This document shows, one piece after another, positions 1 through 64,000 of a stretch of DNA of 64,000 nucleotides. How positions within the stretch are numbered: the stretch's first letter is position 1; every line of letters begins with the position of its first letter. Position numbers and translations under genes: made by a program. This DNA comes from Phage NC-G, in sequence record MK310184; one strand, given 5' to 3'. Under the pieces are notes generated by a model, which saw only the letters and a program-made list of their open reading frames with translations, did no database searches and was not told the origin of the DNA.

Positions 1-1
1 G

Positions 2-1291
2 GCAACTTTAAAAGCACGTTTAGATATTCCTACTCAGGCAACAGAAACTTATGTAGGTATTACCCGTTATGCTACTAACGCTGAAGCTATAGCAGGCACA
101 GAGCCCCAGGCTGCAATCGTAGCAACCTCTTTGAAAGCGGTAATGGATTATACATTTGAGAACCGTTTATCAACAGAGAACGCCACAGGCGTTATCAAGA
201 TTTCAACTACACCTGCTGCATTAGCTGGTACCGATGATACCACAGCAATGACCCCACTTAAAGTATCTCAAGCAATTGGTGCGGCCACAGCAGCGTTACC
301 GGTTTATTCTACGGCAACGACAACAAATGAAGGTTTAGTTCGTTTAGCGACTAATGCTGAAGTTGGTAATGGAAATCTTTCTGTAGGTATCGCTATTTCT
401 CCTGCAGGGCTGGCAACTTTAACTTCCACCGAATCAAGAAGTGGTATTATTAAACTCGCAGGTTGGGATATGGTATCTAATGGTACTGACCACACTGCCG
501 CTGTTACTCCGGCCTCTTTGCTAGCTCGTACAGGTAATACAGGACGAATTGGCTTAGTGCGTTTAACTACTACAGTAGGTCAAGGCGATGGTAATACGGC
601 GCTGGCTTATAATGCTAACGTTATTTCTACTTCAGGCGGTGAAATATGGGGTACTTTAAACGTTAATGGTGCATTACGTCGTAATGGTGTTGATGTTGTT
701 ACCCACGACCAATTATCAGATAGCGTTCCGGTAGGTACTATTTGTATGTGGGGCGGCCATGAAGGTAATATCCCTGGCAAATGGCGGGCTTGTGTAGGCG
801 GAACTTATACTGGTGGTGCATATTTAAATGCTGTTGGTGGACGTTGGGGATGGTGGGGTGCTATTCCAGATTTCCGTGGATTATATCCTCGCGGTGCTAA
901 CATGGTTGGTGGATATTCTGAAGGTGAAGTTAACCCACATATTGCCGGTAACCGAGGAGAAGACGGTAAAGGTAAAGCCCGTTTAGGTAACGGTGTAGGT
1001 TCGTTCCCACAATCTTCTGTTCAAGCCCAAGCATTACGTTATCATAAACATGCCGGTGGTTTTGGTGAACATGATAACTATGGCGCTTTTGGTAACACCG
1101 CTAACTCTGGATATGTCGGTACTCGTAAAGGACTTGACTGGGATAACCGTAGTTATTATACTAACGAAGGTTTTGAGACCACTGAACCTTGGAACCGTGA
1201 CGGCCATACCACACTGAATAGTGAAGGACTTATTGCAAATGAAACACGTCCTTGGACAATGTCCGTTCTTTTTATTATTAAAGTAGAATAA
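2..1291 (+). CDS. 12: Short tail fiber protein gp12, 5'-truncated by window edge (C-terminal ~430 aa)
   Basis: Reading frame open from position 2; repeated ...ATNAE.G.. / GLVRLAT motifs typical of gp12 shaft; C-terminal receptor-binding region with His-rich HKHAGGFGEHD; lies immediately upstream of wac as in T4. Confidence 0.85.
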   Translation, partial: ATLKARLDIPTQATETYVGITRYATNAEAIAGTEPQAAIVATSLKAVMDYTFENRLSTENATGVIKISTTPAALAGTDDTTAMTPLKVSQAIGAATAALPVYSTATTTNEGLVRLATNAEVGNGNLSVGIAISPAGLATLTSTESRSGIIKLAGWDMVSNGTDHTAAVTPASLLARTGNTGRIGLVRLTTTVGQGDGNTALAYNANVISTSGGEIWGTLNVNGALRRNGVDVVTHDQLSDSVPVGTICMWGGHEGNIPGKWRACVGGTYTGGAYLNAVGGRWGWWGAIPDFRGLYPRGANMVGGYSEGEVNPHIAGNRGEDGKGKARLGNGVGSFPQSSVQAQALRYHKHAGGFGEHDNYGAFGNTANSGYVGTRKGLDWDNRSYYTNEGFETTEPWNRDGHTTLNSEGLIANETRPWTMSVLFIIKVE

Positions 1292-1300
1292 GGGTAAAAA

Positions 1301-3556
1301 ATGATTAACAAATTGGAACTTAGTGAGTTACCATTTGTTGACGGCGTACCTGATGCTCCTCAAAAGCGTATCCAATGGATACGCGAGGGTGATTGTATGT
1401 CTGCAGCAAAAACAAAATACGGCAATGAAGGTAATTTGAACGCTGCTGCTTTAGGAGTTCAGAAAAACGTAGAAGCTCTTGATGCCAACGATTTAAAAAC
1501 TGCTGATAAAGTTAATGAGCTTATAGAAAACGTTAATAATATCAATGACGCTTTAGAAATGTCAACAGATATTTCTATCATTCAACAAATAGAGAAAAAC
1601 CGTGTTGATATTGTAGACCTTAAAAAAGTCACCGAAGATACAACAGAAAAATTGGACACCTTAACAACCAATTTTGATTTCTTGCGTGAAGATGTTGGAT
1701 ATCATGACCCTTTACAAGACGGCCCATATTTAACTGTACGTGAAAATATTGTTCTTCTTAAAAATGAAATTGGTCACTATGAGAACCAGGATATAAACGG
1801 TAATCCTTTACCTCCGGGTGAAACTAGTGAAGCCACTGGTATAAAACGCCGCATCATGGATAATACCACTGAATTGGTGGACCATCGTCTTCGTATTGAT
1901 ACCCTTGAAAGAAACTATGAAGATTCTGATGTTGGGCAATTAGGTATTAAACTAAATGAAATTCGTGCCGAATTAGGACCACATTCTGATACGGTAGGTA
2001 AACAACCTGCATATACCCGAATTTCAGTATTAGAAACGGCTGCAGTTAATTTTAATACGGCTATTGACGAAATTAAGGATAATATTGATTTCTCTGGTAT
2101 GCCTATAAAGGACCGAGTAACTACTTTAGAAAGCAAAACCCTTACCTTAGAAAATTCAGTTAACGTTGATTTAAAACCTAGAGTAACTTCTATAGAAACT
2201 CAAATCGGTTCTGAGTCTGCACCAGCATCTATTAATGGTCGTTTAAGCGGGCTTCGTACTGATGTAAATGATTTAAAAACCGTTGTTGGTAATAGTTCTA
2301 GTGAAGGGCTTCGTTTCCAGGTTTCCGATATTAATCGACGCCTTGGTAGTGAAGTGTCTCCTGCTGCCGGCACGATTAATAAGCGTTTGAATGATGTTAT
2401 TATTCAAGCAAACCAATCCACCTCGTCCATCCAGGATATTCAGGTAGAAATTGGTAACAACCAATCCGGTATAAAAGGTACTTTGCTTAAGCTCACAAAT
2501 AAGGTTGACGGGACGAACCCTAACGGAGCTACTGTAGAAGAACGTGGTCTTATTAATGCGGTTACTTCTTTAGAAACCCAGATGCAAGGTAAATTAGGTG
2601 ACGCACCTTCTGATGGTAAACTCTATGCACGTCGAAATGCGGCATGGGCTGAAGTTGTTAATAATTCCACAGAAATAGAAACTGTTAAAGCCGATTTGGT
2701 TGTTACCAATGGTAAAGTGACCGCTTTAACTTCCAGAGTAGATGATAATGATACTTCTATTTCATCTCTTAATACTCACACCACTGCTCTAAATACTTCG
2801 GTTGGTGAGATTAAAGCCGATATAGTTACTATAAAGGCTAAAGATGTTGAACAGGACGGTCGTTTAACTTCTTTGGAAGAGGCTGATGTTGCTATTAACG
2901 GTAAAATTGCTGCTCTCGAAACTAAGACAGATACCACTGATGATGATGTCACAGCACTGGCTTTAGACGTTTCTTCTTTAGAGAACCAATTGACTCCTAT
3001 AAAAGCCGATATTACCAAAAACAAAGGTGATATTGTTGCCTTAACTGGTCGGGTGGCTTCTACTGAAGGTGAAATTACCGCAATTAAAGTTGATACAGCC
3101 AAAATTGCTCCTTTAACAACTAGAGTTACTACAGCAGAAGGTAAAATCACTACTTTAGAAACAGGGCTTGCCGCTGTTAAAGTCGAATCTGATAAGGTAG
3201 CAGGTATTAATACCCGCCTTGGCACTGCAGAAGATGACATCGGAACACTTGAAACGGGTTTAGCTGCTGTTAAAGTCGAATCCGATAAGGTAGCAGGTAT
3301 TAATACCCGTTTAGGTACGGTCGAAGGTAAAGTTGGTACTCTTGAAACAGGTTTGGCTGCTGTTAAAGTTGAATCTGATAAAGTTGCTGACTTAGGAACC
3401 CGTTTAACCGCCGCCGAAGGTAAAATTACAGCCTTAGAAACAGAATTATCTAAACGTCCACCGGTGGCTCCTGCCGCAGACGGACTTCCGTATGTTCTGG
3501 TTGATAATGCATGGGTATTATTATCTGATTTTGTGACTTTAAACTCAGCACCATAA
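1301..3556 (+). CDS. wac: Fibritin (whisker antigen control, neck whiskers), 751 aa, extended coiled coil with C-terminal foldon-like tail
   Basis: Heptad-rich coiled-coil segments throughout; C-terminus ...DGLPYVLVDNAWVLLSDF resembles the T4 fibritin foldon; position between 12 and 13. Confidence 0.9.
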   Translation: MINKLELSELPFVDGVPDAPQKRIQWIREGDCMSAAKTKYGNEGNLNAAALGVQKNVEALDANDLKTADKVNELIENVNNINDALEMSTDISIIQQIEKNRVDIVDLKKVTEDTTEKLDTLTTNFDFLREDVGYHDPLQDGPYLTVRENIVLLKNEIGHYENQDINGNPLPPGETSEATGIKRRIMDNTTELVDHRLRIDTLERNYEDSDVGQLGIKLNEIRAELGPHSDTVGKQPAYTRISVLETAAVNFNTAIDEIKDNIDFSGMPIKDRVTTLESKTLTLENSVNVDLKPRVTSIETQIGSESAPASINGRLSGLRTDVNDLKTVVGNSSSEGLRFQVSDINRRLGSEVSPAAGTINKRLNDVIIQANQSTSSIQDIQVEIGNNQSGIKGTLLKLTNKVDGTNPNGATVEERGLINAVTSLETQMQGKLGDAPSDGKLYARRNAAWAEVVNNSTEIETVKADLVVTNGKVTALTSRVDDNDTSISSLNTHTTALNTSVGEIKADIVTIKAKDVEQDGRLTSLEEADVAINGKIAALETKTDTTDDDVTALALDVSSLENQLTPIKADITKNKGDIVALTGRVASTEGEITAIKVDTAKIAPLTTRVTTAEGKITTLETGLAAVKVESDKVAGINTRLGTAEDDIGTLETGLAAVKVESDKVAGINTRLGTVEGKVGTLETGLAAVKVESDKVADLGTRLTAAEGKITALETELSKRPPVAPAADGLPYVLVDNAWVLLSDFVTLNSAP
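3151..3429 (+). repeat. Three near-perfect tandem 93-bp (31-codon) repeats inside wac coding sequence
   Basis: Protein segment TLETGLAAVKVESDKVAGINTRLGT... occurs three times in register; DNA units begin at about 3151, 3244 and 3337. Confidence 0.85.
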
Positions 3557-3557
3557 T

Positions 3558-3579
3558 AAAAGGGCTTCGGCCCTTTTTT
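3558..3579 (+). terminator. Rho-independent terminator after wac (GGGC-UUCG-GCCC hairpin plus T6)
   Basis: aaagggcttcggcccttttttg directly after the wac stop codon. Confidence 0.8.
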
Positions 3580-3581
3580 GC

Positions 3582-3589
3582 TATAAATA
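3582..3589 (+). promoter_or_regulatory. T4-type late promoter TATAAATA upstream of gene 13
   Basis: Exact TATAAATA about 22 nt upstream of the gene 13 ATG. Confidence 0.7.
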
Positions 3590-3610
3590 CGGTTATTAGA
3601 GGAATAAAAC

Positions 3611-4546
3611 ATGGCAAGTGAATCATATAACCCTAAGCAACTCAAGGACGCTATTCTGCGCCGCCTGGGTGCACCGATTACAAATATTGAAGTAACTACT
3701 GACCAAGTGTATGATTGTATCCAGAGGGCCTTAGAGCTCTACGGTGAATACCATTATAACGGGTATAACAAAGGTTATCAGGCTTTTTATATTGGCCATG
3801 ACGATGAAGAAAAATTCCGTAATGGTGTATTCGACCTTAAAGGACGTAATATATTTGCAGTAACACAAATTTTGAGAACTAACGTTGGTTCTTTAACATC
3901 TATGGACGGGCAAGCAACTTATCCGTGGTTTACAGATTTTGTACTAGGTTTGGCAGGTATTAATGGCGGTCTTGGGTCTTCATGTAACAGTTTTGGACCT
4001 AATGCCTTCGGCGCCGACCTTGGTTATTTTACACAATTAATGCAATATCGTTCTATGATGCAGGACCTTTTGGTTCCGCTGCCTGATTATTGGTATAATG
4101 ATGCCACTGAACAATTAAAGGTAATGGGCAACTTTGTTAAAGGCGACTTTATTGTAATTGAAGTTTATACCCGTTCATTTAATGGCGTTGATTCCATGGT
4201 TGGGAATACAGCAGGATATGGATACGCTTCTGGCGGCTGTGACGAAAATGAATGGAGCCCTGGGGCTATTTGGGACAATCCTGCACGTCGAATTTCCGGA
4301 ATGAGAGCTGGCGAAGACCTTGGACTACAAGATGGTGCTTATAATAACCGTTGGGTCAAAGATTACGCTACGGCATTAGTTAAAGAGGTCAATGGTAATA
4401 TTTTAGCCAAACACCAAGGTATGCAATTAGCAGGCGGGACCACTGTAGACGGCATTCGATTGATTGAAGAAGCTCGTTTAGAAAAAGAACGTCTTCGCGA
4501 AGAATTAGATTTGCTCGACCCACCAACACCTATTTTAATTGGATAA
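3611..4546 (+). CDS. 13: Neck protein gp13
   Basis: 311-aa ORF, size and position match T4 gp13; preceded by late promoter; tightly followed by gene 14. Confidence 0.85.
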
Positions 4547-4548
4547 TT

Positions 4549-5319
4549 ATGGCCACTTTCGATTCGAGTTTATTCGCTAAGCTGGAAAATAACACCGGCT
4601 ATGCTAACACGAACGAAACTGAAATAATGAACCCTTTCGTCAACTTTTATCGCCATGAGAACACTCAAACATTGGCTGATGCTTTAGTTGCTGAGTCTAT
4701 TCAAATGCGTGGTATCGAGCTTTATTATATACCACGCGAATACGTTAATCCTGACCAGCTATTTGGCGAAGACCTTCAGAACAAATTTACTAAAGCCTGG
4801 AAGTTTGCGGGTTATTTGGATTCCTTTGAAGGTTATTCCGGTGACAATACTTATTTCAGTAAGTTCGGTATGATGGTTAATGATGAAGTAACAATCACAA
4901 TTAACCCTAACCTTTTTAAACATCAATGCAACGGTACTGAACCTGTTTCAGGTGACTTGATTTATTTCCCAATGGACAATAGTCTATTCGAAATTAACTG
5001 GGTTCAACCTTACGACCCTTTCTATCAAGTCGGTACAAACGTCCAGCGTCGCATTACTGCTACCAAGTTCATTTATAATGGTGAGGAACTTCGTCCTGAA
5101 TTACAGAGAAATGAAGGCATTAATATTCCTGAATTCAGTGAGCTTGATTTAATGCCTGTTAAGAATATTGATGGGTTGGCTGATATCTCTGACATTCAAT
5201 ACGAAGAGGTTAATGAGATTAATGCTGAAGCGGCGGAATTCGTACATCCTTATGTGGTGATTAATGGTAGAGGAGAAGATGCTCCTACAGCATTTGATGA
5301 TGCTTTTTTAGATGATTAA
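4549..5319 (+). CDS. 14: Neck protein gp14
   Basis: 256-aa ORF, same length as T4 gp14, syntenic. Confidence 0.85.
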
Positions 5320-5326
5320 ATAATAC

Positions 5327-5348
5327 ATGGCGCATCCCGCGCCATTTT
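5327..5348 (+). terminator. Hairpin terminator after gene 14
   Basis: tggcgcatcccgcgcca stem-loop followed by TTTT. Confidence 0.6.
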
Positions 5349-5355
5349 AGGAGGT

Positions 5356-6221
5356 TTGATGTTTGGACATTGGTATAATAGTTCGCTACGTCGCTATATT
5401 GTTTTGATGGGTGATTTATTTTCCCATGTTCAAGTAGCACGTCAAAGAGAAGATACAGGGCTTAAATTTATTAAGGTTCCTATTACGTATGCTTCTAAAG
5501 AAAGATTTATGGCTAACTTAGGTAAATGGACGGCAGTACAGAATATCCCAAATCCTAATATGACGCCAAAAGAACGGGCTGAACAAAAAGCTAAAGTGGA
5601 AACTGTTCTTCCACGTATGAACCTTCAAATGGTTGACATGCTTTATAACTCACAATACAAAACAGCTCTTCAAAACAGAACACAAATTCAATTTGAGAAT
5701 GGGGACCCTCGGAAACGAGTCAGCCAATATTCTCCTACTCCAGTAAAAATGATTTTTGAACTGGGTATTTACACCAGAACTCAAGATGATATGTTCCAGA
5801 TTGTGGAACAAATTATGCCGTATTTCCAACCTCACTTTAATACAACAATTACCGAACTCTATACAAACGAAATTAAATTTGACCGTGATATTCGTATTGT
5901 GTTCCAATCTATAGCAATGGACGAACAATTAGAGGGTGATACCACTTCACGTCGTCGCTTGGAATGGTCTATGATGTTTGAGGTTAACGGATGGCTATAT
6001 CCTCCTGTTAAAGAAATGGAAGGCGAAATCAAAACCATTTATCTTGATTTCTTTGCCAACTCTAAAGAACTCGCTCCTGAAGGTAATTTTGAATCGGTTG
6101 ATAGCGAAGTAGTTCCTAGAGGTGTAGAAGAAAAAGAATGGGATGGTAAGTCCATTCAAACGTATTCACAAGATATTCCGGTGCCTGTTGAACCAGAACC
6201 TCCAGCACCAAGGAGAAACCC

Positions 6222-6225
<4 letters not shown>
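5356..6225 (+). CDS. 15: Tail sheath stabilizer / tail completion protein gp15
   Basis: 289-aa ORF in the syntenic position between 14 and 16; stop overlaps gene 16 start (ATGA). Confidence 0.85.
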
Positions 6226-8535
<2,310 letters not shown>

Positions 8536-8564
8536 ACAATAAAGCATAACCAAGAGGATTCAAA

Positions 8565-10547
8565 ATGGCTTTATTATCACCGGGCATTGAGCTCAAAGAA
8601 ACGTCCGTACAGAGTACTGTCGTTCGTAACGCAACGGGTCGTGCAGCGCTGGTTGGTAAATTCCAGTGGGGCCCTGCTTTCCAGGTAACTCAGATTACCA
8701 ATGAAGTTGAACTGGTTGATTTGTTTGGAGGTCCTAATAACGAAGTAGCAGATTACTTTATGTCTGGTATGAACTTCCTCCAGTATGGTAATGACCTTCG
8801 TACAGTTCGTGTCGTTAGTCGCGAATTTGCTAAAAACGCATCTCCTATCGCTGGTAATATCGAAACCACTATTACTACGGCTGGTTCCAACTATGCTGTA
8901 GGCGATAAAATTAATATTAAATATAACCAAACTGTAGTCGAATCTGAAGGTCGTGTGACTTCTGTAGATACAGACGGTAAAATTCTTTCTGTGTTTATTC
9001 CGTCAGCAAAAATTATTGCTTACGCACGTTCTTTAAACCAGTATCCTACCCTAGGCCCGGCTTGGACTGCTGAAGTTACTTCCGCCTCTTCGGGTGTTTC
9101 CGGTACTATTACCGTAGGTAAAATTGTTACGGATTCCGGTATTCTTTTGACCGAAGCCGAGAATAGTGAAGAAGCTATTACTTCTCTTGAATTCCAAGCG
9201 GCCCTTAAGAAATTTGCTATGCCAGGCGTAGTGGCTCTTTATCCTGGTGAAATTGGTTCTACTCTGGAAGTAGAAATCGTTTCTAAAGCAGCTTATGAAG
9301 CTGGTTCTTCTAAAATGTTGGATGTTTATCCTGGTGGCGGTACCCGTGCTTCTATTGCCAAGGCAGTATTTAATTACGGACCTCAAACAGATGACCAATA
9401 TGCTATTATCGTTCGTCGCGATGGCGCTATCGTAGAATCAGTCGTACTTTCCACCAAAGAAGGTGAAAAAGACGTTTACGGTAATAACATTTATCTTGAC
9501 GATTATTTCGCTAAAGGTACTTCTAATTACATCTATGCTACCTCGTTAAACTGGCCGAAAGGATTTAGTGGTATCATTAATCTGTCTGGTGGTATTTCCG
9601 CCAACGATAAAGTTACTGCAGGCGATTTGATGCAGGGTTGGGATTTGTTTGCCGACCGTGAAGCACTCCATATTAACCTGCTTATTGCTGGTGCTGTTGC
9701 TGGTGAAGGCGATGAAGTGGCTTCTACTGTTCAGAAACACGTTGTGAGTATTGCTGATGAACGTCAGGATTGCTTAGCATTTATTTCTCCTCCTAAAGGT
9801 CTGTTGGTTAACGTTCCACTGACTCGTGCAGTAGATAACCTTATCGACTGGCGTACCGGTGCAGGTACTTTCGATGCCAACAACATGAACATCAGTACCA
9901 CTTATGCCGCTATTGATGGTAACTATAAATATCAATACGACAAATATAACGACGTAAACCGTTGGGTACCACTGGCTGCCGATTTGGCTGGTTTGTGTGC
10001 ACGTACTGATGATGTGTCCCAGCCTTGGATGTCTCCTGCCGGTTATAACCGTGGTCAGATTCTTAACGTTCTGAAATTGGCAATTGAACCGCGTCAAGCA
10101 CAACGCGACCGCATGTACCAGGAAGCTATTAACCCGGTTGTTGGTTTTGCTGGTGGTGATGGTTTTGTATTGTTTGGTGATAAGACTGCAACTAAAGTTC
10201 CATCTCCGATGGACCATATTAACGTTCGCCGTCTGTTCAACATGCTTAAGAAAAATATCGGTGATGCCTCTAAATATAAACTGTTTGAATTGAACGATAA
10301 CTTCACTCGTTCAAGCTTCCGTATGGAAGTTTCTCAGTACTTAGATGGTATTAAGGCACTTGGTGGGATTTATGAAGGACGTGTGGTTTGTGATACTACA
10401 GTGAACACCCCTGCGGTTATCGACCGTAACGAGTTTATTGCTAATATCTATGTTAAACCTGCTCGTTCTATTAACTACATCACGTTGAACTTCGTTGCAA
10501 CGAGCACTGGTGCTGATTTTGATGAATTGATTGGACCTTTAGTATAA
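8565..10547 (+). CDS. 18: Contractile tail sheath protein gp18
   Basis: 660 aa (T4 gp18 659 aa); syntenic between 17 and 19. Confidence 0.95.
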   Translation: MALLSPGIELKETSVQSTVVRNATGRAALVGKFQWGPAFQVTQITNEVELVDLFGGPNNEVADYFMSGMNFLQYGNDLRTVRVVSREFAKNASPIAGNIETTITTAGSNYAVGDKINIKYNQTVVESEGRVTSVDTDGKILSVFIPSAKIIAYARSLNQYPTLGPAWTAEVTSASSGVSGTITVGKIVTDSGILLTEAENSEEAITSLEFQAALKKFAMPGVVALYPGEIGSTLEVEIVSKAAYEAGSSKMLDVYPGGGTRASIAKAVFNYGPQTDDQYAIIVRRDGAIVESVVLSTKEGEKDVYGNNIYLDDYFAKGTSNYIYATSLNWPKGFSGIINLSGGISANDKVTAGDLMQGWDLFADREALHINLLIAGAVAGEGDEVASTVQKHVVSIADERQDCLAFISPPKGLLVNVPLTRAVDNLIDWRTGAGTFDANNMNISTTYAAIDGNYKYQYDKYNDVNRWVPLAADLAGLCARTDDVSQPWMSPAGYNRGQILNVLKLAIEPRQAQRDRMYQEAINPVVGFAGGDGFVLFGDKTATKVPSPMDHINVRRLFNMLKKNIGDASKYKLFELNDNFTRSSFRMEVSQYLDGIKALGGIYEGRVVCDTTVNTPAVIDRNEFIANIYVKPARSINYITLNFVATSTGADFDELIGPLV

Positions 10548-10675
10548 TCTATTATCCCAGGCTGTAATATAAAGAACCTAAAACCATTATACCATGTGTT
10601 TGGTTACAGCGTACATCACGTAGAATTGCGCCTGGGATTGATTAACTATCAGGAATATGATTTATCAACTGTTAT

Positions 10676-10683
10676 AAATAAAT
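10676..10683 (+). promoter_or_regulatory. Late promoter TATAAATA upstream of gene 19, followed by a leader hairpin (10696-10717)
   Basis: TATAAATA then gttcctgg-tgtg-gccaggaac hairpin then GAGG Shine-Dalgarno and ATG at 10733. Confidence 0.65.
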
Positions 10684-10732
10684 TAATCAGAACGTTCCTG
10701 GTGTGGCCAGGAACTGACTTATGAGGCATCCC

Positions 10733-11224
10733 ATGGAGTTGACAGATATCACTCGTGCGTTTGAGTCAGGTGACTTTGCACGCCCTAACCTTTTCGAAGT
10801 GGAAATTCCATTTCTTGGTAAAAACTTTAGCTTTAAATGTAAAGCAGCACCTATGCCTGCAGGCATTGTAGAAAAAGTACCGGTTGGCTACATGAACCGT
10901 AAAATTAACGTAGCTGGTGACCGTACATTTGATGATTGGACTATTACCATTTATAACGATGATGCTCATGACACCCGTCAGGCAATTGTTGATTGGCAAA
11001 ACCTCTGCCATGGTATGACCAATGAAATTACCGGTGCAGCACCTGCAGAATATAAGAAACAAGCAATTGTTCGACAGTTCCACCGTGACGGTAAGACTGT
11101 GACTAAAGAAGTTACAATTTATGGCTTATGGCCTACTAACGTTGGTGAAGTCCAGATGGACTGGGATTCTAACAACGAAGTTGAAACGTTTGAAAGTACG
11201 TTCGCTATCGATTGGTGGGAATGA
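10733..11224 (+). CDS. 19: Tail tube protein gp19
   Basis: Start placed at second ATG (GAGG SD 7 nt upstream) giving 163 aa as in T4; N-terminus ...DITRAFESGDFARPNLFEVEI matches remembered gp19. Confidence 0.92.
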   Translation: MELTDITRAFESGDFARPNLFEVEIPFLGKNFSFKCKAAPMPAGIVEKVPVGYMNRKINVAGDRTFDDWTITIYNDDAHDTRQAIVDWQNLCHGMTNEITGAAPAEYKKQAIVRQFHRDGKTVTKEVTIYGLWPTNVGEVQMDWDSNNEVETFESTFAIDWWE

Positions 11225-11225
11225 G

Positions 11226-11233
11226 TATAAATA
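11226..11233 (+). promoter_or_regulatory. Late promoter TATAAATA upstream of gene 20, with hairpin 11241-11259 in the leader
   Basis: TATAAATA directly after gene 19 stop; GGAGC-UUCG-GCUCC hairpin between promoter and gene 20 ATG. Confidence 0.65.
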
Positions 11234-11281
11234 GAATTATAAAGGAGCTTCGGCTCCTTATCCCATTCATCGGAGACTCTA

Positions 11282-12856
11282 ATGGCAAACTTTAATACAA
11301 TATTAAGTTTTCTTAAGCCATGGGCTAATGAAGACGAAAAAGAATATAAACAACAATTAAATAACAATTTAGAGTCTGTCACTGCACCTAAGCTTGATGA
11401 TGGCGCTCGCGAAATTGAAACCCAAGAGCAAAATATCCCTTATAACGCTCTTATGCAACAAATGTTTGGTAGTAATGAGCCTGAAGTTAAAAACACCAGG
11501 GAACTCATTGATACCTACCGTAATTTGATGAACAACTATGAAGTCGATAACGCAGTTCAAGAAATTGTGTCTGACGCTATTGTCTACGAGGATGATAAAG
11601 AAGTAGTTGCATTAAATTTAGACGGGACTGATTTCAGCCAAGCAATTAAAGATAAAATTTTGGCCGAATTTAGTGAAGTTTTAAACCTTTTAAATTTCCA
11701 ACGTAAAGGCACTGACCATTTCCAACGTTGGTATGTAGACTCAAGAATATTCTTTCATAAAATTATAAACCCTAAAAAAATGAAAGATGGTATACAAGAG
11801 CTCCGTCGTTTAGACCCTCGCCAACTCCAATATATCCGTGAAATTGTTACACGTATGGAAGACGGTGTTAAAATTGTAGATGGATACCGCGAGTTTTTCG
11901 TTTACGATACTGGTCATGAAAGTTATTGTGCTGATGGACGCATTTATTCAGCTGGGACTAAAGTTAAAATTCCTCGTGCTGCTGTAGTTTATGCACATTC
12001 TGGGTTATTGGATTGTTGTGGTAAAAACATCATTGGCTATTTGCAACGTGCTATTAAGCCTGCAAACCAGCTTAAATTGATGGAAGATGCAATGGTCATC
12101 TATCGTATTACCCGTGCTCCCGACCGTCGTGTATTTTATATCGATACAGGAAATATGCCTTCTCGTAAGGCTGCGGCACAAATGCAACATATCATGAACA
12201 CGATGAAAAACCGTGTGGTATATGATGCTTCGACCGGTAAAATTAAAAACCAGCAACATAATATGTCGATGACTGAAGACTATTGGTTGCAACGTCGAGA
12301 CGGTAAAGCGGTAACAGAAGTTGATACCATGCCTGGTGCCACAGGTATGAGTGATATGGATGACGTTCTTTATTTCCGCACAGCACTTTACCGTGCATTG
12401 CGTATTCCAGAGTCACGTATCCCTAGTGAATCTAATTCCGGTGTTATGTTTGATGCTGGTACGGCTATAACTCGTGATGAGTTGAAATTTGCCAAATGGA
12501 TTCGCCAGCTCCAAAATAAATTCGAAGAAATTTTCTTAGACCCATTAAAAACAAACCTCATTCTTAAAAAGATTATTACAGAAGATGAGTGGGAAAGAGA
12601 AATAAATAATATTAAAGTTACGTTCAACCGTGATAGCTACTTCAGTGAAATGAAAGATGCGGAAATCATGGAACGCAGAATCAATATGCTAACGATGGCT
12701 GAACCATTTATTGGTAAGTATATTTCACATCAAACGGCTATGAAAGATTTCCTTCAGATGACTGACGAAGAAATTAATCAAGAAGCTAAGCAAATTGAAG
12801 AAGAGTCTAAAGAGGCTCGTTTCCAAAACCCAGATGAAGAAGAAGAGGATTTCTAA
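11282..12856 (+). CDS. 20: Portal vertex protein gp20
   Basis: 524 aa, identical length to T4 gp20; acidic C-terminus; upstream of prohead core genes. Confidence 0.95.
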
Positions 12857-13128
12857 TGGAAGATTTAATCGAAGCTATTAAATCAAACGACCTCGTAGCA
12901 GTTCGTAAAGCAGCAGCCCCGCTTATCGAATCTCGAGTAGCCGCTTTGATTGAAGCCCGTAAAGCAGAAATTGCTCGCTCCGTTATGATTGAAGGCGAAG
13001 AAGCCGACGAAGATGACGAAGACGAAGATAAAGACGAAAAATCCGATAAAGCAGATAAGAAAGACAAAAAAGAATCTGACGATGCGGATGAAGGTGATGA
13101 TGGTGATGACGACGAGGACGATGAATAA
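12856..13128 (+). CDS. 67: Prohead core protein gp67 (highly acidic C-terminus)
   Basis: 90-aa ORF with poly-D/E tail, translationally coupled between 20 and 68. Confidence 0.85.
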
Positions 13129-13556
13129 TGTTCCTTATCCCTGATGATTACGAATTAACTCTAGAAAGCGTAGAGGCCAAAATTCCAGAAGCACAGGGAC
13201 GTTTTGCTACTCTTTCTGAAGCCCTCGAGAAAAGCGATATAAATAATCTTGTAGAGAACATGATTGCTGATGGCGATATTGATACAGCTATTGCCATCGC
13301 CTCTTTGAATGAAAATATGGCTCTTAACGAATTTATCGTTAAGCACGTTTCTTCTAAAGGTGAGCTTACTCGTACTAAAGATATTAAAACCCGTCAACGC
13401 AACGCTTATCAAACGACCGGGTTGTCTAAAGCAAAACGCCGTCAGATTGCTCGCAAAGCATCTAAAACCAAACGTGCTAACCCGTCTATTCAAGTACGCG
13501 CCGAACGTAAGCGTAAGAAAGCTCGTTCTAAACGTAAAGCCTTTGGACTTAACTAA
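13128..13556 (+). CDS. 68: Prohead core protein gp68
   Basis: 142 aa (T4 gp68 141 aa), basic C-terminus, syntenic. Confidence 0.85.
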
Positions 13557-14191
13557 TGAAACCTGAATTGCTCATCGAACATTGGGGACAACCAGGTGAA
13601 ATTATCGATGGGGTTCCAATGTTGGAATCTCATGATGGAAAAGATTCTGGACTTGCCCCAGGCCTTTATATAGAAGGCATATTCATGCAAGCCGAAGTGG
13701 TTAACCGTAATAAACGTCTTTATCCAAAACCTATTTTGGAAAAAGCTGTTGCTGATTATATGGCAGAACAGGTTGCTACTAAACAAGCTTTAGGAGAATT
13801 AAATCATCCGCCTCGTGCTAACGTCGACCCTATGCAAGCCGCTATTATTATTGAAGATATGTGGTGGAAAGGTAATGACGTTTATGGACGTGCTCGTATT
13901 ATTGAAGGCGACCATGGTCCTGGTGATAAACTAGCTGCTAATATTAGAGCCGGTTGGGTACCTGGTGTTAGTTCTCGTGGTCTAGGTTCTTTAACTGAAA
14001 CCAATAAAGGATATAAGCGCGTAAACGAAGGTTATAAATTAACCGTCGGTGTTGATGCAGTATGGGGTCCATCTGCTCCTGATGCTTATGTAACTCCTAA
14101 ACAAATTACAGAATCACAAACGGTAGATACCGATACCAGTGCCGATGACGCCTTTATGGCTCTCGCAGAGGCCATGAAAAAAGCGTTATAA
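13556..14191 (+). CDS. 21: Prohead core protease gp21
   Basis: 211 aa (T4 gp21 212 aa); syntenic between 68 and 22. Confidence 0.92.
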   Translation: MKPELLIEHWGQPGEIIDGVPMLESHDGKDSGLAPGLYIEGIFMQAEVVNRNKRLYPKPILEKAVADYMAEQVATKQALGELNHPPRANVDPMQAAIIIEDMWWKGNDVYGRARIIEGDHGPGDKLAANIRAGWVPGVSSRGLGSLTETNKGYKRVNEGYKLTVGVDAVWGPSAPDAYVTPKQITESQTVDTDTSADDAFMALAEAMKKAL

Positions 14192-14193
14192 AT
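14186..14193 (+). promoter_or_regulatory. Late promoter TATAAATA upstream of gene 22
   Basis: Exact TATAAATA overlapping gene 21 stop, 29 nt upstream of gene 22 ATG. Confidence 0.7.
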
Positions 14194-14221
14194 ATTATTA
14201 TCTAAACAACAGGACTACAAA

Positions 14222-15037
14222 ATGCTTAAAGAACAACTGATCGCTGAAGCACAGAATATTGATGCTTCCGTTGCTCTTGACAGTATTTTCGAATCAGTTA
14301 ATATTTCTCCGGAAGCAAAAGAAACTTTCGGCACTGTATTCGAAGCTACCGTCAAGCAACACGCCGTTAAACTGGCTGAATCTCATATCGCTAAAATCGC
14401 TGAAAAAGCGGAAGAAGAAGTTGAGAAAAATAAAGAAGAAGCTGAAGAAAAAGCTGATAAGAAAATCCAAGAAGCTGCTGGTCGTTTCCTTGACCACGTT
14501 GCTAAAGAATGGATGGCTGAAAACCAGCTGGCTGTTGATAAAGGTATTAAAGCCGAACTGTTCGAATCCATGTTGATGGGTATGAAAGAACTGTTTGTTG
14601 AACACAATGTGGTTGTTCCAGAAGAAGCAGTAGACGTTGTTGCTGAAATGGAAGAAGAACTCCAAGAGCAGAAAGATGAAACCGCTCGTCTGTTCGAAGA
14701 AGTTGGTAAGCGCGATGCGTATATTAATTACGTACAGCGTGAAGTTGCGTTGACTGAAGCAACTAAAGACCTGACCGAATCTCAAAAAGAAAAAGTTAGT
14801 TCTCTGGTAGAAGGCATGGATTATTCCGATGCATTTGGTAAAAAAATTGGCGCTATCGTTGAAATGGTTAAAGGCCAGACTGACGTTGAAAAACCAATCA
14901 CCGAAGCCGCTATAAATAAAACTGAAGACGATGCTGCAGCACTGAATTATATTTCGGAAGCAGTTGAAGAAAAAGGCACTAAGCCTACCCTGTCCTTCGC
15001 GGACCTGTCTGCAATCGCAGCATCTCGAATTTCTTAA
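14222..15037 (+). CDS. 22: Prohead core scaffold protein gp22
   Basis: 271 aa, strongly acidic and alpha-helical (E/K-rich), size as T4 gp22 (269 aa). Confidence 0.92.
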   Translation: MLKEQLIAEAQNIDASVALDSIFESVNISPEAKETFGTVFEATVKQHAVKLAESHIAKIAEKAEEEVEKNKEEAEEKADKKIQEAAGRFLDHVAKEWMAENQLAVDKGIKAELFESMLMGMKELFVEHNVVVPEEAVDVVAEMEEELQEQKDETARLFEEVGKRDAYINYVQREVALTEATKDLTESQKEKVSSLVEGMDYSDAFGKKIGAIVEMVKGQTDVEKPITEAAINKTEDDAAALNYISEAVEEKGTKPTLSFADLSAIAASRIS

Positions 15038-15058
15038 TTTAATAAGGTTATACAACAC

Positions 15059-16618
15059 ATGAAAAAGAATGCATTAGTTCAAAAATGGTCCGCTCTGCTG
15101 GAAAACGAAGCTCTTCCTGAAATCGTTGGTGCTTCTAAACAAGCTATCATCGCTAAAATTTTCGAAAACCAGGAACAAGACATCCTGACTGCTCCGGAAT
15201 ACCGTGACGAAAAAATCTCTGAAGCATTTGGTTCTTTCCTGACCGAAGCTGAAATCGGTGGTGACCACGGTTATGATGCTACCAATATCGCTGCTGGCCA
15301 GACCTCTGGTGCAGTAACTCAGATTGGGCCGGCAGTAATGGGTATGGTTCGTCGTGCTATTCCTCATCTGATTGCTTTTGATATTTGTGGTGTCCAGCCT
15401 CTGAATAACCCTACCGGTCAGGTATTTGCACTGCGTGCAGTATATGGTAAAGACCCTATCGCTGCAGGCGCTAAAGAAGCTTTCCATCCGATGTATGCTC
15501 CGAACGCTATGTTCTCTGGTCAGGGTGCTGCTGAAACTTTCGAAGCACTGGCTGCAAGCAAAGTTCTGGAAGTTGGTAAAATTTATTCTCACTTCTTCGA
15601 AGCTACCGGTTCTGCACACTTCCAGGCTGTTGAAGCTGTAACCGTTGATGCAGGCGCTACTGATGCCGCTAAACTGGATGCTGCTGTTACCGCTCTGGTT
15701 GAAGCTGGTCAGCTGGCTGAAATCGCTGAAGGTATGGCTACTTCTATCGCCGAACTTCAGGAAGGTTTCAACGGTTCTACCGATAACCCGTGGAACGAAA
15801 TGGGCTTCCGCATCGACAAACAAGTTATCGAAGCTAAATCTCGTCAGCTGAAAGCAAGCTACTCTATCGAACTGGCACAGGACCTTCGTGCAGTACACGG
15901 TATGGATGCAGATGCTGAACTGTCCGGTATCCTTGCTACCGAAATTATGCTCGAAATCAACCGTGAAGTTATCGATTGGATTAACTACTCTGCACAGGTT
16001 GGTAAATCTGGTATGACCAACACCGTTGGCGCTAAAGCTGGTGTGTTTGACTTCCAGGACCCGATTGATATCCGTGGTGCTCGTTGGGCCGGTGAGAGCT
16101 TTAAAGCCCTTCTGTTCCAGATTGATAAAGAAGCAGCCGAAATCGCTCGTCAGACCGGTCGTGGTGCTGGTAACTTCATCATCGCTTCCCGTAACGTAGT
16201 TAACGTACTGGCTGCAGTTGATACTTCTGTAAGTTATGCAGCTCAAGGTCTGGGTCAGGGTTTCAACGTTGACACAACCAAAGCAGTATTTGCCGGTGTT
16301 CTTGGTGGTAAATATCGTGTTTACATCGACCAGTATGCTCGTTCCGATTACTTCACCATCGGTTATAAAGGTTCCAACGAAATGGACGCAGGTATCTACT
16401 ATGCTCCGTACGTTGCACTGACTCCGCTGCGTGGTTCCGATCCGAAGAACTTCCAACCGGTAATGGGCTTCAAAACTCGTTACGGTATCGGTATTAACCC
16501 GTTCGCTGACCCAGCTGCTCAGGCGCCTACCAAACGTATTCAGAATGGTATGCCTGACATCGTTAACAGCCTCGGTCTGAATGGTTACTTCCGTCGCGTA
16601 TATGTTAAAGGTATCTAA
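15059..16618 (+). CDS. 23: Major capsid protein gp23
   Basis: 519 aa (T4 521 aa); strong codon bias typical of highly expressed late gene; paralogous to downstream gp24 genes. Confidence 0.97.
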   Translation: MKKNALVQKWSALLENEALPEIVGASKQAIIAKIFENQEQDILTAPEYRDEKISEAFGSFLTEAEIGGDHGYDATNIAAGQTSGAVTQIGPAVMGMVRRAIPHLIAFDICGVQPLNNPTGQVFALRAVYGKDPIAAGAKEAFHPMYAPNAMFSGQGAAETFEALAASKVLEVGKIYSHFFEATGSAHFQAVEAVTVDAGATDAAKLDAAVTALVEAGQLAEIAEGMATSIAELQEGFNGSTDNPWNEMGFRIDKQVIEAKSRQLKASYSIELAQDLRAVHGMDADAELSGILATEIMLEINREVIDWINYSAQVGKSGMTNTVGAKAGVFDFQDPIDIRGARWAGESFKALLFQIDKEAAEIARQTGRGAGNFIIASRNVVNVLAAVDTSVSYAAQGLGQGFNVDTTKAVFAGVLGGKYRVYIDQYARSDYFTIGYKGSNEMDAGIYYAPYVALTPLRGSDPKNFQPVMGFKTRYGIGINPFADPAAQAPTKRIQNGMPDIVNSLGLNGYFRRVYVKGI

Positions 16619-16633
16619 TATAAACCTTATTAT

Positions 16634-16655
16634 GGGAGACTTCGGTCTCCCATTC
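16634..16655 (+). terminator. Hairpin terminator after gene 23 (GGGAGAC-UUCG-GUCUCCC)
   Basis: gggagacttcggtctccc followed by attcttgtt just after the gene 23 stop. Confidence 0.75.
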
Positions 16656-16666
16656 TTGTTTCTATA

Positions 16667-16933
16667 CTATGCAATCTTAACACGACGGTTGATGATATCA
16701 CGGAAGTCAATACGATTTTCTTGGATTTTCAGCCAGTTACCAGATTTGTCTTTGGTATGGGTAGAGTATTCACCGTTCCACCAGAAGTCGGTAGCATAAG
16801 CCATGGCTTCGTATTTCTTAACTAGTGCATTCACTGCATTACCGTTAGGATTGGAACCATATTTTTCTACCAGGGCTTTGATGTCTTTATCAAGAGCGGA
16901 AAGAGTAGTACGAATAAAGTTTAACTTGTTCAT
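16667..16933 (-). CDS. Hypothetical early protein (88 aa) encoded antisense between genes 23 and 24
   Basis: Minus-strand ORF; start taken at the ATG 8 nt downstream of GAGGAG within the conserved early-promoter cassette; occupies the locus where T4 carries segD (from memory). Confidence 0.55.
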   Translation of the reverse strand: MNKLNFIRTTLSALDKDIKALVEKYGSNPNGNAVNALVKKYEAMAYATDFWWNGEYSTHTKDKSGNWLKIQENRIDFRDIINRRVKIA

Positions 16934-16992
16934 TTTTAATCTCCTCATGTTTTGATAGGTCTATAGTAACATGTGATAACCTTGCTGTAAAC
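16934..16992 (-). promoter_or_regulatory. Early-promoter cassette (GTTTAC -35, TACTAT -10, conserved leader with GAGGAG)
   Basis: Minus-strand reading: GTTTAC-N18-TACTATAGACCTATCAAAACATGAGGAGATTAAAAATG; same cassette recurs at least six more times in the window. Confidence 0.65.
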
Positions 16993-16998
16993 AACTTT

Positions 16999-17006
16999 TA
17001 TAAATA
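16999..17006 (+). promoter_or_regulatory. Late promoter TATAAATA upstream of gene 24
   Basis: Exact TATAAATA 29 nt upstream of the gene 24 ATG. Confidence 0.7.
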
Positions 17007-17034
17007 AACATATACCCTCAATAAGGAAAGCGCA

Positions 17035-18318
17035 ATGGCAAAGATTAACGAATTACTGCGCGAGTCAACAACTACTTCTAGCAACTCATTGGGTCGCCCT
17101 AATCTTGTTGCTTTGACCCGTGCTACAACCAAATTGATTTACCGTGATATTATTGCTGAACAACGTACTAGCCAGCCTATTGCTGCATTGTATGGTGTCA
17201 AATATCTTACTCCTGATAATGAATTTAGCTTCCAAACTGGTGCCGTTTATGGTGGTGAAGTTGGTTCTAAAGACCGTGAAACTATCCCGGAACTCACAGA
17301 TAAGGCCCAGGCTATTGCCAAGGGTGAATATTTCAAGTATCAGAACATAGTTTATAAGGCTCTTCAAGCAAGCCCACTCGCATCCACTAGCGCTACAGAA
17401 TTGACTGATGCCCTTCAAGAAGGTTTGGTGTCATTAACATGTCGTCTGGTTCCTGATGCGGCTCACACAGAGAAATTCGAAGCAGGTGATGTTGAAATTA
17501 GTAATGCAGTATTCCAGGTTAATAAATGGAACGCACCTGTTAAGTCTCGTAAACTTAAAACCGCTTTGACTGTAGAACTAGCCCAAGACATGGAATCCAA
17601 TGGCTTCGACGCCCCTGCGTTCTTAGAAGACCTTTTAGCCACTGTAATGGCTGATGAAATCAATAAAGACGTACTACAATCCTTGATTACCGTATCCAAA
17701 CGCTATAAAGTTACTGGTGTATCTGATAATGGTATTATTGATTTGACTTATGATAGTGCTCCGGAATCTGCACGTAAACTTTATGAAATTGTTTGTGAGA
17801 TGAATTCTGAAATCCAGAAAACTACTTCTTATTCTGGTACGTTTGTTGTGGCTTCAAGTCGTGTAGCTGCAATGCTTGCGGGTTCAGGCTGGTTAAAACA
17901 TAAACCTGAAGATAATAATTGGCTCCCAGAAACTGCCTATGGTTATTTGTTGAATGGATTACCTCTGTTCTGTGACGTTAACAGCCCGTTGGATTATGTT
18001 ATCGTCGGTGTTAAAGAGAACTATGGTGGTAATGAAGTTGTCGGTTCTATTTTCTATGCCCCGTACACAGAAGGCCTGGATTTAGACGACCAAGAACACG
18101 TTGGTGCTTATAAGGTTATTGTCGACCCGGATTCATTACAGCCTTCTATTTCTCTGATGGTTCGTTATGCACTGTCCGCTAACCCGTACACCGTAGCTAA
18201 AGACGATAAAGAAGCTCGTGTTATAGATGCAACCAATATGGATTTAATGGCTGGACAGAGTAATATGTCTTATCTGCTTGGTGTTAAACTTCCAGCAATT
18301 ATTTACGAGGCTGATTAA
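17035..18318 (+). CDS. 24: Capsid vertex protein gp24 (copy 1)
   Basis: 427 aa, same length as T4 gp24; N-terminus MAKINELLRESTTT... and overall gp23/gp24 fold-family similarity. Confidence 0.92.
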   Translation: MAKINELLRESTTTSSNSLGRPNLVALTRATTKLIYRDIIAEQRTSQPIAALYGVKYLTPDNEFSFQTGAVYGGEVGSKDRETIPELTDKAQAIAKGEYFKYQNIVYKALQASPLASTSATELTDALQEGLVSLTCRLVPDAAHTEKFEAGDVEISNAVFQVNKWNAPVKSRKLKTALTVELAQDMESNGFDAPAFLEDLLATVMADEINKDVLQSLITVSKRYKVTGVSDNGIIDLTYDSAPESARKLYEIVCEMNSEIQKTTSYSGTFVVASSRVAAMLAGSGWLKHKPEDNNWLPETAYGYLLNGLPLFCDVNSPLDYVIVGVKENYGGNEVVGSIFYAPYTEGLDLDDQEHVGAYKVIVDPDSLQPSISLMVRYALSANPYTVAKDDKEARVIDATNMDLMAGQSNMSYLLGVKLPAIIYEAD

Positions 18319-19598
18319 TGTCTAAGATTATAGACCTAATTAAAGAATCCACATTGACGGCTGCCAACTCGGTTGGCCGTCCTGCTCTTCTTTCATACAC
18401 CCAAGCAACTAATAAACGAATCTTTAAAGCCCTAGTTGCTGAACAAAAAACAAGCCAACCTGTTGCCGCTCTGTACGGGGTTCGTGTACTTAATCCCGAC
18501 GACAAAATGACTTATCTTGGTGGTGCTACATTTGCAGGCCAGATTGGTATGTCGGAACGTGAAAATATTCCTGAATTTACCGATTCGTCTACAGCTTATG
18601 CAGCCGGAGATATGTTCCAGTTTGAAAGTGTAGTGTTTAAAGTTCTAGAAGCATCCCCTTTCGCCGGAACCACAGAAACCGACCTCGGTGAAGTTATTTC
18701 TGAAGCAGTGGCCGCTGGACATATTCGTATGGTATCAGATGCTGCTATTACTTCTAAATTTGAACAAGGCCATCCTGAAATTGCTGAAGCAGGCTTCCGT
18801 ATTGACAAATGGCAATCTGAAGTTAAATCACGTAAACTGAAAACTTCATTGACAGTCGAATTGGCCCAAGACCTAGAATCAAACGGGTTTAATGCTCCTA
18901 ATTTCGTTGAAAATCTGCTAGGTATTCAAATGGCGGAAGAAATTAATAAGGACGTATTACAGTCATTAATTACGGTGAGTTCTCGTTTTAAAGTCCAGGG
19001 TGTTTCTGAAAAGGGTGTATTAGACCTTACTAACCCGCGTTACGATAATGCCCAGGACCGTGCTCGTACATTATATTATTACATGTGTGAGATGAACTCT
19101 GCCGTCCAACGTCAAACTTCTTTCGCCGGGACTTATGCAGTAGCTAGTTCTCGTTGTGCTGCTATTCTCGCCGCTTCCGGTTGGGTTGAGAAAAAGGAAG
19201 ACCAAGACGAACTGGCTTATGGTGTATTAAAGAATGGTCTGCCTCTTTATGCCGATATGAATAGTCCATGTGATTATGTTATTGTTGGTGTAAATGCTCA
19301 GATGGGTGAAGGACAGACGGTCGCATCTTTATATTATGCGCCTTATACGGAAGGTTTGGATGTGGTTGATGAAGAAGGTGATACTTCAGTAGGTGAATTT
19401 AAGGTTATTGTTGACCCGGAAAGCTTACAACCTACAGTAGCATTGCTTGCTCGTTATGCATTGACTGCAAACCCTTATACCGTCGCTAAGGACGATAAAG
19501 AAGCCCGCATTATTGATGGCTCTGATATGGACAAAATGGCTAACCAAAGCCAGTTGAGTTCTTATCTTGGTGTTAAACTTCCACCACTAGAAAAATAA
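18318..19598 (+). CDS. Capsid vertex protein gp24 paralog (copy 2, diverged)
   Basis: 426 aa, alignable along its full length with copy 1 (shared blocks KSRKLKT.LTVELAQD.ESNGF.AP.F.E.LL, INKDVLQSLITVS, YAPYTEGLD, PYTVAKDDKEAR); ATGA-coupled to copy 1. Confidence 0.88.
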   Translation: MSKIIDLIKESTLTAANSVGRPALLSYTQATNKRIFKALVAEQKTSQPVAALYGVRVLNPDDKMTYLGGATFAGQIGMSERENIPEFTDSSTAYAAGDMFQFESVVFKVLEASPFAGTTETDLGEVISEAVAAGHIRMVSDAAITSKFEQGHPEIAEAGFRIDKWQSEVKSRKLKTSLTVELAQDLESNGFNAPNFVENLLGIQMAEEINKDVLQSLITVSSRFKVQGVSEKGVLDLTNPRYDNAQDRARTLYYYMCEMNSAVQRQTSFAGTYAVASSRCAAILAASGWVEKKEDQDELAYGVLKNGLPLYADMNSPCDYVIVGVNAQMGEGQTVASLYYAPYTEGLDVVDEEGDTSVGEFKVIVDPESLQPTVALLARYALTANPYTVAKDDKEARIIDGSDMDKMANQSQLSSYLGVKLPPLEK

Positions 19599-19622
19599 AA
19601 GGGACCGTAAGGTCCCTTTATT
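19599..19622. terminator. Bidirectional hairpin terminator between gp24 paralog (+) and rnlB (-)
   Basis: aaagggaccgtaaggtcccttta perfect palindromic hairpin flanked by A-run and T-run. Confidence 0.75.
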
Positions 19623-19624
19623 GT

Positions 19625-20632
19625 TTATTTGGATACTAATTCAATCCATACGGCTCTTAAGGTATCTTTTACACACTCAACGAGCTGCTTTTTAACTTCA
19701 ACAGGGTTTTCTGCATCGGTTAATTCTAATTCTTCACGGGCTGCCTCTTCCAAAATATCTTGGACCGTTAGTCCCATTACCTTTCCGAAATCTTTAGGTG
19801 ATACTTCACCAATCTTACTGATAACGTTGTTAATACGGTTAACAGTCACATAATCAGTGAATTGCCACATCAAGTCCATATCGTCTTGGGACAATACCAC
19901 TGGAACCTTAATAGGCTTGTCAGACTTTTTCTTCTCGCTGAATTTAGAGTTCTTACATTTAATAGCTACACGATTTCCGTTTGGAAGCCAGAGTGGGTAG
20001 CAAGGTTTTAATACATACCCTTCAGCCGTAAATACTTCGCCTTTTGCTTCAGACTTCCATACACGGGCATTAGCTTCAATTAACCCGACATTATCTACCA
20101 TAAAATTATAATCTTGGACAACAGAATCTAAATCATTTGGCAATTTAATAAGGTCTTCAAATTTACCACGGCCTAAAAGTGGGGCAACTTTAAATCGAAA
20201 TGTCTTACAGAATGATTCCAACATATAATCATCGACATAAGTCACATCGCCACTTTCTGTGGTAACAATAATGTCAAATACATAAAAATCTTTATCACCA
20301 TAATCAACATTCTTCTGAATGCCAGGCCCGGCTAGTTCACCAAAAACTTGATAAGATACAGCAGCTGAAGTTTCCATGATATCTTGTACTGCTTTAATGG
20401 AATCAGCATAATTCTTTAAAACAATTTCATAACCAAAGAAATCTTCGGCTGGGAGAATTGGGCCAGTTCGCTTGGCACATGTGACTGCGCCACGTTCTAT
20501 GATTAAACTAAAGTTGGTTCCATGAATCTTCTCACGTGCTACCCATTCACCACCAGTCAAACCATGGATACGGAGTTTTTCGATAAACTTACTGTTGTAG
20601 TGGTTTTCGAGACTGCTATATTTCTTAAACAT
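19625..20632 (-). CDS. rnlB: RNA ligase 2 (Rnl2)
   Basis: N-terminus [20 protein letters not shown]... and nucleotidyltransferase motif I KIHGTN match T4 Rnl2; start set at the M aligning with T4 Rnl2 start. Confidence 0.93.
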
Positions 20633-20633
20633 A

Positions 20634-21002
20634 TTATTTGCTTCCATAATCAATTTTAACTAATTTACCTTTAAGGTAACCATAATTTGAAGGTTTACAA
20701 TCAGACATATACATGCTTTCTACTAAGGTTTGGTGCCTTGCATGATGTATTTCTGTTTTCCATAATCCGATATTCGTAACTTCTTGGGCCCTAGGCATAA
20801 CTATAACAAACCCTAACCAAGATTTCCATATAACAGGACACAAATACGGGTCCTTCAATGATGAGAATTCGTGTTCCGTTATATTGCAATAGAGCCCGGT
20901 TAAAAACAGTTTCCAACTATAGAAGCTTGGTATCTTAATGGCGTATCGTTTCGTCAGGAAGACCTGCCGGGTTGCACCATTTCTTTTTCTGATAAATGGC
21001 AT
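20634..21002 (-). CDS. Hypothetical protein (24.2-position)
   Basis: 122-aa ORF translationally abutting rnlB; no recognisable motif. Confidence 0.5.
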
Positions 21003-21116
21003 AAATCACCATAATAAATATAATTAAATAGAAGAGCTAGTAATCTTCTGTCACCAAGCCAAATGGTTTAACGGAAGGACCTAGACCCATTATAACACAC
21101 CTAAATTTAAAGCATA

Positions 21117-21326
21117 TTACTTTGAACTAGAACGCGCTTTGCGCCGAACCTTATTGATTAGACGTTTACGATATACCACTTTCTCTTTTGTTTTAAATTT
21201 CTCTTTGGCTTGTTCCACATCAACCCATGCTTTGGCCATATCCTTAGCGGTCCCGCCCATTTTTTTAGCAATTTCTATAAAATTCAAACCAGATTCGTGT
21301 AAAAAATGTACTTTAACCTTATCCAT
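21117..21326 (-). CDS. Small helix-turn-helix protein with basic C-terminal tail (69 aa from second ATG)
   Basis: LNFIEIAKKMGGTAKDMAKAW reads as a classic HTH; C-terminus RKRLINKVRRKARSSSK is strongly basic. Confidence 0.5.
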   Translation of the reverse strand: MDKVKVHFLHESGLNFIEIAKKMGGTAKDMAKAWVDVEQAKEKFKTKEKVVYRKRLINKVRRKARSSSK

Positions 21327-21429
21327 AACAATTCTCTCGTTGAGTTGGTAAACCCATCTTAACATAGGATTTTTAACTTGTAAACAGGAATTTTGTACTT
21401 TAATGCAAAATGGGCCTTGCGGCCCATAA

Positions 21430-22278
21430 TTAGTAAACGTAATCGTATATAATACCAGCTTCTAAAGCGGTGCGATGAATAATTCGACCATTACGAGATT
21501 CCTGTACATCAACCTCTGGGTAGTCGGTAATCATTTTTTGAAGTGTGTATCGGTGCAAATAATACGGGCTATCCGGGTCATCTGTTTTCCAGTCTTGTCC
21601 GGCAAGAGCCATTTTCTGGATTTCATCCATAACCCACCAACCACACCAGATATAAGCTGAATTACGAACTGGCAGCGGGTGGACGTAAGGTAGTTCGCCT
21701 TCCGGTTCAGGAGCAACTTTAGGCGTAATTGTTACATTACCAGATTTTTTGACAGTCACAGGATTATAGTCGGTAGCCGAAACCACAACAGAAACTTCAA
21801 TAACCTGTGAACCTTCGGCACTAGTATCAACCACTAAAGTATCTGTGGTGCCAACTACAGGAGAACCGTCTTTCTTCCAAGAATAGGCAAAAGTAGCTCC
21901 ACTCGGTGCGCCGGCTACAGTAGCTTTAAAAGAAGCCGGAGTTCCTTCAGGAACATTAATTGATTCTGGGGTTAATGTCACAGAAACACCAGACATAGTT
22001 TTATTCTGGATAGTTAAAGTTGTCTCGGCCTCAGCAGTTTCCGGTTCGCCTTCCGCTGGTGTAGTTGTTGCAACAACTTTAATAGTCTTGCTGCCTGCTG
22101 GACCAACAGCAACATAATCCATTGCAGCAGTCACAGAAGATTGAGGAACGCCATCAACGGTCCAGACAAATGATTCGGTACCTTCAGCTGCAGCACCGGA
22201 ACCGGTCGCAGTGAAATTGGTTGTTGCTCCAATAACGGCCGTAGCCGCCAAAGGAGCAATAGATACGGTATAAGCCAT
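21430..22278 (-). CDS. hoc: Hoc outer capsid decoration protein, short form (~2 Ig-like domains plus capsid-binding C-terminus)
   Basis: Ig-like beta-rich T/S/V repeats followed by C-terminal YIWCGWWV-containing domain; 282 aa versus 376 aa remembered for T4 Hoc. Confidence 0.8.
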   Translation of the reverse strand: MAYTVSIAPLAATAVIGATTNFTATGSGAAAEGTESFVWTVDGVPQSSVTAAMDYVAVGPAGSKTIKVVATTTPAEGEPETAEAETTLTIQNKTMSGVSVTLTPESINVPEGTPASFKATVAGAPSGATFAYSWKKDGSPVVGTTDTLVVDTSAEGSQVIEVSVVVSATDYNPVTVKKSGNVTITPKVAPEPEGELPYVHPLPVRNSAYIWCGWWVMDEIQKMALAGQDWKTDDPDSPYYLHRYTLQKMITDYPEVDVQESRNGRIIHRTALEAGIIYDYVY

Positions 22279-22287
22279 AATAAACCC

Positions 22288-22959
22288 TTATTTTAAAGTG
22301 ACAAAAGATGAGTTACGAGTTTCTCGTATTAGAACAGACCCATTACGATTGATGTAATAAATCAAGCTGAATAGTGTTTGGTGTGCAGTAGGATGTGGGA
22401 AAGCAGTTGGACGTTCTTTCCAATCCAGAGTCTCAGAAATCCACTGATAAATCCACCATGGAACAGTACAGAATCCAGGGTTCTTACCGATAAGCAAAAG
22501 ATTAGGACTGAAGTTTTCGGGTAAAGAGAACACAGGTTTTTCCGATTCAATAACCTTGGCTACAGCCTCTTTGAATTTCTCTTCGACAAATGGGGCATCC
22601 TCTTCAATAATCTCTACCTTAGGAAGTTCGGCTACCTCTATTACTTCAACAACCGCCTCAGGAGCATCGAACAACAGGGTTGCTTCTTCTTTAGCTGGTT
22701 CTGCACCTTCGATAAAATCGTTATCACCGGTGAGTTCGTCAGCAGCATCAATCAAATCAGAAATAGACAAACCTTCGGTTTCTGGGAGTGGTTCGTCAGC
22801 CAAGGCTTTAAGGCCTTCAGAGATATCGATAATCAAATTATCAAACGAACGGGTTTTCTTAAGTTTTAAACCGAACTGTTCGCCGTATTCGATTAACTTA
22901 GCTTTAGCTTCTTTTTTATCTTCGAGTGCACGAAGCTCTTCAATATATTGAGTATCCAT
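22288..22959 (-). CDS. inh: Inh-like protein (putative inhibitor of prohead protease)
   Basis: 223-aa acidic protein adjacent to hoc in the syntenic position of T4 inh; assignment by position and size only. Confidence 0.5.
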   Translation of the reverse strand: MDTQYIEELRALEDKKEAKAKLIEYGEQFGLKLKKTRSFDNLIIDISEGLKALADEPLPETEGLSISDLIDAADELTGDNDFIEGAEPAKEEATLLFDAPEAVVEVIEVAELPKVEIIEEDAPFVEEKFKEAVAKVIESEKPVFSLPENFSPNLLLIGKNPGFCTVPWWIYQWISETLDWKERPTAFPHPTAHQTLFSLIYYINRNGSVLIRETRNSSFVTLK

Positions 22960-23014
22960 AATTAGTCTCTTGTTGGTGTATAAATATAGTTATATTTATA
23001 ACTGAGAATTAGAC

Positions 23015-24511
23015 ATGCAAATTCAAGTACATTTTGATAATTTTAGTCATGTTCGTGTTGAGTGTGATGAATCCACCTTCTACGAACTCAGAGACTATTT
23101 CAGCTTTGAAGCTGATGGATATAAATTTAACCCTAAATACCGTTACGGGCAATGGGATGGGAGAATTCGTCTTCTAGATTATAACCGTAAACTTCCGTAT
23201 GGTCTAGTCCCACAAATTAAAAAATTCGCTGACCAGTTTGAATACTCTCTTTGGATAGACCCACGTATTCTTGAACAGGAAGATATTTCTCGCGAAGATT
23301 TTGACTCATGGGTAGCTTCACAAGAGATTTATTCAGGTTCTACCAAGATTGAGCCACATTGGTATCAGAATGAAGCCGTATACAACGGTCTGACAAAACG
23401 TCGTGCAATTCTGAATTTACCTACATCCGCAGGTAAATCATTGATTCAGGCGCTCCTGAGTCGATATTACGTTGAGAACTATGAAGGTAAAATTCTTATC
23501 TTAGTTCCTACTACTGCACTTGTCGACCAGATGATTAATGACTTCGTTGATTATCGTTTGTTCCCTAAAGCTGCTATGCTTGGTATTCGTTCAGGTACTG
23601 CTCGTGATTCCGATGCAATGATTTATGTTTCAACTTATCAAACGGCTATTAAACAACCTAAAGAATGGTTTGCTCAGTTTGGTATGTTTATGAACGACGA
23701 ATGCCATTTGGCGACAGGTAAATCAATTTCTACCATCATCGAAGGCCTAACCAATTGTATGTTTAAATTCGGTTTGTCTGGTTCTTTAAAAGACGGTAAA
23801 GCTAATTTAATGCAATATATGGGTTTGTTTGGTGATGTGTTTAAGCCGGTATCCACTTCACAGTTAATGGAAGAAGGACAGGTTACAGACCTTAAAATCA
23901 ACAGTATTTTCCTTCGGTACCCAGACGAATTCACTGTTAAGATGAAAGGTAAAGATTACCAATCAGAAATAAAGGTCATTACTAAGGCTACTCGTCGTAA
24001 TAAATGGGTTGCTAATTTAGCTGTTAAACTCGCTAAGAAAGAAGAGAACGTATTCTTGATGTTTAAAAACATCGAACACGGTAAAACTCTTTTTGAAATG
24101 GTTAAAGAGCAACATAAAGAAGTTTATTACGTATCAGGTGAAGTTAATACCGAAACGCGTAATGCTCTGAAAGTAATGGCGGAAAATGGTAAGGGTATTA
24201 TTGTTGTGGCAAGTTATGGTGTGTTCTCTACTGGTATTTCCGTTAAGAACCTTCATCATGTTGTATTTGCTCATCCGGTAAAATCTAAAATCATTGTACT
24301 CCAGACAATTGGTCGTGTACTCCGTAAACATGCTTCTAAATCAACAGCACAAGTTTGGGACATTATAGACGACATGGGCGTTAAGCCTAAATCAGCAAAT
24401 GCTAAAAAGAAATATGTTCATTTGAATTATGCATTAAAACATGCCTTAGAACGTATTCAACGTTATGCTGACGAGAAATTTAATTACGTAATGAAACAGG
24501 TGGATTTATGA
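23015..24511 (+). CDS. uvsW: UvsW SF2 helicase (recombination / replication fork remodeling)
   Basis: 498 aa; helicase motifs LPTSAGKS (Walker A), DECH box, C-terminal helicase domain; followed by uvsW.1 as in T4. Confidence 0.93.
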   Translation: MQIQVHFDNFSHVRVECDESTFYELRDYFSFEADGYKFNPKYRYGQWDGRIRLLDYNRKLPYGLVPQIKKFADQFEYSLWIDPRILEQEDISREDFDSWVASQEIYSGSTKIEPHWYQNEAVYNGLTKRRAILNLPTSAGKSLIQALLSRYYVENYEGKILILVPTTALVDQMINDFVDYRLFPKAAMLGIRSGTARDSDAMIYVSTYQTAIKQPKEWFAQFGMFMNDECHLATGKSISTIIEGLTNCMFKFGLSGSLKDGKANLMQYMGLFGDVFKPVSTSQLMEEGQVTDLKINSIFLRYPDEFTVKMKGKDYQSEIKVITKATRRNKWVANLAVKLAKKEENVFLMFKNIEHGKTLFEMVKEQHKEVYYVSGEVNTETRNALKVMAENGKGIIVVASYGVFSTGISVKNLHHVVFAHPVKSKIIVLQTIGRVLRKHASKSTAQVWDIIDDMGVKPKSANAKKKYVHLNYALKHALERIQRYADEKFNYVMKQVDL

Positions 24512-24735
24512 AGTCCTTTAAAGAAGTTATCTATGAAGCCTCTATTGAGAGCTTCATGTCTAAAATTAGTTCTTGTCAAACCATGGACGGTTTGGAGGAA
24601 TTGGAGAAGTATTACAAAACTCGTAGTAAAGAAGCTGAGCTTCGAGATTCGGATGATATCAGTGTTCGTGATGCCTTAGCAGGTAAACGAGCTGAATTAG
24701 AATCTATGGACGACGAGGAAGAGGAAGATTTCTAA
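24508..24735 (+). CDS. uvsW.1: UvsW.1 small acidic protein
   Basis: 75-aa ORF ATGA-coupled to uvsW, acidic C-terminus DDEEEEDF; matches size of T4 UvsW.1. Confidence 0.8.
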   Translation: MKSFKEVIYEASIESFMSKISSCQTMDGLEELEKYYKTRSKEAELRDSDDISVRDALAGKRAELESMDDEEEEDF

Positions 24736-24795
24736 ACAAAAAAGGCCCAACCTTTCGGAAGGGCCAATAACCATAAAATGGCTATACACACTAGA

Positions 24796-24963
24796 CTAAA
24801 GTAGTAATTGGGTTTCGTTCAGCTGTTCTTCAGTGTTTTCCGTAACAGGCATGCTTTGAACGTAATTATAACATGAACCCGGATGAACCGGACCTTTTTC
24901 TGTTTCAACAACCAATGCAGCATCGATTGGAGTTTTACAGACAACGCAAATCTTATCTGACAT
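24796..24963 (-). CDS. Small Cys-containing protein (55 aa), uvsY.-2 position
   Basis: Hand-translated minus-strand ORF MSDKICVVCKTPIDA...HPGSCYNY with AGGAGA SD; below the 60-aa cutoff of the ORF track. Confidence 0.5.
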   Translation of the reverse strand: MSDKICVVCKTPIDAALVVETEKGPVHPGSCYNYVQSMPVTENTEEQLNETQLLL

Positions 24964-24991
24964 GATTGTCTCCTTAGTTTAACTTACATAT

Positions 24992-25090
24992 CTATTTATT
25001 ACTTGCTAAAGCGGCATTAATGAATTCTTGGAGAAGTTTCATCTTATCGGCACCTACTTTAATGGGTTTGATATTTTTAGTACGTCTCAT
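24992..25090 (-). CDS. Possible micro-ORF (32 aa), uvsY.-1 position
   Basis: ATG overlaps uvsY stop (TAATG); basic peptide MRRTKNIKPIKVGADKMKLLQEFINAALASNK; coding status uncertain. Confidence 0.3.
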   Translation of the reverse strand: MRRTKNIKPIKVGADKMKLLQEFINAALASNK

Positions 25091-25524
25091 TATTTGCCAG
25101 CCTCAAATTGTCTCATTTCATGCATGGTCTTAAGGTTAAAACCTCGCGCCTTAATAGCATCCAGTGCTGAACTACAAAAGTCCTGTAATAAGGCCCAATA
25201 CTGGATTGATGTATCTATTTTAATCACGCTAGAATCTGCGGCCATTACAGTCTTTAATTCTGACTTCTCATATTGGTCCATACAAACCTCATCACCAGGC
25301 TCTCCACGTCCCGTGTAGAAATCTAAACGCTTCTTAAGAGAGGTCTTTTTCTGGATTTCTAATCGCATTATCTCTTTCTTACAATTCGTATACAGCCTTA
25401 GCCATTTGCTGTGCAGCAAAACGTTGTTCTGAACTTCATACTGTAAACGAGTCCCATCAATCTTTAAATCTTCATCCAAAGCATCCTGAAACGACTCTAA
25501 TTTATATTCAATCTCTTTACTCAT
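25090..25524 (-). CDS. uvsY: UvsY recombination mediator protein
   Basis: C-terminal half ...KLQYE..NNV.L.SKWL...EIQKK...LDFYTGRG......DQYEKSELKTV...IDTSIQYWALLQDFCSSALDAIKARGF matches T4 UvsY; start set at internal ATG with AGGAAA SD (144 aa). Confidence 0.9.
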   Translation of the reverse strand: MSKEIEYKLESFQDALDEDLKIDGTRLQYEVQNNVLLHSKWLRLYTNCKKEIMRLEIQKKTSLKKRLDFYTGRGEPGDEVCMDQYEKSELKTVMAADSSVIKIDTSIQYWALLQDFCSSALDAIKARGFNLKTMHEMRQFEAGK

Positions 25525-25582
25525 CGCATGTTTCCTGTGTAATAACCATAGGACCATTATACACTATTCATTTGAACAGCAA

Positions 25583-25972
25583 TTAACCACTCTGTGAGAG
25601 CTGGATTCTAATTTGCTCTAATGTATCCGGGTCGTCAACAATACTAAACTGGACGGTTACTATAATAGAGTTGTCATCATAAACAGGGGTAACGCCTACG
25701 GCAAGAGCAGAAATTCTAGGTTCGAAGTTCCGAACGGCAGAAACTATATTACGCTTAATGGTATCCGTGATTAATGGGGTAATATTCTCAAATAGTTGAT
25801 TACTGATATCACAACCAAATTCAGGCATAAAAGGGCGAGAACCCTTACGAGTAGTAATAATGCCTAACAAGCTATTTTTTACTGCGCGAGCCCCTGTAGC
25901 TTTAGCGACGTCTCTATTCCAAGACGTCCTCATTTCAGGGTCTAAATCTGAATACATTTTATCGATATTCAT
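25583..25972 (-). CDS. 25: Baseplate wedge protein gp25
   Basis: 129 aa (T4 gp25 132 aa), gp25/GPW fold-family size, coupled to gene 26. Confidence 0.9.
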   Translation of the reverse strand: MNIDKMYSDLDPEMRTSWNRDVAKATGARAVKNSLLGIITTRKGSRPFMPEFGCDISNQLFENITPLITDTIKRNIVSAVRNFEPRISALAVGVTPVYDDNSIIVTVQFSIVDDPDTLEQIRIQLSQSG

Positions 25973-26595
25973 TACATCACCTTAAAGAACTCTTTAAGTC
26001 CCTCAATAACGTGGACGGTATGCTCACCACATTCACAAGAAATAGGTATGGCCAAAATAGGCTTAGGGGCGACTAGAGCATCATAAATTTCTTTTACATC
26101 TTTTTCTGTTATCACAGAATAAAGGTCGTCTAGTTCCGCATCACTTAAATCAGAAAGAAGAAGCTTTTCGCCTGCAGAAGTTAAAATATAATCGATACAT
26201 CCTGCAACCATCATAGCCCTATTTTTGTCTTCAAAGAGCTTAGGATATCTGAACACTATTTTAAAGTTGCCGAAGTCCTTAATAATATCAGGCTCTTTAC
26301 CTAATGTAGCGCGAGTTAACGTCATAGGGACAACCTGGGAGCGGCCACAACTGCAAACCCACTCACGTTCTATATTCACTTCAGCTAGTGAATGGGCCCA
26401 CAGGTTTATCACCAGGAGCTCAGATTCTTGCTTGTTTAAACCACGAGCATCTGTGCAATTCAAAATGAGTTCATTGATAAAGGGCTCTATTCTGTCTTCT
26501 AATTTAGCTTGGAGCAAGTCCTTATACTCTCTGAGGGTAAATGCTCTGCATTTTATGGTCTTGTTTTTAATTTTTACGTCAAAAGTATAATTCAT
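25972..26595 (-). CDS. 26: Baseplate hub protein gp26
   Basis: 207 aa (T4 gp26 208 aa), divergently arranged with gene 51. Confidence 0.85.
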   Translation of the reverse strand: MNYTFDVKIKNKTIKCRAFTLREYKDLLQAKLEDRIEPFINELILNCTDARGLNKQESELLVINLWAHSLAEVNIEREWVCSCGRSQVVPMTLTRATLGKEPDIIKDFGNFKIVFRYPKLFEDKNRAMMVAGCIDYILTSAGEKLLLSDLSDAELDDLYSVITEKDVKEIYDALVAPKPILAIPISCECGEHTVHVIEGLKEFFKVM

Positions 26596-26613
26596 TGTCT
26601 TCTCCTTTAAGCT

Positions 26614-26625
26614 TATTTATAAATA
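26614..26625. promoter_or_regulatory. Overlapping divergent late promoters (TATTTATAAATA) for gene 26 (-) and gene 51 (+)
   Basis: tatttata (minus-strand TATAAATA) at 26614-26621 overlaps plus-strand TATAAATA at 26618-26625. Confidence 0.6.
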
Positions 26626-26645
26626 CATCAATAAGAGGATACCCT

Positions 26646-27398
26646 ATGGCTAATATAGTACGTTGCGAAATGCCTGATGGAGTCCACCGATTTAAACCTT
26701 TTACAGTAGCTGATTATCGTGATTTTATTTTGATTCGAAATGATATGAATAATAAATCACCTGAAGAGCAAAAACAAATTTTAGATGAGTTACTGGAAGA
26801 ATACTTTGGTGAGTACCCTGTGTCATGGCGCCCATACATGTTTATTGAATTGTATACGTCATCTCTCGGCAAGACCAAAATTCCTATCCGATACACTTGC
26901 AGTAAGTGTGAAAAGGATAGACAAGTTTTATTCAATTTGAAGCAGACCGGGTTAGTTAACCCTACAATTGAAGTGGCTGGCTTGAAATTGACATTCAAAT
27001 TCCCTGAAATAGAATATCATGATAAATCCGAATTGATTTTGAATACCCTCCAGTCAGTAGAAGATGAAAATGGGGTTTATAACTGGACAGACCTTTCTGA
27101 AGAAGACCAGTTAGCCGTAATAGATGCTATAGACTTATCTACTTTAGAGGATATAGTCAAACAAACAAGCCCTATTCATTTCGAGCTCAAATATGGGTGC
27201 TGTAATCGTAGAACAATTACATACACTGACATTTTAGAAGTGTTTAAACTTATAGTCAATCCGGATGAGATATTTTTATTTTACCAAATAAACCATTTAC
27301 TGGTAAAGAACAACTATTCATTAGAAAGCATTATGCAGATGATTCCAATCGAACGCGGTATTGCTTTGTCTTTGGTTGAAAAGGACCTTAAGAAATGA
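26646..27398 (+). CDS. 51: Baseplate hub assembly catalyst gp51
   Basis: Start set at MANIVRCEM with AAGAGGA SD (250 aa; T4 gp51 249 aa); syntenic. Confidence 0.85.
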
Positions 27399-28564
27399 GT
27401 TCAAAAACTATGCAGCGTGAAGGCTTTCCTAATATTAGTATACGCCTTTACGAAGATTATGACGCCTGGTTAGAGCATCGTTTTGTTGAACTAGGCGCGA
27501 CATTTACTACCCTAACAATGCGAGATGGTCTTTATGGTAATAATGAAGGATTGCTCCAGTTTTATGATGCAAAAAACCTTCATACTAAAATGGATGGTGA
27601 ACAAATTATCCAAGTTTCTGTTAAGAATGCCAACTCGGAACGTACCCAATCAAGAATTTACGGAAGTAAACACTTTGCAGTAGGGGTGGATTCTAAGGGC
27701 GACAATATCATAACAATACAACTCGCCCCTATCCACTTTTTAGAAAATCTTAAATTCGGACGTATGTTCTTCCCTAGTGTCCAAGAAACATTAACAGAAA
27801 TGATTGGCGTTATTTACCAGGACCGACCGCTCCTTGCACCCCCATTGAACGGGATAAACGTTTATGTTCCTAATGTTCCGTGGTGTGATTCTATGGACAG
27901 ATATATGGAATTTGTACGAGAAGTTGGTATGGCCGTTGAATCCGATAAATTTGTATTTGTCTGGGAAGATATAGATGGTATTTCTATAATGGACTACGAA
28001 TTTATGGTTAATCAAGAGCCTATCAATTTTGTGGTTGGTGAGCCTCGTTTAATAGGCCAATACGTCCAAGATATGGATACTCCTATTGCATTTGATTTTG
28101 AGTGGTTAACTAAAGCTAACCAACATACCCGAAAACCTTACGAAAATGCTACAGTATACGCCCATTCGTTCTTAGATAAAAACGCCACACGAATTACTTT
28201 TGGTGATGGACAAAACAGTATATTGGTTTCTCGTTCAGGTGGATATTCTGATTATACCTACCGAAACGGATTTGAAGAAGCCGATAGATTGGTTACTATG
28301 GCCCAGTATGATGGGTACGCTCATTGCAAGGTATATGGGAACTTTGAATTAACTCCAGGTGATAAGATTAACTTCTATGACCCTAAAAACCAATTCCAAT
28401 ACGATTTTTATGTAGACGAAGTTATTCATGAAGTGAGTAACAATACATCAATTACAAACCTTTATATGTTTACTAATGGTAAGCCTATTAAGATTGAAGA
28501 GCCACCGAAGGTTAAAAATGAACTTAAAACTGATACTCCCGATCAAGAAAATAACGCTGGGTGA
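27395..28564 (+). CDS. 27: Baseplate hub protein gp27
   Basis: 389 aa (T4 gp27 391 aa), ATGA-coupled to gene 51. Confidence 0.92.
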
Positions 28565-29039
28565 TAAAGAGATTTCCATTCCTAAATTAGGTCTTAAACA
28601 CCAAAAATTGGTTAAAGATGAAAAGGACCCATATAAAGCTCTTCATATATTAATGAATTCCATTTATAAGGGTTTAACTGCGGCAGAGACTGATTTCGCT
28701 GCTCTTCATCTTTTAGAATTCAACGGACGGTTAAAAGAAAAGGTGACTAAGGATGGATTTACATATAACCTAAATGACCTTTATATCTGCCAACGTCTTG
28801 AATTCCAATTCCAAGGTAAAACATTTAAATTTAAATCACACGAACCGTTCCAAACATTTGGTCCTGTTGATAGTGTACTACAATCTCTTTACCTTGGCGA
28901 TGATGTACCAGATTTTCTGGATATGCCTGCCTTTGTTGCTACATGGGCCGACGATATAACTTCTACTGTAGCTATCCCTGGTCCTAATGGTCCTATTAAA
29001 GGATTGCTTAAAATCATGGATATCTTAAATGAAGAATGA
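28518..29039 (+). CDS. 28: Baseplate hub distal subunit gp28
   Basis: Start set at internal ATG giving 173 aa (T4 gp28 177 aa); overlaps end of gene 27. Confidence 0.8.
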
Positions 29040-30765
29040 ATCTAATCAGAATAGTTTTCGTCGCAATAAACTGATTGAAGAAATGGCTCCTCAGCGTCGT
29101 GCTGAGGCGCTAGCTCAAACCCAGAACGACGAATTAGGAAATATAACAGAAGCTTTATCAGAAACCCAGGCGGCTTCTGAATTGCTCTCTGAAGTTGTTG
29201 AAACAAAGTCTAATCAGATTATTAATTCTATAGACCGAGTAGATAAAAGTGTTCAAGATGTTGTCGCCGGAACAGAATTAACAGCCGAAGCTATATCAGA
29301 ACAAACCCAACAATCTAAAGCTCTTTCGGATGCATTAAACGAAAAGATTAATAAGCTTTCTAATATGTTGGAGGCTAAATTTTCTGGTATTTCTATACCA
29401 CCAGAAGGGAGCTCGTTAAAGGTTATTGAAGACTCTATTCCAGAAGAACCTAAGGCCGAAACTCCTAAAGTCCCGGCAGTTGTTGAAGATATTCTTCCAC
29501 CTGAAGATAATAAACCTGATGCTGAATTTGTACCGGAACCTCCTAAAAATTCGGATGAAGGTAAAGAAGGTGATAAGTCTTCTCTTTCTGATAAAATCGA
29601 AGCCCTTACAAAAATAACCGAAAAAGGATTTAAAGCTTCTATAGGCGTCGCAGATAGAATTTCAGGTATGCTTTTTAAGTATACTATTACTGCTGCTGCA
29701 GAAGCCGCTAAACTGGCTGCAGGCCTGGCCCTTTTAATATTTGGTATAGATGCTATTCGTGTATACTTCCAATATTTCATGGACCAATTTAATGAAGGAT
29801 GGAAAAAATTTAACGATAAGTTTAAAGAGTGGGGTCCTGTACTTGAAGGATTAATGACCTGGGCCAAGAATGCTGAAGCTATGTTTAGCGAAAGAAATTG
29901 GCTAGGTCTGGCTGAAGCTATTATTCGCGGTATGGTTAATCTTACCAAAAATATGGCACAACTGTTAATGCTTGGTATTTCTAAATTGATTTCTGCTATT
30001 TTAAGTAAAATACCGGGTATGGGTAATTTGGCTGAAAACGTAGAGGCATCCGCTTTAATGTCGTATCAACAAAATACCGGAGCCACTTTAGATGACGAAG
30101 ACCAAACTAAAGTAGCCAAGTACCATGATAGACGTTCAGCTGAGGCTTTAGAAACAGCCGAGAAAATGAATAAGAAGTATAAGGGTAAACCTGAGCTTAT
30201 AAACCAGGCAGAGAAATACGGTAACCTTACTAAAGAACAAGCCGACCAATTACGCGCTGGTGGAATTGACACAAGCTTCCGTGACCTCCCTGAAGAAGAA
30301 CGTTTAGAGTATTTTAAGAAACGTGATAAAGCCCAGGCTGATATTATTCGTTTAACCCAAACCGCCGATAATATAATGAAGCCTGATTCTAAAGATATCG
30401 AAAATGCCAAGGCATTTAAAGCGGATATCGAGAAACAATTGACTGACCCTATTATGGCTAAAGGTGGAGCACCTAAAGACCTTAATATTCAGCAATTACT
30501 TGATAAGATGAATAAATCTTTAGAGAAATTTAATGAAGCTGAAAAGCCTAAACCTGCTTCTGTAGCGGAATCTCCTGAAAATACCCAGGTTAAAAAGGTT
30601 GACGAGCAAATGAGAGCAAAGGAAAATGCTAAATATAGTCAGCAAGCTCCAACTCAAATAAATCAGCAAACGAATATCAAGAAAACGAGTAAGACTAGTT
30701 ATAATTTACCACCACAGTCTTCCACTCCTGCTCCTGGTATGCGTCAAGCTACTAAAGTTAATTAG
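29029..30765 (+). CDS. 29: Tail tape-measure / baseplate hub protein gp29
   Basis: 578 aa (T4 gp29 590 aa), syntenic between 28 and 48. Confidence 0.88.
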   Translation: MKNESNQNSFRRNKLIEEMAPQRRAEALAQTQNDELGNITEALSETQAASELLSEVVETKSNQIINSIDRVDKSVQDVVAGTELTAEAISEQTQQSKALSDALNEKINKLSNMLEAKFSGISIPPEGSSLKVIEDSIPEEPKAETPKVPAVVEDILPPEDNKPDAEFVPEPPKNSDEGKEGDKSSLSDKIEALTKITEKGFKASIGVADRISGMLFKYTITAAAEAAKLAAGLALLIFGIDAIRVYFQYFMDQFNEGWKKFNDKFKEWGPVLEGLMTWAKNAEAMFSERNWLGLAEAIIRGMVNLTKNMAQLLMLGISKLISAILSKIPGMGNLAENVEASALMSYQQNTGATLDDEDQTKVAKYHDRRSAEALETAEKMNKKYKGKPELINQAEKYGNLTKEQADQLRAGGIDTSFRDLPEEERLEYFKKRDKAQADIIRLTQTADNIMKPDSKDIENAKAFKADIEKQLTDPIMAKGGAPKDLNIQQLLDKMNKSLEKFNEAEKPKPASVAESPENTQVKKVDEQMRAKENAKYSQQAPTQINQQTNIKKTSKTSYNLPPQSSTPAPGMRQATKVN

Positions 30766-30767
30766 GA

Positions 30768-31862
30768 TTGATAATGAAAGTAAAAGAAATTGACATTGAC
30801 GTAGCCTCCTTATTTAAAGGAGGTTCAAAAACCTCCGCGGGCCAATCTAAAGCTAAACCGGCCCAAACTACGGTAACTGCCCAGTATCCAGCCGAAAGGG
30901 CCTCGGGCAATGATACCTCTACAGATATGGTGTTAAACGATTTATATAAAAATGGATTACTTTTTACGGCATATAATTTTAGCTCTCGCGTATCACCTGA
31001 TTTACGTAACGACCGCTCGAGCCAAATGACCAAAAAGTTTTCAAAAGCTGCAGGTAAACTTACCGGTAATACTGGAGGGTTCAGTGCTGTTAAAAACTTG
31101 TTTAGTAACAACTCTAAAGGAGTTAAATTTGATAGCCAGGCTTTAGCCAATATTTTGCTCCCTCGTTCCAAATCTGATGTTGATTCGGTTACGCATAAAT
31201 TTAATGATGTAGGCGAATCATTAATTACTAAAGGTGGTGGTACTGCTACAGGTATTTTGAGTAACGTTGCCAGTACTGCTGTATTTGGCGCATTGGAATC
31301 TGTAACTAACGGTGTAATGGCCGATTCCGGTGAGCAAATATACACAACCGCTCGTAGTATGTATGCAGGCCCGGATAACCGTACTAAGGTATTCACTTGG
31401 GAAATGACCCCTAGAAACGCCCAAGACCTTATTCAGATTATTAAAATATATGAAATCTTTAATTACTATTCTTATGGTGAAACAGGCAACTCTGCCTTCG
31501 CCGGCGAATTAAAAGAGAAGATTGATACATGGTACCGTTCCACGTTTAAAAAAGAAGCTATTGATAACTTTGACGGCAAGCTATTAGGAGAAGGTATCAC
31601 AAGTTTCCTTTCTAATGTTATTGTGGTAAGTAACCCAACTATTTGGTATATTCGAAACTTTGGTAATACAAGTTCATATGACGGACGCGAAGATATTTTC
31701 GGACCGTGCCAAATCCAAAGTATACGATTTGATAAAACTCCTGACGGACATTTTAATGGTTTGGCTATTGCTCCTAACTTACCATCCACGTTTAGTTTAG
31801 AAGTTACTTTCCGTGAAATCATTACTTTGAACCGTGGCTCACTTTATACGGAAGGATTCTAA
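30768..31862 (+). CDS. 48: Baseplate tail tube cap gp48
   Basis: 364 aa, same length as T4 gp48; syntenic. Confidence 0.9.
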   Translation: MIMKVKEIDIDVASLFKGGSKTSAGQSKAKPAQTTVTAQYPAERASGNDTSTDMVLNDLYKNGLLFTAYNFSSRVSPDLRNDRSSQMTKKFSKAAGKLTGNTGGFSAVKNLFSNNSKGVKFDSQALANILLPRSKSDVDSVTHKFNDVGESLITKGGGTATGILSNVASTAVFGALESVTNGVMADSGEQIYTTARSMYAGPDNRTKVFTWEMTPRNAQDLIQIIKIYEIFNYYSYGETGNSAFAGELKEKIDTWYRSTFKKEAIDNFDGKLLGEGITSFLSNVIVVSNPTIWYIRNFGNTSSYDGREDIFGPCQIQSIRFDKTPDGHFNGLAIAPNLPSTFSLEVTFREIITLNRGSLYTEGF

Positions 31863-32815
31863 TGTATACTTTACAAGAATTTCAAAACCAGGCAATTAAC
31901 ATTGACCTACAAAGGAATAACCTGTTTAGTGTAGTATTTGCTACAGTTCCTTCTTCTAAATCCCAAGCGCTCCTCGACCAGTTCGGTGGAGCTTTATTTA
32001 ACAATATCCCGTTGAATACGGATTTGTTTGGAATTACCCAAGGAGATTTAACCCAAGGTGTTACGACATTAGTGACAGCGGGCACTCAGAAGTTGATTCG
32101 TAAGTCTGGCATAAGTAAATATCTGATTGGAGCTATGTCATCCAGGGTTGTGCAGAGCTTACTAGGTGAGTTTGAAGTAGGTACATATCTTATGGATTTT
32201 TTCAATATGGCTTATCCTACGGCAGGTCTTTTAGTCCATGCCGTTAAAATCCCGGATAATACATTGAATTATGAAATGGATTTGAACCACAACTCGCCTA
32301 ATATCAAAATTACCGGAAGAGAATATTCTCCATTAGTATTAAGCTTCCGTATGGATTCTGAAGCCGCTAACTACCGTGCTTTTAATGATTGGGTCAATAG
32401 TGTCCAAGACCCTATTACACAATTAAGAGCATTGCCTGAAGATGTTGAAGCTGACATCCAAGTCAACCTTCATTCTCGTAATGGATTGCCACATACGGTG
32501 GTAATGCTTAATGGATGTGTTCCTGTTAGTGTTTCATCGCCGGAATTATCCTATGATGGTGATAACCAAATTGCTTCGTTTGATGTTACATTTGCTTATA
32601 GAAGTGTGCAGACAGGTGCAGTTGGTAAACAAGCTGCTTATGAATGGCTGGAAGATAAAGTCCTTAAAGGCGTAGCAGGTATAAGTGAGAGTAACTCATT
32701 AAGTGCTTCTGTAGCTAAATTAAGCCGACTTTCAGGAGCTTCTAGTGGATTGACTGGATTGGTTAATACATTTGGTGGGCGTGCTATTAATAATGGAATA
32801 TCCAGGTTGTTATAA
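31862..32815 (+). CDS. 54: Baseplate tail tube initiator gp54
   Basis: 317 aa (T4 gp54 320 aa); TAATG-coupled to gene 48. Confidence 0.9.
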   Translation: MYTLQEFQNQAINIDLQRNNLFSVVFATVPSSKSQALLDQFGGALFNNIPLNTDLFGITQGDLTQGVTTLVTAGTQKLIRKSGISKYLIGAMSSRVVQSLLGEFEVGTYLMDFFNMAYPTAGLLVHAVKIPDNTLNYEMDLNHNSPNIKITGREYSPLVLSFRMDSEAANYRAFNDWVNSVQDPITQLRALPEDVEADIQVNLHSRNGLPHTVVMLNGCVPVSVSSPELSYDGDNQIASFDVTFAYRSVQTGAVGKQAAYEWLEDKVLKGVAGISESNSLSASVAKLSRLSGASSGLTGLVNTFGGRAINNGISRLL

Positions 32816-32823
32816 CAAAAAAA

Positions 32824-32841
32824 GGAGAGCTTACGCTCTCC
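32824..32841. terminator. Bidirectional hairpin terminator between gene 54 (+) and the alt region (-)
   Basis: ggagagcttacgctctcc stem-loop flanked by A-run and T-rich sequence. Confidence 0.7.
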
Positions 32842-32850
32842 TTTAGGGGT

Positions 32851-33141
32851 TTATTTACGGAACGAGATAAAACCTGCGGCGGTCATTAATGGCTGCTTTT
32901 TAACAAAGACCGTGATAGAAATAGGAGCTTCAGATTCAAGCTGGCCGGTTACTACACCATTAAAGATATTTTCAGTTTGTTCGGGTTGTGAAAAATTTTC
33001 AACCGGGCGTAAGTCGAACTGTTTGTCTTCGCCGAAAACTCGACGTAATTCATTACCTACTGCACTGTCGAACTCTTCAGAAGCAGGGATAACGTTTTCA
33101 ACTACCAGCTCTTGACCATTAAAACGGAATGCAGATTTCAT
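32851..33141 (-). CDS. Hypothetical early protein (96 aa) downstream of alt paralog
   Basis: ORF preceded by its own GTTTAC/TACTAT early-promoter cassette and GAGGAG SD. Confidence 0.55.
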   Translation of the reverse strand: MKSAFRFNGQELVVENVIPASEEFDSAVGNELRRVFGEDKQFDLRPVENFSQPEQTENIFNGVVTGQLESEAPISITVFVKKQPLMTAAGFISFRK

Positions 33142-33199
33142 AATGTTCTCCTCATGTTTGTGTAAGGTAATAGTACCACATCCTTGTGGCGTTGTAAAC
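33142..33199 (-). promoter_or_regulatory. Early-promoter cassette upstream of ORF 32851-33141
   Basis: Minus strand: GTTTAC-N18-TACTAT...CATGAGGAGAACATT-ATG, with hairpin CCACAAGGATGTGG in the spacer. Confidence 0.6.
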
Positions 33200-35322
33200 T
33201 ACATTTTGAATTTATTTGATAAAGAAGAGATGTCCAAAGATGCAGCAAGGATTTCCATAGCCTCATTACTTTCTGAAACAGATTCTGAAACTAGGAATTC
33301 TTTAAACCCATTCATCAATTTAACTTCACCGGTTTCCATCAGATGGTCGCCATCGTAAACGGATTCGCTGAGTTCTGAAGGAGATGTCACTGTAGCTTCC
33401 ATAAGGTATTTGTGAGATACTCTATCATTCATAGCAAAAGCCGCTACTTTATCAACCTTCAACAATAACCCGCGCGGAAGGATAATTTCCGCTTCTTCGG
33501 CATATTCTGTAAGGTCGCCAGGAGCGATAACTTTAACTGCTTCAGCACCTCGAATAACCATACCAATTTCAGCAATCCTGTCTGCAGGGCCTTCAGGTGC
33601 AATTGGATTACCAAACTCGTCTTCTTCCCATTCTACCTCTTCGTCATCGACTTCACCTACGTCAGATGAACTACCACTGGCTAATTTAAACAACTCATCA
33701 GCGGAGGATAAAGAACCTTCATCACCAACAAAAACTGCTTGGTTGTCGAGGGCCATATAATTTTTACCAAATTCGCCAAAGATATTAGGCTTTAATGAAG
33801 CGGACACAAAGTTCTTAAAGTAAAATGTTTTGTTATCAATATTATGGCGCAGAATTTTGTATGGTAAATCCTGACCACGATACAAAATAGTACCCTTAGG
33901 AAGTTTAATACCCTTGGTAAATGCTGAGTCTAAATCCTTAATCAATTTAATAGCTGTTGTATTGTTTTCGGATTCAGGTTTACCTAAAAGGAATAAGTTC
34001 ATAGGAGCATATTCAGCCGCACAATATTCAATAATGGCATTACTTTCGTCTTTGGTCAAGCCCTTAGGTTTAATGAGCTCGCCTGAATAAGCATATGCAT
34101 CGCTAATAGAATCGTTAATCAGTTTATAAACGGCTTCCATAGCGAAAGCAATTCGGGATGCTTTCTCTGAAGGAGACCCCTGAAAACGGGCACTCAGGTT
34201 ATTAACAATTCTCTTAATAATATCCAGACTATTGGTAGTATTGATTTGAGAAAGGCCACTTAAAAGTCTATCGACTTCCGTATTAAAAAATGCCATATTA
34301 TTAGAGTAAATTTCAAACCCTTGTTTATCTCTATTAGCATAATTTAGTTTAAATTTACTATCAGTCATTAAAGCGTGCGTGAGAGCAATGGTGTATCTAA
34401 AGTTGGCAAGGTCCTCACTCTTAGATTTAAACTGAGAGGCCTGACGCATTTTAGTAATAGCACCTTTTTTAAAGTTCTGACTAATCTGCTCAATACCTTC
34501 GTTCTCAGGGCCTTCGGCCGAGTGAACAGGGACAGAAGCTTCAAACTCGTTATAAACCTGCAATTCTTTAGGTGATAAAGTTTCAGGTTCGGCAGTAGAA
34601 TACTGTGCTGCTGCAGCCATACGACGGGAAATCTTAGTACGAGAAATAACAGCCTTATCGGTACGTTTCTCTTCAACCTGTGCAATAGATGCCGCTACGG
34701 CTTCTACTTTACTTACGGCCTGGCCGGTTTTCTTAGAAACATAAACTTCACCGACTTTAGACTCAACCTTGGTATAAAGGTCTGCATCAATTTCAGGCAT
34801 ACCCTTGATATCTTCGATATTAGAACCACGACGTACTAAAAGGACGTAGGTATGTTTACCACTAAACTGGAACATATCATCGACAACTTTAAACTTACCA
34901 CCGGTACGTGCCATCGCCAAACGAGCTAATACACGCTGAACAGTAGGGCCCTTACCTTTCATTTTCTTGGTAGGGAAACGGAACAAAACCGCATCCATTT
35001 TAAGTTTGTTTACTTGTTCGTATACAGTATCGAAAATAGTATTCAGTGTACCAAGTGGGTCAGAACCAAGCCCGCCTTTGAGTTCGGCTGGAGCACCCTT
35101 GCTAGACAAACTCATTAAAATAACATGAACGTATTTGTCGCCAGGCTTAACCATTTTAATAGCGTCTCCTTGAGACGCATAAGATACCATACGAGCAACC
35201 AGGTTATCATTACCTGGCGCTTGGATAGAGAAAATCTGTGGGATACCTGAGCCTGGCTTAAGATTTGTTACTGGATAGTTTTTAGCTGAATCACTATCAA
35301 AAACTTCGTTTAAATTTTCCAT
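33199..35322 (-). CDS. Alt-like ADP-ribosyltransferase paralog (707 aa)
   Basis: Collinear with adjacent alt: shared N-terminal packaging region (LVARMVSYAS.GDAIK, FRFPTKKMKG.GP), catalytic-domain blocks YRGQ, FYFKNFVSASL, EIILPRGL, YDGDHLMETGE. Confidence 0.88.
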   Translation of the reverse strand: MENLNEVFDSDSAKNYPVTNLKPGSGIPQIFSIQAPGNDNLVARMVSYASQGDAIKMVKPGDKYVHVILMSLSSKGAPAELKGGLGSDPLGTLNTIFDTVYEQVNKLKMDAVLFRFPTKKMKGKGPTVQRVLARLAMARTGGKFKVVDDMFQFSGKHTYVLLVRRGSNIEDIKGMPEIDADLYTKVESKVGEVYVSKKTGQAVSKVEAVAASIAQVEEKRTDKAVISRTKISRRMAAAAQYSTAEPETLSPKELQVYNEFEASVPVHSAEGPENEGIEQISQNFKKGAITKMRQASQFKSKSEDLANFRYTIALTHALMTDSKFKLNYANRDKQGFEIYSNNMAFFNTEVDRLLSGLSQINTTNSLDIIKRIVNNLSARFQGSPSEKASRIAFAMEAVYKLINDSISDAYAYSGELIKPKGLTKDESNAIIEYCAAEYAPMNLFLLGKPESENNTTAIKLIKDLDSAFTKGIKLPKGTILYRGQDLPYKILRHNIDNKTFYFKNFVSASLKPNIFGEFGKNYMALDNQAVFVGDEGSLSSADELFKLASGSSSDVGEVDDEEVEWEEDEFGNPIAPEGPADRIAEIGMVIRGAEAVKVIAPGDLTEYAEEAEIILPRGLLLKVDKVAAFAMNDRVSHKYLMEATVTSPSELSESVYDGDHLMETGEVKLMNGFKEFLVSESVSESNEAMEILAASLDISSLSNKFKM

Positions 35323-35325
35323 TAT

Positions 35326-37410
35326 TTACCCTTGGATGAATTTTTCTGGGATGTCATAGAGGTCTATGCATGAAGCCAAAAGAGGCAGTACGTCAAACCG
35401 TGTAGATTTAACAAATGAATCAAAAGATACAGGGCTTTCGGAAGTATCGAAGTCATCTTGGTATACAACCAATTCACCAGTTTCCATTAGTACGTCGCCA
35501 TCATACACTACAGATTCTTGAAGCTCATCTGTCGTCATAACTTCGGCTTGAACGAGTTTTGTATTATTAGATGTTGTTCCGTCATTATTAGAGGCGTCAG
35601 TTATTTTATTAACTTTGACCATCAATCCGCGTGGTAGAATAACTTCAGCTTCGGTTGCTATTCCGAGACTTCCTGGATATACAACATTAACTTTATGGGC
35701 TCCATCAATTGCCCATCCTATTTGAACTTTAACGTAATCAGGGTTTTCTTTATACGCTCTTATTTCATTAGGATTAATGGTTATTCCTTCTTCATTTTTA
35801 TCGACTGTCAATTCATTGCGAACTTCCGGTTCTAAAAGACCTACACCCGCGTGTGTAACACCAAAACGTCCAAAAATGATAGGAGTCAGTGAAGTAGATA
35901 CAAAATTTCTGAAATAGAACACTTTATTTTTAACTAGCGCTTCGTATATAGGAGCAGTCATACTTTGAGCACGATAAACTGTAATGCCTTCTGGTATACG
36001 GTCACCATTTTCAAAAGCGGAATCAAGATTATTAACAGCAGATTCAATAGACCTTTCACTCATCACATCATAGTTCTGAGGATTGTAACGCCCTAAAAGA
36101 AGATTATTGATGTCGGTATATCCTGAGCCACAATATTCTCTAATGCCACGCTTTTGTGATGGGGTGTATTTAGAACCATCGCGAGCAATAGTAATATCGA
36201 CCATAATACCACCACCTACGCCAGCAAAACTATACACGCGTTTTTTAATGAACTTGGTCTTGGCTGCTTTCCACTTGGACTCGGTTAATTCATTCCAGAC
36301 GTCGTCAGGTTGACCTTTACGAGTTTTGTTATGTATAGCCAACCATTCACCTTTGTATTCTTCGAAAACCGTATTAATAACAGAGGCATATTTTTCTAGA
36401 GCTTTAACAGATGTCAAAGGTTCGTTTTTGATGGCTGTAAGAATTTTCTCTTTAATTTTCTCTTGAATTTCACCTATGCCGTGAAGTGGAAACATTTTAT
36501 ATTCGTAATGCAACTCTTCAGCAGTGCCTTCAGCTACTATATTAGCAACTTTATTTTTAGCCGCAGGAGAATTGTTATTGGTGACCATTTCCTGGGCCTC
36601 AGGGATTAACGGAGCTGTTGCAGGTTTATTAAAATCTGCTGCAGTAGCTTCATATTTCTTAAACAGTTCACTTTCATTACGATAAGATTCTAAAGATTGA
36701 CTGGCTGCAATAGCTCGACGAGAAATCTTAGTCTTGGTTACAACCATTTTATCAGTGCGACGTTCTTCGACTTTAGCAATACTGCCGGCAATAGCAGTTT
36801 CTTTAGTAACCTGCATGCCTTCTTTTTTAGAAATATAAACTTCGCCAACATCAGAATCTACCTTAGTATACAAATCAGCATTAATTCCTGGCATACCTTT
36901 GATATCTTCAATATCAGCTTGTTTACGAACTACTAGGATATAAGTATGTTTACCAGTAAATTGGTACATAGCCGGAACTACTTTGAAGCGGCCGCCTGTT
37001 TTTTGAGTTACCAAACGTTGGATGATTCTCTGGACGATAGGTCCTTGCCCTTTCATTTTCTTGGTTGGAAAACGGAACATGATAGCATCCATACGAAGCT
37101 TTTTAACTTGTTCGAATACTACGTCGAAAATGGTATTAATAGCATCAATAGGAGTAGGGCCTAAGCCGCCTTTAAGTTCGGCTGGAGAACCTTTAGCTGA
37201 AAGGCTCATAAGGATAACGTGGGCGTATTTATCACCTAATTTAACCTGTTTAATAGCATCGCCTTCAGAGGCATAAGATACCATACGAGCAACTAATTGG
37301 GATTCGGCGTCGCCAATCTTCCAAATCTGCGGTACTTTAAGTTTTGGGTTTAAGTTTACAGTAGGCAGGGTGCCTTCGGACTCAAACACCTCATTCAATT
37401 GTTCGGTCAT
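35326..37410 (-). CDS. alt: Alt ADP-ribosyltransferase (capsid-packaged, modifies host RNA polymerase), 694 aa
   Basis: Closest to remembered T4 Alt: ...KYTPSQKRGIREY.GSGY.DINN.LLG, VYRAQSM, VFYFRNFVSTSL, EVILPRGLMVKVNKITDAS, C-terminal ASCIDL...KF.QG. Confidence 0.93.
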   Translation of the reverse strand: MTEQLNEVFESEGTLPTVNLNPKLKVPQIWKIGDAESQLVARMVSYASEGDAIKQVKLGDKYAHVILMSLSAKGSPAELKGGLGPTPIDAINTIFDVVFEQVKKLRMDAIMFRFPTKKMKGQGPIVQRIIQRLVTQKTGGRFKVVPAMYQFTGKHTYILVVRKQADIEDIKGMPGINADLYTKVDSDVGEVYISKKEGMQVTKETAIAGSIAKVEERRTDKMVVTKTKISRRAIAASQSLESYRNESELFKKYEATAADFNKPATAPLIPEAQEMVTNNNSPAAKNKVANIVAEGTAEELHYEYKMFPLHGIGEIQEKIKEKILTAIKNEPLTSVKALEKYASVINTVFEEYKGEWLAIHNKTRKGQPDDVWNELTESKWKAAKTKFIKKRVYSFAGVGGGIMVDITIARDGSKYTPSQKRGIREYCGSGYTDINNLLLGRYNPQNYDVMSERSIESAVNNLDSAFENGDRIPEGITVYRAQSMTAPIYEALVKNKVFYFRNFVSTSLTPIIFGRFGVTHAGVGLLEPEVRNELTVDKNEEGITINPNEIRAYKENPDYVKVQIGWAIDGAHKVNVVYPGSLGIATEAEVILPRGLMVKVNKITDASNNDGTTSNNTKLVQAEVMTTDELQESVVYDGDVLMETGELVVYQDDFDTSESPVSFDSFVKSTRFDVLPLLASCIDLYDIPEKFIQG

Positions 37411-37460
37411 AATAATTCCTCTTTAATAACCGTATTTATGCCATAAAAGGCCCGAAGGCC

Positions 37461-37634
37461 TTAAAGTGGTAGCAACGTACGATATACTTCGAATGTCGGG
37501 CCTTTTTCATAGCCATCAAACATGTCTTTAAAATCGGCAAAAGCTATTTCATCCTCAAACTCTAGGATGATTTGAGAGGCCGCAGTGGTATTTGTGTTTG
37601 TTACAACAATTGTTTCTAAATAAGCTTTCATATT
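37461..37634 (-). CDS. Small hypothetical protein (57 aa) between DNA ligase and alt
   Basis: ATGA-coupled to ligase stop; acidic small protein; followed by hairpin AGGCCCGAAGGCCT. Confidence 0.45.
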   Translation of the reverse strand, partial: NMKAYLETIVVTNTNTTAASQIILEFEDEIAFADFKDMFDGYEKGPTFEVYRTLLPL

Positions 37635-39156
37635 ATAGTCCAGTTTGAGACCAATCACCAAATACATCTTCAAATGTATCAGCTTCAGTTTTATCGAAAC
37701 GCCAACCTTTAATAATTGGAAGGAAAATACCTACAGTATCAGTACGTCCTTTAGAATGAACCCAACCATTACATTCACAGTCAGCAATACGTCCAATCAA
37801 CTTACCTTCACGAGCTTGTTTCATAAGAAGTTCACGGTCTAAATCAGGGCGGTCTTCTAATGGAATCAATACCTTTTTACCTGATTTATCTTTCTTATGG
37901 GTAGTATCTTTAAAGCCTGAACCACAGTCGGATGTAATTCGACGACACCGCGATACTAGCTCGACACCACCAAGTTTGTTAGGGTCCTTAGAGTGTTCAT
38001 AGTAACCTACTACTTCTAAAGCGATATCGATTACTTCTTTGAACTTGATAAGATTCTTAGAACGGCGGTTTTCCCAGTAGGAGTCCATGTTCTTAAGGAT
38101 AATACCTTCCAGACCTTGGTCGACATATTTCTTATAAACGACTTTAGCTTCGTCAAGATTATTAACCCATTGGTTTTCGATAGCTTCAACACGCGTTGTA
38201 CCATGCAATACGACATTATGGGCAACCATAAGTTCTAAGGCTGCAAAGCGTACATCATACTTATCGCCTTTAATTTTACCTTCGGAATATACGACATCCA
38301 ATGGGACATAATCCCACGCCTGCAATACCATACCTGCTGCTTCGGTTGGAGTAATAGTTCCTTGAAGAGCCTTGTTAGCCAACCCGTTTGAAGTAGAACG
38401 ATCGGCTACGGTTTGGAATTCCTTGGCTTTACTTAATTCAGGAAGTTCCTCATCAAACATACTAAACAAATCATTAGACGCTTTAGGTTCTACTTTAGGA
38501 GTGTGGTAAACTAATTCACCATCAATCATAACACCATTAGGATGGCGCTGTCGGGCTTCTTCGGTCATGGCCATTAATTCAGCCGCCAAAAGAGTAAGCC
38601 CTTGATATTCATTACCACCACGAGTAAGGAATGTTACGCCATCGTTACGAACTTCAGCAAAACAACGAGCACCGTCAGCTTTTAATTGGGCGAACGCAGG
38701 CCATTTGATATTTTTCTTAATCAAATCTTCATCATAAGAACTAGCTAACATTTGAGGTTGTTCAGGGATTAAACCTTTCCAAACCTTGTTAGCAATAGAA
38801 ATCGATGCACCACATTCAAGGTCACGCATCATTACGCGACGTAATACCTCAGCGTCAGGACCCTTGGCATCAGCAATAATTTGGGCAAGCTCTTCAATAG
38901 CGGCATTACCCGTAATCTTACGGGTGGCTAATGTGAACTCAGCGAAATCAAGAAGGTCTTCAAGTGTAACCATACCAAAGGATTGAGACGTAAATCCAGG
39001 TTCTGGCCACTTTTTAATACCATAGTTCAAACGACGGGTATAAGCCATACGATATACACGTTTCAGAAGCTCGTTATCCTTTTCACGAGCAATAATAGCT
39101 TCTTTAGCTTTAGTAGAACCAATAGAAGCAATTTCGTTTAAAATATCTAAAATCAT
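37633..39156 (-). CDS. 30: ATP-dependent DNA ligase gp30
   Basis: N-terminus MILDILNEIASIGSTKAK and motif I KADGAR (lysine adenylation site), GIILK, C-terminal ECNGW match T4 DNA ligase. Confidence 0.96.
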   Translation of the reverse strand: MILDILNEIASIGSTKAKEAIIAREKDNELLKRVYRMAYTRRLNYGIKKWPEPGFTSQSFGMVTLEDLLDFAEFTLATRKITGNAAIEELAQIIADAKGPDAEVLRRVMMRDLECGASISIANKVWKGLIPEQPQMLASSYDEDLIKKNIKWPAFAQLKADGARCFAEVRNDGVTFLTRGGNEYQGLTLLAAELMAMTEEARQRHPNGVMIDGELVYHTPKVEPKASNDLFSMFDEELPELSKAKEFQTVADRSTSNGLANKALQGTITPTEAAGMVLQAWDYVPLDVVYSEGKIKGDKYDVRFAALELMVAHNVVLHGTTRVEAIENQWVNNLDEAKVVYKKYVDQGLEGIILKNMDSYWENRRSKNLIKFKEVIDIALEVVGYYEHSKDPNKLGGVELVSRCRRITSDCGSGFKDTTHKKDKSGKKVLIPLEDRPDLDRELLMKQAREGKLIGRIADCECNGWVHSKGRTDTVGIFLPIIKGWRFDKTEADTFEDVFGDWSQTGL

Positions 39157-39416
39157 TTTACCGTCCTTACAGTTTGTGTACTTCTATTATAAGCTACTTC
39201 ATCTAAAAGCTCATTTAAAGTTTTGTGATACGATATAATACGCTTATCTTTAATATCATATTCAGTAACATACATAAATCCACGCCGAACACATTGGATA
39301 AAGATATCTTCATCTTTGGCTTGGAAATATACAGGATTCAATCGAAGGAATTGTCTAAAGTTTCCATAATCATGGGATTTAGGGATTCCATCAGTAATAG
39401 TATGAACAACAAACAT
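39153..39416 (-). CDS. Hypothetical protein (30.1 position)
   Basis: ORF immediately upstream of ligase; start set at internal ATG next to 30.2 stop. Confidence 0.5.
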   Translation of the reverse strand: MFVVHTITDGIPKSHDYGNFRQFLRLNPVYFQAKDEDIFIQCVRRGFMYVTEYDIKDKRIISYHKTLNELLDEVAYNRSTQTVRTVK

Positions 39417-39417
39417 A

Positions 39418-40056
39418 TTAACCTCGTGCAATCCATTCAACGGCTGCATTATTACGAAGGGATTCGATTGCTGCGATATCGTCCCATGAATTAACCTTTA
39501 CGGCTAAATTAGGTTTAAAGTCGCGTTCACCACGGGCTAACCAATAAACTTGGATATCCATGAGAATATTAGATGCTGCATCACAGTGATGAGCCAAATC
39601 ATCAACATAAAACTTAATGCGTTTGCCGTATGTATTTTTAGCTCTTATGAACAGGTCTTCTTTTGATTCTGAATGACCACACATCAGAATCTCCTTGAAT
39701 GCGCCAGGGAACAAAGCATTCAAATTGAATTGTCTATTCAGCAGGGCATCAATTGAGTCGCCTAGCGCAGTCACGGCTACAAAATCGAAGTCTTTTTTGA
39801 GCTTGTTGATGTGTTTTAATGCGTCCATGTAAGGGGACAGATAACGAATAAAATCCGACTGATTATATTTCTCAATTAAACGTGCGCCTAATTCGTCGTC
39901 ACAATTAAACAGTTCACCTGGAGATAAGAAACGTTCGTCCTGAATCATATTCAAAATATGTTCTAAAGGCAAATTATATTTCTGTGCGAAATAAGGCAAG
40001 CCGGACTGCCAACTTAAACATACTCCATCGATATCTGTTAAGATAACTGGTTTCAT
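39418..40056 (-). CDS. HAD-superfamily phosphatase-like protein (30.2 position)
   Basis: N-terminal DIDGV (HAD motif I, DxDG) and later D-rich motif; 212 aa. Confidence 0.65.
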   Translation of the reverse strand: MKPVILTDIDGVCLSWQSGLPYFAQKYNLPLEHILNMIQDERFLSPGELFNCDDELGARLIEKYNQSDFIRYLSPYMDALKHINKLKKDFDFVAVTALGDSIDALLNRQFNLNALFPGAFKEILMCGHSESKEDLFIRAKNTYGKRIKFYVDDLAHHCDAASNILMDIQVYWLARGERDFKPNLAVKVNSWDDIAAIESLRNNAAVEWIARG

Positions 40057-40520
40057 AATAAATCTCTCAATTTGTTTAGGATGTCGATAAACTCTTTTTC
40101 AGTTAGTATTGTATCACATTCTTTGAGGTGGCTTGCCATTGAATGCTTTAAAACCTTACCTTTAGTGGCTTGTAAAGCTTCTCGGAATCCTTTGTTCTGG
40201 AGCGCTGCTTCAAAATACGCGCTTTCGTAAAGCTCTTTCCACGCTTCGGAATATCTTGAAAACGGGGTTCCAAGCCAGAACAACGTGCCACGGTCCTGAG
40301 CTCTAGCATAAGCTCGTCCAGCTTTTTGCGCGTCCAACCCAGACATCCTAAATATACGTCTTTGTTGTTCAACATTTTTCACCTTACATCCTTGGAGGAA
40401 TCCTTCGAGTCCACCAAATTGGATACCATCCATAACGAAAGGCCATTTAGCAAAGTTACTTAATGCACATGATGGCCACGGAAAGTTACTTCTAATTTCT
40501 AACTCAGACATCTTTGACAC
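40053..40520 (-). CDS. 30.3: NADAR (DUF1768/YbiA-like) domain protein, 30.3 homolog
   Basis: Motifs LSNF...F..G..F...E.F.Q..K and later AKF-like helix (GFREAL) are consistent with the NADAR fold; assignment from motif memory, not a search. Confidence 0.6.
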   Translation of the reverse strand: MSKMSELEIRSNFPWPSCALSNFAKWPFVMDGIQFGGLEGFLQGCKVKNVEQQRRIFRMSGLDAQKAGRAYARAQDRGTLFWLGTPFSRYSEAWKELYESAYFEAALQNKGFREALQATKGKVLKHSMASHLKECDTILTEKEFIDILNKLRDLL

Positions 40521-40719
40521 TTATAATTTCAACATCAGCCCAATAACCATAACCCGGCAGTCGGTCTTCAATGGATAAACCACCGTCATGTTTAGGCATT
40601 TTAATTGTCATGATATAAGGTTCTAAATGGTCCGCCGTATGAGGAGAAACATCAGTCACACGATAAGTCACTTCAACCATTTCCGTACCTAACAATTTCT
40701 GAATCAGTTTCTTAACCAT
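40504..40719 (-). CDS. Hypothetical small protein
   Basis: 71-aa ORF in the 30.x small-gene array. Confidence 0.45.
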   Translation of the reverse strand: MVKKLIQKLLGTEMVEVTYRVTDVSPHTADHLEPYIMTIKMPKHDGGLSIEDRLPGYGYWADVEIISVKDV

Positions 40720-40720
40720 A

Positions 40721-40915
40721 TTATCCTCGCTTCAAACATTTGATTACAGACAATTCAGAACCCATGCGAACGTCTTCGGTGCCATCGACCCATAGGACCG
40801 TGTAGGCTTCTTTAATAGTAGCATTACCCAATTTAAAAGCAGGTAAAACCTTTGAAATCATACCAGGAATACCTACACCTTTTAACTGAACGGTTTGTGA
40901 TAAGAATAGTTGCAT
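40721..40915 (-). CDS. Hypothetical small protein
   Basis: 64-aa ORF, tightly packed in the 30.x array. Confidence 0.45.
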   Translation of the reverse strand: MQLFLSQTVQLKGVGIPGMISKVLPAFKLGNATIKEAYTVLWVDGTEDVRMGSELSVIKCLKRG

Positions 40916-41202
40916 TAGAACCTCATCTGGAATCCATGTGATTTAACATTACCGCCGTAGATGTCAGAAGTATTGACTTCGCGGGCGACACTTGGGTCGA
41001 TGTTAATATCGCGGTTGAGCTTAGTGATTGCTAGGGTGTCACGACCATTGACTGTACGGAATTCTACTGGACAAACCACATCAGCATAGGCCTTAATGGA
41101 TTCACGAGTAGGCTGTTTGTCAGCAGGAACATCTTTACCTGCCTTAGAGAAAACAACTTCACAGAAATTTTTACGAGTATCGAAATAAGTGGTCATAAAC
41201 AT
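40915..41202 (-). CDS. Hypothetical protein (95 aa from internal start)
   Basis: ORF-track first ATG lies inside a GGAGGC-CGAA-GCCTCC hairpin; start moved to ATG after GAGGAAAA SD. Confidence 0.45.
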   Translation of the reverse strand: MFMTTYFDTRKNFCEVVFSKAGKDVPADKQPTRESIKAYADVVCPVEFRTVNGRDTLAITKLNRDINIDPSVAREVNTSDIYGGNVKSHGFQMRF

Positions 41203-41244
41203 AATATTTTCCTCAAAGGAGGCCGAAGCCTCCATTTTTTAAGA

Positions 41245-41610
41245 TTAGATATCAAATTCATTCAGAACTACATCAAAGATTGCTTCCAGGTGTTCAGGTT
41301 TAGCACGGTTGCTCAGGATATGACGAATCCAGGTTTTAACCAGAAGCTTACGATTATCACCGTTCCAGCAAGGATGGGTACCTAAATCACGTTGACGGAA
41401 ATCATCGTCTAAAGCGATTTTAAAAGTAGAACCTTCCATAGTGATTGAAACCGTGATACCATTTTCAAAGCGCATATAAACGTAGTTAGGAGTCATGCAC
41501 TGTTCGATTTCGCACACTGTGCCGTTGTTGTGTTTCCACAGGCAAATAACTTCAGAAGAACCAGCGATACCGTTAGAAACATATTTACGTTCGAAGTTGA
41601 TGTAGTTCAT
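41245..41610 (-). CDS. Hypothetical protein (121 aa)
   Basis: ORF with conserved leader ccaaataatacgaaaacaaactggagaataaaATG shared with the next gene upstream. Confidence 0.5.
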   Translation of the reverse strand: MNYINFERKYVSNGIAGSSEVICLWKHNNGTVCEIEQCMTPNYVYMRFENGITVSITMEGSTFKIALDDDFRQRDLGTHPCWNGDNRKLLVKTWIRHILSNRAKPEHLEAIFDVVLNEFDI

Positions 41611-41683
41611 TTTATTCTCCAGTTTGTTTTCGTATTATTTGGTACAGGTCTATAATAACACAACCTGTACCAAAGTAAAACAT

Positions 41684-42016
41684 TTATTTCACAACATTCC
41701 AATTTTTCATATCAAGTTTACCAACTTTTTTCATCTGAGCAATCAGACGTTCAGCACGTGTACGGGCATTAACGTAATAGAATTCACCAATTTTGTTTTC
41801 TTCGATACGACCAGTAATTACAGTTTTCAGTTCATAAATCCAACCTGTAAAGAAGTTGTGAAGCTCGATGGTAAATGTGAAATCAGTACCCATACCTTCA
41901 GTTGTTTCAACTTCGATGATATCACCTTCAACTGCAGTCAGGACCCACATGGTTTCTTGATATTCACCGTTGAAACATTTAGCTTTAACAGATGCATTCA
42001 GGTTTACAGTTTTCAT
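41684..42016 (-). CDS. Hypothetical protein (110 aa)
   Basis: ORF with the same ~40-nt leader as gene 41245-41610 and an early-promoter cassette upstream. Confidence 0.5.
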   Translation of the reverse strand: MKTVNLNASVKAKCFNGEYQETMWVLTAVEGDIIEVETTEGMGTDFTFTIELHNFFTGWIYELKTVITGRIEENKIGEFYYVNARTRAERLIAQMKKVGKLDMKNWNVVK

Positions 42017-42068
42017 TTTATTCTCCAGTTTGTTTTCGTATTATTTGGTACATGTCTATAGTATCATG
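42017..42068 (-). promoter_or_regulatory. Early-promoter cassette variant (GTATAC -35, TACTAT -10)
   Basis: Minus strand GGTATAC-N17-TACTATAGACATGTACC plus conserved leader. Confidence 0.5.
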
Positions 42069-42115
42069 CCTACCGGAGATGTATACCCTTTTTTAAAGAT
42101 TTAGAAACAAAAATG

Positions 42116-42133
42116 GGACTCCGAAGAGTCCCA
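42116..42133 (-). terminator. Hairpin terminator (GGGACUC-UUCG-GAGUCCC) after small basic gene
   Basis: gggactccgaagagtccc palindrome immediately 3' of ORF 42138-42299 on the minus strand. Confidence 0.65.
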
Positions 42134-42137
42134 TAAC

Positions 42138-42299
42138 TTATGCAATAACTTTACCGAAGCAAGCAGCATCTGCACGCAATACTGCACGAGCACGAGCTTG
42201 AAGCTTATCAACTACCTGATTGATACGCTTGTTAGACGCACGCTTGTAACCAGCGCGTTTAGAGGTTCCGTCAACTACTTTAACTTCTTTCTTAGCCAT
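42138..42299 (-). CDS. Small basic protein (53 aa), possible nucleic-acid binding
   Basis: Hand-translated MAKKEVKVVDGTSKRAGYKRASNKRINQVVDKLQARARAVLRADAACFGKVIA; below ORF-track cutoff; K/R-rich. Confidence 0.45.
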   Translation of the reverse strand: MAKKEVKVVDGTSKRAGYKRASNKRINQVVDKLQARARAVLRADAACFGKVIA

Positions 42300-42652
42300 T
42301 TTTAAATCTCTTAAATTAGGATGCAGGACTTATTGGCGTTGCCTGCGCAAGCCCTCAAGGGGAACATAGGTTTCGGATATTTAACGACAGGATAACCATA
42401 AACCTCGTCATCATAGCTCTTATCTGTTGCACACCGTTAGCTTAAAGGTTCCGGGTTCGATTTCTCGAGGATAAGATATATACTGATGGATATATAGGCC
42501 TTGAGGCGTACTCCCGATTGGCCATCACCTCGGGGTAGCATGCACTTGCCGCTATAAAATAACATTCAAGAGGTACACCGTAAAACTGTCGGGGTCTTAA
42601 AACTATAATGATTCGCAAATCATTAATCAGACAGTTCGACGGCTCCTCGATT

Positions 42653-42901
42653 TTACTTCAGGGTAATAATAAAATGACGTACTGCTTTACGAGCTGCTGA
42701 AGCCAAAGGCTTAGCATATTTCAGTTCATCTTTTGCTTCCAGTTCAGCAGCCAGAGTAGCCTGAGCAGGATTCAGATGTTTGAAATAACGCAGGATTTCC
42801 AGTGCTTCGGCTTCAACATCAATAGATGCGCCATAGTTTTCGTGACCGTTGTTCCAAGCGTTGCGTTGCAGTTCAAGAGCGTGATTCAGATGTTTGTTCA
42901 T
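42653..42901 (-). CDS. rIII: rIII lysis-inhibition accessory protein
   Basis: Start at internal ATG gives 82 aa, the T4 rIII length; position between 31 and the 30.x array. Confidence 0.75.
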   Translation of the reverse strand: MNKHLNHALELQRNAWNNGHENYGASIDVEAEALEILRYFKHLNPAQATLAAELEAKDELKYAKPLASAARKAVRHFIITLK

Positions 42902-43039
42902 TTTAAATTCTCGATTCGAGATAAAGATTGGTGGACACGTTCTTCTGAATTTCACTTCCTTTCGGCAAGTCTCTCAGTTGTAGTCCACCGCTTAGAATTG
43001 TTCGGTTAACTTATTATTCCGACACCCAATTCATATTAT

Positions 43040-43047
43040 TATTTATA
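43040..43047 (-). promoter_or_regulatory. Late promoter (minus-strand TATAAATA) between gene 31 and rIII
   Basis: Plus-strand tatttata = minus-strand TATAAATA just 3' of gene 31 stop. Confidence 0.5.
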
Positions 43048-43371
43048 TCACTTATAAAGGCACGGAATAGCTTTATAGTGGCAGGTAACGAATTTCTGTT
43101 TAATTTCTTTAGGCTGTTTAATACCCAATGCAACTAAAGGATGAGGCACGTTAGCAATCTTACCAACAGGAAGTGGAGTCAAATCACCTACTTCACAAAA
43201 ACCTTCAGGGACATCAGGCCCTACAGAATAAATTTCACAAAGTTCAGGGATTTCACCTTGATGAAGTTTGCCAATAACGATACCAGATGCAGTAGTTTCT
43301 TCATCACCAGCTTGTTTTGGTTCGGAAACGAGAATAACATATTCTCCGACCGCTTTAATAGGAAGTTCCAT
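43048..43371 (-). CDS. 31: Co-chaperonin gp31 (GroES analog for capsid folding)
   Basis: [22 protein letters not shown]...[26 protein letters not shown]...[32 protein letters not shown] matches remembered T4 gp31. Confidence 0.95.
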
Positions 43372-43429
43372 ATTTAATCCATGTTGTTTTGTTGATAGAT
43401 TAATAATAACACACTATTTTTAAAGCATA

Positions 43430-43726
43430 TTACAGGACAAGCAGAGTTTCAGTCTGAAGGCCGTCAACTGTAATCAGCTTATCGAAACGGAATGAACGCC
43501 ATTGTTGAAGGTCGACATCAAAAACATATAGAGAATTACGTGGGCCTGGTTTACCTGTTTCGGATTTGAAGTCTTCCTTTTTAGGAAGAAGGTCCAGGTC
43601 ACGGGTGCATTTAAGACGACGGATATCACCATTAATCTTTTCAAATACCACTTCGTGGGTGCCTACAGACAGGATGGTTTTTACTTTTTCACAAATACGA
43701 ATGGTTTCTTGTTCAGTTAAAATCAT
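43430..43726 (-). CDS. Hypothetical protein (31.1 position)
   Basis: 98-aa ORF syntenic with T4 31.1. Confidence 0.5.
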   Translation of the reverse strand: MILTEQETIRICEKVKTILSVGTHEVVFEKINGDIRRLKCTRDLDLLPKKEDFKSETGKPGPRNSLYVFDVDLQQWRSFRFDKLITVDGLQTETLLVL

Positions 43727-43728
43727 AA

Positions 43729-43962
43729 TTATTCCAGAATAGTTTTAATAGTGGTTGCATTACGCTCTTTTAGAGCTCTTAATAGGCTATGGCAATTATC
43801 AAGAATAGGCACGGTTTTGTATTTCATTTCGGCGCGAACCCACTCGGATTTATAGTACGATTTCCAACGAGAGAAAAAGTACTTTTTGTATTCTACCGAA
43901 TAGGCTACTAAGCTTTCGCCTTTTGAGTTCAGAGCTGAAAACTTCACTAATCGAAATTTCAT
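43729..43962 (-). CDS. Hypothetical protein (31.2 position)
   Basis: 77-aa ORF, ATGA-coupled to cd. Confidence 0.5.
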   Translation of the reverse strand: MKFRLVKFSALNSKGESLVAYSVEYKKYFFSRWKSYYKSEWVRAEMKYKTVPILDNCHSLLRALKERNATTIKTILE

Positions 43963-44507
43963 TATTCACCACAATAGTTTTGAATTGATTCCCAGTTCAG
44001 AGAACGGAGACCAGTACGGTTATACTGGATAACTTCGATGCCTGATTCACGGAGGATATCATCCCATCCTTCAGGATTTCGGTCATAAAGTTCAGCATAA
44101 ACCAGCGTTTTAATTCCGGACTGCGCAATAGACTTAGCACAATCGGCACACGGAGATAGTGTCACATACATCGTAGCACCGTCAATAGAACTTCCTGTAC
44201 GAGCTGCGAACAGGATAGCATTCAGTTCGGCATGGATTTCATTTTTGGATGACCATGCAGCATGAGCCATACGGTGTTCTTTAAGAAGAATCGATTTATG
44301 GGACATTCGTGCCGGGTCATACACAACACGAGTCCAGTCCTGTTCCACTGCATGGTCACAACAGTTAACACCGCCAGACGGTGAACCATTATATCCTGTA
44401 GAGATAATGCGACCATTCTTTTCGATAACCGCACCCACTTTCCATGAACAACATTTTGATTCTTGAGAAATCAGATATGCAATCTGAAGGTATGTGCTTG
44501 CTTTCAT
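43962..44507 (-). CDS. cd: dCMP deaminase
   Basis: Zinc-binding cytidine/dCMP deaminase motifs HAELNAI and SPCADCAK; 181 aa. Confidence 0.93.
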   Translation of the reverse strand: MKASTYLQIAYLISQESKCCSWKVGAVIEKNGRIISTGYNGSPSGGVNCCDHAVEQDWTRVVYDPARMSHKSILLKEHRMAHAAWSSKNEIHAELNAILFAARTGSSIDGATMYVTLSPCADCAKSIAQSGIKTLVYAELYDRNPEGWDDILRESGIEVIQYNRTGLRSLNWESIQNYCGE

Positions 44508-44845
44508 TACATCACCACTAGATAAGCTGTGTTATTGGTTTCGACACGATATAAATCGGTACGAAGTTTAGTGATAGATTTCACACGTGAGGTTAATATA
44601 CCACAACCATCTGGGAAGCGTTTTTGTTTATCGAAAAATACTGCTGCTGGTATCCTATCACCAATTTCAACCGGAAGAAAAGTAGCCAGTACCGCACCAT
44701 ACATAGAAGTATGGATGCTTTGGAATTCTTCGCTCAGCTTAAAAAGGTCTTTGATATACTGAGTGGCCTTTTCAGAGAGACCTCGATGGTCTCCATCTTC
44801 GTCAGATTGTAAGGTGGCATTAACTGCTAGTTTTAAATTAAGCAT
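44507..44845 (-). CDS. Hypothetical protein (cd.1 position)
   Basis: ORF abutting cd; start uncertain (44845 or 44887). Confidence 0.4.
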   Translation of the reverse strand: MLNLKLAVNATLQSDEDGDHRGLSEKATQYIKDLFKLSEEFQSIHTSMYGAVLATFLPVEIGDRIPAAVFFDKQKRFPDGCGILTSRVKSITKLRTDLYRVETNNTAYLVVM

Positions 44846-45074
44846 CAATATATACTCGCTGCGCTTCGACCAGACCATCAGAACCAAGTTTTAACCGGGT
44901 AATCTGGTCGCCATTTTTAGGATTAACGATAACCAATACCGCCCGTGGTGATTCCTGAATTACTCGCAGAGTTGCATCAGGAAAACGTATAGAAACCTTA
45001 TTAATCAGGGCCTGAGCAAATTCTTTAACTTTAACTTGGAACTGCTCTACAGTAATAGGTTGTTCGCTCAGCAT
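44838..45074 (-). CDS. Hypothetical protein
   Basis: 78-aa ORF, overlaps neighbours by stop/start coupling. Confidence 0.45.
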   Translation of the reverse strand: MLSEQPITVEQFQVKVKEFAQALINKVSIRFPDATLRVIQESPRAVLVIVNPKNGDQITRLKLGSDGLVEAQRVYIDA

Positions 45075-45628
45075 TAGATGGTCTCCAACTTAAGTTGTTT
45101 GGTAGTGGTAGCTTGGGTAACGTCGCCTTTAACAATATAACACACTTGTTGGAACGAACTGGTCAAAAGCTCTTCGGCCTGACGATCGGCTTGTTCCTTT
45201 GTGTTATGGCGAGAATGAACTTCAATCTTACCATTTTTAACGATAAGCACTTTCCAATCCGCAGTGGCTTTTACTGGTTTAGGTTCGTCATTTTCAGGAA
45301 TACTCACCGAGGCCAGTGGACGTACCACTTCAATAAAGTAATCGAATTCGTGGCCAAAAAAGCCTGTTGAATTAAAAAGAACGGCATTTGCATCATCAGG
45401 ATTACCTGTGATTTTGCTCGGGTCGACAAACATCATCTCGTCATATACACGAATTCGGCTTACACGTTCACGCCCATTATGGTAATCAATTTCAACTTCA
45501 AAAGGGTTCATACCTACATACTTGGCAAAAGCCGTATTGAGGCCGTAAGCGCCGTTATTAGTGAATTTGTTTTTAGTGTATTCACTACCGAACTTATAAA
45601 ACTTACGCTCTTCAAAGAACTTGCTCAT
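45074..45628 (-). CDS. Hypothetical protein (184 aa from internal start)
   Basis: Start moved to ATG after GAGGAAATCGAA SD (MSKFFEERKFYKFG...). Confidence 0.45.
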   Translation of the reverse strand: MSKFFEERKFYKFGSEYTKNKFTNNGAYGLNTAFAKYVGMNPFEVEIDYHNGRERVSRIRVYDEMMFVDPSKITGNPDDANAVLFNSTGFFGHEFDYFIEVVRPLASVSIPENDEPKPVKATADWKVLIVKNGKIEVHSRHNTKEQADRQAEELLTSSFQQVCYIVKGDVTQATTTKQLKLETI

Positions 45629-45690
45629 TTCGATTTCCTCATTTGTTTCGGTAGGACTACTATACCACAGTCCTACCATGATGTAAACAC

Positions 45691-45969
45691 TTAAATTGCT
45701 TCGACAACTACCGTTTGTTTCTGGAAGTCCATTTTGCATGAAATAGCCAAAATGTGGTTATCAATTTTAAATGGAACAATTGCAAATGCTGCACCAGGCG
45801 TGAGTTGGACAGTGATTGCATCAACTGCATCCGGGAACATGATTTCCAGAATAGCAGACAAACGTCCGTGCACTTTTAATTCAGTCGACGTGTCGACAGG
45901 TTCGTATAGGTAATCAGATACAATCTGACTAAAAACTACTTTAACAATTTCAGAATAAGTAGGGAACAT
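45691..45969 (-). CDS. Hypothetical protein
   Basis: 92-aa ORF in cd-pseT small-gene array. Confidence 0.4.
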   Translation of the reverse strand: MFPTYSEIVKVVFSQIVSDYLYEPVDTSTELKVHGRLSAILEIMFPDAVDAITVQLTPGAAFAIVPFKIDNHILAISCKMDFQKQTVVVEAI

Positions 45970-45976
45970 AATTACC

Positions 45977-46192
45977 TCAGTGTACTGTATGGACCTTCAC
46001 GTTAACAATAAACCGGTCAACGACTTCAGTCAGAGGAACGAACTCAACATAGTACTCACCTTTGTAACGTTCATTCAAATCGTTACGGAGAGCTGCCAGT
46101 GAGTTAATGAGGGTAGGAGACATATTAAGTCCTACCAGTTTCTGAAGCTCTTTATAAGCTTCTTCTTCAACTTCATGGTGTTTGTTATACAT
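45977..46192 (-). CDS. Hypothetical protein
   Basis: Start moved to internal ATG to resolve overlap with upstream ORF. Confidence 0.35.
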   Translation of the reverse strand: MYNKHHEVEEEAYKELQKLVGLNMSPTLINSLAALRNDLNERYKGEYYVEFVPLTEVVDRFIVNVKVHTVH

Positions 46193-46381
46193 AATGTTTT
46201 TCCAAGAAGGCAAGGAGTTCTGGCGCGGATTTAAAAATACCACCATCGACCTTGTCTTCATCTTTATAGTCCATAACATCCAGGCCAATACGTCCATCAG
46301 TTAAAGGCCATACACCGAAGAAAAAGCATTTACGTTTTTCAATTTCTTCGATTGTACGAAAAATCTTTTCGATATTATTCA

Positions 46382-46382
<1 letters not shown>
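46185..46382 (-). CDS. Hypothetical protein
   Basis: Start at internal ATG overlapping pseT stop (ATGA). Confidence 0.35.
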
Positions 46383-47603
<1,221 letters not shown>

Positions 47604-47607
<4 letters not shown>

Positions 47608-48086
47608 ACACCAAGCTCCTTATAAAGTTCTTCACGACAAGTTTTAAGGATTTTACCTGATTCGTAAGCTGCACTTTCAGAAACATCACCAAGTGCAACA
47701 GCAGATTGCATTTGACCATGGCGCTTAGCCGCGTATTCAAAACTTTTTACTAGTTCGCGAATACGTTCTTTTTCATTGTACTCTTCAATGAATTCAGAGT
47801 ATTCCCAAACTGGACGCATCATACGATACCACTGTTGGACGGTAATATAATTACTTCCATCTAAATTAATAATCTGTGAAGGCTCAATAGCACCAGGAGC
47901 ATAAAAAGTTACCTGTCTTACTACATCAATACCGTCCACAATAGCCCAAGCAAAATCGAAAGTGGCCTTCTTTTCAATTGGTGTACTTGCACAGGACCCT
48001 AATTTTAAGAGCTTTTGTAATACAGGAGATTTAATACTTGAAATGTATTCAGGCTTAGCCACAAAACTGTTATCACGTAATGTCAT
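47604..48086 (-). CDS. Hypothetical protein (160 aa from SD-supported start)
   Basis: ORF between spanin genes and pseT.1; start set at ATG after GAGGAAATT SD. Confidence 0.45.
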
Positions 48087-48149
48087 AATAATTTCCTCAA
48101 TTTTTATAATCCGTAGGACCATTATACTCTGATCCCAAGAGTTTGTAAA

Positions 48150-48257
48150 CTACTTTCCAAAAATACCATTCATACACAGGCTGAACACGATACCAAAGCA
48201 AAAACATGCAGCACCGAATTTAAAAACACCCCACCCATCGATACAGGCTTCAATCAT
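48150..48257 (-). CDS. Possible hydrophobic micro-protein (35 aa), coupled to o-spanin stop
   Basis: Hand-translated MIEACIDGWGVFKFGAACFCFGIVFSLCMNGIFGK; ATG overlaps spanin stop (ATGA); single predicted TM-like segment. Confidence 0.3.
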   Translation of the reverse strand: MIEACIDGWGVFKFGAACFCFGIVFSLCMNGIFGK

Positions 48258-48544
48258 TTGCACTTCTCCTCTTTTAATCCGGAACGATAATAACATAACA
48301 TAGATTTCTGGTCTTGTACATATCTTTTTACGTCATTCAACCAAATACGATGTTCTTGTGAGTCTTCAAATGGCATACCGACCCACGCCTTACCATCGAT
48401 TACCTTAACCTGCCACTTAACATTGTGTTCGGCAATAGGTTGTGGCCATGAAGGGTGGAGTTGTTGTTTAGGCACTACAGGAACATCCTGGGCACACCCA
48501 ACTAGCAAGCCAATAGATAACATTACTGCAGACAATTTAATCAT
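48254..48544 (-). CDS. pseT.2: Outer-membrane spanin subunit (o-spanin, lipoprotein)
   Basis: N-terminal signal peptide with lipobox LLVGC; small periplasmic protein; paired with upstream i-spanin. Confidence 0.75.
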   Translation of the reverse strand: MIKLSAVMLSIGLLVGCAQDVPVVPKQQLHPSWPQPIAEHNVKWQVKVIDGKAWVGMPFEDSQEHRIWLNDVKRYVQDQKSMLCYYRSGLKEEKCK

Positions 48545-48894
48545 TCTGTAATGCTCCTGAAGTCTTGGGTAAAGGAATCGAAGGAGTTGTTGATTTGTTT
48601 TTCGACCAATCCTGGCTTACTTGCCACCACGTGCGCCTTCTTCGAATCTTTACGGAGCTTTTCATTTTCTACCTTAATTTTATCCATTCGGGCATTCATT
48701 TCAGTAGTACGGAATTCAATATCCGAGTATTGAGCACGAAGGTCCTCTACAGCTTCGGCGTTCTGTTTAGCCGCTTCCTGGGTTGTTTTCAGTTCTTCAG
48801 TTAATGTATCAATACGGCTTGATTGATACGAAATAAAACCGTAAGCACCTACTACAATGGCTCCAGCTAAAAGGTAAATACTTAATTTAGACAT
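48541..48894 (-). CDS. pseT.3: Inner-membrane spanin subunit (i-spanin)
   Basis: 117 aa; N-terminal TM helix (IYLLAGAIVVGAYGFI) followed by coiled-coil periplasmic domain; ATGA-coupled to o-spanin. Confidence 0.75.
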   Translation of the reverse strand: MSKLSIYLLAGAIVVGAYGFISYQSSRIDTLTEELKTTQEAAKQNAEAVEDLRAQYSDIEFRTTEMNARMDKIKVENEKLRKDSKKAHVVASKPGLVEKQINNSFDSFTQDFRSITE

Positions 48895-49382
48895 TTGGTA
48901 ATAATCTCGATGATGTCATCACGTGACAGGGAGTTGATAAGAACCGTTTTAGGGTTTTCACACTGGATTTTATACGTTTCAAACATCACGCACAATTCTT
49001 CAGCGGTATGGTAAGGGCTCGAAATGCCAAGGCGATTAAACTTATCGCTTAATGGGTCGCAAATCAAATAGAAAGTGATTCCTGCGATTTTGACATTAGG
49101 TTGGCTGATATTAATGAATACCTCAGCATCATACTTGGAAAGGTTGTTTTGGAGAAACTCTACCATAGAGTTAACAGCTTCCGGCATGGCTTCACGCTTT
49201 TCTTCTGCATAACGGGTAGAGTATTCTTTTTGCTTAATTTTCTTTTTAGCATTTTTAGCTAAAGTAACACGAAGATCGGTTAGGTACCCTACTGCACGAG
49301 AACCTTTAAAAACTTGGATACCGTCAGTAGAGTCACCAAAAGCTTTAACAACCATTTCGTTGGTAATCATTTGCATATTCAT
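48882..49382 (-). CDS. alc: Alc (transcription terminator on cytosine-containing DNA)
   Basis: 166 aa (T4 Alc 167 aa); syntenic between rnlA and spanins; preceded by early-promoter cassette. Confidence 0.8.
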   Translation of the reverse strand: MNMQMITNEMVVKAFGDSTDGIQVFKGSRAVGYLTDLRVTLAKNAKKKIKQKEYSTRYAEEKREAMPEAVNSMVEFLQNNLSKYDAEVFINISQPNVKIAGITFYLICDPLSDKFNRLGISSPYHTAEELCVMFETYKIQCENPKTVLINSLSRDDIIEIITKCLN

Positions 49383-49441
49383 TTTGTTTTCTCCTCATTA
49401 GTTGGTAAGTCTATACTAACACATCATGAGGAGATGTAAAC
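49383..49441 (-). promoter_or_regulatory. Early-promoter cassette upstream of alc
   Basis: Minus strand GTTTAC-N17-TAGTATAGACTTACC...ATGAGGAGAAAACAAA-ATG. Confidence 0.6.
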
Positions 49442-50589
49442 TACTCTATCACAATTTCCTTCAAATATTTTTCAGGGATTTGGGCCTTATGATTTTTCAA
49501 GAACACTGAGTTAATCTGGTCCATGACCGTATCATAATTAATACCGTCTACGTACGCCTGCATAAGAATAGAGAACAACCCTGGGAAGTCTTTGAGGATT
49601 AACTGACCGGTAACAGCATAGTCCTTACGGTCACGGCCCTTGAGCTGAGAATATGCTGCTTCTAACAAAGCCAAAGACTGTTCTAAGTAGTCTAAATGAA
49701 TACGTTCAAATGCATTGATTTTCTCAATAGCAAACGAATCCGCACTGAACAAACCTCGGAGGTCATCGGTTCCACCAGCCACTACAACTTCAAACAAACG
49801 CTCATTATTGTTAATGGAATCCTTGGTATGATGCAGTGCGCTATACCAAGCGGTTTTGAGTTTAAAGAACGTGCCATCTTTAAGTACAAAGATAAAGCCT
49901 TCAATACCCTCTTGTTTACGGATATTGTCAACAAAATCGCCTTCAGAGAGTTCGTAGCTTTTAACCAAATGCTTACGCAGAGCGCCATCTTTAAACAGTT
50001 CAGCGTAAGGGATATACTCGCCCGTTTCATTATTACGAACGTTCAGTAAGATAAGGTTTGTTTCTTGGTAAGCCAGCACAATACGGTTAGTAGGCGAAAC
50101 ATACTCGAGGTTGCATGTATAACCTGCTTTAGTAATTTCTTCTAAACGAGCAGCGAAGGCTTCGTTTTCAGGGAGACGAAGGAACCGTAAAGAATCATGC
50201 ACCATCGACGAATGGATAGAGCCTTTAGATTTAACGGAAAGATATTGTCTGTCCATGAAGGTAGAAATCAAGGACCCATCTTCCTTAGCCATTACAAGGT
50301 CAATATTTTCTTTTGATAAATCCAAACCGATAGTCAATGGGTTTTCATCGAGATTAAAGAACTTTTGCATAGGACGAGCAGCGATACGTACAGGACCGTT
50401 CTCGCCCATCTCAAACATAATGCCTCGGCACTCTAGTGCGCCGTCTTCCAACCAATCGCTGTACGATGCATAGTTATAACTAAAGATGCGATAGTTGACT
50501 CCTAGCGCACTCTGGAAGTCTTTAAAGAAGAACTTAGATTTAGTTGAGTTTTTAACCAAAGCCATCAAGTTATCATATAATTCAATCAT
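49441..50589 (-). CDS. rnlA: RNA ligase 1 (Rnl1, tRNA repair ligase)
   Basis: YRIFSYNYASYSDWL, ECRGIMFEM and adenylation lysine in KEDGSLIS match T4 Rnl1; 382 aa. Confidence 0.95.
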   Translation of the reverse strand: MIELYDNLMALVKNSTKSKFFFKDFQSALGVNYRIFSYNYASYSDWLEDGALECRGIMFEMGENGPVRIAARPMQKFFNLDENPLTIGLDLSKENIDLVMAKEDGSLISTFMDRQYLSVKSKGSIHSSMVHDSLRFLRLPENEAFAARLEEITKAGYTCNLEYVSPTNRIVLAYQETNLILLNVRNNETGEYIPYAELFKDGALRKHLVKSYELSEGDFVDNIRKQEGIEGFIFVLKDGTFFKLKTAWYSALHHTKDSINNNERLFEVVVAGGTDDLRGLFSADSFAIEKINAFERIHLDYLEQSLALLEAAYSQLKGRDRKDYAVTGQLILKDFPGLFSILMQAYVDGINYDTVMDQINSVFLKNHKAQIPEKYLKEIVIE

Positions 50590-50999
50590 TGCTTTATCCT
50601 ATGTTGGGTATTCCAAGGTGGATTAAATTTCTTTATGAACATTGGCTCTTCAAGAGACATGGTCTCAACTGACATAGTTCCAAGTTCGTTAGTCATCGAC
50701 AGATTAAAGCACTGTCTAGCATAGAACTCTACCTTTTTACCAGCCATTAACGCTTCATGAATCAGAATGGACTTAGTCGAATCCGATGTTTGGTCCTTAC
50801 GATTAATAGCGGTTCGGTAGTAGTTGATGCGTTTACGAAGATTTTTGGTCTTCCCGATGTAGACTAGTATATCATCAACTGCTATAGCATATATGACATT
50901 TTGTTTATTTGGAACCGTGATAGGGGCTATAGTAGCATCTGTTTGGAGCTCCAGTGTAACGTACTTGATAAAGCTAAATTCATCTGCGATTTCTTTCAT
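50586..50999 (-). CDS. denA: Endonuclease II (GIY-YIG family, host DNA degradation)
   Basis: GIY-YIG-like VYIGKT...R..NYY motif; start at internal ATG gives 137 aa (T4 DenA 136 aa). Confidence 0.85.
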   Translation of the reverse strand: MKEIADEFSFIKYVTLELQTDATIAPITVPNKQNVIYAIAVDDILVYIGKTKNLRKRINYYRTAINRKDQTSDSTKSILIHEALMAGKKVEFYARQCFNLSMTNELGTMSVETMSLEEPMFIKKFNPPWNTQHRIKQ

Positions 51000-51007
51000 A
51001 GCAATAA

Positions 51008-51021
51008 GGGGCCGAAGCCCC
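51008..51021 (-). terminator. Hairpin (GGGGC-CGAA-GCCCC) between nrdB and denA
   Basis: ggggccgaagcccc palindrome in the 27-nt intergenic space. Confidence 0.55.
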
Positions 51022-51026
51022 ATTCC

Positions 51027-52196
51027 TTAAAAATATTTCTTGTATGACGCCATTACTTTTTCATCGACATCATTATCAATTTGTGCTACAAGGTAAGAAC
51101 TGATTTCCACTTCCTGAGGAGCAGCCTGTACAGCATCAGAGTTCAGGTATTCGCGAATCCAAGGATACGGATGGCGAGTAGGGGCATCAGTAATAGGACA
51201 TGGTAAGCCGCATTGCTTCATACGAGAAACTGTCAGGTAATCGACAAAAGCACCCATGTTCTGAGTATTTAATCCAGGGCAAGTACCATCTTTGAACAGG
51301 TGAGCGGCCCACTCTTTTTCTTGACGGTTAACTTCCATGAAAATATCAACTGCTTCTTGTTCGCACTCTTGAGCAATTTTAACCCATTCATCGCCATCAG
51401 TGCCAAGTTGAAGTTGACGAATAATGTACTGAGTACCTTTAAGGTGAAGCTGTTCATCGCGTGCAATGAACTTCATAATTTTAGCATTGCCTTCCATGAT
51501 TTCCATGTTCTTATGGAAGTTAAAGGTACATGCGAAAGATACGTAAAAACGAATAGCTTCTAATGCATTGATTACGTGCAGGCAGAGGTAAAGAGAACGC
51601 ATTAGTTCATATTTGGCGGTTTTAACACCTTCACTGAACTCATGGTATTCTTCTAAAGCATTTTGGTATTTACGTGTTTTCTCAATAACATCATCATAAT
51701 AACGACCAATAGATTCGGCACGTTTCATGATAGCTTCATCTAACAGAATTTCATCAAATACCTTAGATGGGTCTGTATAGAGGTTACGCATGATATGGGT
51801 ATACGAACGAGAGTGAATGGTTTCACTAAAGGTCCATGTGGCCACCCATGTATCAAGGCTAGGGTCTGAAATCAATGCTTGGAGTGCAGCAGAAGGGGCA
51901 CGTCCCTGGATACTATCCAGAAGTGATTGATACTTCAGGTTATTGGTAAAAATATTTTGCTGGAATTGTGGAAGCTTATTAAACTGGGCAGCATCCATCA
52001 TCAAGTTAACTTCCTCTGGACGCCAGAAAAAACTCAACTGCTTTTCACAAAGCTCTTCGAATACTTTATGACGTTGGATATCGTAACGAGCAATACCCAA
52101 TCCTGAACCAAAGAACATCGGTTCGACTAAAACATCAACTGGGGTAGTATTAAAAACTGTAGACATGTTATTCTCATTTGTTAGTGACTCATCCAT
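51027..52196 (-). CDS. nrdB: Ribonucleotide reductase small subunit, uninterrupted
   Basis: 389-aa continuous ORF with di-iron ligand-type E/H motifs; no intron or homing-endonuclease insert. Confidence 0.95.
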   Translation of the reverse strand: MDESLTNENNMSTVFNTTPVDVLVEPMFFGSGLGIARYDIQRHKVFEELCEKQLSFFWRPEEVNLMMDAAQFNKLPQFQQNIFTNNLKYQSLLDSIQGRAPSAALQALISDPSLDTWVATWTFSETIHSRSYTHIMRNLYTDPSKVFDEILLDEAIMKRAESIGRYYDDVIEKTRKYQNALEEYHEFSEGVKTAKYELMRSLYLCLHVINALEAIRFYVSFACTFNFHKNMEIMEGNAKIMKFIARDEQLHLKGTQYIIRQLQLGTDGDEWVKIAQECEQEAVDIFMEVNRQEKEWAAHLFKDGTCPGLNTQNMGAFVDYLTVSRMKQCGLPCPITDAPTRHPYPWIREYLNSDAVQAAPQEVEISSYLVAQIDNDVDEKVMASYKKYF

Positions 52197-52219
52197 GAGT
52201 CAATTATAATCAGATTTTA

Positions 52220-54475
52220 TTAAAGCTTACAAGCTGCGCAATCATCGGCTTTAGGAGTTTCGATTTCATAATCGTCGGTACCGGAGCCATCACGGGTGTT
52301 ATGATAGTAAAGGTTCTTACCACCAAAGTACCAGAAATATAACAGGTCATCAAGCATTACTGACATAGGAACTTTTCCTTTCTCATAATTCTGAGGGTCG
52401 TAATACGTATTTGCTGATGCTGATTGGCAAACCCATTTCAACATAATTGCTACTTGGGTAAGATAAGGTTTATTACCTTTCTTAGCGAGGCTCCAAGCGT
52501 AATCATACAACCCTTGGTTATGTTCTACATTAGGAACTACCTGACGGAAGTTACCTTCTTTAGATTCTTTAATACTTACTGGCCCACGCGGAGGTTCGAT
52601 ACCGTTGGTAGAGTTGGAAACTTGGCTGCTTGACTCGCATGGCATAAGTGCTGATAATGTGCTATTACGGATGCCATATTTAGCCATGTCTTCCCGCAAC
52701 GACGTCCAGTCACAAACATAGTTAGGGGCTGCGATTTGGTCAATCTTTTTATTGTACCAGTCGATAGGAAGCTCGCCTCGAGACCATTTAGTGTCTGAAT
52801 AATACTCGCAAGGTCCTTTTTCTTCGGCCAATTTGATTGATGCTCGGATAAGTCCATATTGTAATCTCTCAAACAGTTCATGAGTTAAATCGTTAGCGTC
52901 TTCATAAGAAGCAAAGTTGCTTGCCAACCAAGCGGCGTAGTTTGTAACACCGACACCCAGGTTACGGCGCTTCTTAGCCTTCAGAGCTTCAGGAACAGGA
53001 TAGCTTTGATAATCTAATAGATTATCCAATGCACGTACTTGTACTTCAGCCAGCTCATTGATTTTGTCTTGGTCCTGCCAATCAAAGTTATCTAACACGA
53101 ATGCAGACAACGTGCACAACCCGATTTCAGCGTCCGGACTATTCACATCAGTAGTCGGGATAGCAATTTCACAACACAAGTTGCTCTGGCGAATAGGGGC
53201 CTTTTCACGAATAAATGGTGTGAAGTTGTTAGTGTTATCAACGAACTGAGGATAAATTCGTGCAGTGCCTGAACGTTCGGTCATGAACAATTCGAAGAGG
53301 TCACGTGCTTTAATACGTTTCTTACGAATACTAGGGTCTTTTTCAGCTGCTTCATACAATTCACGGAAACGGTCTTGGTCTTCAAAATAAGAATAATAAA
53401 GCTCACCACCCATTTCATGAGGACTAAACAGGGTAATATAATCATTCTTACCGAAACGTTCCATCATCAGGTCGTTCAACTGGATTCCGTAGTCCATATG
53501 ACGAATACGGTTCTCATCGACACCTTTGTTGTTTTTCAGAACGAGCAGATTTTCAACTTCCAAATGCCAAATAGGATAATAAGCAGTAGCAGCGCCGCCA
53601 CGGATTCCACCTTGTGAACATGATTTAACAGCAGTCTGGAAATGTTTCCAGAATGGAATAACACCGGTGTGTTTGACTTCGCCCATGCCAATACGAGAAC
53701 CTTCGGCACGAATCATACCAACGTTAATACCAATACCTGCACGTTTAGAAATGTATTCAATTATTGAGTTCGCAGTTTTGTTAATAGATTTCAGCGAGTC
53801 GCCTGCTTCAATAACCACACAAGAACTAAATTGGCGGGTTGGTGTACGTGCTCCGGCCATAATAGGAGTAGGCAACGAAACCTGACGAGTACTTACAGCA
53901 TCATAAAAACGAATAATATGTGCTAAACGGTTACCTGGCTCGTCTTGGTGTAGGGCCATACCAATACACATGATAGCAAACTGAGGAGTTTCGTAGATTT
54001 TACCGGTTGTTTTATCTTTAACCAAATATTTCTCTTTCAACTGCATCGCACCAGCATAGGTCAATTCGAAATCACGCTCATGCTTGATATGAGATTCTAA
54101 GAAAGTAATTTCTTCCGCAGAATATCGAGACAGCAATTCAGGGTCATATTTACCTTCATTAACACAATAGGAAATATGGTCGATAAAACTACGTGGTTCG
54201 AACTGCCCATAAACTTCTTTACGCAGTGCAAACATCAATTCTTTTGCAGCTACATACTGGTAATCAGGTTCTTCAACCGAAATAAGGTTGGCTGCTACCT
54301 TAACAGTCAGATTCTGGATATCTTTGGTAGTCATACCATCACGAAGATGGGGTTTAATTTCTTCGTATAATTCGTATGGATCGATTTGGGTTCCTTTACA
54401 ACCCCAAGTCAGAACTTTAATAATTTTTTGTGCGTCAAAATCTTGGGATACACCACTACTTTTTTGTACTTGCAT
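52220..54475 (-). CDS. nrdA: Ribonucleotide reductase large subunit
   Basis: 751 aa; N-terminal ATP-cone, catalytic Cys motifs, C-terminal CAAC-like tail (DDCAACKL). Confidence 0.96.
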   Translation of the reverse strand: MQVQKSSGVSQDFDAQKIIKVLTWGCKGTQIDPYELYEEIKPHLRDGMTTKDIQNLTVKVAANLISVEEPDYQYVAAKELMFALRKEVYGQFEPRSFIDHISYCVNEGKYDPELLSRYSAEEITFLESHIKHERDFELTYAGAMQLKEKYLVKDKTTGKIYETPQFAIMCIGMALHQDEPGNRLAHIIRFYDAVSTRQVSLPTPIMAGARTPTRQFSSCVVIEAGDSLKSINKTANSIIEYISKRAGIGINVGMIRAEGSRIGMGEVKHTGVIPFWKHFQTAVKSCSQGGIRGGAATAYYPIWHLEVENLLVLKNNKGVDENRIRHMDYGIQLNDLMMERFGKNDYITLFSPHEMGGELYYSYFEDQDRFRELYEAAEKDPSIRKKRIKARDLFELFMTERSGTARIYPQFVDNTNNFTPFIREKAPIRQSNLCCEIAIPTTDVNSPDAEIGLCTLSAFVLDNFDWQDQDKINELAEVQVRALDNLLDYQSYPVPEALKAKKRRNLGVGVTNYAAWLASNFASYEDANDLTHELFERLQYGLIRASIKLAEEKGPCEYYSDTKWSRGELPIDWYNKKIDQIAAPNYVCDWTSLREDMAKYGIRNSTLSALMPCESSSQVSNSTNGIEPPRGPVSIKESKEGNFRQVVPNVEHNQGLYDYAWSLAKKGNKPYLTQVAIMLKWVCQSASANTYYDPQNYEKGKVPMSVMLDDLLYFWYFGGKNLYYHNTRDGSGTDDYEIETPKADDCAACKL

Positions 54476-54603
54476 AATTTCCTCAATATGTTAGGTTCTA
54501 CAATTATTCTATCATAGAACCTGTTAAGCATGGACTGATATTTATAGAATGAAATTCAGTCCGACCATAATAACCAAAAACAGAGTACAGATTATTTGAA
54601 TTT

Positions 54604-56385
<1,782 letters not shown>

Positions 56386-56395
56386 TATATTTTCC

Positions 56396-56635
56396 TCACG
56401 CTTTCTTAGCGATTTTCCAGTCAGCTTTGAACTGGTCAACATCAGAGTGGTGAATCCAGAAACCAGATGATATACCATCTTCATAAAGAGGACAGCCGTC
56501 ACACTCATCTTTCCAACCCATTGCACACAAAGTTTCTTCAGCTTTTTCCAGAGCTTCAGGGTTGTTACCTTGGATTGTGAAGTACCATTTGCCTTTAACT
56601 TCAGAATCGTTGATTGATTCGCGTTGTAATTTCAT
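56396..56635 (-). CDS. Hypothetical small Cys-rich protein (79 aa)
   Basis: ORF with early-promoter cassette upstream; CAMGWKDECDGCP motif. Confidence 0.5.
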   Translation of the reverse strand: MKLQRESINDSEVKGKWYFTIQGNNPEALEKAEETLCAMGWKDECDGCPLYEDGISSGFWIHHSDVDQFKADWKIAKKA

Positions 56636-56681
56636 TTTATTCTCCTCAAGTTGATAAGGCTATAGTATCACTACCATAGCC
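56636..56681 (-). promoter_or_regulatory. Early-promoter cassette
   Basis: Minus strand GTTTAC-N18-TACTATAGCCTTATCAACTTGAGGAGAATAAA-ATG. Confidence 0.6.
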
Positions 56682-56693
56682 TGTCGTAAACAA

Positions 56694-56921
56694 TTATTTT
56701 TGAATTAAGCCCATATAAAATTCAGCATCTTCAGCATGCATACCATCACAATACTCGTCAGCCATAAAACGAGTCAGGTCTTCAAGAGGACCTTGGATTT
56801 CAATTTGGATACTAAAGAATTGAGTATCTTTGATGTAAGCCATACTCAAAGAAGGATAACGATTACGGATAACTTCGTAAGTGTATTCAAAATCAACGAT
56901 ATCAATATTAACCTTAGCCAT
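56694..56921 (-). CDS. Hypothetical small protein (75 aa)
   Basis: ORF with early-promoter cassette upstream. Confidence 0.5.
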
Positions 56922-56980
56922 TTTATTTTCCTCATGTAGTTGATAGGTCTATAGTATCTCAACCATAGACCATTGTAAAC
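56922..56980 (-). promoter_or_regulatory. Early-promoter cassette
   Basis: Minus strand GTTTAC-N18-TACTATAGACCTATCAACTACATGAGGAAAATAAA-ATG. Confidence 0.6.
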
Positions 56981-56981
56981 A

Positions 56982-57254
56982 TTATTTTTGAATTTTATCG
57001 AGCCATTTACCAAGTTTAATCATTTCTTTAGTAGCTTTTTCCATACTTCTGAACTTGACCAATAGAGGATAAGTATCTACACCCATAACTAAAGTGGTTA
57101 CAAGACTATGCTCGCCTACAAGCCATAATGAATATGTTTGGATATCAAGTCCGTAATTTCGGTCTTTATGGACACGTACACCCATCACTTCAAACTGTTT
57201 ACTGGCTTTTTCTACTGCATCCAGGAAATCATCTTTAGTCATATTAAATTCCAA
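56982..57254 (-). CDS. Hypothetical small protein (90 aa)
   Basis: ORF in frd-32 small-gene array. Confidence 0.45.
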   Translation of the reverse strand: MEFNMTKDDFLDAVEKASKQFEVMGVRVHKDRNYGLDIQTYSLWLVGEHSLVTTLVMGVDTYPLLVKFRSMEKATKEMIKLGKWLDKIQK

Positions 57255-57609
57255 AAGTAGCTTTAATCAAGGCAATGACTTCAGCAGCATTTTTGTGATT
57301 AACCTGCACATGAATGGTTTGTGTATCAACTACAGGAGCATTCTCATCCACTTCTAAGAAATATTGGAATTCGCCTTCAGCGAGTTCAAAGTAATCATCG
57401 CCGTTATCCAGACTATCAAGGATGGTGCCATCTTTCATTTCAACTTTTTCAACAAAATAATCGCCTTCAACAAAGCTCATATCCAGAACTTTAAAGGTGT
57501 CACCACACTCTGCCATCCGCTTAACCATAAGTGCATTATCATCTGGACAGTCTGCAATAAAATGTTTTTTAGCAGCAGGGTCTAATACGTAAATTTTACC
57601 AGTTTCCAT
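57244..57609 (-). CDS. Hypothetical protein (121 aa from cassette-supported start)
   Basis: Start at METGKIYV... ATG directly after conserved cassette leader. Confidence 0.5.
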   Translation of the reverse strand: METGKIYVLDPAAKKHFIADCPDDNALMVKRMAECGDTFKVLDMSFVEGDYFVEKVEMKDGTILDSLDNGDDYFELAEGEFQYFLEVDENAPVVDTQTIHVQVNHKNAAEVIALIKATFGI

Positions 57610-57666
57610 TTTTATTTCCTCATGTTTTGATAGGTCTATAGTATCATGTTTAAAGGGGTTGTAAAC
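57610..57666 (-). promoter_or_regulatory. Early-promoter cassette
   Basis: Minus strand GTTTAC-N17-TACTATAGACCTATCAAAACATGAGGAAATAAAA-ATG. Confidence 0.6.
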
Positions 57667-57682
57667 CATTAAATGCCAAAAA

Positions 57683-57702
57683 GGGAAGACCGAAGTCTTC
57701 CC
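57683..57702 (-). terminator. Hairpin terminator after gene 32 (GGGAAGAC-CGAA-GUCUUCCC)
   Basis: gggaagaccgaagtcttccc palindrome 17 nt 3' of the gene 32 stop on the minus strand. Confidence 0.7.
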
Positions 57703-57718
57703 ATTATAAATCAATAAC

Positions 57719-58630
57719 TTATAGACCAGCTAACAGGTCGTCCAGACCATCGTCATCAGAAGGACTTACTGACGGCTCAGGAGTAGTGGAACGGGCCGGT
57801 GTAGACGGTTTGGAGTCATATGCATCAAGGTCTGCACTGAATGCGTCCAGGTCATCACCAATCTTATCAGCGGCTGCAGAAGCTTTAGCGGCAGCACCAC
57901 CAAGAGCAGCTGTACCAACAACTTTCTTAAACTTAGCTTCGTTAGTTTCGAATGATTTGAAATCGAGCAGTTTAGAAAGGTCGTGCATTTCTTCCATCAA
58001 TTTGGCTTGGTAAGCTTCATCATTGATGTTAGGAATTTCAGACTGACCCATGAATTTGGAATCGTCGTAGTTTTTGAAGTCGCCAACTTTCTTAGATTTT
58101 AGTACGAAGTTCGCACCATCAAACGGACATGTTACGTCAACCGGCACTTCACCAATATCGGTATCAACTTCAACCATCTGGTTGATTTTATCCATAATTT
58201 TCTGACCGAAACGGAATTTAAACACTTTACCTTCGTTAGCAGGCACTGCACTATCCTTAATAACAAGGATGTTAGCCCAGAAGGAAGTTTTACGTTTCAT
58301 CAGTTTGTATTCGGCGTTATTAGTATTAAAGGTATCGTTCTGGTTCATGTATTTACATACAGGACAAGAATCGAAATCACCATGAGTAGACGTGCAGTTT
58401 TCAATATACCATTGACCATTTTTCTTAAAGCCGTGGTTAACGAGCTTAATGAATGGAGATGGATTTTCTTCGTTTTTCGAAGGTAGGAAACGAATTACCG
58501 CAGTACCAACACCATTGTCGTCTTTCAATTTCCATTCAGCTTTATCATCGGAAGAGAAAGAAGAGCCACCTTTCATTGCAGACAGTTGAGCAGCCAGTTG
58601 GGAAGGATCGCGACGTTTAAACATAGACAT
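57719..58630 (-). CDS. 32: Single-stranded DNA-binding protein gp32
   Basis: FLPSKNE...HGFKKNG.WYIE.C.STHGD.DSCPVC (zinc site), acidic C-terminus [10 protein letters not shown]; 303 aa. Confidence 0.96.
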
Positions 58631-58697
58631 ATTATTTACCTTAGCAGATTTAGCAGTTGTATTTTATTAACAGTTTTTAACAGATTGAGTTAGTATA

Positions 58698-59327
58698 TTA
58701 ACACAGGTGATTTGAAGCAAAATTATTAAACTTAATATCAAGGTATGGGTTCCATCCTGATTTAAATTTATTTATCATGGTTATACCTACCATGTGAGGG
58801 CATTCTAAACCGGTTTCCTTGGCCATTAGCTTAGGACCTAATCTAGGATTTTCGTGCGGGCCTATATACCAATCATAAAATGATTTAGCATTTTTCCACA
58901 CTAAATGAGAACCCTTAGCAATAGCATTAGGATGTTCCCAAGGCTCTTTACCTTTAAGATGGGAGCTTTCTTTCATTTTACGTTTATGGCTTTCTGATTT
59001 AGATTTACCTTTTAAACAGGATTTAAAAGTTCCTTTAGCCATCGCCTTATTAAAGAATAAGGGCGATTTAACAACATCGTAGTGGTTATGGTAAAACTCT
59101 TCTTCATCTAAAGGCTCTTCACAAACATGAAGAACTTTGACTTTAGGACGTTCAGATAAGGCGGAAATAAATCTAGGTTGTTTGCATGACGACCAGTATT
59201 CTTTTCCGTGTGAATCAATTATAACACCATTTTTAATTAAGCAATTATGCTTAGAGCCAATATAAAAATATGGTGGAGTTTTATCTTTAATTCTCTGGCT
59301 AAACTCTAGCCAATATACTATATTCAA
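58698..59327 (-). CDS. Seg-like GIY-YIG homing endonuclease (segG position between 32 and 59)
   Basis: N-terminal IVYWLEF...YFYIGSK resembles a GIY-YIG motif with a longer spacer; basic K-rich C-terminal half; positional match to T4 segG from memory. Confidence 0.5.
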   Translation of the reverse strand: MNIVYWLEFSQRIKDKTPPYFYIGSKHNCLIKNGVIIDSHGKEYWSSCKQPRFISALSERPKVKVLHVCEEPLDEEEFYHNHYDVVKSPLFFNKAMAKGTFKSCLKGKSKSESHKRKMKESSHLKGKEPWEHPNAIAKGSHLVWKNAKSFYDWYIGPHENPRLGPKLMAKETGLECPHMVGITMINKFKSGWNPYLDIKFNNFASNHLC

Positions 59328-59977
59328 AATTTACAACCCTTAATTGTTTCAATGAACAATTTACGAGCCTCAATAGAATCTACTATAAGAATTTTTTTGT
59401 AAGCGTTTAATTTAGTCGAATACTTAGACCACACTAAATCATTAGTCTTTTCATCGTGCTTATCAATTATATCCATAAATGAATCAAGCAAAATAAACGT
59501 TTCGAATGAAATCACATTCGATTGAAGGAGCTTAAAAATATAGCTCGAGTTAACTTTTTTATTATAATCAAAAATTTCAGAAAGCGCTTTAACTTCAACT
59601 TTCTTACTGAAATAATAGATGTTTTTGATATCGTCCTCAAAAACTTGTTTTATTCTTTTAAGTCTACCAATGTATTCTCGGTAAAAGACTAAGGCGTCAG
59701 CATCACTGATGTCGCCAATCCATGCGTCTTGGTTAGCCACCAAGTTACTCATGAAGATAAGAGCAAGCTCTTTCAAAGTGTATTTATCACTCAATTTCTC
59801 GAAGAAATATTTGTCACGACGTTTTTGGTAAGCCGTATCAGAGATTCGCATGACCCAGTTATATTTTATAACGTCGTATTTGGCATTGAAGTGATGTTTG
59901 AGCATTAAGTATAGTGAATATACGCTCTTACCATTCACCATACGGTTATTGTTTGGTGGCATGCGAATCTTAATCAT
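59324..59977 (-). CDS. 59: Helicase loader gp59
   Basis: 217 aa, same length as T4 gp59; blocks KYDVIKYNW, ALIF.SNLVANQDAWIGDISDADALVFYREYIGRLK match. Confidence 0.95.
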   Translation of the reverse strand: MIKIRMPPNNNRMVNGKSVYSLYLMLKHHFNAKYDVIKYNWVMRISDTAYQKRRDKYFFEKLSDKYTLKELALIFMSNLVANQDAWIGDISDADALVFYREYIGRLKRIKQVFEDDIKNIYYFSKKVEVKALSEIFDYNKKVNSSYIFKLLQSNVISFETFILLDSFMDIIDKHDEKTNDLVWSKYSTKLNAYKKILIVDSIEARKLFIETIKGCKF

Positions 59978-60276
59978 AACAAGAAATCCAGGGTATTAGT
60001 TTTTTGCGTTCGTGCCATTGAAGGACGAAGCAAGTTATCATCAATGGCTTCGTTCATAATTTTATCAATAATTCCTGCAGGCAAATAACGAGCAAAGTTA
60101 CCTTCAGGGATGCTGTTCTCTTCCAACCATGCGGTAGCCGCTTCGAGGTAACTACAACCTTCAGCCTCAACAAAGGCCTCAATATCAAGGCCATTCTGTT
60201 GTTTGTTTACCAATACATGGACAGGTTCGGAAGCGGTATTAACCGCTCCATCAAAATCATTCAAAGATTGTGTCAT
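59974..60276 (-). CDS. 33: Late transcription co-activator gp33
   Basis: 100-aa acidic ORF ATGA-coupled to gene 59, syntenic. Confidence 0.8.
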   Translation of the reverse strand: MTQSLNDFDGAVNTASEPVHVLVNKQQNGLDIEAFVEAEGCSYLEAATAWLEENSIPEGNFARYLPAGIIDKIMNEAIDDNLLRPSMARTQKTNTLDFLL

Positions 60277-60526
60277 ACAGTTCTACCACTTCAGTTTTTT
60301 CGTCTTCGAAACGTTCACGAGTGCCTTTATGGTACAGGGAGAACAGCTGGTTAAACATTTTACCGTCTACACCAAGTTCAGTCTTAGCACGGTCTTTGAT
60401 ATCTTTAATTTCGTCGCCATAAGCTTCCATTTTTAATTTAGTATCAGAAGCGGTTTTAATCAACTGGGCCAATGTGTTGCCGTGTTCTTCTTGATTGAAT
60501 TCAACTTTCACTTTTTCTTTAGCCAT
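60257..60526 (-). CDS. dsbA: dsDNA-binding protein DsbA
   Basis: Start at MAKEKVKV gives 89 aa, the T4 DsbA length; syntenic between rnh and 33. Confidence 0.8.
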   Translation of the reverse strand: MAKEKVKVEFNQEEHGNTLAQLIKTASDTKLKMEAYGDEIKDIKDRAKTELGVDGKMFNQLFSLYHKGTRERFEDEKTEVVELYDTIFE

Positions 60527-60536
60527 TATATTCACC

Positions 60537-61484
60537 TTAATAAAAATCAGCTACTGTAGCAGTTAGTTTAGACAAACCGGATTTAACGAAATAAGGATAA
60601 ACTTTAGATTTCGAAGGTTTGTTATACGTATTATATCTTTCGGTAATTAAAGCAACAATATCATCTGGAATAAAGTCCATATCAATTAAGATTTGGTTTT
60701 CACAGAAACGTTCATATTGTTCTTCAGTAAGAAGTGCTTTAATTATATCATGGTCGTAATAATTAAGAGCAATTGCTTCAAGTTCTTTAGCACGAGTACT
60801 TGGAGTACGTTCGCCTTCAACCATAGTCAACCAATAATCACCACGAACTTTAATACTTGCAACGTTATCCTTTCGGTCACCTTTAACAACTTTAGTTACG
60901 CAATCAAGCAAAGCATCACCAGATTTTGTTTTGACGAATTTTTTCTGCATTGGAGACCATTGTTTTACCCCAGGGAATTTATGAAGCTGGGTAAAGTCAC
61001 CATCGGAAGAACCAATCATAACCGGATGGCCTTTAGCCGTAAGGATACGAGTCAATACAGCAATATGGTCATCGGCCTCGATTGTATCGATATTCATAAC
61101 AATATAAGGCATATTATGTTCAAGCTCATCAACAATAATATGCATTGCCGTAAATAAGCCTTCCCAGTCAAACGGTGATTCATCACGAGCCTTAGCACGG
61201 TTTTTCTTATAATAAGAGGAATAACGACGGCGCCAATAACCTGATTTAGAGTTATCAACACAAATAATTAATTGGTTGTAACCTTGTTTACGGAAGTCTT
61301 TAATGTTTTTCTTAATTGAATTCAACACGAGGTGACGAAGCATTGCTGTAGTTACTTTAGGAAATCCTGCATTTTCACCAAATTCTTGGAAGGCCGCAGC
61401 CATAATGATTTGGCTGAAATCTAGGAGTAAAAACCCATCTTTTTGTTGGTCTTCTTCAGGAAGTAAAAAATCTAAATCGTTCAT
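60537..61484 (-). CDS. rnh: RNase H (5'-3' exonuclease / FEN-family)
   Basis: FEN/RNase H blocks CIDN.KSGYWRR, KKNR.KAR.ES, EADDHIAVL, SSDGDFTQLHK, KGDKKDNVASVKVR match T4 RNase H; 315 aa. Confidence 0.95.
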   Translation of the reverse strand: MNDLDFLLPEEDQQKDGFLLLDFSQIIMAAAFQEFGENAGFPKVTTAMLRHLVLNSIKKNIKDFRKQGYNQLIICVDNSKSGYWRRRYSSYYKKNRAKARDESPFDWEGLFTAMHIIVDELEHNMPYIVMNIDTIEADDHIAVLTRILTAKGHPVMIGSSDGDFTQLHKFPGVKQWSPMQKKFVKTKSGDALLDCVTKVVKGDRKDNVASIKVRGDYWLTMVEGERTPSTRAKELEAIALNYYDHDIIKALLTEEQYERFCENQILIDMDFIPDDIVALITERYNTYNKPSKSKVYPYFVKSGLSKLTATVADFY

Positions 61485-61551
61485 ATGAACCTCTGTTCAA
61501 GTAGTTGAGATGTCCATTATATCACGGCCTTAGGATAAGTAAACACTTTGC

Positions 61552-61559
61552 TATAAATA
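61552..61559 (+). promoter_or_regulatory. Late promoter TATAAATA upstream of gene 34
   Basis: Exact TATAAATA 33 nt upstream of the gene 34 ATG. Confidence 0.7.
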
Positions 61560-61591
61560 GTTCTATACCCTGAAAACGAAAAGGAAATAAA

Positions 61592-64000
61592 ATGGCTGAT
61601 ATTTTAAAACCTGCATTCCGTGCTACATCCGGACTCGATGCTGCGGGCGAGAAAGTTATCAATGTTGCCAAAGCCGATTACAATGTACTAGATGATGGCG
61701 TCAACGTTGAATTCTTTATAGATGAGAACACCATCCAGGCGTACGACGAGACGCGCGGATATAAGAAAGGGTTTGCAGTAATCCATGACCAACGTATTTG
61801 GGTTGCTCAACGTGATATCGCTGCACCGGCCGGAACTTTTGTACCTGGTTATTGGACCGCTACCCGTACCGACCCTAAGTGGATTACAGTAGCCTCTCCT
61901 ACTCGCCAGTTGGCTTCCGGTGAATATATTGCGGTGGACTCAGCTGCTAGCTTTACTACATTTACTCTTCCTCCGAACCCTACTGATGGCGATACCATTG
62001 TAATCAAGGACATCGGTGGCCGTGTAGGTTATAATGAAATCAAGGTTCAATCTAGTTCTGCACCCGGTGGTGGTAACCAGAAAATTGTTCGATTTGGTAA
62101 TCAGTTCTCTGAAACTCTGATAACCAAACCTTTTTCTTATAACATGCTTATCTTTGCCAACCGCCTTTGGCATTTCTGGGAAGCAGGTAACGAAGAACGT
62201 GGTATTCGCGTAGAGCCTAATACTGCACAGTTCCAAGCTCAAGCAGGTGATAACGTTTTACGTCGTTATACTTCAGGTGCAGTAATTAAGTTTACTCTTC
62301 CTAAGTATGCGAACCAAGGTGACATGGTTAAAACCGTAGATATCGATGGTCTTGGAAGTAAGTTCCACTTAATCGTTGAAACCTTTGATGCATCGTCTTC
62401 ATTAGGTAAGCCTGGTCAGCATAGCATGGAATTCCGTACCTCCGGTGATGGGTTCTTTGTTTATAACTCCGTTGAAAAAATGTGGTATGTTTGGGACGGC
62501 GACCGTCAAACTCGTCTGCGTGTTATTCGTGATGACGTAGAACTATTGGCTAACGAAAGCATTATTGTTTTTGGTCCTAATAACACAACTCCACAAACTA
62601 TTAATATCACTTTACCTACTAGCGTAGCACAAGGCGATACTATTAAAATCGCATTGAACTATCTTCGTAAAGCACAGACAGTAAATATTAAGGCTGCTGT
62701 AGGTGATAAAATTGCTTCTTCGGTTCAATTGCTCCAGTTCCCTAAACGTTCTGAATATCCACCAGATACTGAATGGGTGTTGAATGATGTATTGACCTTT
62801 AATGGTAATATAAGTTATACCCCGGTTATTGAACTGAGTTATATCGAAGACACCATTACAGGCGGTAAATATTGGGTTGTTGCTCAGAACGTTCCTACGG
62901 TAGAACGTGTGGATTCTAAGGATGATTTAACTCGTGCTCGTCTCGGTGTTATTGCCCTTGCGTCTCAGACCCAGGCAAACGTCGACCATGAAAATAATCC
63001 TGAAAAAGAACTTGCAATTACTCCGCAGACTTTAGCCAATCGTGTTGCCACTGAAACTCGTCGTGGTATTGCTCGTATTGCTACGACTGCTCAGGTGAAC
63101 CAAGATACAACTTTCGCTTTCCAGGATGATTTGATTATTTCTCCTAAGAAATTAAACGAACGCACTGCAACCGAAACTCGTCGTGGTGTAGCTGAAATTG
63201 CTACGCAACAGGAAACTGATGCTGGTGTTGACGATACCACCATTATTACTCCTAAGAAGCTACAGACGCGCCAGGGCACTGAAAGTCTTTCAGGTATTGT
63301 AAAATATACCTCTACGGTAGACACCACTCCTGCGACTGCTAGAGACACTGTAGGTACTAACGTTTATAATAAGAACGTAAATAACCTTGTTATTTCTCCT
63401 AAAGCTTTAGACCAATATAAAGCTACTCAAGCCCAACAAGGTACGGTATATCTTTCTACCCAGTCAGAAGTTAATACCGGACAATCCGCTAGTGGATTCG
63501 CTAACAGTGCTGTTTCTCCAGAAACATTGCATGCTCGTGTGGCTCTTGATACTCGTACAGGGTTAATTGAAATTGCTACGCAACAGGAAACTGATACTGG
63601 AACCGATTATACTCGTGCTGTAACGCCTAAGACGTTAAATGATAGGAAGGCTACAGAGACTTTAACTGGTATTGCTCGTATTGGTACTCAAGTAGAATTT
63701 GATGCAGGTGTATTAGATAATGTTATTTCAACTCCGTTGAAAATTAAAACAAGATTTGATGATACTGCTAGAACTTCTGTCTCAGCAGCCAGTGGTTTGA
63801 TTGAATCAGGAACCTTATGGAACCATTATACACTAGATATTAGAGAAGCAAATGAGACCCAACGTGGCACCGCTCGTCTGGCGACCCAGACCGAAGTCAA
63901 TGTTGGTACTGATGACAAAACCATCATCACTCCTTTGAAATTACACTCTAAAAAATCTACTGAAAGTTCTGAAGGTATTATTCGTGTTGCAACGAATACC
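61592..64000 (+). CDS. 34: Long tail fiber proximal subunit gp34, 3'-truncated by window edge
   Basis: Open frame to window end (about 803 codons); N-terminus MADILKPAFRATSGLD; repeated ETRRG.A.IAT / ATQQETD.G.D motifs typical of gp34. Confidence 0.93.
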   Translation, partial: MADILKPAFRATSGLDAAGEKVINVAKADYNVLDDGVNVEFFIDENTIQAYDETRGYKKGFAVIHDQRIWVAQRDIAAPAGTFVPGYWTATRTDPKWITVASPTRQLASGEYIAVDSAASFTTFTLPPNPTDGDTIVIKDIGGRVGYNEIKVQSSSAPGGGNQKIVRFGNQFSETLITKPFSYNMLIFANRLWHFWEAGNEERGIRVEPNTAQFQAQAGDNVLRRYTSGAVIKFTLPKYANQGDMVKTVDIDGLGSKFHLIVETFDASSSLGKPGQHSMEFRTSGDGFFVYNSVEKMWYVWDGDRQTRLRVIRDDVELLANESIIVFGPNNTTPQTINITLPTSVAQGDTIKIALNYLRKAQTVNIKAAVGDKIASSVQLLQFPKRSEYPPDTEWVLNDVLTFNGNISYTPVIELSYIEDTITGGKYWVVAQNVPTVERVDSKDDLTRARLGVIALASQTQANVDHENNPEKELAITPQTLANRVATETRRGIARIATTAQVNQDTTFAFQDDLIISPKKLNERTATETRRGVAEIATQQETDAGVDDTTIITPKKLQTRQGTESLSGIVKYTSTVDTTPATARDTVGTNVYNKNVNNLVISPKALDQYKATQAQQGTVYLSTQSEVNTGQSASGFANSAVSPETLHARVALDTRTGLIEIATQQETDTGTDYTRAVTPKTLNDRKATETLTGIARIGTQVEFDAGVLDNVISTPLKIKTRFDDTARTSVSAASGLIESGTLWNHYTLDIREANETQRGTARLATQTEVNVGTDDKTIITPLKLHSKKSTESSEGIIRVATNT

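Follow-up and report, generated by a model that had tools for sequence, protein, structure and literature searches.

The rIII-30.9 locus

This study concerns a window of 64,000 nucleotides from Phage NC-G (MK310184), in which the locus of interest is that of a Dhakavirus (JS98/JS10-like), a T4-type phage; positions 42100-42950 are 98-99% identical to CLB_P2, JS10, and JS98. Every gene at this locus is on the minus strand, and in that direction the features are as follows.

43048-43371, minus strand: gene 31
43047-43040, minus strand: late-promoter motif TATAAATA, just downstream of gene 31
42653-42901, minus strand: rIII (PHROG 1457, E 5.6e-43)
42300-42652: rIII-30.9 gap, 353 bases
42138-42299, minus strand: 30.9 (PHROG 1427, E 6.5e-26)
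42134-42113, minus strand: intrinsic terminator hairpin, 9 pairs followed by TTTTGTTTCT
41684-42016, minus strand: 30.8 (Pfam Phage_30_8)

Matches to the 30.9 protein are confined to families of unknown function. An earlier note on this DNA, made from the sequence alone, had placed a late promoter near gene 31 and a terminator hairpin at 42116-42133, and both are found there on the minus strand, the hairpin with one pair of limits slightly wider. The modules of the gap would be transcribed on the minus strand, jointly with rIII and 30.9, from this late promoter, and read-through of upstream transcripts probably supplies further transcription of the gap.

Gaps of approximately 200-400 bases occur at the same place in T4, KP179, Merlin, Muldoon, KMB17, EcS1, COW86c, and CF-SP2, and that of RB32 is only about 80 bases. 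By sensitive blastn the gap is conserved, in differing parts, in about 1000 phage records, which together with the covariation of its core goes well beyond chance; the gap as a whole has a thermodynamic z-score of only -1.9. The earlier note had described all 353 bases as one candidate structured RNA. This description holds for the central 147 bases, where covariation extends to a closing helix (P0), but not for the gap as a unit, which is instead made up, mosaic-like, of five or more modules that have been shuffled independently. The modules of Phage NC-G, read 5' to 3' on the minus strand, are the following.

42562-42652, minus strand: M1, a long hairpin with imperfect pairing, immediately after the rIII stop (stem approximately 42648-42570), with GGAG in its 5' strand
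42411-42557, minus strand: M2, complete domain of about 147 nt, a closed four-way junction
42364-42414, minus strand: M3, a probable H-type pseudoknot, GAUGACGAGG...GGUUAUCC UGUCGUU...CCGAAACC
42348-42365, minus strand: H, a small GC hairpin GUUCCCCUUGAGGGCUUG, CCCC-loop-GGGG
42347-42319, minus strand: M4b, hairpin GCAGG CAACGCCAAUAAGU CCUGC (thermodynamic fold)
42312-42308, minus strand: ribosome-binding site of 30.9, AAGAG, after M4b

Coding potential and searches for known RNAs

As had been stated before, the gap has no meaningful ORF, the longest being 58 aa (with a TTG start) and 42 aa, and no conserved coding frame was found among the homologous versions in relatives. Nearly every version of M2 carries one to four stop codons per frame in all six frames. 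Versions differ in length by -3, +1, +5, +7, +9, or +10 nt, with the differences located in loops; the pattern of substitution is that of compensatory change in helices and not of synonymous change. The mini-ORFs that have been annotated in the gap show no conservation between phages.

Three checks had been proposed together with the earlier note, of which the scans for tRNAs and for Rfam families gave neither a tRNA nor an Rfam 15 family, and the alignment to relatives revealed compensatory base changes in the helices of M2. ARAGORN predicts no tRNA gene in the entire 64,000-nt window, in keeping with an unsuccessful attempt to fold the gap into a cloverleaf, and the Rfam tRNA and tmRNA models have no match at E<=10. 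Rfam 15 has no match at E<=10 over 41900-43100; when 42405-42562 (158 nt) was searched alone, two noise matches were the only ones obtained (E 3-4, approximately 8 bits, on a C-box-like AUGAUGA), and the five homologous loci searched have no match at gathering level.

Architecture of M2

The structure of M2 was derived from a first alignment (A1) of 22 distinct copies, and RNAalifold alone recovers most of it. A covariance model was built, followed by a model-based alignment (A2) with 24 distinct rows. The P0-P6 fold is conserved as an RNA domain on the minus-strand transcript, and its parts are given here with their positions in Phage NC-G.

42417-42551, minus strand: M2 core, 135 nt, CGGCAAGUGCAUG...GCUAACGGUGUGCAACAGAUAAGAG
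42552-42557 with 42411-42416, minus strand: P0, closing helix, 5-8 bp across contexts
42550-42548 with 42499-42497, minus strand: P1, GGC/GCC
42506-42539, minus strand: P2, bulged stem-loop (5' strand 42539-42528, 3' strand 42521-42506) with a conserved bulged A
42477-42496, minus strand: P3, 7-bp hairpin UAUAUAU CCAUCA GUAUAUA
42418-42476, minus strand: P4 arm, in which P4 (42476-42470 with 42424-42418) encloses P5 and P6
42468-42457, minus strand: P5, hairpin with a loop mostly of GNRA type
42456-42452 with 42436-42431, minus strand: P6, with a largely invariant 15-nt loop, GGAMCC...GCUAA

The junction has no linkers, its helices follow in the order P0, P1/P2, P3, and P4, and P4 branches into P5 and P6. 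P1 and P2 together form a single arm, whose internal loop is asymmetric (AAGKGCAU opposite CUNNNG), and P6 is followed by the invariant junction GUGCAAC. In EcS1 the P6 loop is enlarged by an inserted 10-nt hairpin. Across the six clades of M2 described below, about 50 unpaired nucleotides never vary, while the helices drift by compensatory change; the notable invariant stretches are GGCAAGKGCAU, GGCCUAU, ACCYGGAMCC, and GCUAACRGUGUGCAAC. A candidate UGCA/UGCA contact of the 5' tail falls in invariant bases, and a GGCC loop-loop pseudoknot or kissing-dimer contact is not conserved in JC221, Olmo, or EcS1. There may be an extra pair between positions 8 and 51 of M2, which changes from U·A to G·U, with one exception.

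Two inverted repeats and a T-loop-like motif had been pointed out in the gap. The repeat ATATATAC/GATATATA is real and corresponds to P3, with 42496-42490 paired with 42483-42477. The second, GGCCTTGAGG/CCTCGGGG, has only four complementary bases, and the conserved helix there is instead CCCGA/UCGGG, within P2; the GAGG/CCUC pairing has no covariation support and is broken in Muldoon and JC221, so it was rejected in favor of P2. The motif GGTTCGATT is indeed present, on the plus strand at 42454-42462, but its identity as a T-loop does not survive: it is the complement of covarying stems, comprising the P6 5' strand, the P5 3' strand, and two bases of the P5 loop, and this region varies by compensatory changes (UCGA, UCGG, UCAG, UGG). 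A tRNA-like reading of the region was rejected because there is no cloverleaf and because the motif is on the wrong strand and is itself a covarying stem.

Covariation and strand

Standard pairs occupy 97.9% of 910 cells in the 24 rows, compared with 24.7-43.8% when the 3' partners are slid by 1-3 columns, and both-sided changes occur in 19 of 38 pairs, compared with 1-7 in the slid controls. In the shuffle control, 0 of 500 reached the observed value on any measure, a result that is inflated by the relatedness of the sequences; the sample represents approximately six clades of one phage family. Both sides have changed in six of the ten pairs of P2a/b (for example, CCCGA/UCGGG to CUCUA/UAGAG, and GCUAC/GUA(C)GC to GACAC/GUG(C)UC), in three of seven in P3 (UAUACAU/GUGUAUA, UAUUCAU/GUGAAUA, UAUGUA/UACAUA), in five of seven in P4, and in all four in P5. 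P6 has a single event only, C·G to U·A in the Olmo clade, and P1 is invariant, so that there is no covariation to score.

Because the G·U pairs, found in P2c in nine sequences and in P3 in 19, become A·C mismatches if read on the plus strand, the M2 RNA is the minus-strand transcript. The U·G closing pair of P3 is likewise a standard pair on the minus strand only, and the minus strand is also the direction of all the genes neighboring M2.

The closing helix was assessed over 21 distinct, otherwise unrelated pairs of flanks, in which 136 of 168 cells are paired in register, compared with 38-75 when slid. Positions 1·135 to -4·139 are paired almost without exception, with two to five standard pair types each. 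The helix is UUAUAG/CUAUGA in Phage NC-G and CUUAUAG/CUAUAAG in slur08, and in EcS1, JC221, and Olmo it is 8 bp long. Because the bases that flank the 135-nt core pair although they are unrelated between contexts, the complete element is placed at 42411-42557. M2 thus has both compensatory changes beyond those of the controls and strand-specific G·U pairs, the features by which structured non-coding RNAs are generally recognized.

Distribution and conservation

The M2 model finds exactly one copy in the 64-kb window (42416-42551, minus strand, 165 bits) and recovers all known copies at 100-168 bits; it finds nothing in the two T4 regions searched, the rIII-30.9 locus and the tRNA/rnaC/rnaD region. 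M2 is present in about 400 GenBank phage records, all of them T4-like, whose hosts include Escherichia, Shigella, Klebsiella, Enterobacter, Citrobacter, Serratia, Yersinia, Salmonella, Erwinia, and Cronobacter. There are six clades, all with the same architecture.

Clade 1: E. coli-phage type, identical in Dhakavirus, Gaprivervirus, and some Tequatrovirus
Clade 2: Klebsiella/Citrobacter type
Clade 3: Serratia type
Clade 4: Enterobacter/Erwinia type
Clade 5: EcS1
Clade 6: Pseudotevenvirus (JC221, Olmo)

In IMG/VR, M2 is present at six of 15 rIII loci, and the rIII loci of distant Aeh1-like phages of 233 kb and 221 kb are without it. Pattern scans of IMG/VR and JGI metagenomes returned the same six clades only, and the matches that also held the rest of M2 were all on T4-like contigs. 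Matches to only one of the two patterns, 5' or 3', were discarded as chance, being in coding regions of unrelated high-GC phages. Outside phages, M2 has no blastn match at E<=1 in 5,426 complete E. coli genomes, and of two pattern scans over the genomes of 185,579 bacterial and archaeal species, one per species, one gave no match and the other a single chance match, which scores 3.6 bits with the M2 model. The distribution is phage-only, and M2 as a mimic of a host RNA was rejected on this absence from E. coli and from the species genomes. T4 itself has no M2, and M2 is therefore accessory, with T4 and many relatives thriving without it.

M2 is 95-100% identical across phages in which rIII is only 74-86% identical. 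Relative to slur08 and UPEC07, M2 is 100% identical and rIII is 86% and 80% identical, respectively; relative to KP179 and Merlin, the values are 95-96% for M2, 74-75% for rIII, and 64-72% for 30.9. Identity so far above that of rIII suggests very strong purifying selection, recent horizontal exchange, or both.

Genomic contexts and the other modules

Module layouts were determined by reading copies 5' to 3' on the minus strand and mapping the pieces by blastn.

Phage NC-G: M1, M2, M3, H, M4b
T4: M0, M1, M3, H, M4b; no M2
RB32: M3, H, M4b only
KP179: M3, M0, M2, H, different leader
Muldoon: M3, M2, H
KMB17: H, M2, M3

The modules M0, M2, M3, H, and LH (long-hairpin) thus occur at differing positions and loci in different phages, and genera differ in where M2 stands with respect to M3, M0, and H. 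M2 can be present or absent between very close relatives. In T4 the flanks are the same and M2 is cleanly absent together with P0, the junction there reading GAAUGU|GA|AUGAUG, with rIII, 30.9, and the other modules kept; in PSD9 the position of M2 is taken by an unrelated stretch of about 50 nt. In Pseudotevenvirus (JC221 and Olmo) M2 is at a second site, downstream of uvsY.-2 in the uvsY-uvsW region and converging on uvsW; after it come the H hairpin (with M0 first in JC221), more hairpins, and a bidirectional terminator, but no conserved ORF. M2 is about 81% identical between JC221 and Olmo, and their flanks cannot be aligned.

The absence from T4, the variable module order, and the second site in Pseudotevenvirus show that M2 is autonomous and not a mere leader of 30.9. 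The earlier proposal of a long 5' leader for 30.9 fits at most the 3' modules beside the ribosome-binding site of 30.9; it does not fit the core RNA, because T4 keeps 30.9 without M2 and the M2 of Pseudotevenvirus has no conserved ORF after it. A role for 30.9 as the dedicated protein partner of M2 was rejected on similar grounds, as each occurs without the other: 30.9 in T4, and M2 in Pseudotevenvirus, where no 30.9 homologue is nearby.

No promoter or terminator belonging to M2 was found, the promoter scan having covered 42300-42652 on both strands; a discrete, stable M2 RNA is for this reason an assumption. M0 and the sequence GGGGCTTGACA of KMB17 superficially resemble a -35 box, but neither has a -10 box at a workable spacing.

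The assignments of M1, M3, H, and M4b come from folding and sequence reading and are less secure than that of M2. The fold of M1 is thermodynamic and its sequence is 98-100% identical in T4, slur08, and PSD9, with one compensatory change (CUGUC/GACAG to CUGUU/AACAG) in PSD9; T4 has M1, and Salmonella phage CF-SP2 has a shortened version of it. For M3, an H-type pseudoknot is probable from changes read by eye: stem 1 goes from GACG/UGUC to GGCG/UGCC in L023 and to GUGG/CCAC in KP179, and stem 2 from GUUGGUU/AACCAAC to GUAGGUU/AACCUUC. The position of M3 is not fixed, and it is upstream of M2 in KP179 and Muldoon. H is near M2 in almost every context, 3' of it in KP179, Muldoon, JC221, and Olmo and 5' of it in KMB17, and T4 has H without M2; the H loop is variable (UUGA, UAU, UUUAU, UUGU), with the C-run and G-run kept. 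M4b is conserved in T4, RB32, and PSD9, and a different leader module is found in KP179, Merlin, and CF-SP2. Together with AAGAG, M4b (42300-42347) appears to be the true proximal leader of 30.9, an assignment less secure than that of M2. Like M2, the modules M1, M3, H, and M4b appear to be shuffled between intergenic sites, and they are probably simpler cis-acting hairpin or pseudoknot cassettes for mRNA processing, stability, or translation.

Comparison with known RNAs and cassettes

To our knowledge, the only recognized non-tRNA RNAs of T4-type phages are rnaC and rnaD. These RNAs (species 1 and 2) are approximately 120-140 nt, co-transcribed with their neighbors, processed, and of unknown function, and their annotation was confirmed in the T4 tRNA cluster. 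M2 resembles them as a phage-encoded non-coding RNA of similar size in T4-type phages; however, it has no sequence or model similarity to them, is at another locus, and is absent from T4, and rnaC ends in a tRNA-like acceptor/T-arm that M2 does not have. With no match of the M2 model in the rnaC/rnaD locus and sequences that are visibly unrelated, homology was rejected.

Compared with tRNA, M2 has the same number of helices, four, around one junction, and the 3' strand of P4 runs directly into the 3' strand of P0 as the T-arm runs into the acceptor stem. Unlike tRNA, it has no junction linkers, D-loop or T-loop sequences, anticodon-like 7-nt loop, or CCA, its arms are far longer, P4 is branched, and both ARAGORN and the Rfam tRNA models are negative. 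In the four-way-junction form of the hairpin ribozyme, loops in adjacent arms dock. M2 likewise has a perfect four-way junction and two adjacent arms with conserved, potentially docking loops, but these loops have no sequence similarity to those of the ribozyme and the Rfam hairpin model has no match.

The PeSLs of T4-type phages are mobile cassettes with a regulatory role (Arbiol et al. 2010, PMC2839356; Comeau et al. 2014, PMC4122927), in which a terminator-type stem-loop is joined to an early sigma-70-type promoter, TTGACA/TTTACW-N17-TATAAT/TAYWAT (PMC4122927). The gap modules are similar in being short, conserved, intergenic non-coding cassettes that recur at several sites with insertion, deletion, and replacement of modules. 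They differ in having no promoter, since no promoter site is present at 42300-42652 on either strand, and M2 differs further as a 147-nt multi-helix RNA with covariation in seven helices.

GOLLD, ROOL, and the motifs in catalogues of viral RNAs are phage-enriched RNAs with complex folds that were recognized by covariation and have no known biochemical function (PMC12286853, PMC10690425). M2 is like GOLLD, ROOL, and the catalogue classes in its complex fold, its recognition by covariation, and its presence in phage genomes; unlike GOLLD and ROOL, it is much smaller, has no such match in Rfam 15, and is restricted to enterobacterial T4-like phages. The literature that was searched has no paper with the M2 sequence or describing an RNA at the rIII-30.9 locus, and M2 may be present, unnamed, in a 2023 catalogue of over 10,000 viral RNA motifs. 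M2 is a real and well-supported class of structured RNA, apparently undescribed, in a heavily studied phage family.

Possible functions of M2

The reading favored here, with a probability of roughly 0.45 that includes the structural claim, is that M2 is a processed, stable, trans-acting non-coding RNA that binds a conserved partner. Most likely, a cut close to the base of P0 would free M2 from the polycistronic transcript, and the resulting small RNA would be stable and accumulate. A protein or RNA conserved across the Enterobacteriaceae hosts or these phages would then be bound by the invariant loops and junctions of M2, which would act as a scaffold, sponge, or decoy and not as a regulator of 30.9. 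A trans-acting RNA is favored because M2 has its own sealing helix, occurs in two unrelated contexts, and has no constant downstream platform or gene, and because its unpaired bases are invariant while its helices drift.

A bolder reading is possible but doubtful: M2 might represent an undescribed, phage-only class of functional RNA, either a new ribozyme or a sponge or decoy that neutralizes a host factor, spread horizontally as a cassette. That host factor could conceivably be, for example, an RNA-targeting or nucleotide-signaling defense component conserved across Enterobacteriaceae, and, with similar reserve, the spread might be that of a self-contained cassette among co-infecting T4-like phages.

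M2 could instead be a cis-acting element of the mRNA that carries it, which we consider rather unlikely, although it is the best of the alternatives. It might be a determinant of processing or stability, such as a folded block that sets 3' or 5' ends after endonuclease cleavage, or a ligand- or protein-responsive regulator of neighbors such as rIII or 30.9. In every case M2 points in the same direction as the genes on either side; it is inside a polycistronic unit without its own promoter or terminator, and is found among leader-like modules (M3, H, M4b, LH) that are swapped between the 5' leaders of small genes. A closing helix with a junction is typical of aptamer domains, and by analogy the design of M2 may be called aptamer-like; a conserved, helix-closed domain is, however, common to many RNAs that are not riboswitches. 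A riboswitch would also have a constant expression platform and a regulated downstream gene, and M2 has neither: P0 is followed by M3 in Phage NC-G, H in KP179, M0 in JC221, and unrelated sequence in Olmo, KMB17 has H upstream of M2 instead, and Pseudotevenvirus has no downstream gene to regulate. In addition, rIII and 30.9 are expressed in T4 without M2, and 50 invariant unpaired bases far exceed what a nuclease block would need.

By analogy with known ribozymes, M2 might be a new ribozyme whose self-cleavage cuts the rIII-30.9 (or uvsY) transcript, with an active site formed by docking of the P1/P2 internal loop against the conserved P4/P6 junction. The size, closed domain, perfect four-way junction, two arms with invariant loops, covarying helices, and intergenic place in a phage polycistronic transcript would all suit such an activity. 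Nevertheless, for the 158-nt query no Rfam ribozyme matches at E<=10, including hairpin, twister-sister, hammerhead, HDV-like, pistol, and hatchet, and there is no recognizable cleavage-site motif, which makes a ribozyme improbable.

Conservation at the level of DNA, with M2 as a PeSL-like recombination cassette or protein-binding DNA site and the RNA fold incidental, is very unlikely. The variable order and position of the modules and the presence or absence of M2 between very close relatives would agree with it, identical M2 in phages with diverged flanks implies horizontal exchange, and PeSL-mediated shuffling has been documented in T4-type phages (PMC2839356, PMC4122927). However, compensatory changes in seven helices and G·U pairs on one strand indicate selection on RNA (or single-strand) folding rather than on the sequence of duplex DNA, and no sigma-70-type promoter is in or beside the modules. 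H is a C-run-loop-G-run and not the G(n)-loop-C(n) stem with TTGACA-N17-TATAAT of a PeSL, and while recombination accounts for spread, it does not account for invariant loops.

The idea of a decayed gene, whether a pseudogene of a tRNA or stable RNA or what is left of a small-protein gene, which the earlier note had raised and which could point to the T-loop-like GGTTCGATT on the plus strand and to the ORFs of 35-60 aa called here by some annotators, is scarcely tenable given the negative ARAGORN result, a motif that is a covarying stem on the other strand, stops in all six frames of nearly every version, indels in loops, compensatory substitutions in helices, annotated ORFs that are not conserved between phages, and a constraint on M2 that is stronger than that on its neighboring genes, the opposite of decay.

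Implications for T4-type phages

T4-type phages serve as the reference system for the molecular biology of phages, and phage therapy makes wide use of them, among them many Klebsiella, Enterobacter, and E. coli isolates. M2 is kept more faithfully than proteins in approximately 400 relatives and is lacking in T4, which would explain why it was missed by classical genetics. T4 is also the phage with published transcriptomes. As a small RNA with natural deletion variants in phages of genetically easy hosts, M2 is tractable. If it binds a host or phage factor, then a layer of RNA would be added to host takeover or counter-defense; if it is catalytic, then it would be a new ribozyme class. The exchange of portable RNA modules (M0, M1, M3, H, LH) between loci would extend the PeSL idea to cassettes of RNA structure.

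There is also a consequence for annotation practice, as spurious small ORFs are currently called across the gap. Curated records leave the gap unannotated, automatic pipelines insert non-conserved mini-ORFs (some of 35-60 aa), and in some records a spurious small ORF in the gap is labeled as a glycogen branching enzyme.

A hairpin module between gene 31 and rIII

LH, a long hairpin, is a second portable RNA module, and its position relative to the late promoter is as follows.

Within the gene 31-rIII gap, window 42902-43047, minus strand: LH (GGUGGAC-UACAAC...CGAAAG...GAAGAACGUG-UCCACC)
43047-43040: late promoter TATAAATA, with LH situated between this promoter and rIII

The closing stem covaries, being GGUGGAC/GUCCACC in the window, GGUAGUC/GACUACC in T4, and GGGAGC/GCUCCC in KP179. 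In both KP179 and Merlin, LH makes up the leader of 30.9, and the 31-rIII gap of KP179 carries a different hairpin in place of LH.

RNA modules between uvsY.-2 and uvsW

In Pseudotevenvirus, a convincing ORF is absent over approximately 350-800 nt between uvsY.-2 and uvsW (approximately 350 nt in Olmo), in the following stretches, each numbered within its own locus.

L012 about 800-1640: uvsY.-2-uvsW stretch of Yersinia phage JC221
L034 1484-1830: uvsY.-2-uvsW stretch of Klebsiella phage Olmo

In JC221 the structured RNA M2 is followed by the modules M0 (GGUGAGUCGCUACCUUAGUGCG) and H (GUACCCUUUGGGG), then by more hairpins and a bidirectional terminator. The region resembles an island of RNA modules at a second locus. 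JC221_170, JC221_171, Olmo_16, and Olmo_17, which are annotated here as small CDSs, overlap these RNA modules and are probably spurious.

Other features around rIII, 30.9, and 30.8

Shigella phage PSD9 (Dhakavirus wg01), a close relative, has an unrelated insert exactly at the M2 position; this insert may be a further cassette.

L010 about 816-868, minus strand: insert of approximately 50 nt, AUUUUGUACUAUCACGCGUCAGAAAAAGGUUAUCUGUCUAAGUCGUGGUUGGU

A mini-ORF inside the non-coding gap is labeled 1,4-alpha-glucan branching enzyme in the GenBank records of AV111, AV113, AV117, and EAWsc9; this label is a propagated annotation error. Every copy of the module M3 (window 42364-42414 and homologues) opens with the C-box/k-turn-like string (G)UAUGAUG, which accounts for the only two Rfam matches, both non-significant, to archaeal C/D sRNAs; the resemblance is probably coincidental.

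GGAG, the motif cleaved by the T4 RegB endoribonuclease, is present directly 3' of rIII both in M1 (UCGAGGAGCC; window 42562-42652) and in T4 M0 (UGGAGAUUC; L004 901-929), and these are candidate RegB sites. Activation of RegB via ribosomal protein S1 is reportedly inhibited by the RIII protein (PMC9409239).

Between 30.9 and 30.8, a transcription unit may newly start, because the gap contains a weak sigma-70-like site; such a start would match the terminator-plus-promoter layout of PeSL, the promoter/stem-loop cassette of T4-type phages.

42134-42113: 30.9 terminator
42017-42137: gap of approximately 120 nt from the 30.9 terminator to the 30.8 start
42067-42040, minus strand: weak sigma-70-like site inside this gap

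Follow-up and report, generated by a model that had tools for sequence, protein, structure and literature searches.

The gene 32-frd region and its repeated cassettes

The window, that is, the whole stretch of 64,000 nt from Phage NC-G (MK310184) that was analysed, belonged to a Dhakavirus (JS98-like, T4-type coliphage, about 94-96% identical). Between 40 and 64 kb, identity to Dhakavirus reached 94.5%, with long collinear blocks sharing about 95-96% identity with JS98, and the region at 56.3-58.0 kb shared about 90-92% identity with the Dhakavirus genomes (JS98, UP19, dhaeg, IME281, Bp7, and others). Minus-strand genes were named by mapping onto the annotation of JS98 and T4. Their order at this locus was gene 32 (nt 57719-58630), a terminator, frd.2, an orf232-like ORF, frd.3, frd.1, an orf228-like ORF, and frd (nt 55464-56048). 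The intrinsic terminator, seen in a terminator scan and in the sequence itself as GGGAAGACTTCGGTCTTCCC followed by TTTTT (nt 57683-57702, minus strand), lay directly upstream of the frd.2 cassette described below. From the ORF list and family matches, frd.2 (nt 57244-57609) encoded 121 aa of Pfam family FRD2, frd.3 (nt 56694-56921) 75 aa of Phage_FRD3, and frd.1 (nt 56396-56635) 79 aa of DUF5417, all on the minus strand as well. The ORF similar to JS98 orf232 (nt 56982-57242, minus strand) encoded 86 aa (phrog_4423) and is predicted to be co-transcribed with frd.2.

Three copies of a repeated module were located at 56.6-57.7 kb, all downstream of gene 32, and preceded frd.2/orf232, frd.3, and frd.1, respectively. 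The frd.2 cassette (nt 57610-57681) had a -35 GTTTAC (nt 57661-57666), a -10 TACTAT (nt 57638-57643), and the Shine-Dalgarno (SD) sequence GAGGAA ahead of the ATG at nt 57609. The frd.3 cassette (nt 56922-56995) had its -35 at nt 56975-56980, its -10 at nt 56951-56956, and the same SD GAGGAA, while in the frd.1 cassette (nt 56636-56706) the -35 and -10 were at nt 56686-56691 and 56662-56667, followed by GGAGAATAAAA at nt 56635-56645. The A-rich tract upstream of the frd.3 -35 was formed by the final codons (IQK-stop) of the orf232-like ORF; in both the frd.3 and the frd.1 cassettes this tract encoded Ile-Gln-Lys and a stop codon, and the two upstream ORFs that end in this way are unrelated.

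At least ten copies of the module, 60-75 nt long, were present in the window, all on the minus strand, in the order A-rich tract, GTTTAC, a 17-18 nt spacer, TGn-TAcTAT, the start region CTATCAAC, a strong SD, and ATG. The preliminary description had listed seven, each directly before a small gene, by the last base before the ATG; reading of the sequence recovered all seven, with ATG starts at nt 16933, 33141, 42016, 49382, 56635, 56921, and 57609. GTTTAC-N16-19-TACTATAG matched the window 4 times (0.00 expected), and GTTTAC-N17-18-TANTAT matched 6 times (0.18 expected), in 6 of 6 cases on the minus strand. A relaxed scan together with sequence reading added three good copies, bringing the total to ten, with -35 starts at nt 41680 (TTTTAC, gene 30.7), 48150 (-10 TATAAT, a 160-aa ORF), and 61544 (-10 TATAAT, rnh); a possible eleventh was located at nt 21385, with TAAGAT as its -10.

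Outside the frd region, the copies, on the minus strand with the -35 starting at the higher coordinate, were those of alc (nt 49383-49456; -35 at 49436-49441, -10 TAGTAT at 49413-49418), a variable 160-aa ORF (phrog_4482, nt 47604-48086; cassette at 48087-48165, -35 at 48145-48150, -10 at 48121-48126), gene 30.8 (nt 42017-42101; -35 GTATAC at 42081-42086, -10 at 42058-42063, GGAGAATAAAA at 42016-42026), gene 30.7 (nt 41611-41695; -35 at 41675-41680, -10 TATTAT at 41652-41657, GGAGAATAAAA at 41610-41620), alt.-3 (nt 33142-33214; -35 at 33194-33199, -10 at 33170-33175), a JS98 orf173-like ORF (nt 16934-17007; -35 at 16987-16992, -10 at 16963-16968), and rnh (nt 61485-61559; -35 at 61539-61544, -10 at 61516-61521). 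The orf173-like ORF sits between genes 23 and 24.

When the copies were aligned, GTTTAC, TGn, TAcTAT, AGACCTATCAA, and GAGGAG-A-rich-ATG were conserved, and an A-rich UP-like tract was visible. GTTTAC was exact in eight of the ten copies and had one mismatch in the other two; TGn preceded the -10 in eight of ten, with the spacers read by eye. Two points of the consensus given earlier need correction: the -35 of the copy at nt 42017 is GTATAC, and CATGAGGA is missing from about half of the copies. The leader shared by the genes at nt 41245-41610 and 41684-42016 (30.7 and 30.8) proved real and longer than the ~40 nt first reported, since it is a 55-nt direct repeat (nt 41606-41660 and 42012-42066) with 95% identity and an identical run of 41 nt; the leader in the 30.7 cassette thus repeats that of 30.8. 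The 17-mer TACTATAGACCTATCAA was confined to the minus strand in both the window (3 occurrences) and JS98 (14 occurrences), and was also present in 73 IMG/VR DNA stretches, mostly from JS98-like genomes. No Rfam match was found anywhere in the window. A generic sigma-70 scan did not single out these sites (10 found versus 10.8 expected), because their -35 is GTTTAC and not TTGACA.

The ORFs behind the cassettes had been proposed as candidates for uncharacterised accessory functions. They do include families without known function (FRD2, FRD3, DUF5417, Gp30.7, and Gp30.8), but these are conserved T4 families rather than orphans, and others are known genes (alc and rnh).

Relationship to T4 early promoters and PeSLs

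The T4 early-promoter consensus comprises GTTTAC at -36 to -31, an A-rich tract at -40 to -44, a TGn or GT-rich stretch, and the -10 (Nolan 2006; Hinton 2010). All conserved blocks of the cassettes could be assigned to a UP element, the -35, the extended -10, and the candidate RegB/S1 site GGAGAATAAAA. Mapped onto the JS98 and T4 annotation, the cassettes preceded orthologues of T4 early genes and shared their orientation. The same scan returned about 44 sites for JS98 (complete genome) and 29 for the T4 sequence examined, nearly all on the early strand before early genes and with the same architecture at orthologous genes. The cassettes thus resemble T4 early promoters in consensus, spacing, strand, and gene neighbourhood, and differ in the house sequence, which is TACTATAGACCTATCAA with a 17-nt spacer in the JS98 lineage and TACTATACAACTATCAA with an 18-nt spacer in T4. 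Promoter features are absent from the T4 GenBank record, and no global T4 start-site data set was found in the literature searched.

Promoter-early stem-loop (PeSL) cassettes have been described in RB49 and phi1 (Arbiol 2010, PMC2839356) and also in PST/T4 and nt-1/KVP40 (Comeau 2014, PMC4122927). Transcription attenuation by PeSLs and mini-circles arising from recombination were shown experimentally only in RB49/phi1, where the stems, mostly between -35 and -10 or overlapping the -10, were read as terminators or attenuators, without mention of translation or the ribosome (Arbiol 2010, PMC2839356). The window cassettes share with PeSLs the repeated intergenic AT-rich tract containing a stop codon, a sigma-70-type -35 and -10, a stem-loop in or overlapping the promoter, the SD, the ATG, the many repeats, and the location on the early strand; close relatives also differ in some promoter-plus-gene modules, whose breakpoints are either in the AT-rich tract or between -10 and ATG. 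A stem-loop was predicted with z <= -3 in four cassettes and -2.2 in one, and the frd.2 cassette had the gene 32 terminator upstream. In RB49, however, the stems are mostly GGGGATC...GATCCCC and lie wholly inside the spacer, whereas the window cassettes have GTTTAC as -35 and a subset of stems reaching the SD. In Comeau 2014 (PMC4122927), the stems of T4/PST were located upstream of the promoter, and none within it were reported. The reading as an early-promoter and leader cassette thus agrees with the published T4 early consensus, the definition of PeSL, and the early-gene orthologues downstream. On sequence grounds the cassettes belong to the PeSL class of T4 early promoters, an already known kind of element, and finding them in another JS98-like genome is ordinary.

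The 3′ part of the leader resembled a known target of RegB. The T4 RegB site GGAGAAUAAAA, of the general form GGAGRAYARAA, is needed for efficient cleavage by RegB/S1, and GGAA is cut very poorly (Durand 2006, PMC1702504); secondary structure has been reported to shield GGAG from RegB. Three exact matches to GGAGRAYARAA were found in the window (0.54 expected), each abutting a cassette ATG and forming the SD of 30.7, 30.8, and frd.1, whereas frd.2 and frd.3 carry GGAA. These candidate sites were predicted to be unpaired on the transcripts from the genes' own promoters. As a putative cleavage target, the 3′ leader block is explained by RegB.

Hairpins and spacer-leader complementarity

Each cassette was folded from the -35 to the ATG and scored (z) against shuffled sequence. 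The hairpin of frd.1 had 11 bp (nt 56657-56682, -15.7 kcal/mol, z = -3.08) and that of frd.3 had 10 bp (nt 56946-56971, -14.4 kcal/mol, z = -3.01), with the spacer pairing with the -10/discriminator. The strongest values were those of 30.7 (nt 41638-41674, -18.8 kcal/mol, z = -3.89) and alc (helix spanning nt 49390-49434, z = -3.78), and the fold of 30.8 was weaker (z = -2.18). A small hairpin inside the spacer (CCACA/UGUGG, z = -1.78) was predicted for alt.-3 and a short, non-significant one (GGGAUC/GGUCCU) for the 48-kb cassette; frd.2 (z = -1.31), the orf173-like ORF (z = +0.67), and rnh (z = +0.62) had no significant hairpin, so that three to five of the ten cassettes lacked one. Masking of its own SD by the orf173 cassette had been entertained and was dropped, the fold being no better than shuffles.

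Two geometries were observed. In frd.1, frd.3, and 30.7, the -10 hexamer and discriminator are the partner of the spacer's 5′ half, and the SD is left free; these hairpins have no U-tract and hence are not canonical terminators. In the other geometry the spacer pairs with the gene's own SD, namely UCUCCUCAU with AUGAGGAGA in alc and UCUCCGG with CUGGAGA in 30.8. The unpaired probability of the SD was predicted as 0.10 on read-through RNA versus 0.88 on RNA from the putative +1 for alc, and as 0.31 versus 0.86 for 30.8; the loss of accessibility was thus limited to read-through RNA.

The pairing of spacer and leader was then compared over whole promoter sets. In JS98, spacers bound their own leaders at -9.55 kcal/mol versus -6.97 kcal/mol for mismatched leaders (permutation p<=5e-5), and the own leader was the best partner for 12 of 44 promoters; the T4 values were -10.09 versus -6.90 kcal/mol (z = -6.9, p<=5e-5). 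Against shuffled spacers, z was -12 for JS98 and -9 for T4. With the register fixed by CTCC/GGAG alone, 4.72 of 7 flanking positions paired versus 3.08 of 7 after permutation (p<=5e-5). In RB49 (50 kb including the PeSL-rich region), by contrast, matched pairs at -6.18 kcal/mol did not differ from permuted ones at -5.96 kcal/mol (p = 0.29), and the PeSL stems showed no pairing with the SD. The helices were distinct in sequence: CTGTAG/CTACAG, CATTAG/CTAATG, CAGTAG/CTACTG, CTCATG/CATGAG, CTCTAGTTG/CAACTAGAG, CTCTGGTT/AACCAGAG, CGGTGGTT/AACCACTG, and TGGCGGTT/AACCGCCT. At regB, the T4 helix UUUUCCUCUUGACUG/CAGUUAAGAGGAGAA corresponded to AUCUCCUGUAG/CUACAGGAGAU in JS98, and the T4 and JS98 orthologues of dexA, nrdC.8, and ndd.4 likewise kept the helix with different, compensating sequences. 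RNAalifold, applied to eleven cassettes hand-picked for showing the feature, predicted the spacer-SD helix, 9 of whose 16 pairs showed compensatory changes. No description of early-promoter spacers as anti-SD arms was found in a literature search that covered little of the older T4 work, and this covarying pairing may be the one new feature of the cassettes.

These observations suggest how a cassette might work. Quite probably the copies are self-contained PeSL-type modules for early expression in a T4-type phage, operating as follows. Judging from identity with the T4 early consensus, the A-rich UP-like tract, GTTTAC, the 17-18 nt spacer ending in TGn, and TAcTAT would recruit the host sigma-70 RNA polymerase immediately after infection, with transcription presumably starting about 7 nt past the -10, at the A of the conserved ATCAAC. 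The short leader would end in a strong SD; in three copies GGAGAATAAAA serves as the SD and is a predicted RegB/S1 target, and therefore expression would be a brief pulse. The spacer, read only weakly by sigma-70, would also encode the 5′ arm of a hairpin; the 3′ arm would be supplied by the -10 and discriminator in frd.1, frd.3, and 30.7, and by the gene's own SD in alc and 30.8. Because the start site would lie inside the hairpin, this could fold only on RNA coming from an upstream promoter. By analogy with T4 e, soc, 49, and I-TevI, the -10 type would attenuate or stabilise such read-through RNA, and the SD type would bar it from translation and RegB attack at that cistron; we infer that the hairpins insulate read-through transcripts against both translation and cleavage by RegB. 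For T4 and its close relatives, excluding RB49, we tentatively propose, at slightly less than even confidence, that many early-promoter spacers double as an anti-SD arm restricting translation and RegB exposure to transcripts from the gene's own promoter.

Ribosome-binding-site-masking hairpins with an internal promoter have been listed in T4 only for late promoters, those of e, soc, 49, and I-TevI (Uzan and Miller 2010). There, the start site is within the hairpin and the SD in its 3′ arm, so that long transcripts are masked and the gene's own transcript is open; taking the putative start sites, the same holds for alc and 30.8, whereas in frd.1, frd.3, and 30.7 the SD stays open. The internal promoter of the e/soc family is late (TATAAATA) and translation occurs at late times, whereas in the window it is an early sigma-70 promoter with the spacer as 5′ arm. 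An early version would confine translation to the first minutes, the opposite timing. The cassettes would thus work like that family without being members of it, because their internal promoter is of the early sigma-70 type. If true, this would provide toxic takeover enzymes (regB, dexA, denV, alc, ndd.4, modB, and nrdC.8) with a hard-wired "first minutes only" switch, the late-only switch of e and soc in mirror image. Part of the extra early-promoter consensus in T4, where further conserved regions have been mentioned without explanation (Hinton 2010), would then be accounted for as well. For packed co-directional early genes, the covariation of spacer and SD in T4 (regB, dexA, denV, nrdC.8, and ndd.4) offers a testable hypothesis, namely that these genes are expressed independently of read-through transcription.

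Other explanations were considered for the same observations. The cassettes might be plain strong early promoters whose likeness reflects convergent functional constraint, with no part in recombination or insulation. Each conserved block is indeed a known functional element, cassettes occupy orthologous positions in T4 and JS98 (e.g., frd.1, 30.7, 30.8, alt.-3, and rnh), and about 11 of the approximately 15 local indels treated below fell at junctions without a promoter. Yet T4 and JS98, which use the same host polymerase, each have a homogenised -10/discriminator and spacer length of their own, a JS98-type cassette precedes denV in T4, the 95% identity of the 30.7 and 30.8 leaders over 55 nt is found in this lineage and not in T4, and covarying complementarity between a spacer and its own leader is not explained by promoter function alone; this explanation is therefore regarded as unlikely. 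Somewhat less probable still is that the SD-sequestering hairpins serve translational coupling, the helix being opened on polycistronic RNA by the ribosome finishing the upstream ORF. Stop codons do abut the -35 in several cassettes (e.g., rnlA-alc, frd.3-frd.1, and orf232-frd.3), where a terminating ribosome would cover the first bases of the spacer and could melt the 5′ arm, but many equally paired cassettes follow a terminator or a long non-coding gap, such as that of 30.8 and the JS98 orf34 promoter. Hairpins were on average stronger where an upstream T-run was lacking, which fits coupling and insulation equally well.

The inverted repeats might also act on DNA, forming cruciforms or hairpins that are hot spots for recombination or nucleases, or might be products of quasi-palindrome templated mutation, without any role in read-through RNA. 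A PeSL stem was speculated to be the target of a recombination protein (Arbiol 2010, PMC2839356), the repeats form perfect palindrome arms in duplex DNA, and some exchange breakpoints are at cassette edges. Against this, one class of helix always ends on the SD of its own gene, even in orthologues of divergent sequence, for which there is a rationale in RNA and none in DNA. Inside helices on the sense strand, G-T (G-U in RNA) mismatches were about ten times as common as A-C (30:3, versus 35:10 in mismatched controls), which argues weakly in the same direction and gives a faint hint of selection at the RNA level. Action on DNA alone is the least probable of the three, and very unlikely.

Exchange between cassettes

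The cassettes had also been described as mobile modules that shuffle small genes. This was only partly supported, although the evidence below for exchange between cassettes is clear. By hand count, about 15 distinct indels or replacements were recognised at 40-64 kb relative to JS98, Bp7, IME341, UP19, and IME281, and about 4 of them had a cassette breakpoint, close to what the proportion of gene junctions with a cassette would predict and no clear enrichment over other gene junctions. The 160-aa ORF at nt 47604-48086 was present, absent, or replaced, being inserted exactly between the cassette ATG and the ATG of the next gene. In IME341, a divergent 30.8 allele was bounded by the two cassettes with the repeated leader, a divergent frd.2 allele started just within the ORF, and an extra unit of promoter, frd.2, and promoter was located between frd.3 and frd.1, homology being lost at the frd.3 stop codon/UP tract and regained at GGAGAATAAAATG. 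The remaining events were at junctions without a promoter and involved a cd.1-like gene, nrdA.1, a small ORF between td and frd, orf228/229, and a frd.2b paralogue, as well as an intron and a homing-endonuclease gene. In Dhakavirus, the cassettes do not appear to be favoured as indel breakpoints, so that the "mobile module" idea needs tempering, and their role in gene shuffling is real but modest here.

Concerted evolution was evident. Of the 44 JS98 promoters, 15 carried the house version TACTATAGACCT, mostly with a 17-nt spacer; the T4 house version TACTATACAACT was present in 6 of 29, an 18-nt spacer being found in 27 of 29; the T4 denV promoter was a cassette of the JS98 type. Within each lineage the cassettes thus show concerted evolution, which indicates that they do recombine; promoter-plus-gene modules also change place. 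Since the modules resemble one another, homologous exchange would occasionally move, swap, or homogenise promoter-plus-gene units, as a by-product and not as dedicated mobility. The frd.3 spacer was mosaic among relatives, with a generic atctgctttaaacatga spacer and no hairpin in Bp7. The new promoter alleles of IME341, before frd.1 and the frd.2 copy, differed in sequence, and each again had a hairpin over the -10. Gene order varied as well, being 32-frd.3-frd.2-frd.1 in T4 and 32-frd.2-orf232-frd.3-frd.1 in this lineage.

Promoter and leader modules in T4 and RB49

The T4 denV promoter, located at nt 15353–15413 of the T4 stretch L096, belonged to the JS98 house type, the homogenised promoter sequence of the JS98 lineage; its spacer was 17 nt long, it contained TACTATAGACCTATCAA, and the spacer formed the same helix with the Shine-Dalgarno sequence of its own gene. 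Since this 17-mer was present as a single copy in the T4 sequence examined, sequence comparison suggests that the T4 denV cassette was transferred between lineages. T4 also possesses its own repeated leader of ~40 nt, acaactatcaactactgatacggatttggagaataaaATG, which lies upstream of several unrelated genes (imm.1, nrdC.10, and the denB region, in stretches L095, L096, and L098) and parallels the leader repeat that 30.7 and 30.8 share in the window. In RB49 (L103, 100–150 kb), the original PeSL stems were GGGGATC/GATCCCC and filled the 17-nt spacer; no complementarity of these stems to the downstream Shine-Dalgarno sequence was found in this region.

Gene borders at cassettes

The 160-aa ORF at window 47604–48086, a member of phrog_4482 (function unknown), was inserted exactly between the cassette ATG and that of the following gene; Bp7 and IME281 lacked this ORF, and JS98 had a replacement. 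The orf232-like ORF and frd.3 (3′-ends at window 56982–56996 and 56694–56708, respectively) are unrelated, yet both are closed by ATT CAA AAA TAA (Ile-Gln-Lys-stop). In each case, these terminal codons also serve as the A-rich UP tract of the promoter that follows.

Gene content differences outside the cassettes

Three whole-gene indels between the window and JS98 had breakpoints lacking a promoter: a cd.1-like gene (window 44508–44854) was present in the window, whereas nrdA.1 (about 287 bp, at about 54545) and a small ORF in the td/frd interval (55468–55569) were missing from it. At the gene 32/gene 59 junction, the window carried on the minus strand a 209-aa ORF (58698–59327) matching the phage homing-endonuclease family phrog_7504 (E = 5e-67), while in T4 this junction is occupied by segG; the ORF was absent from JS98, UP19, IME341, and IME281, and Bp7 had a divergent version. 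The segment of ~366 bp adjoining rnlB (window 20633–21000), absent from JS98, occupies the position of 24.2 in T4. Close to this segment, a candidate eleventh early promoter with a -10 element TAAGAT was observed at about 21356–21385, upstream of a 24.3-like ORF.
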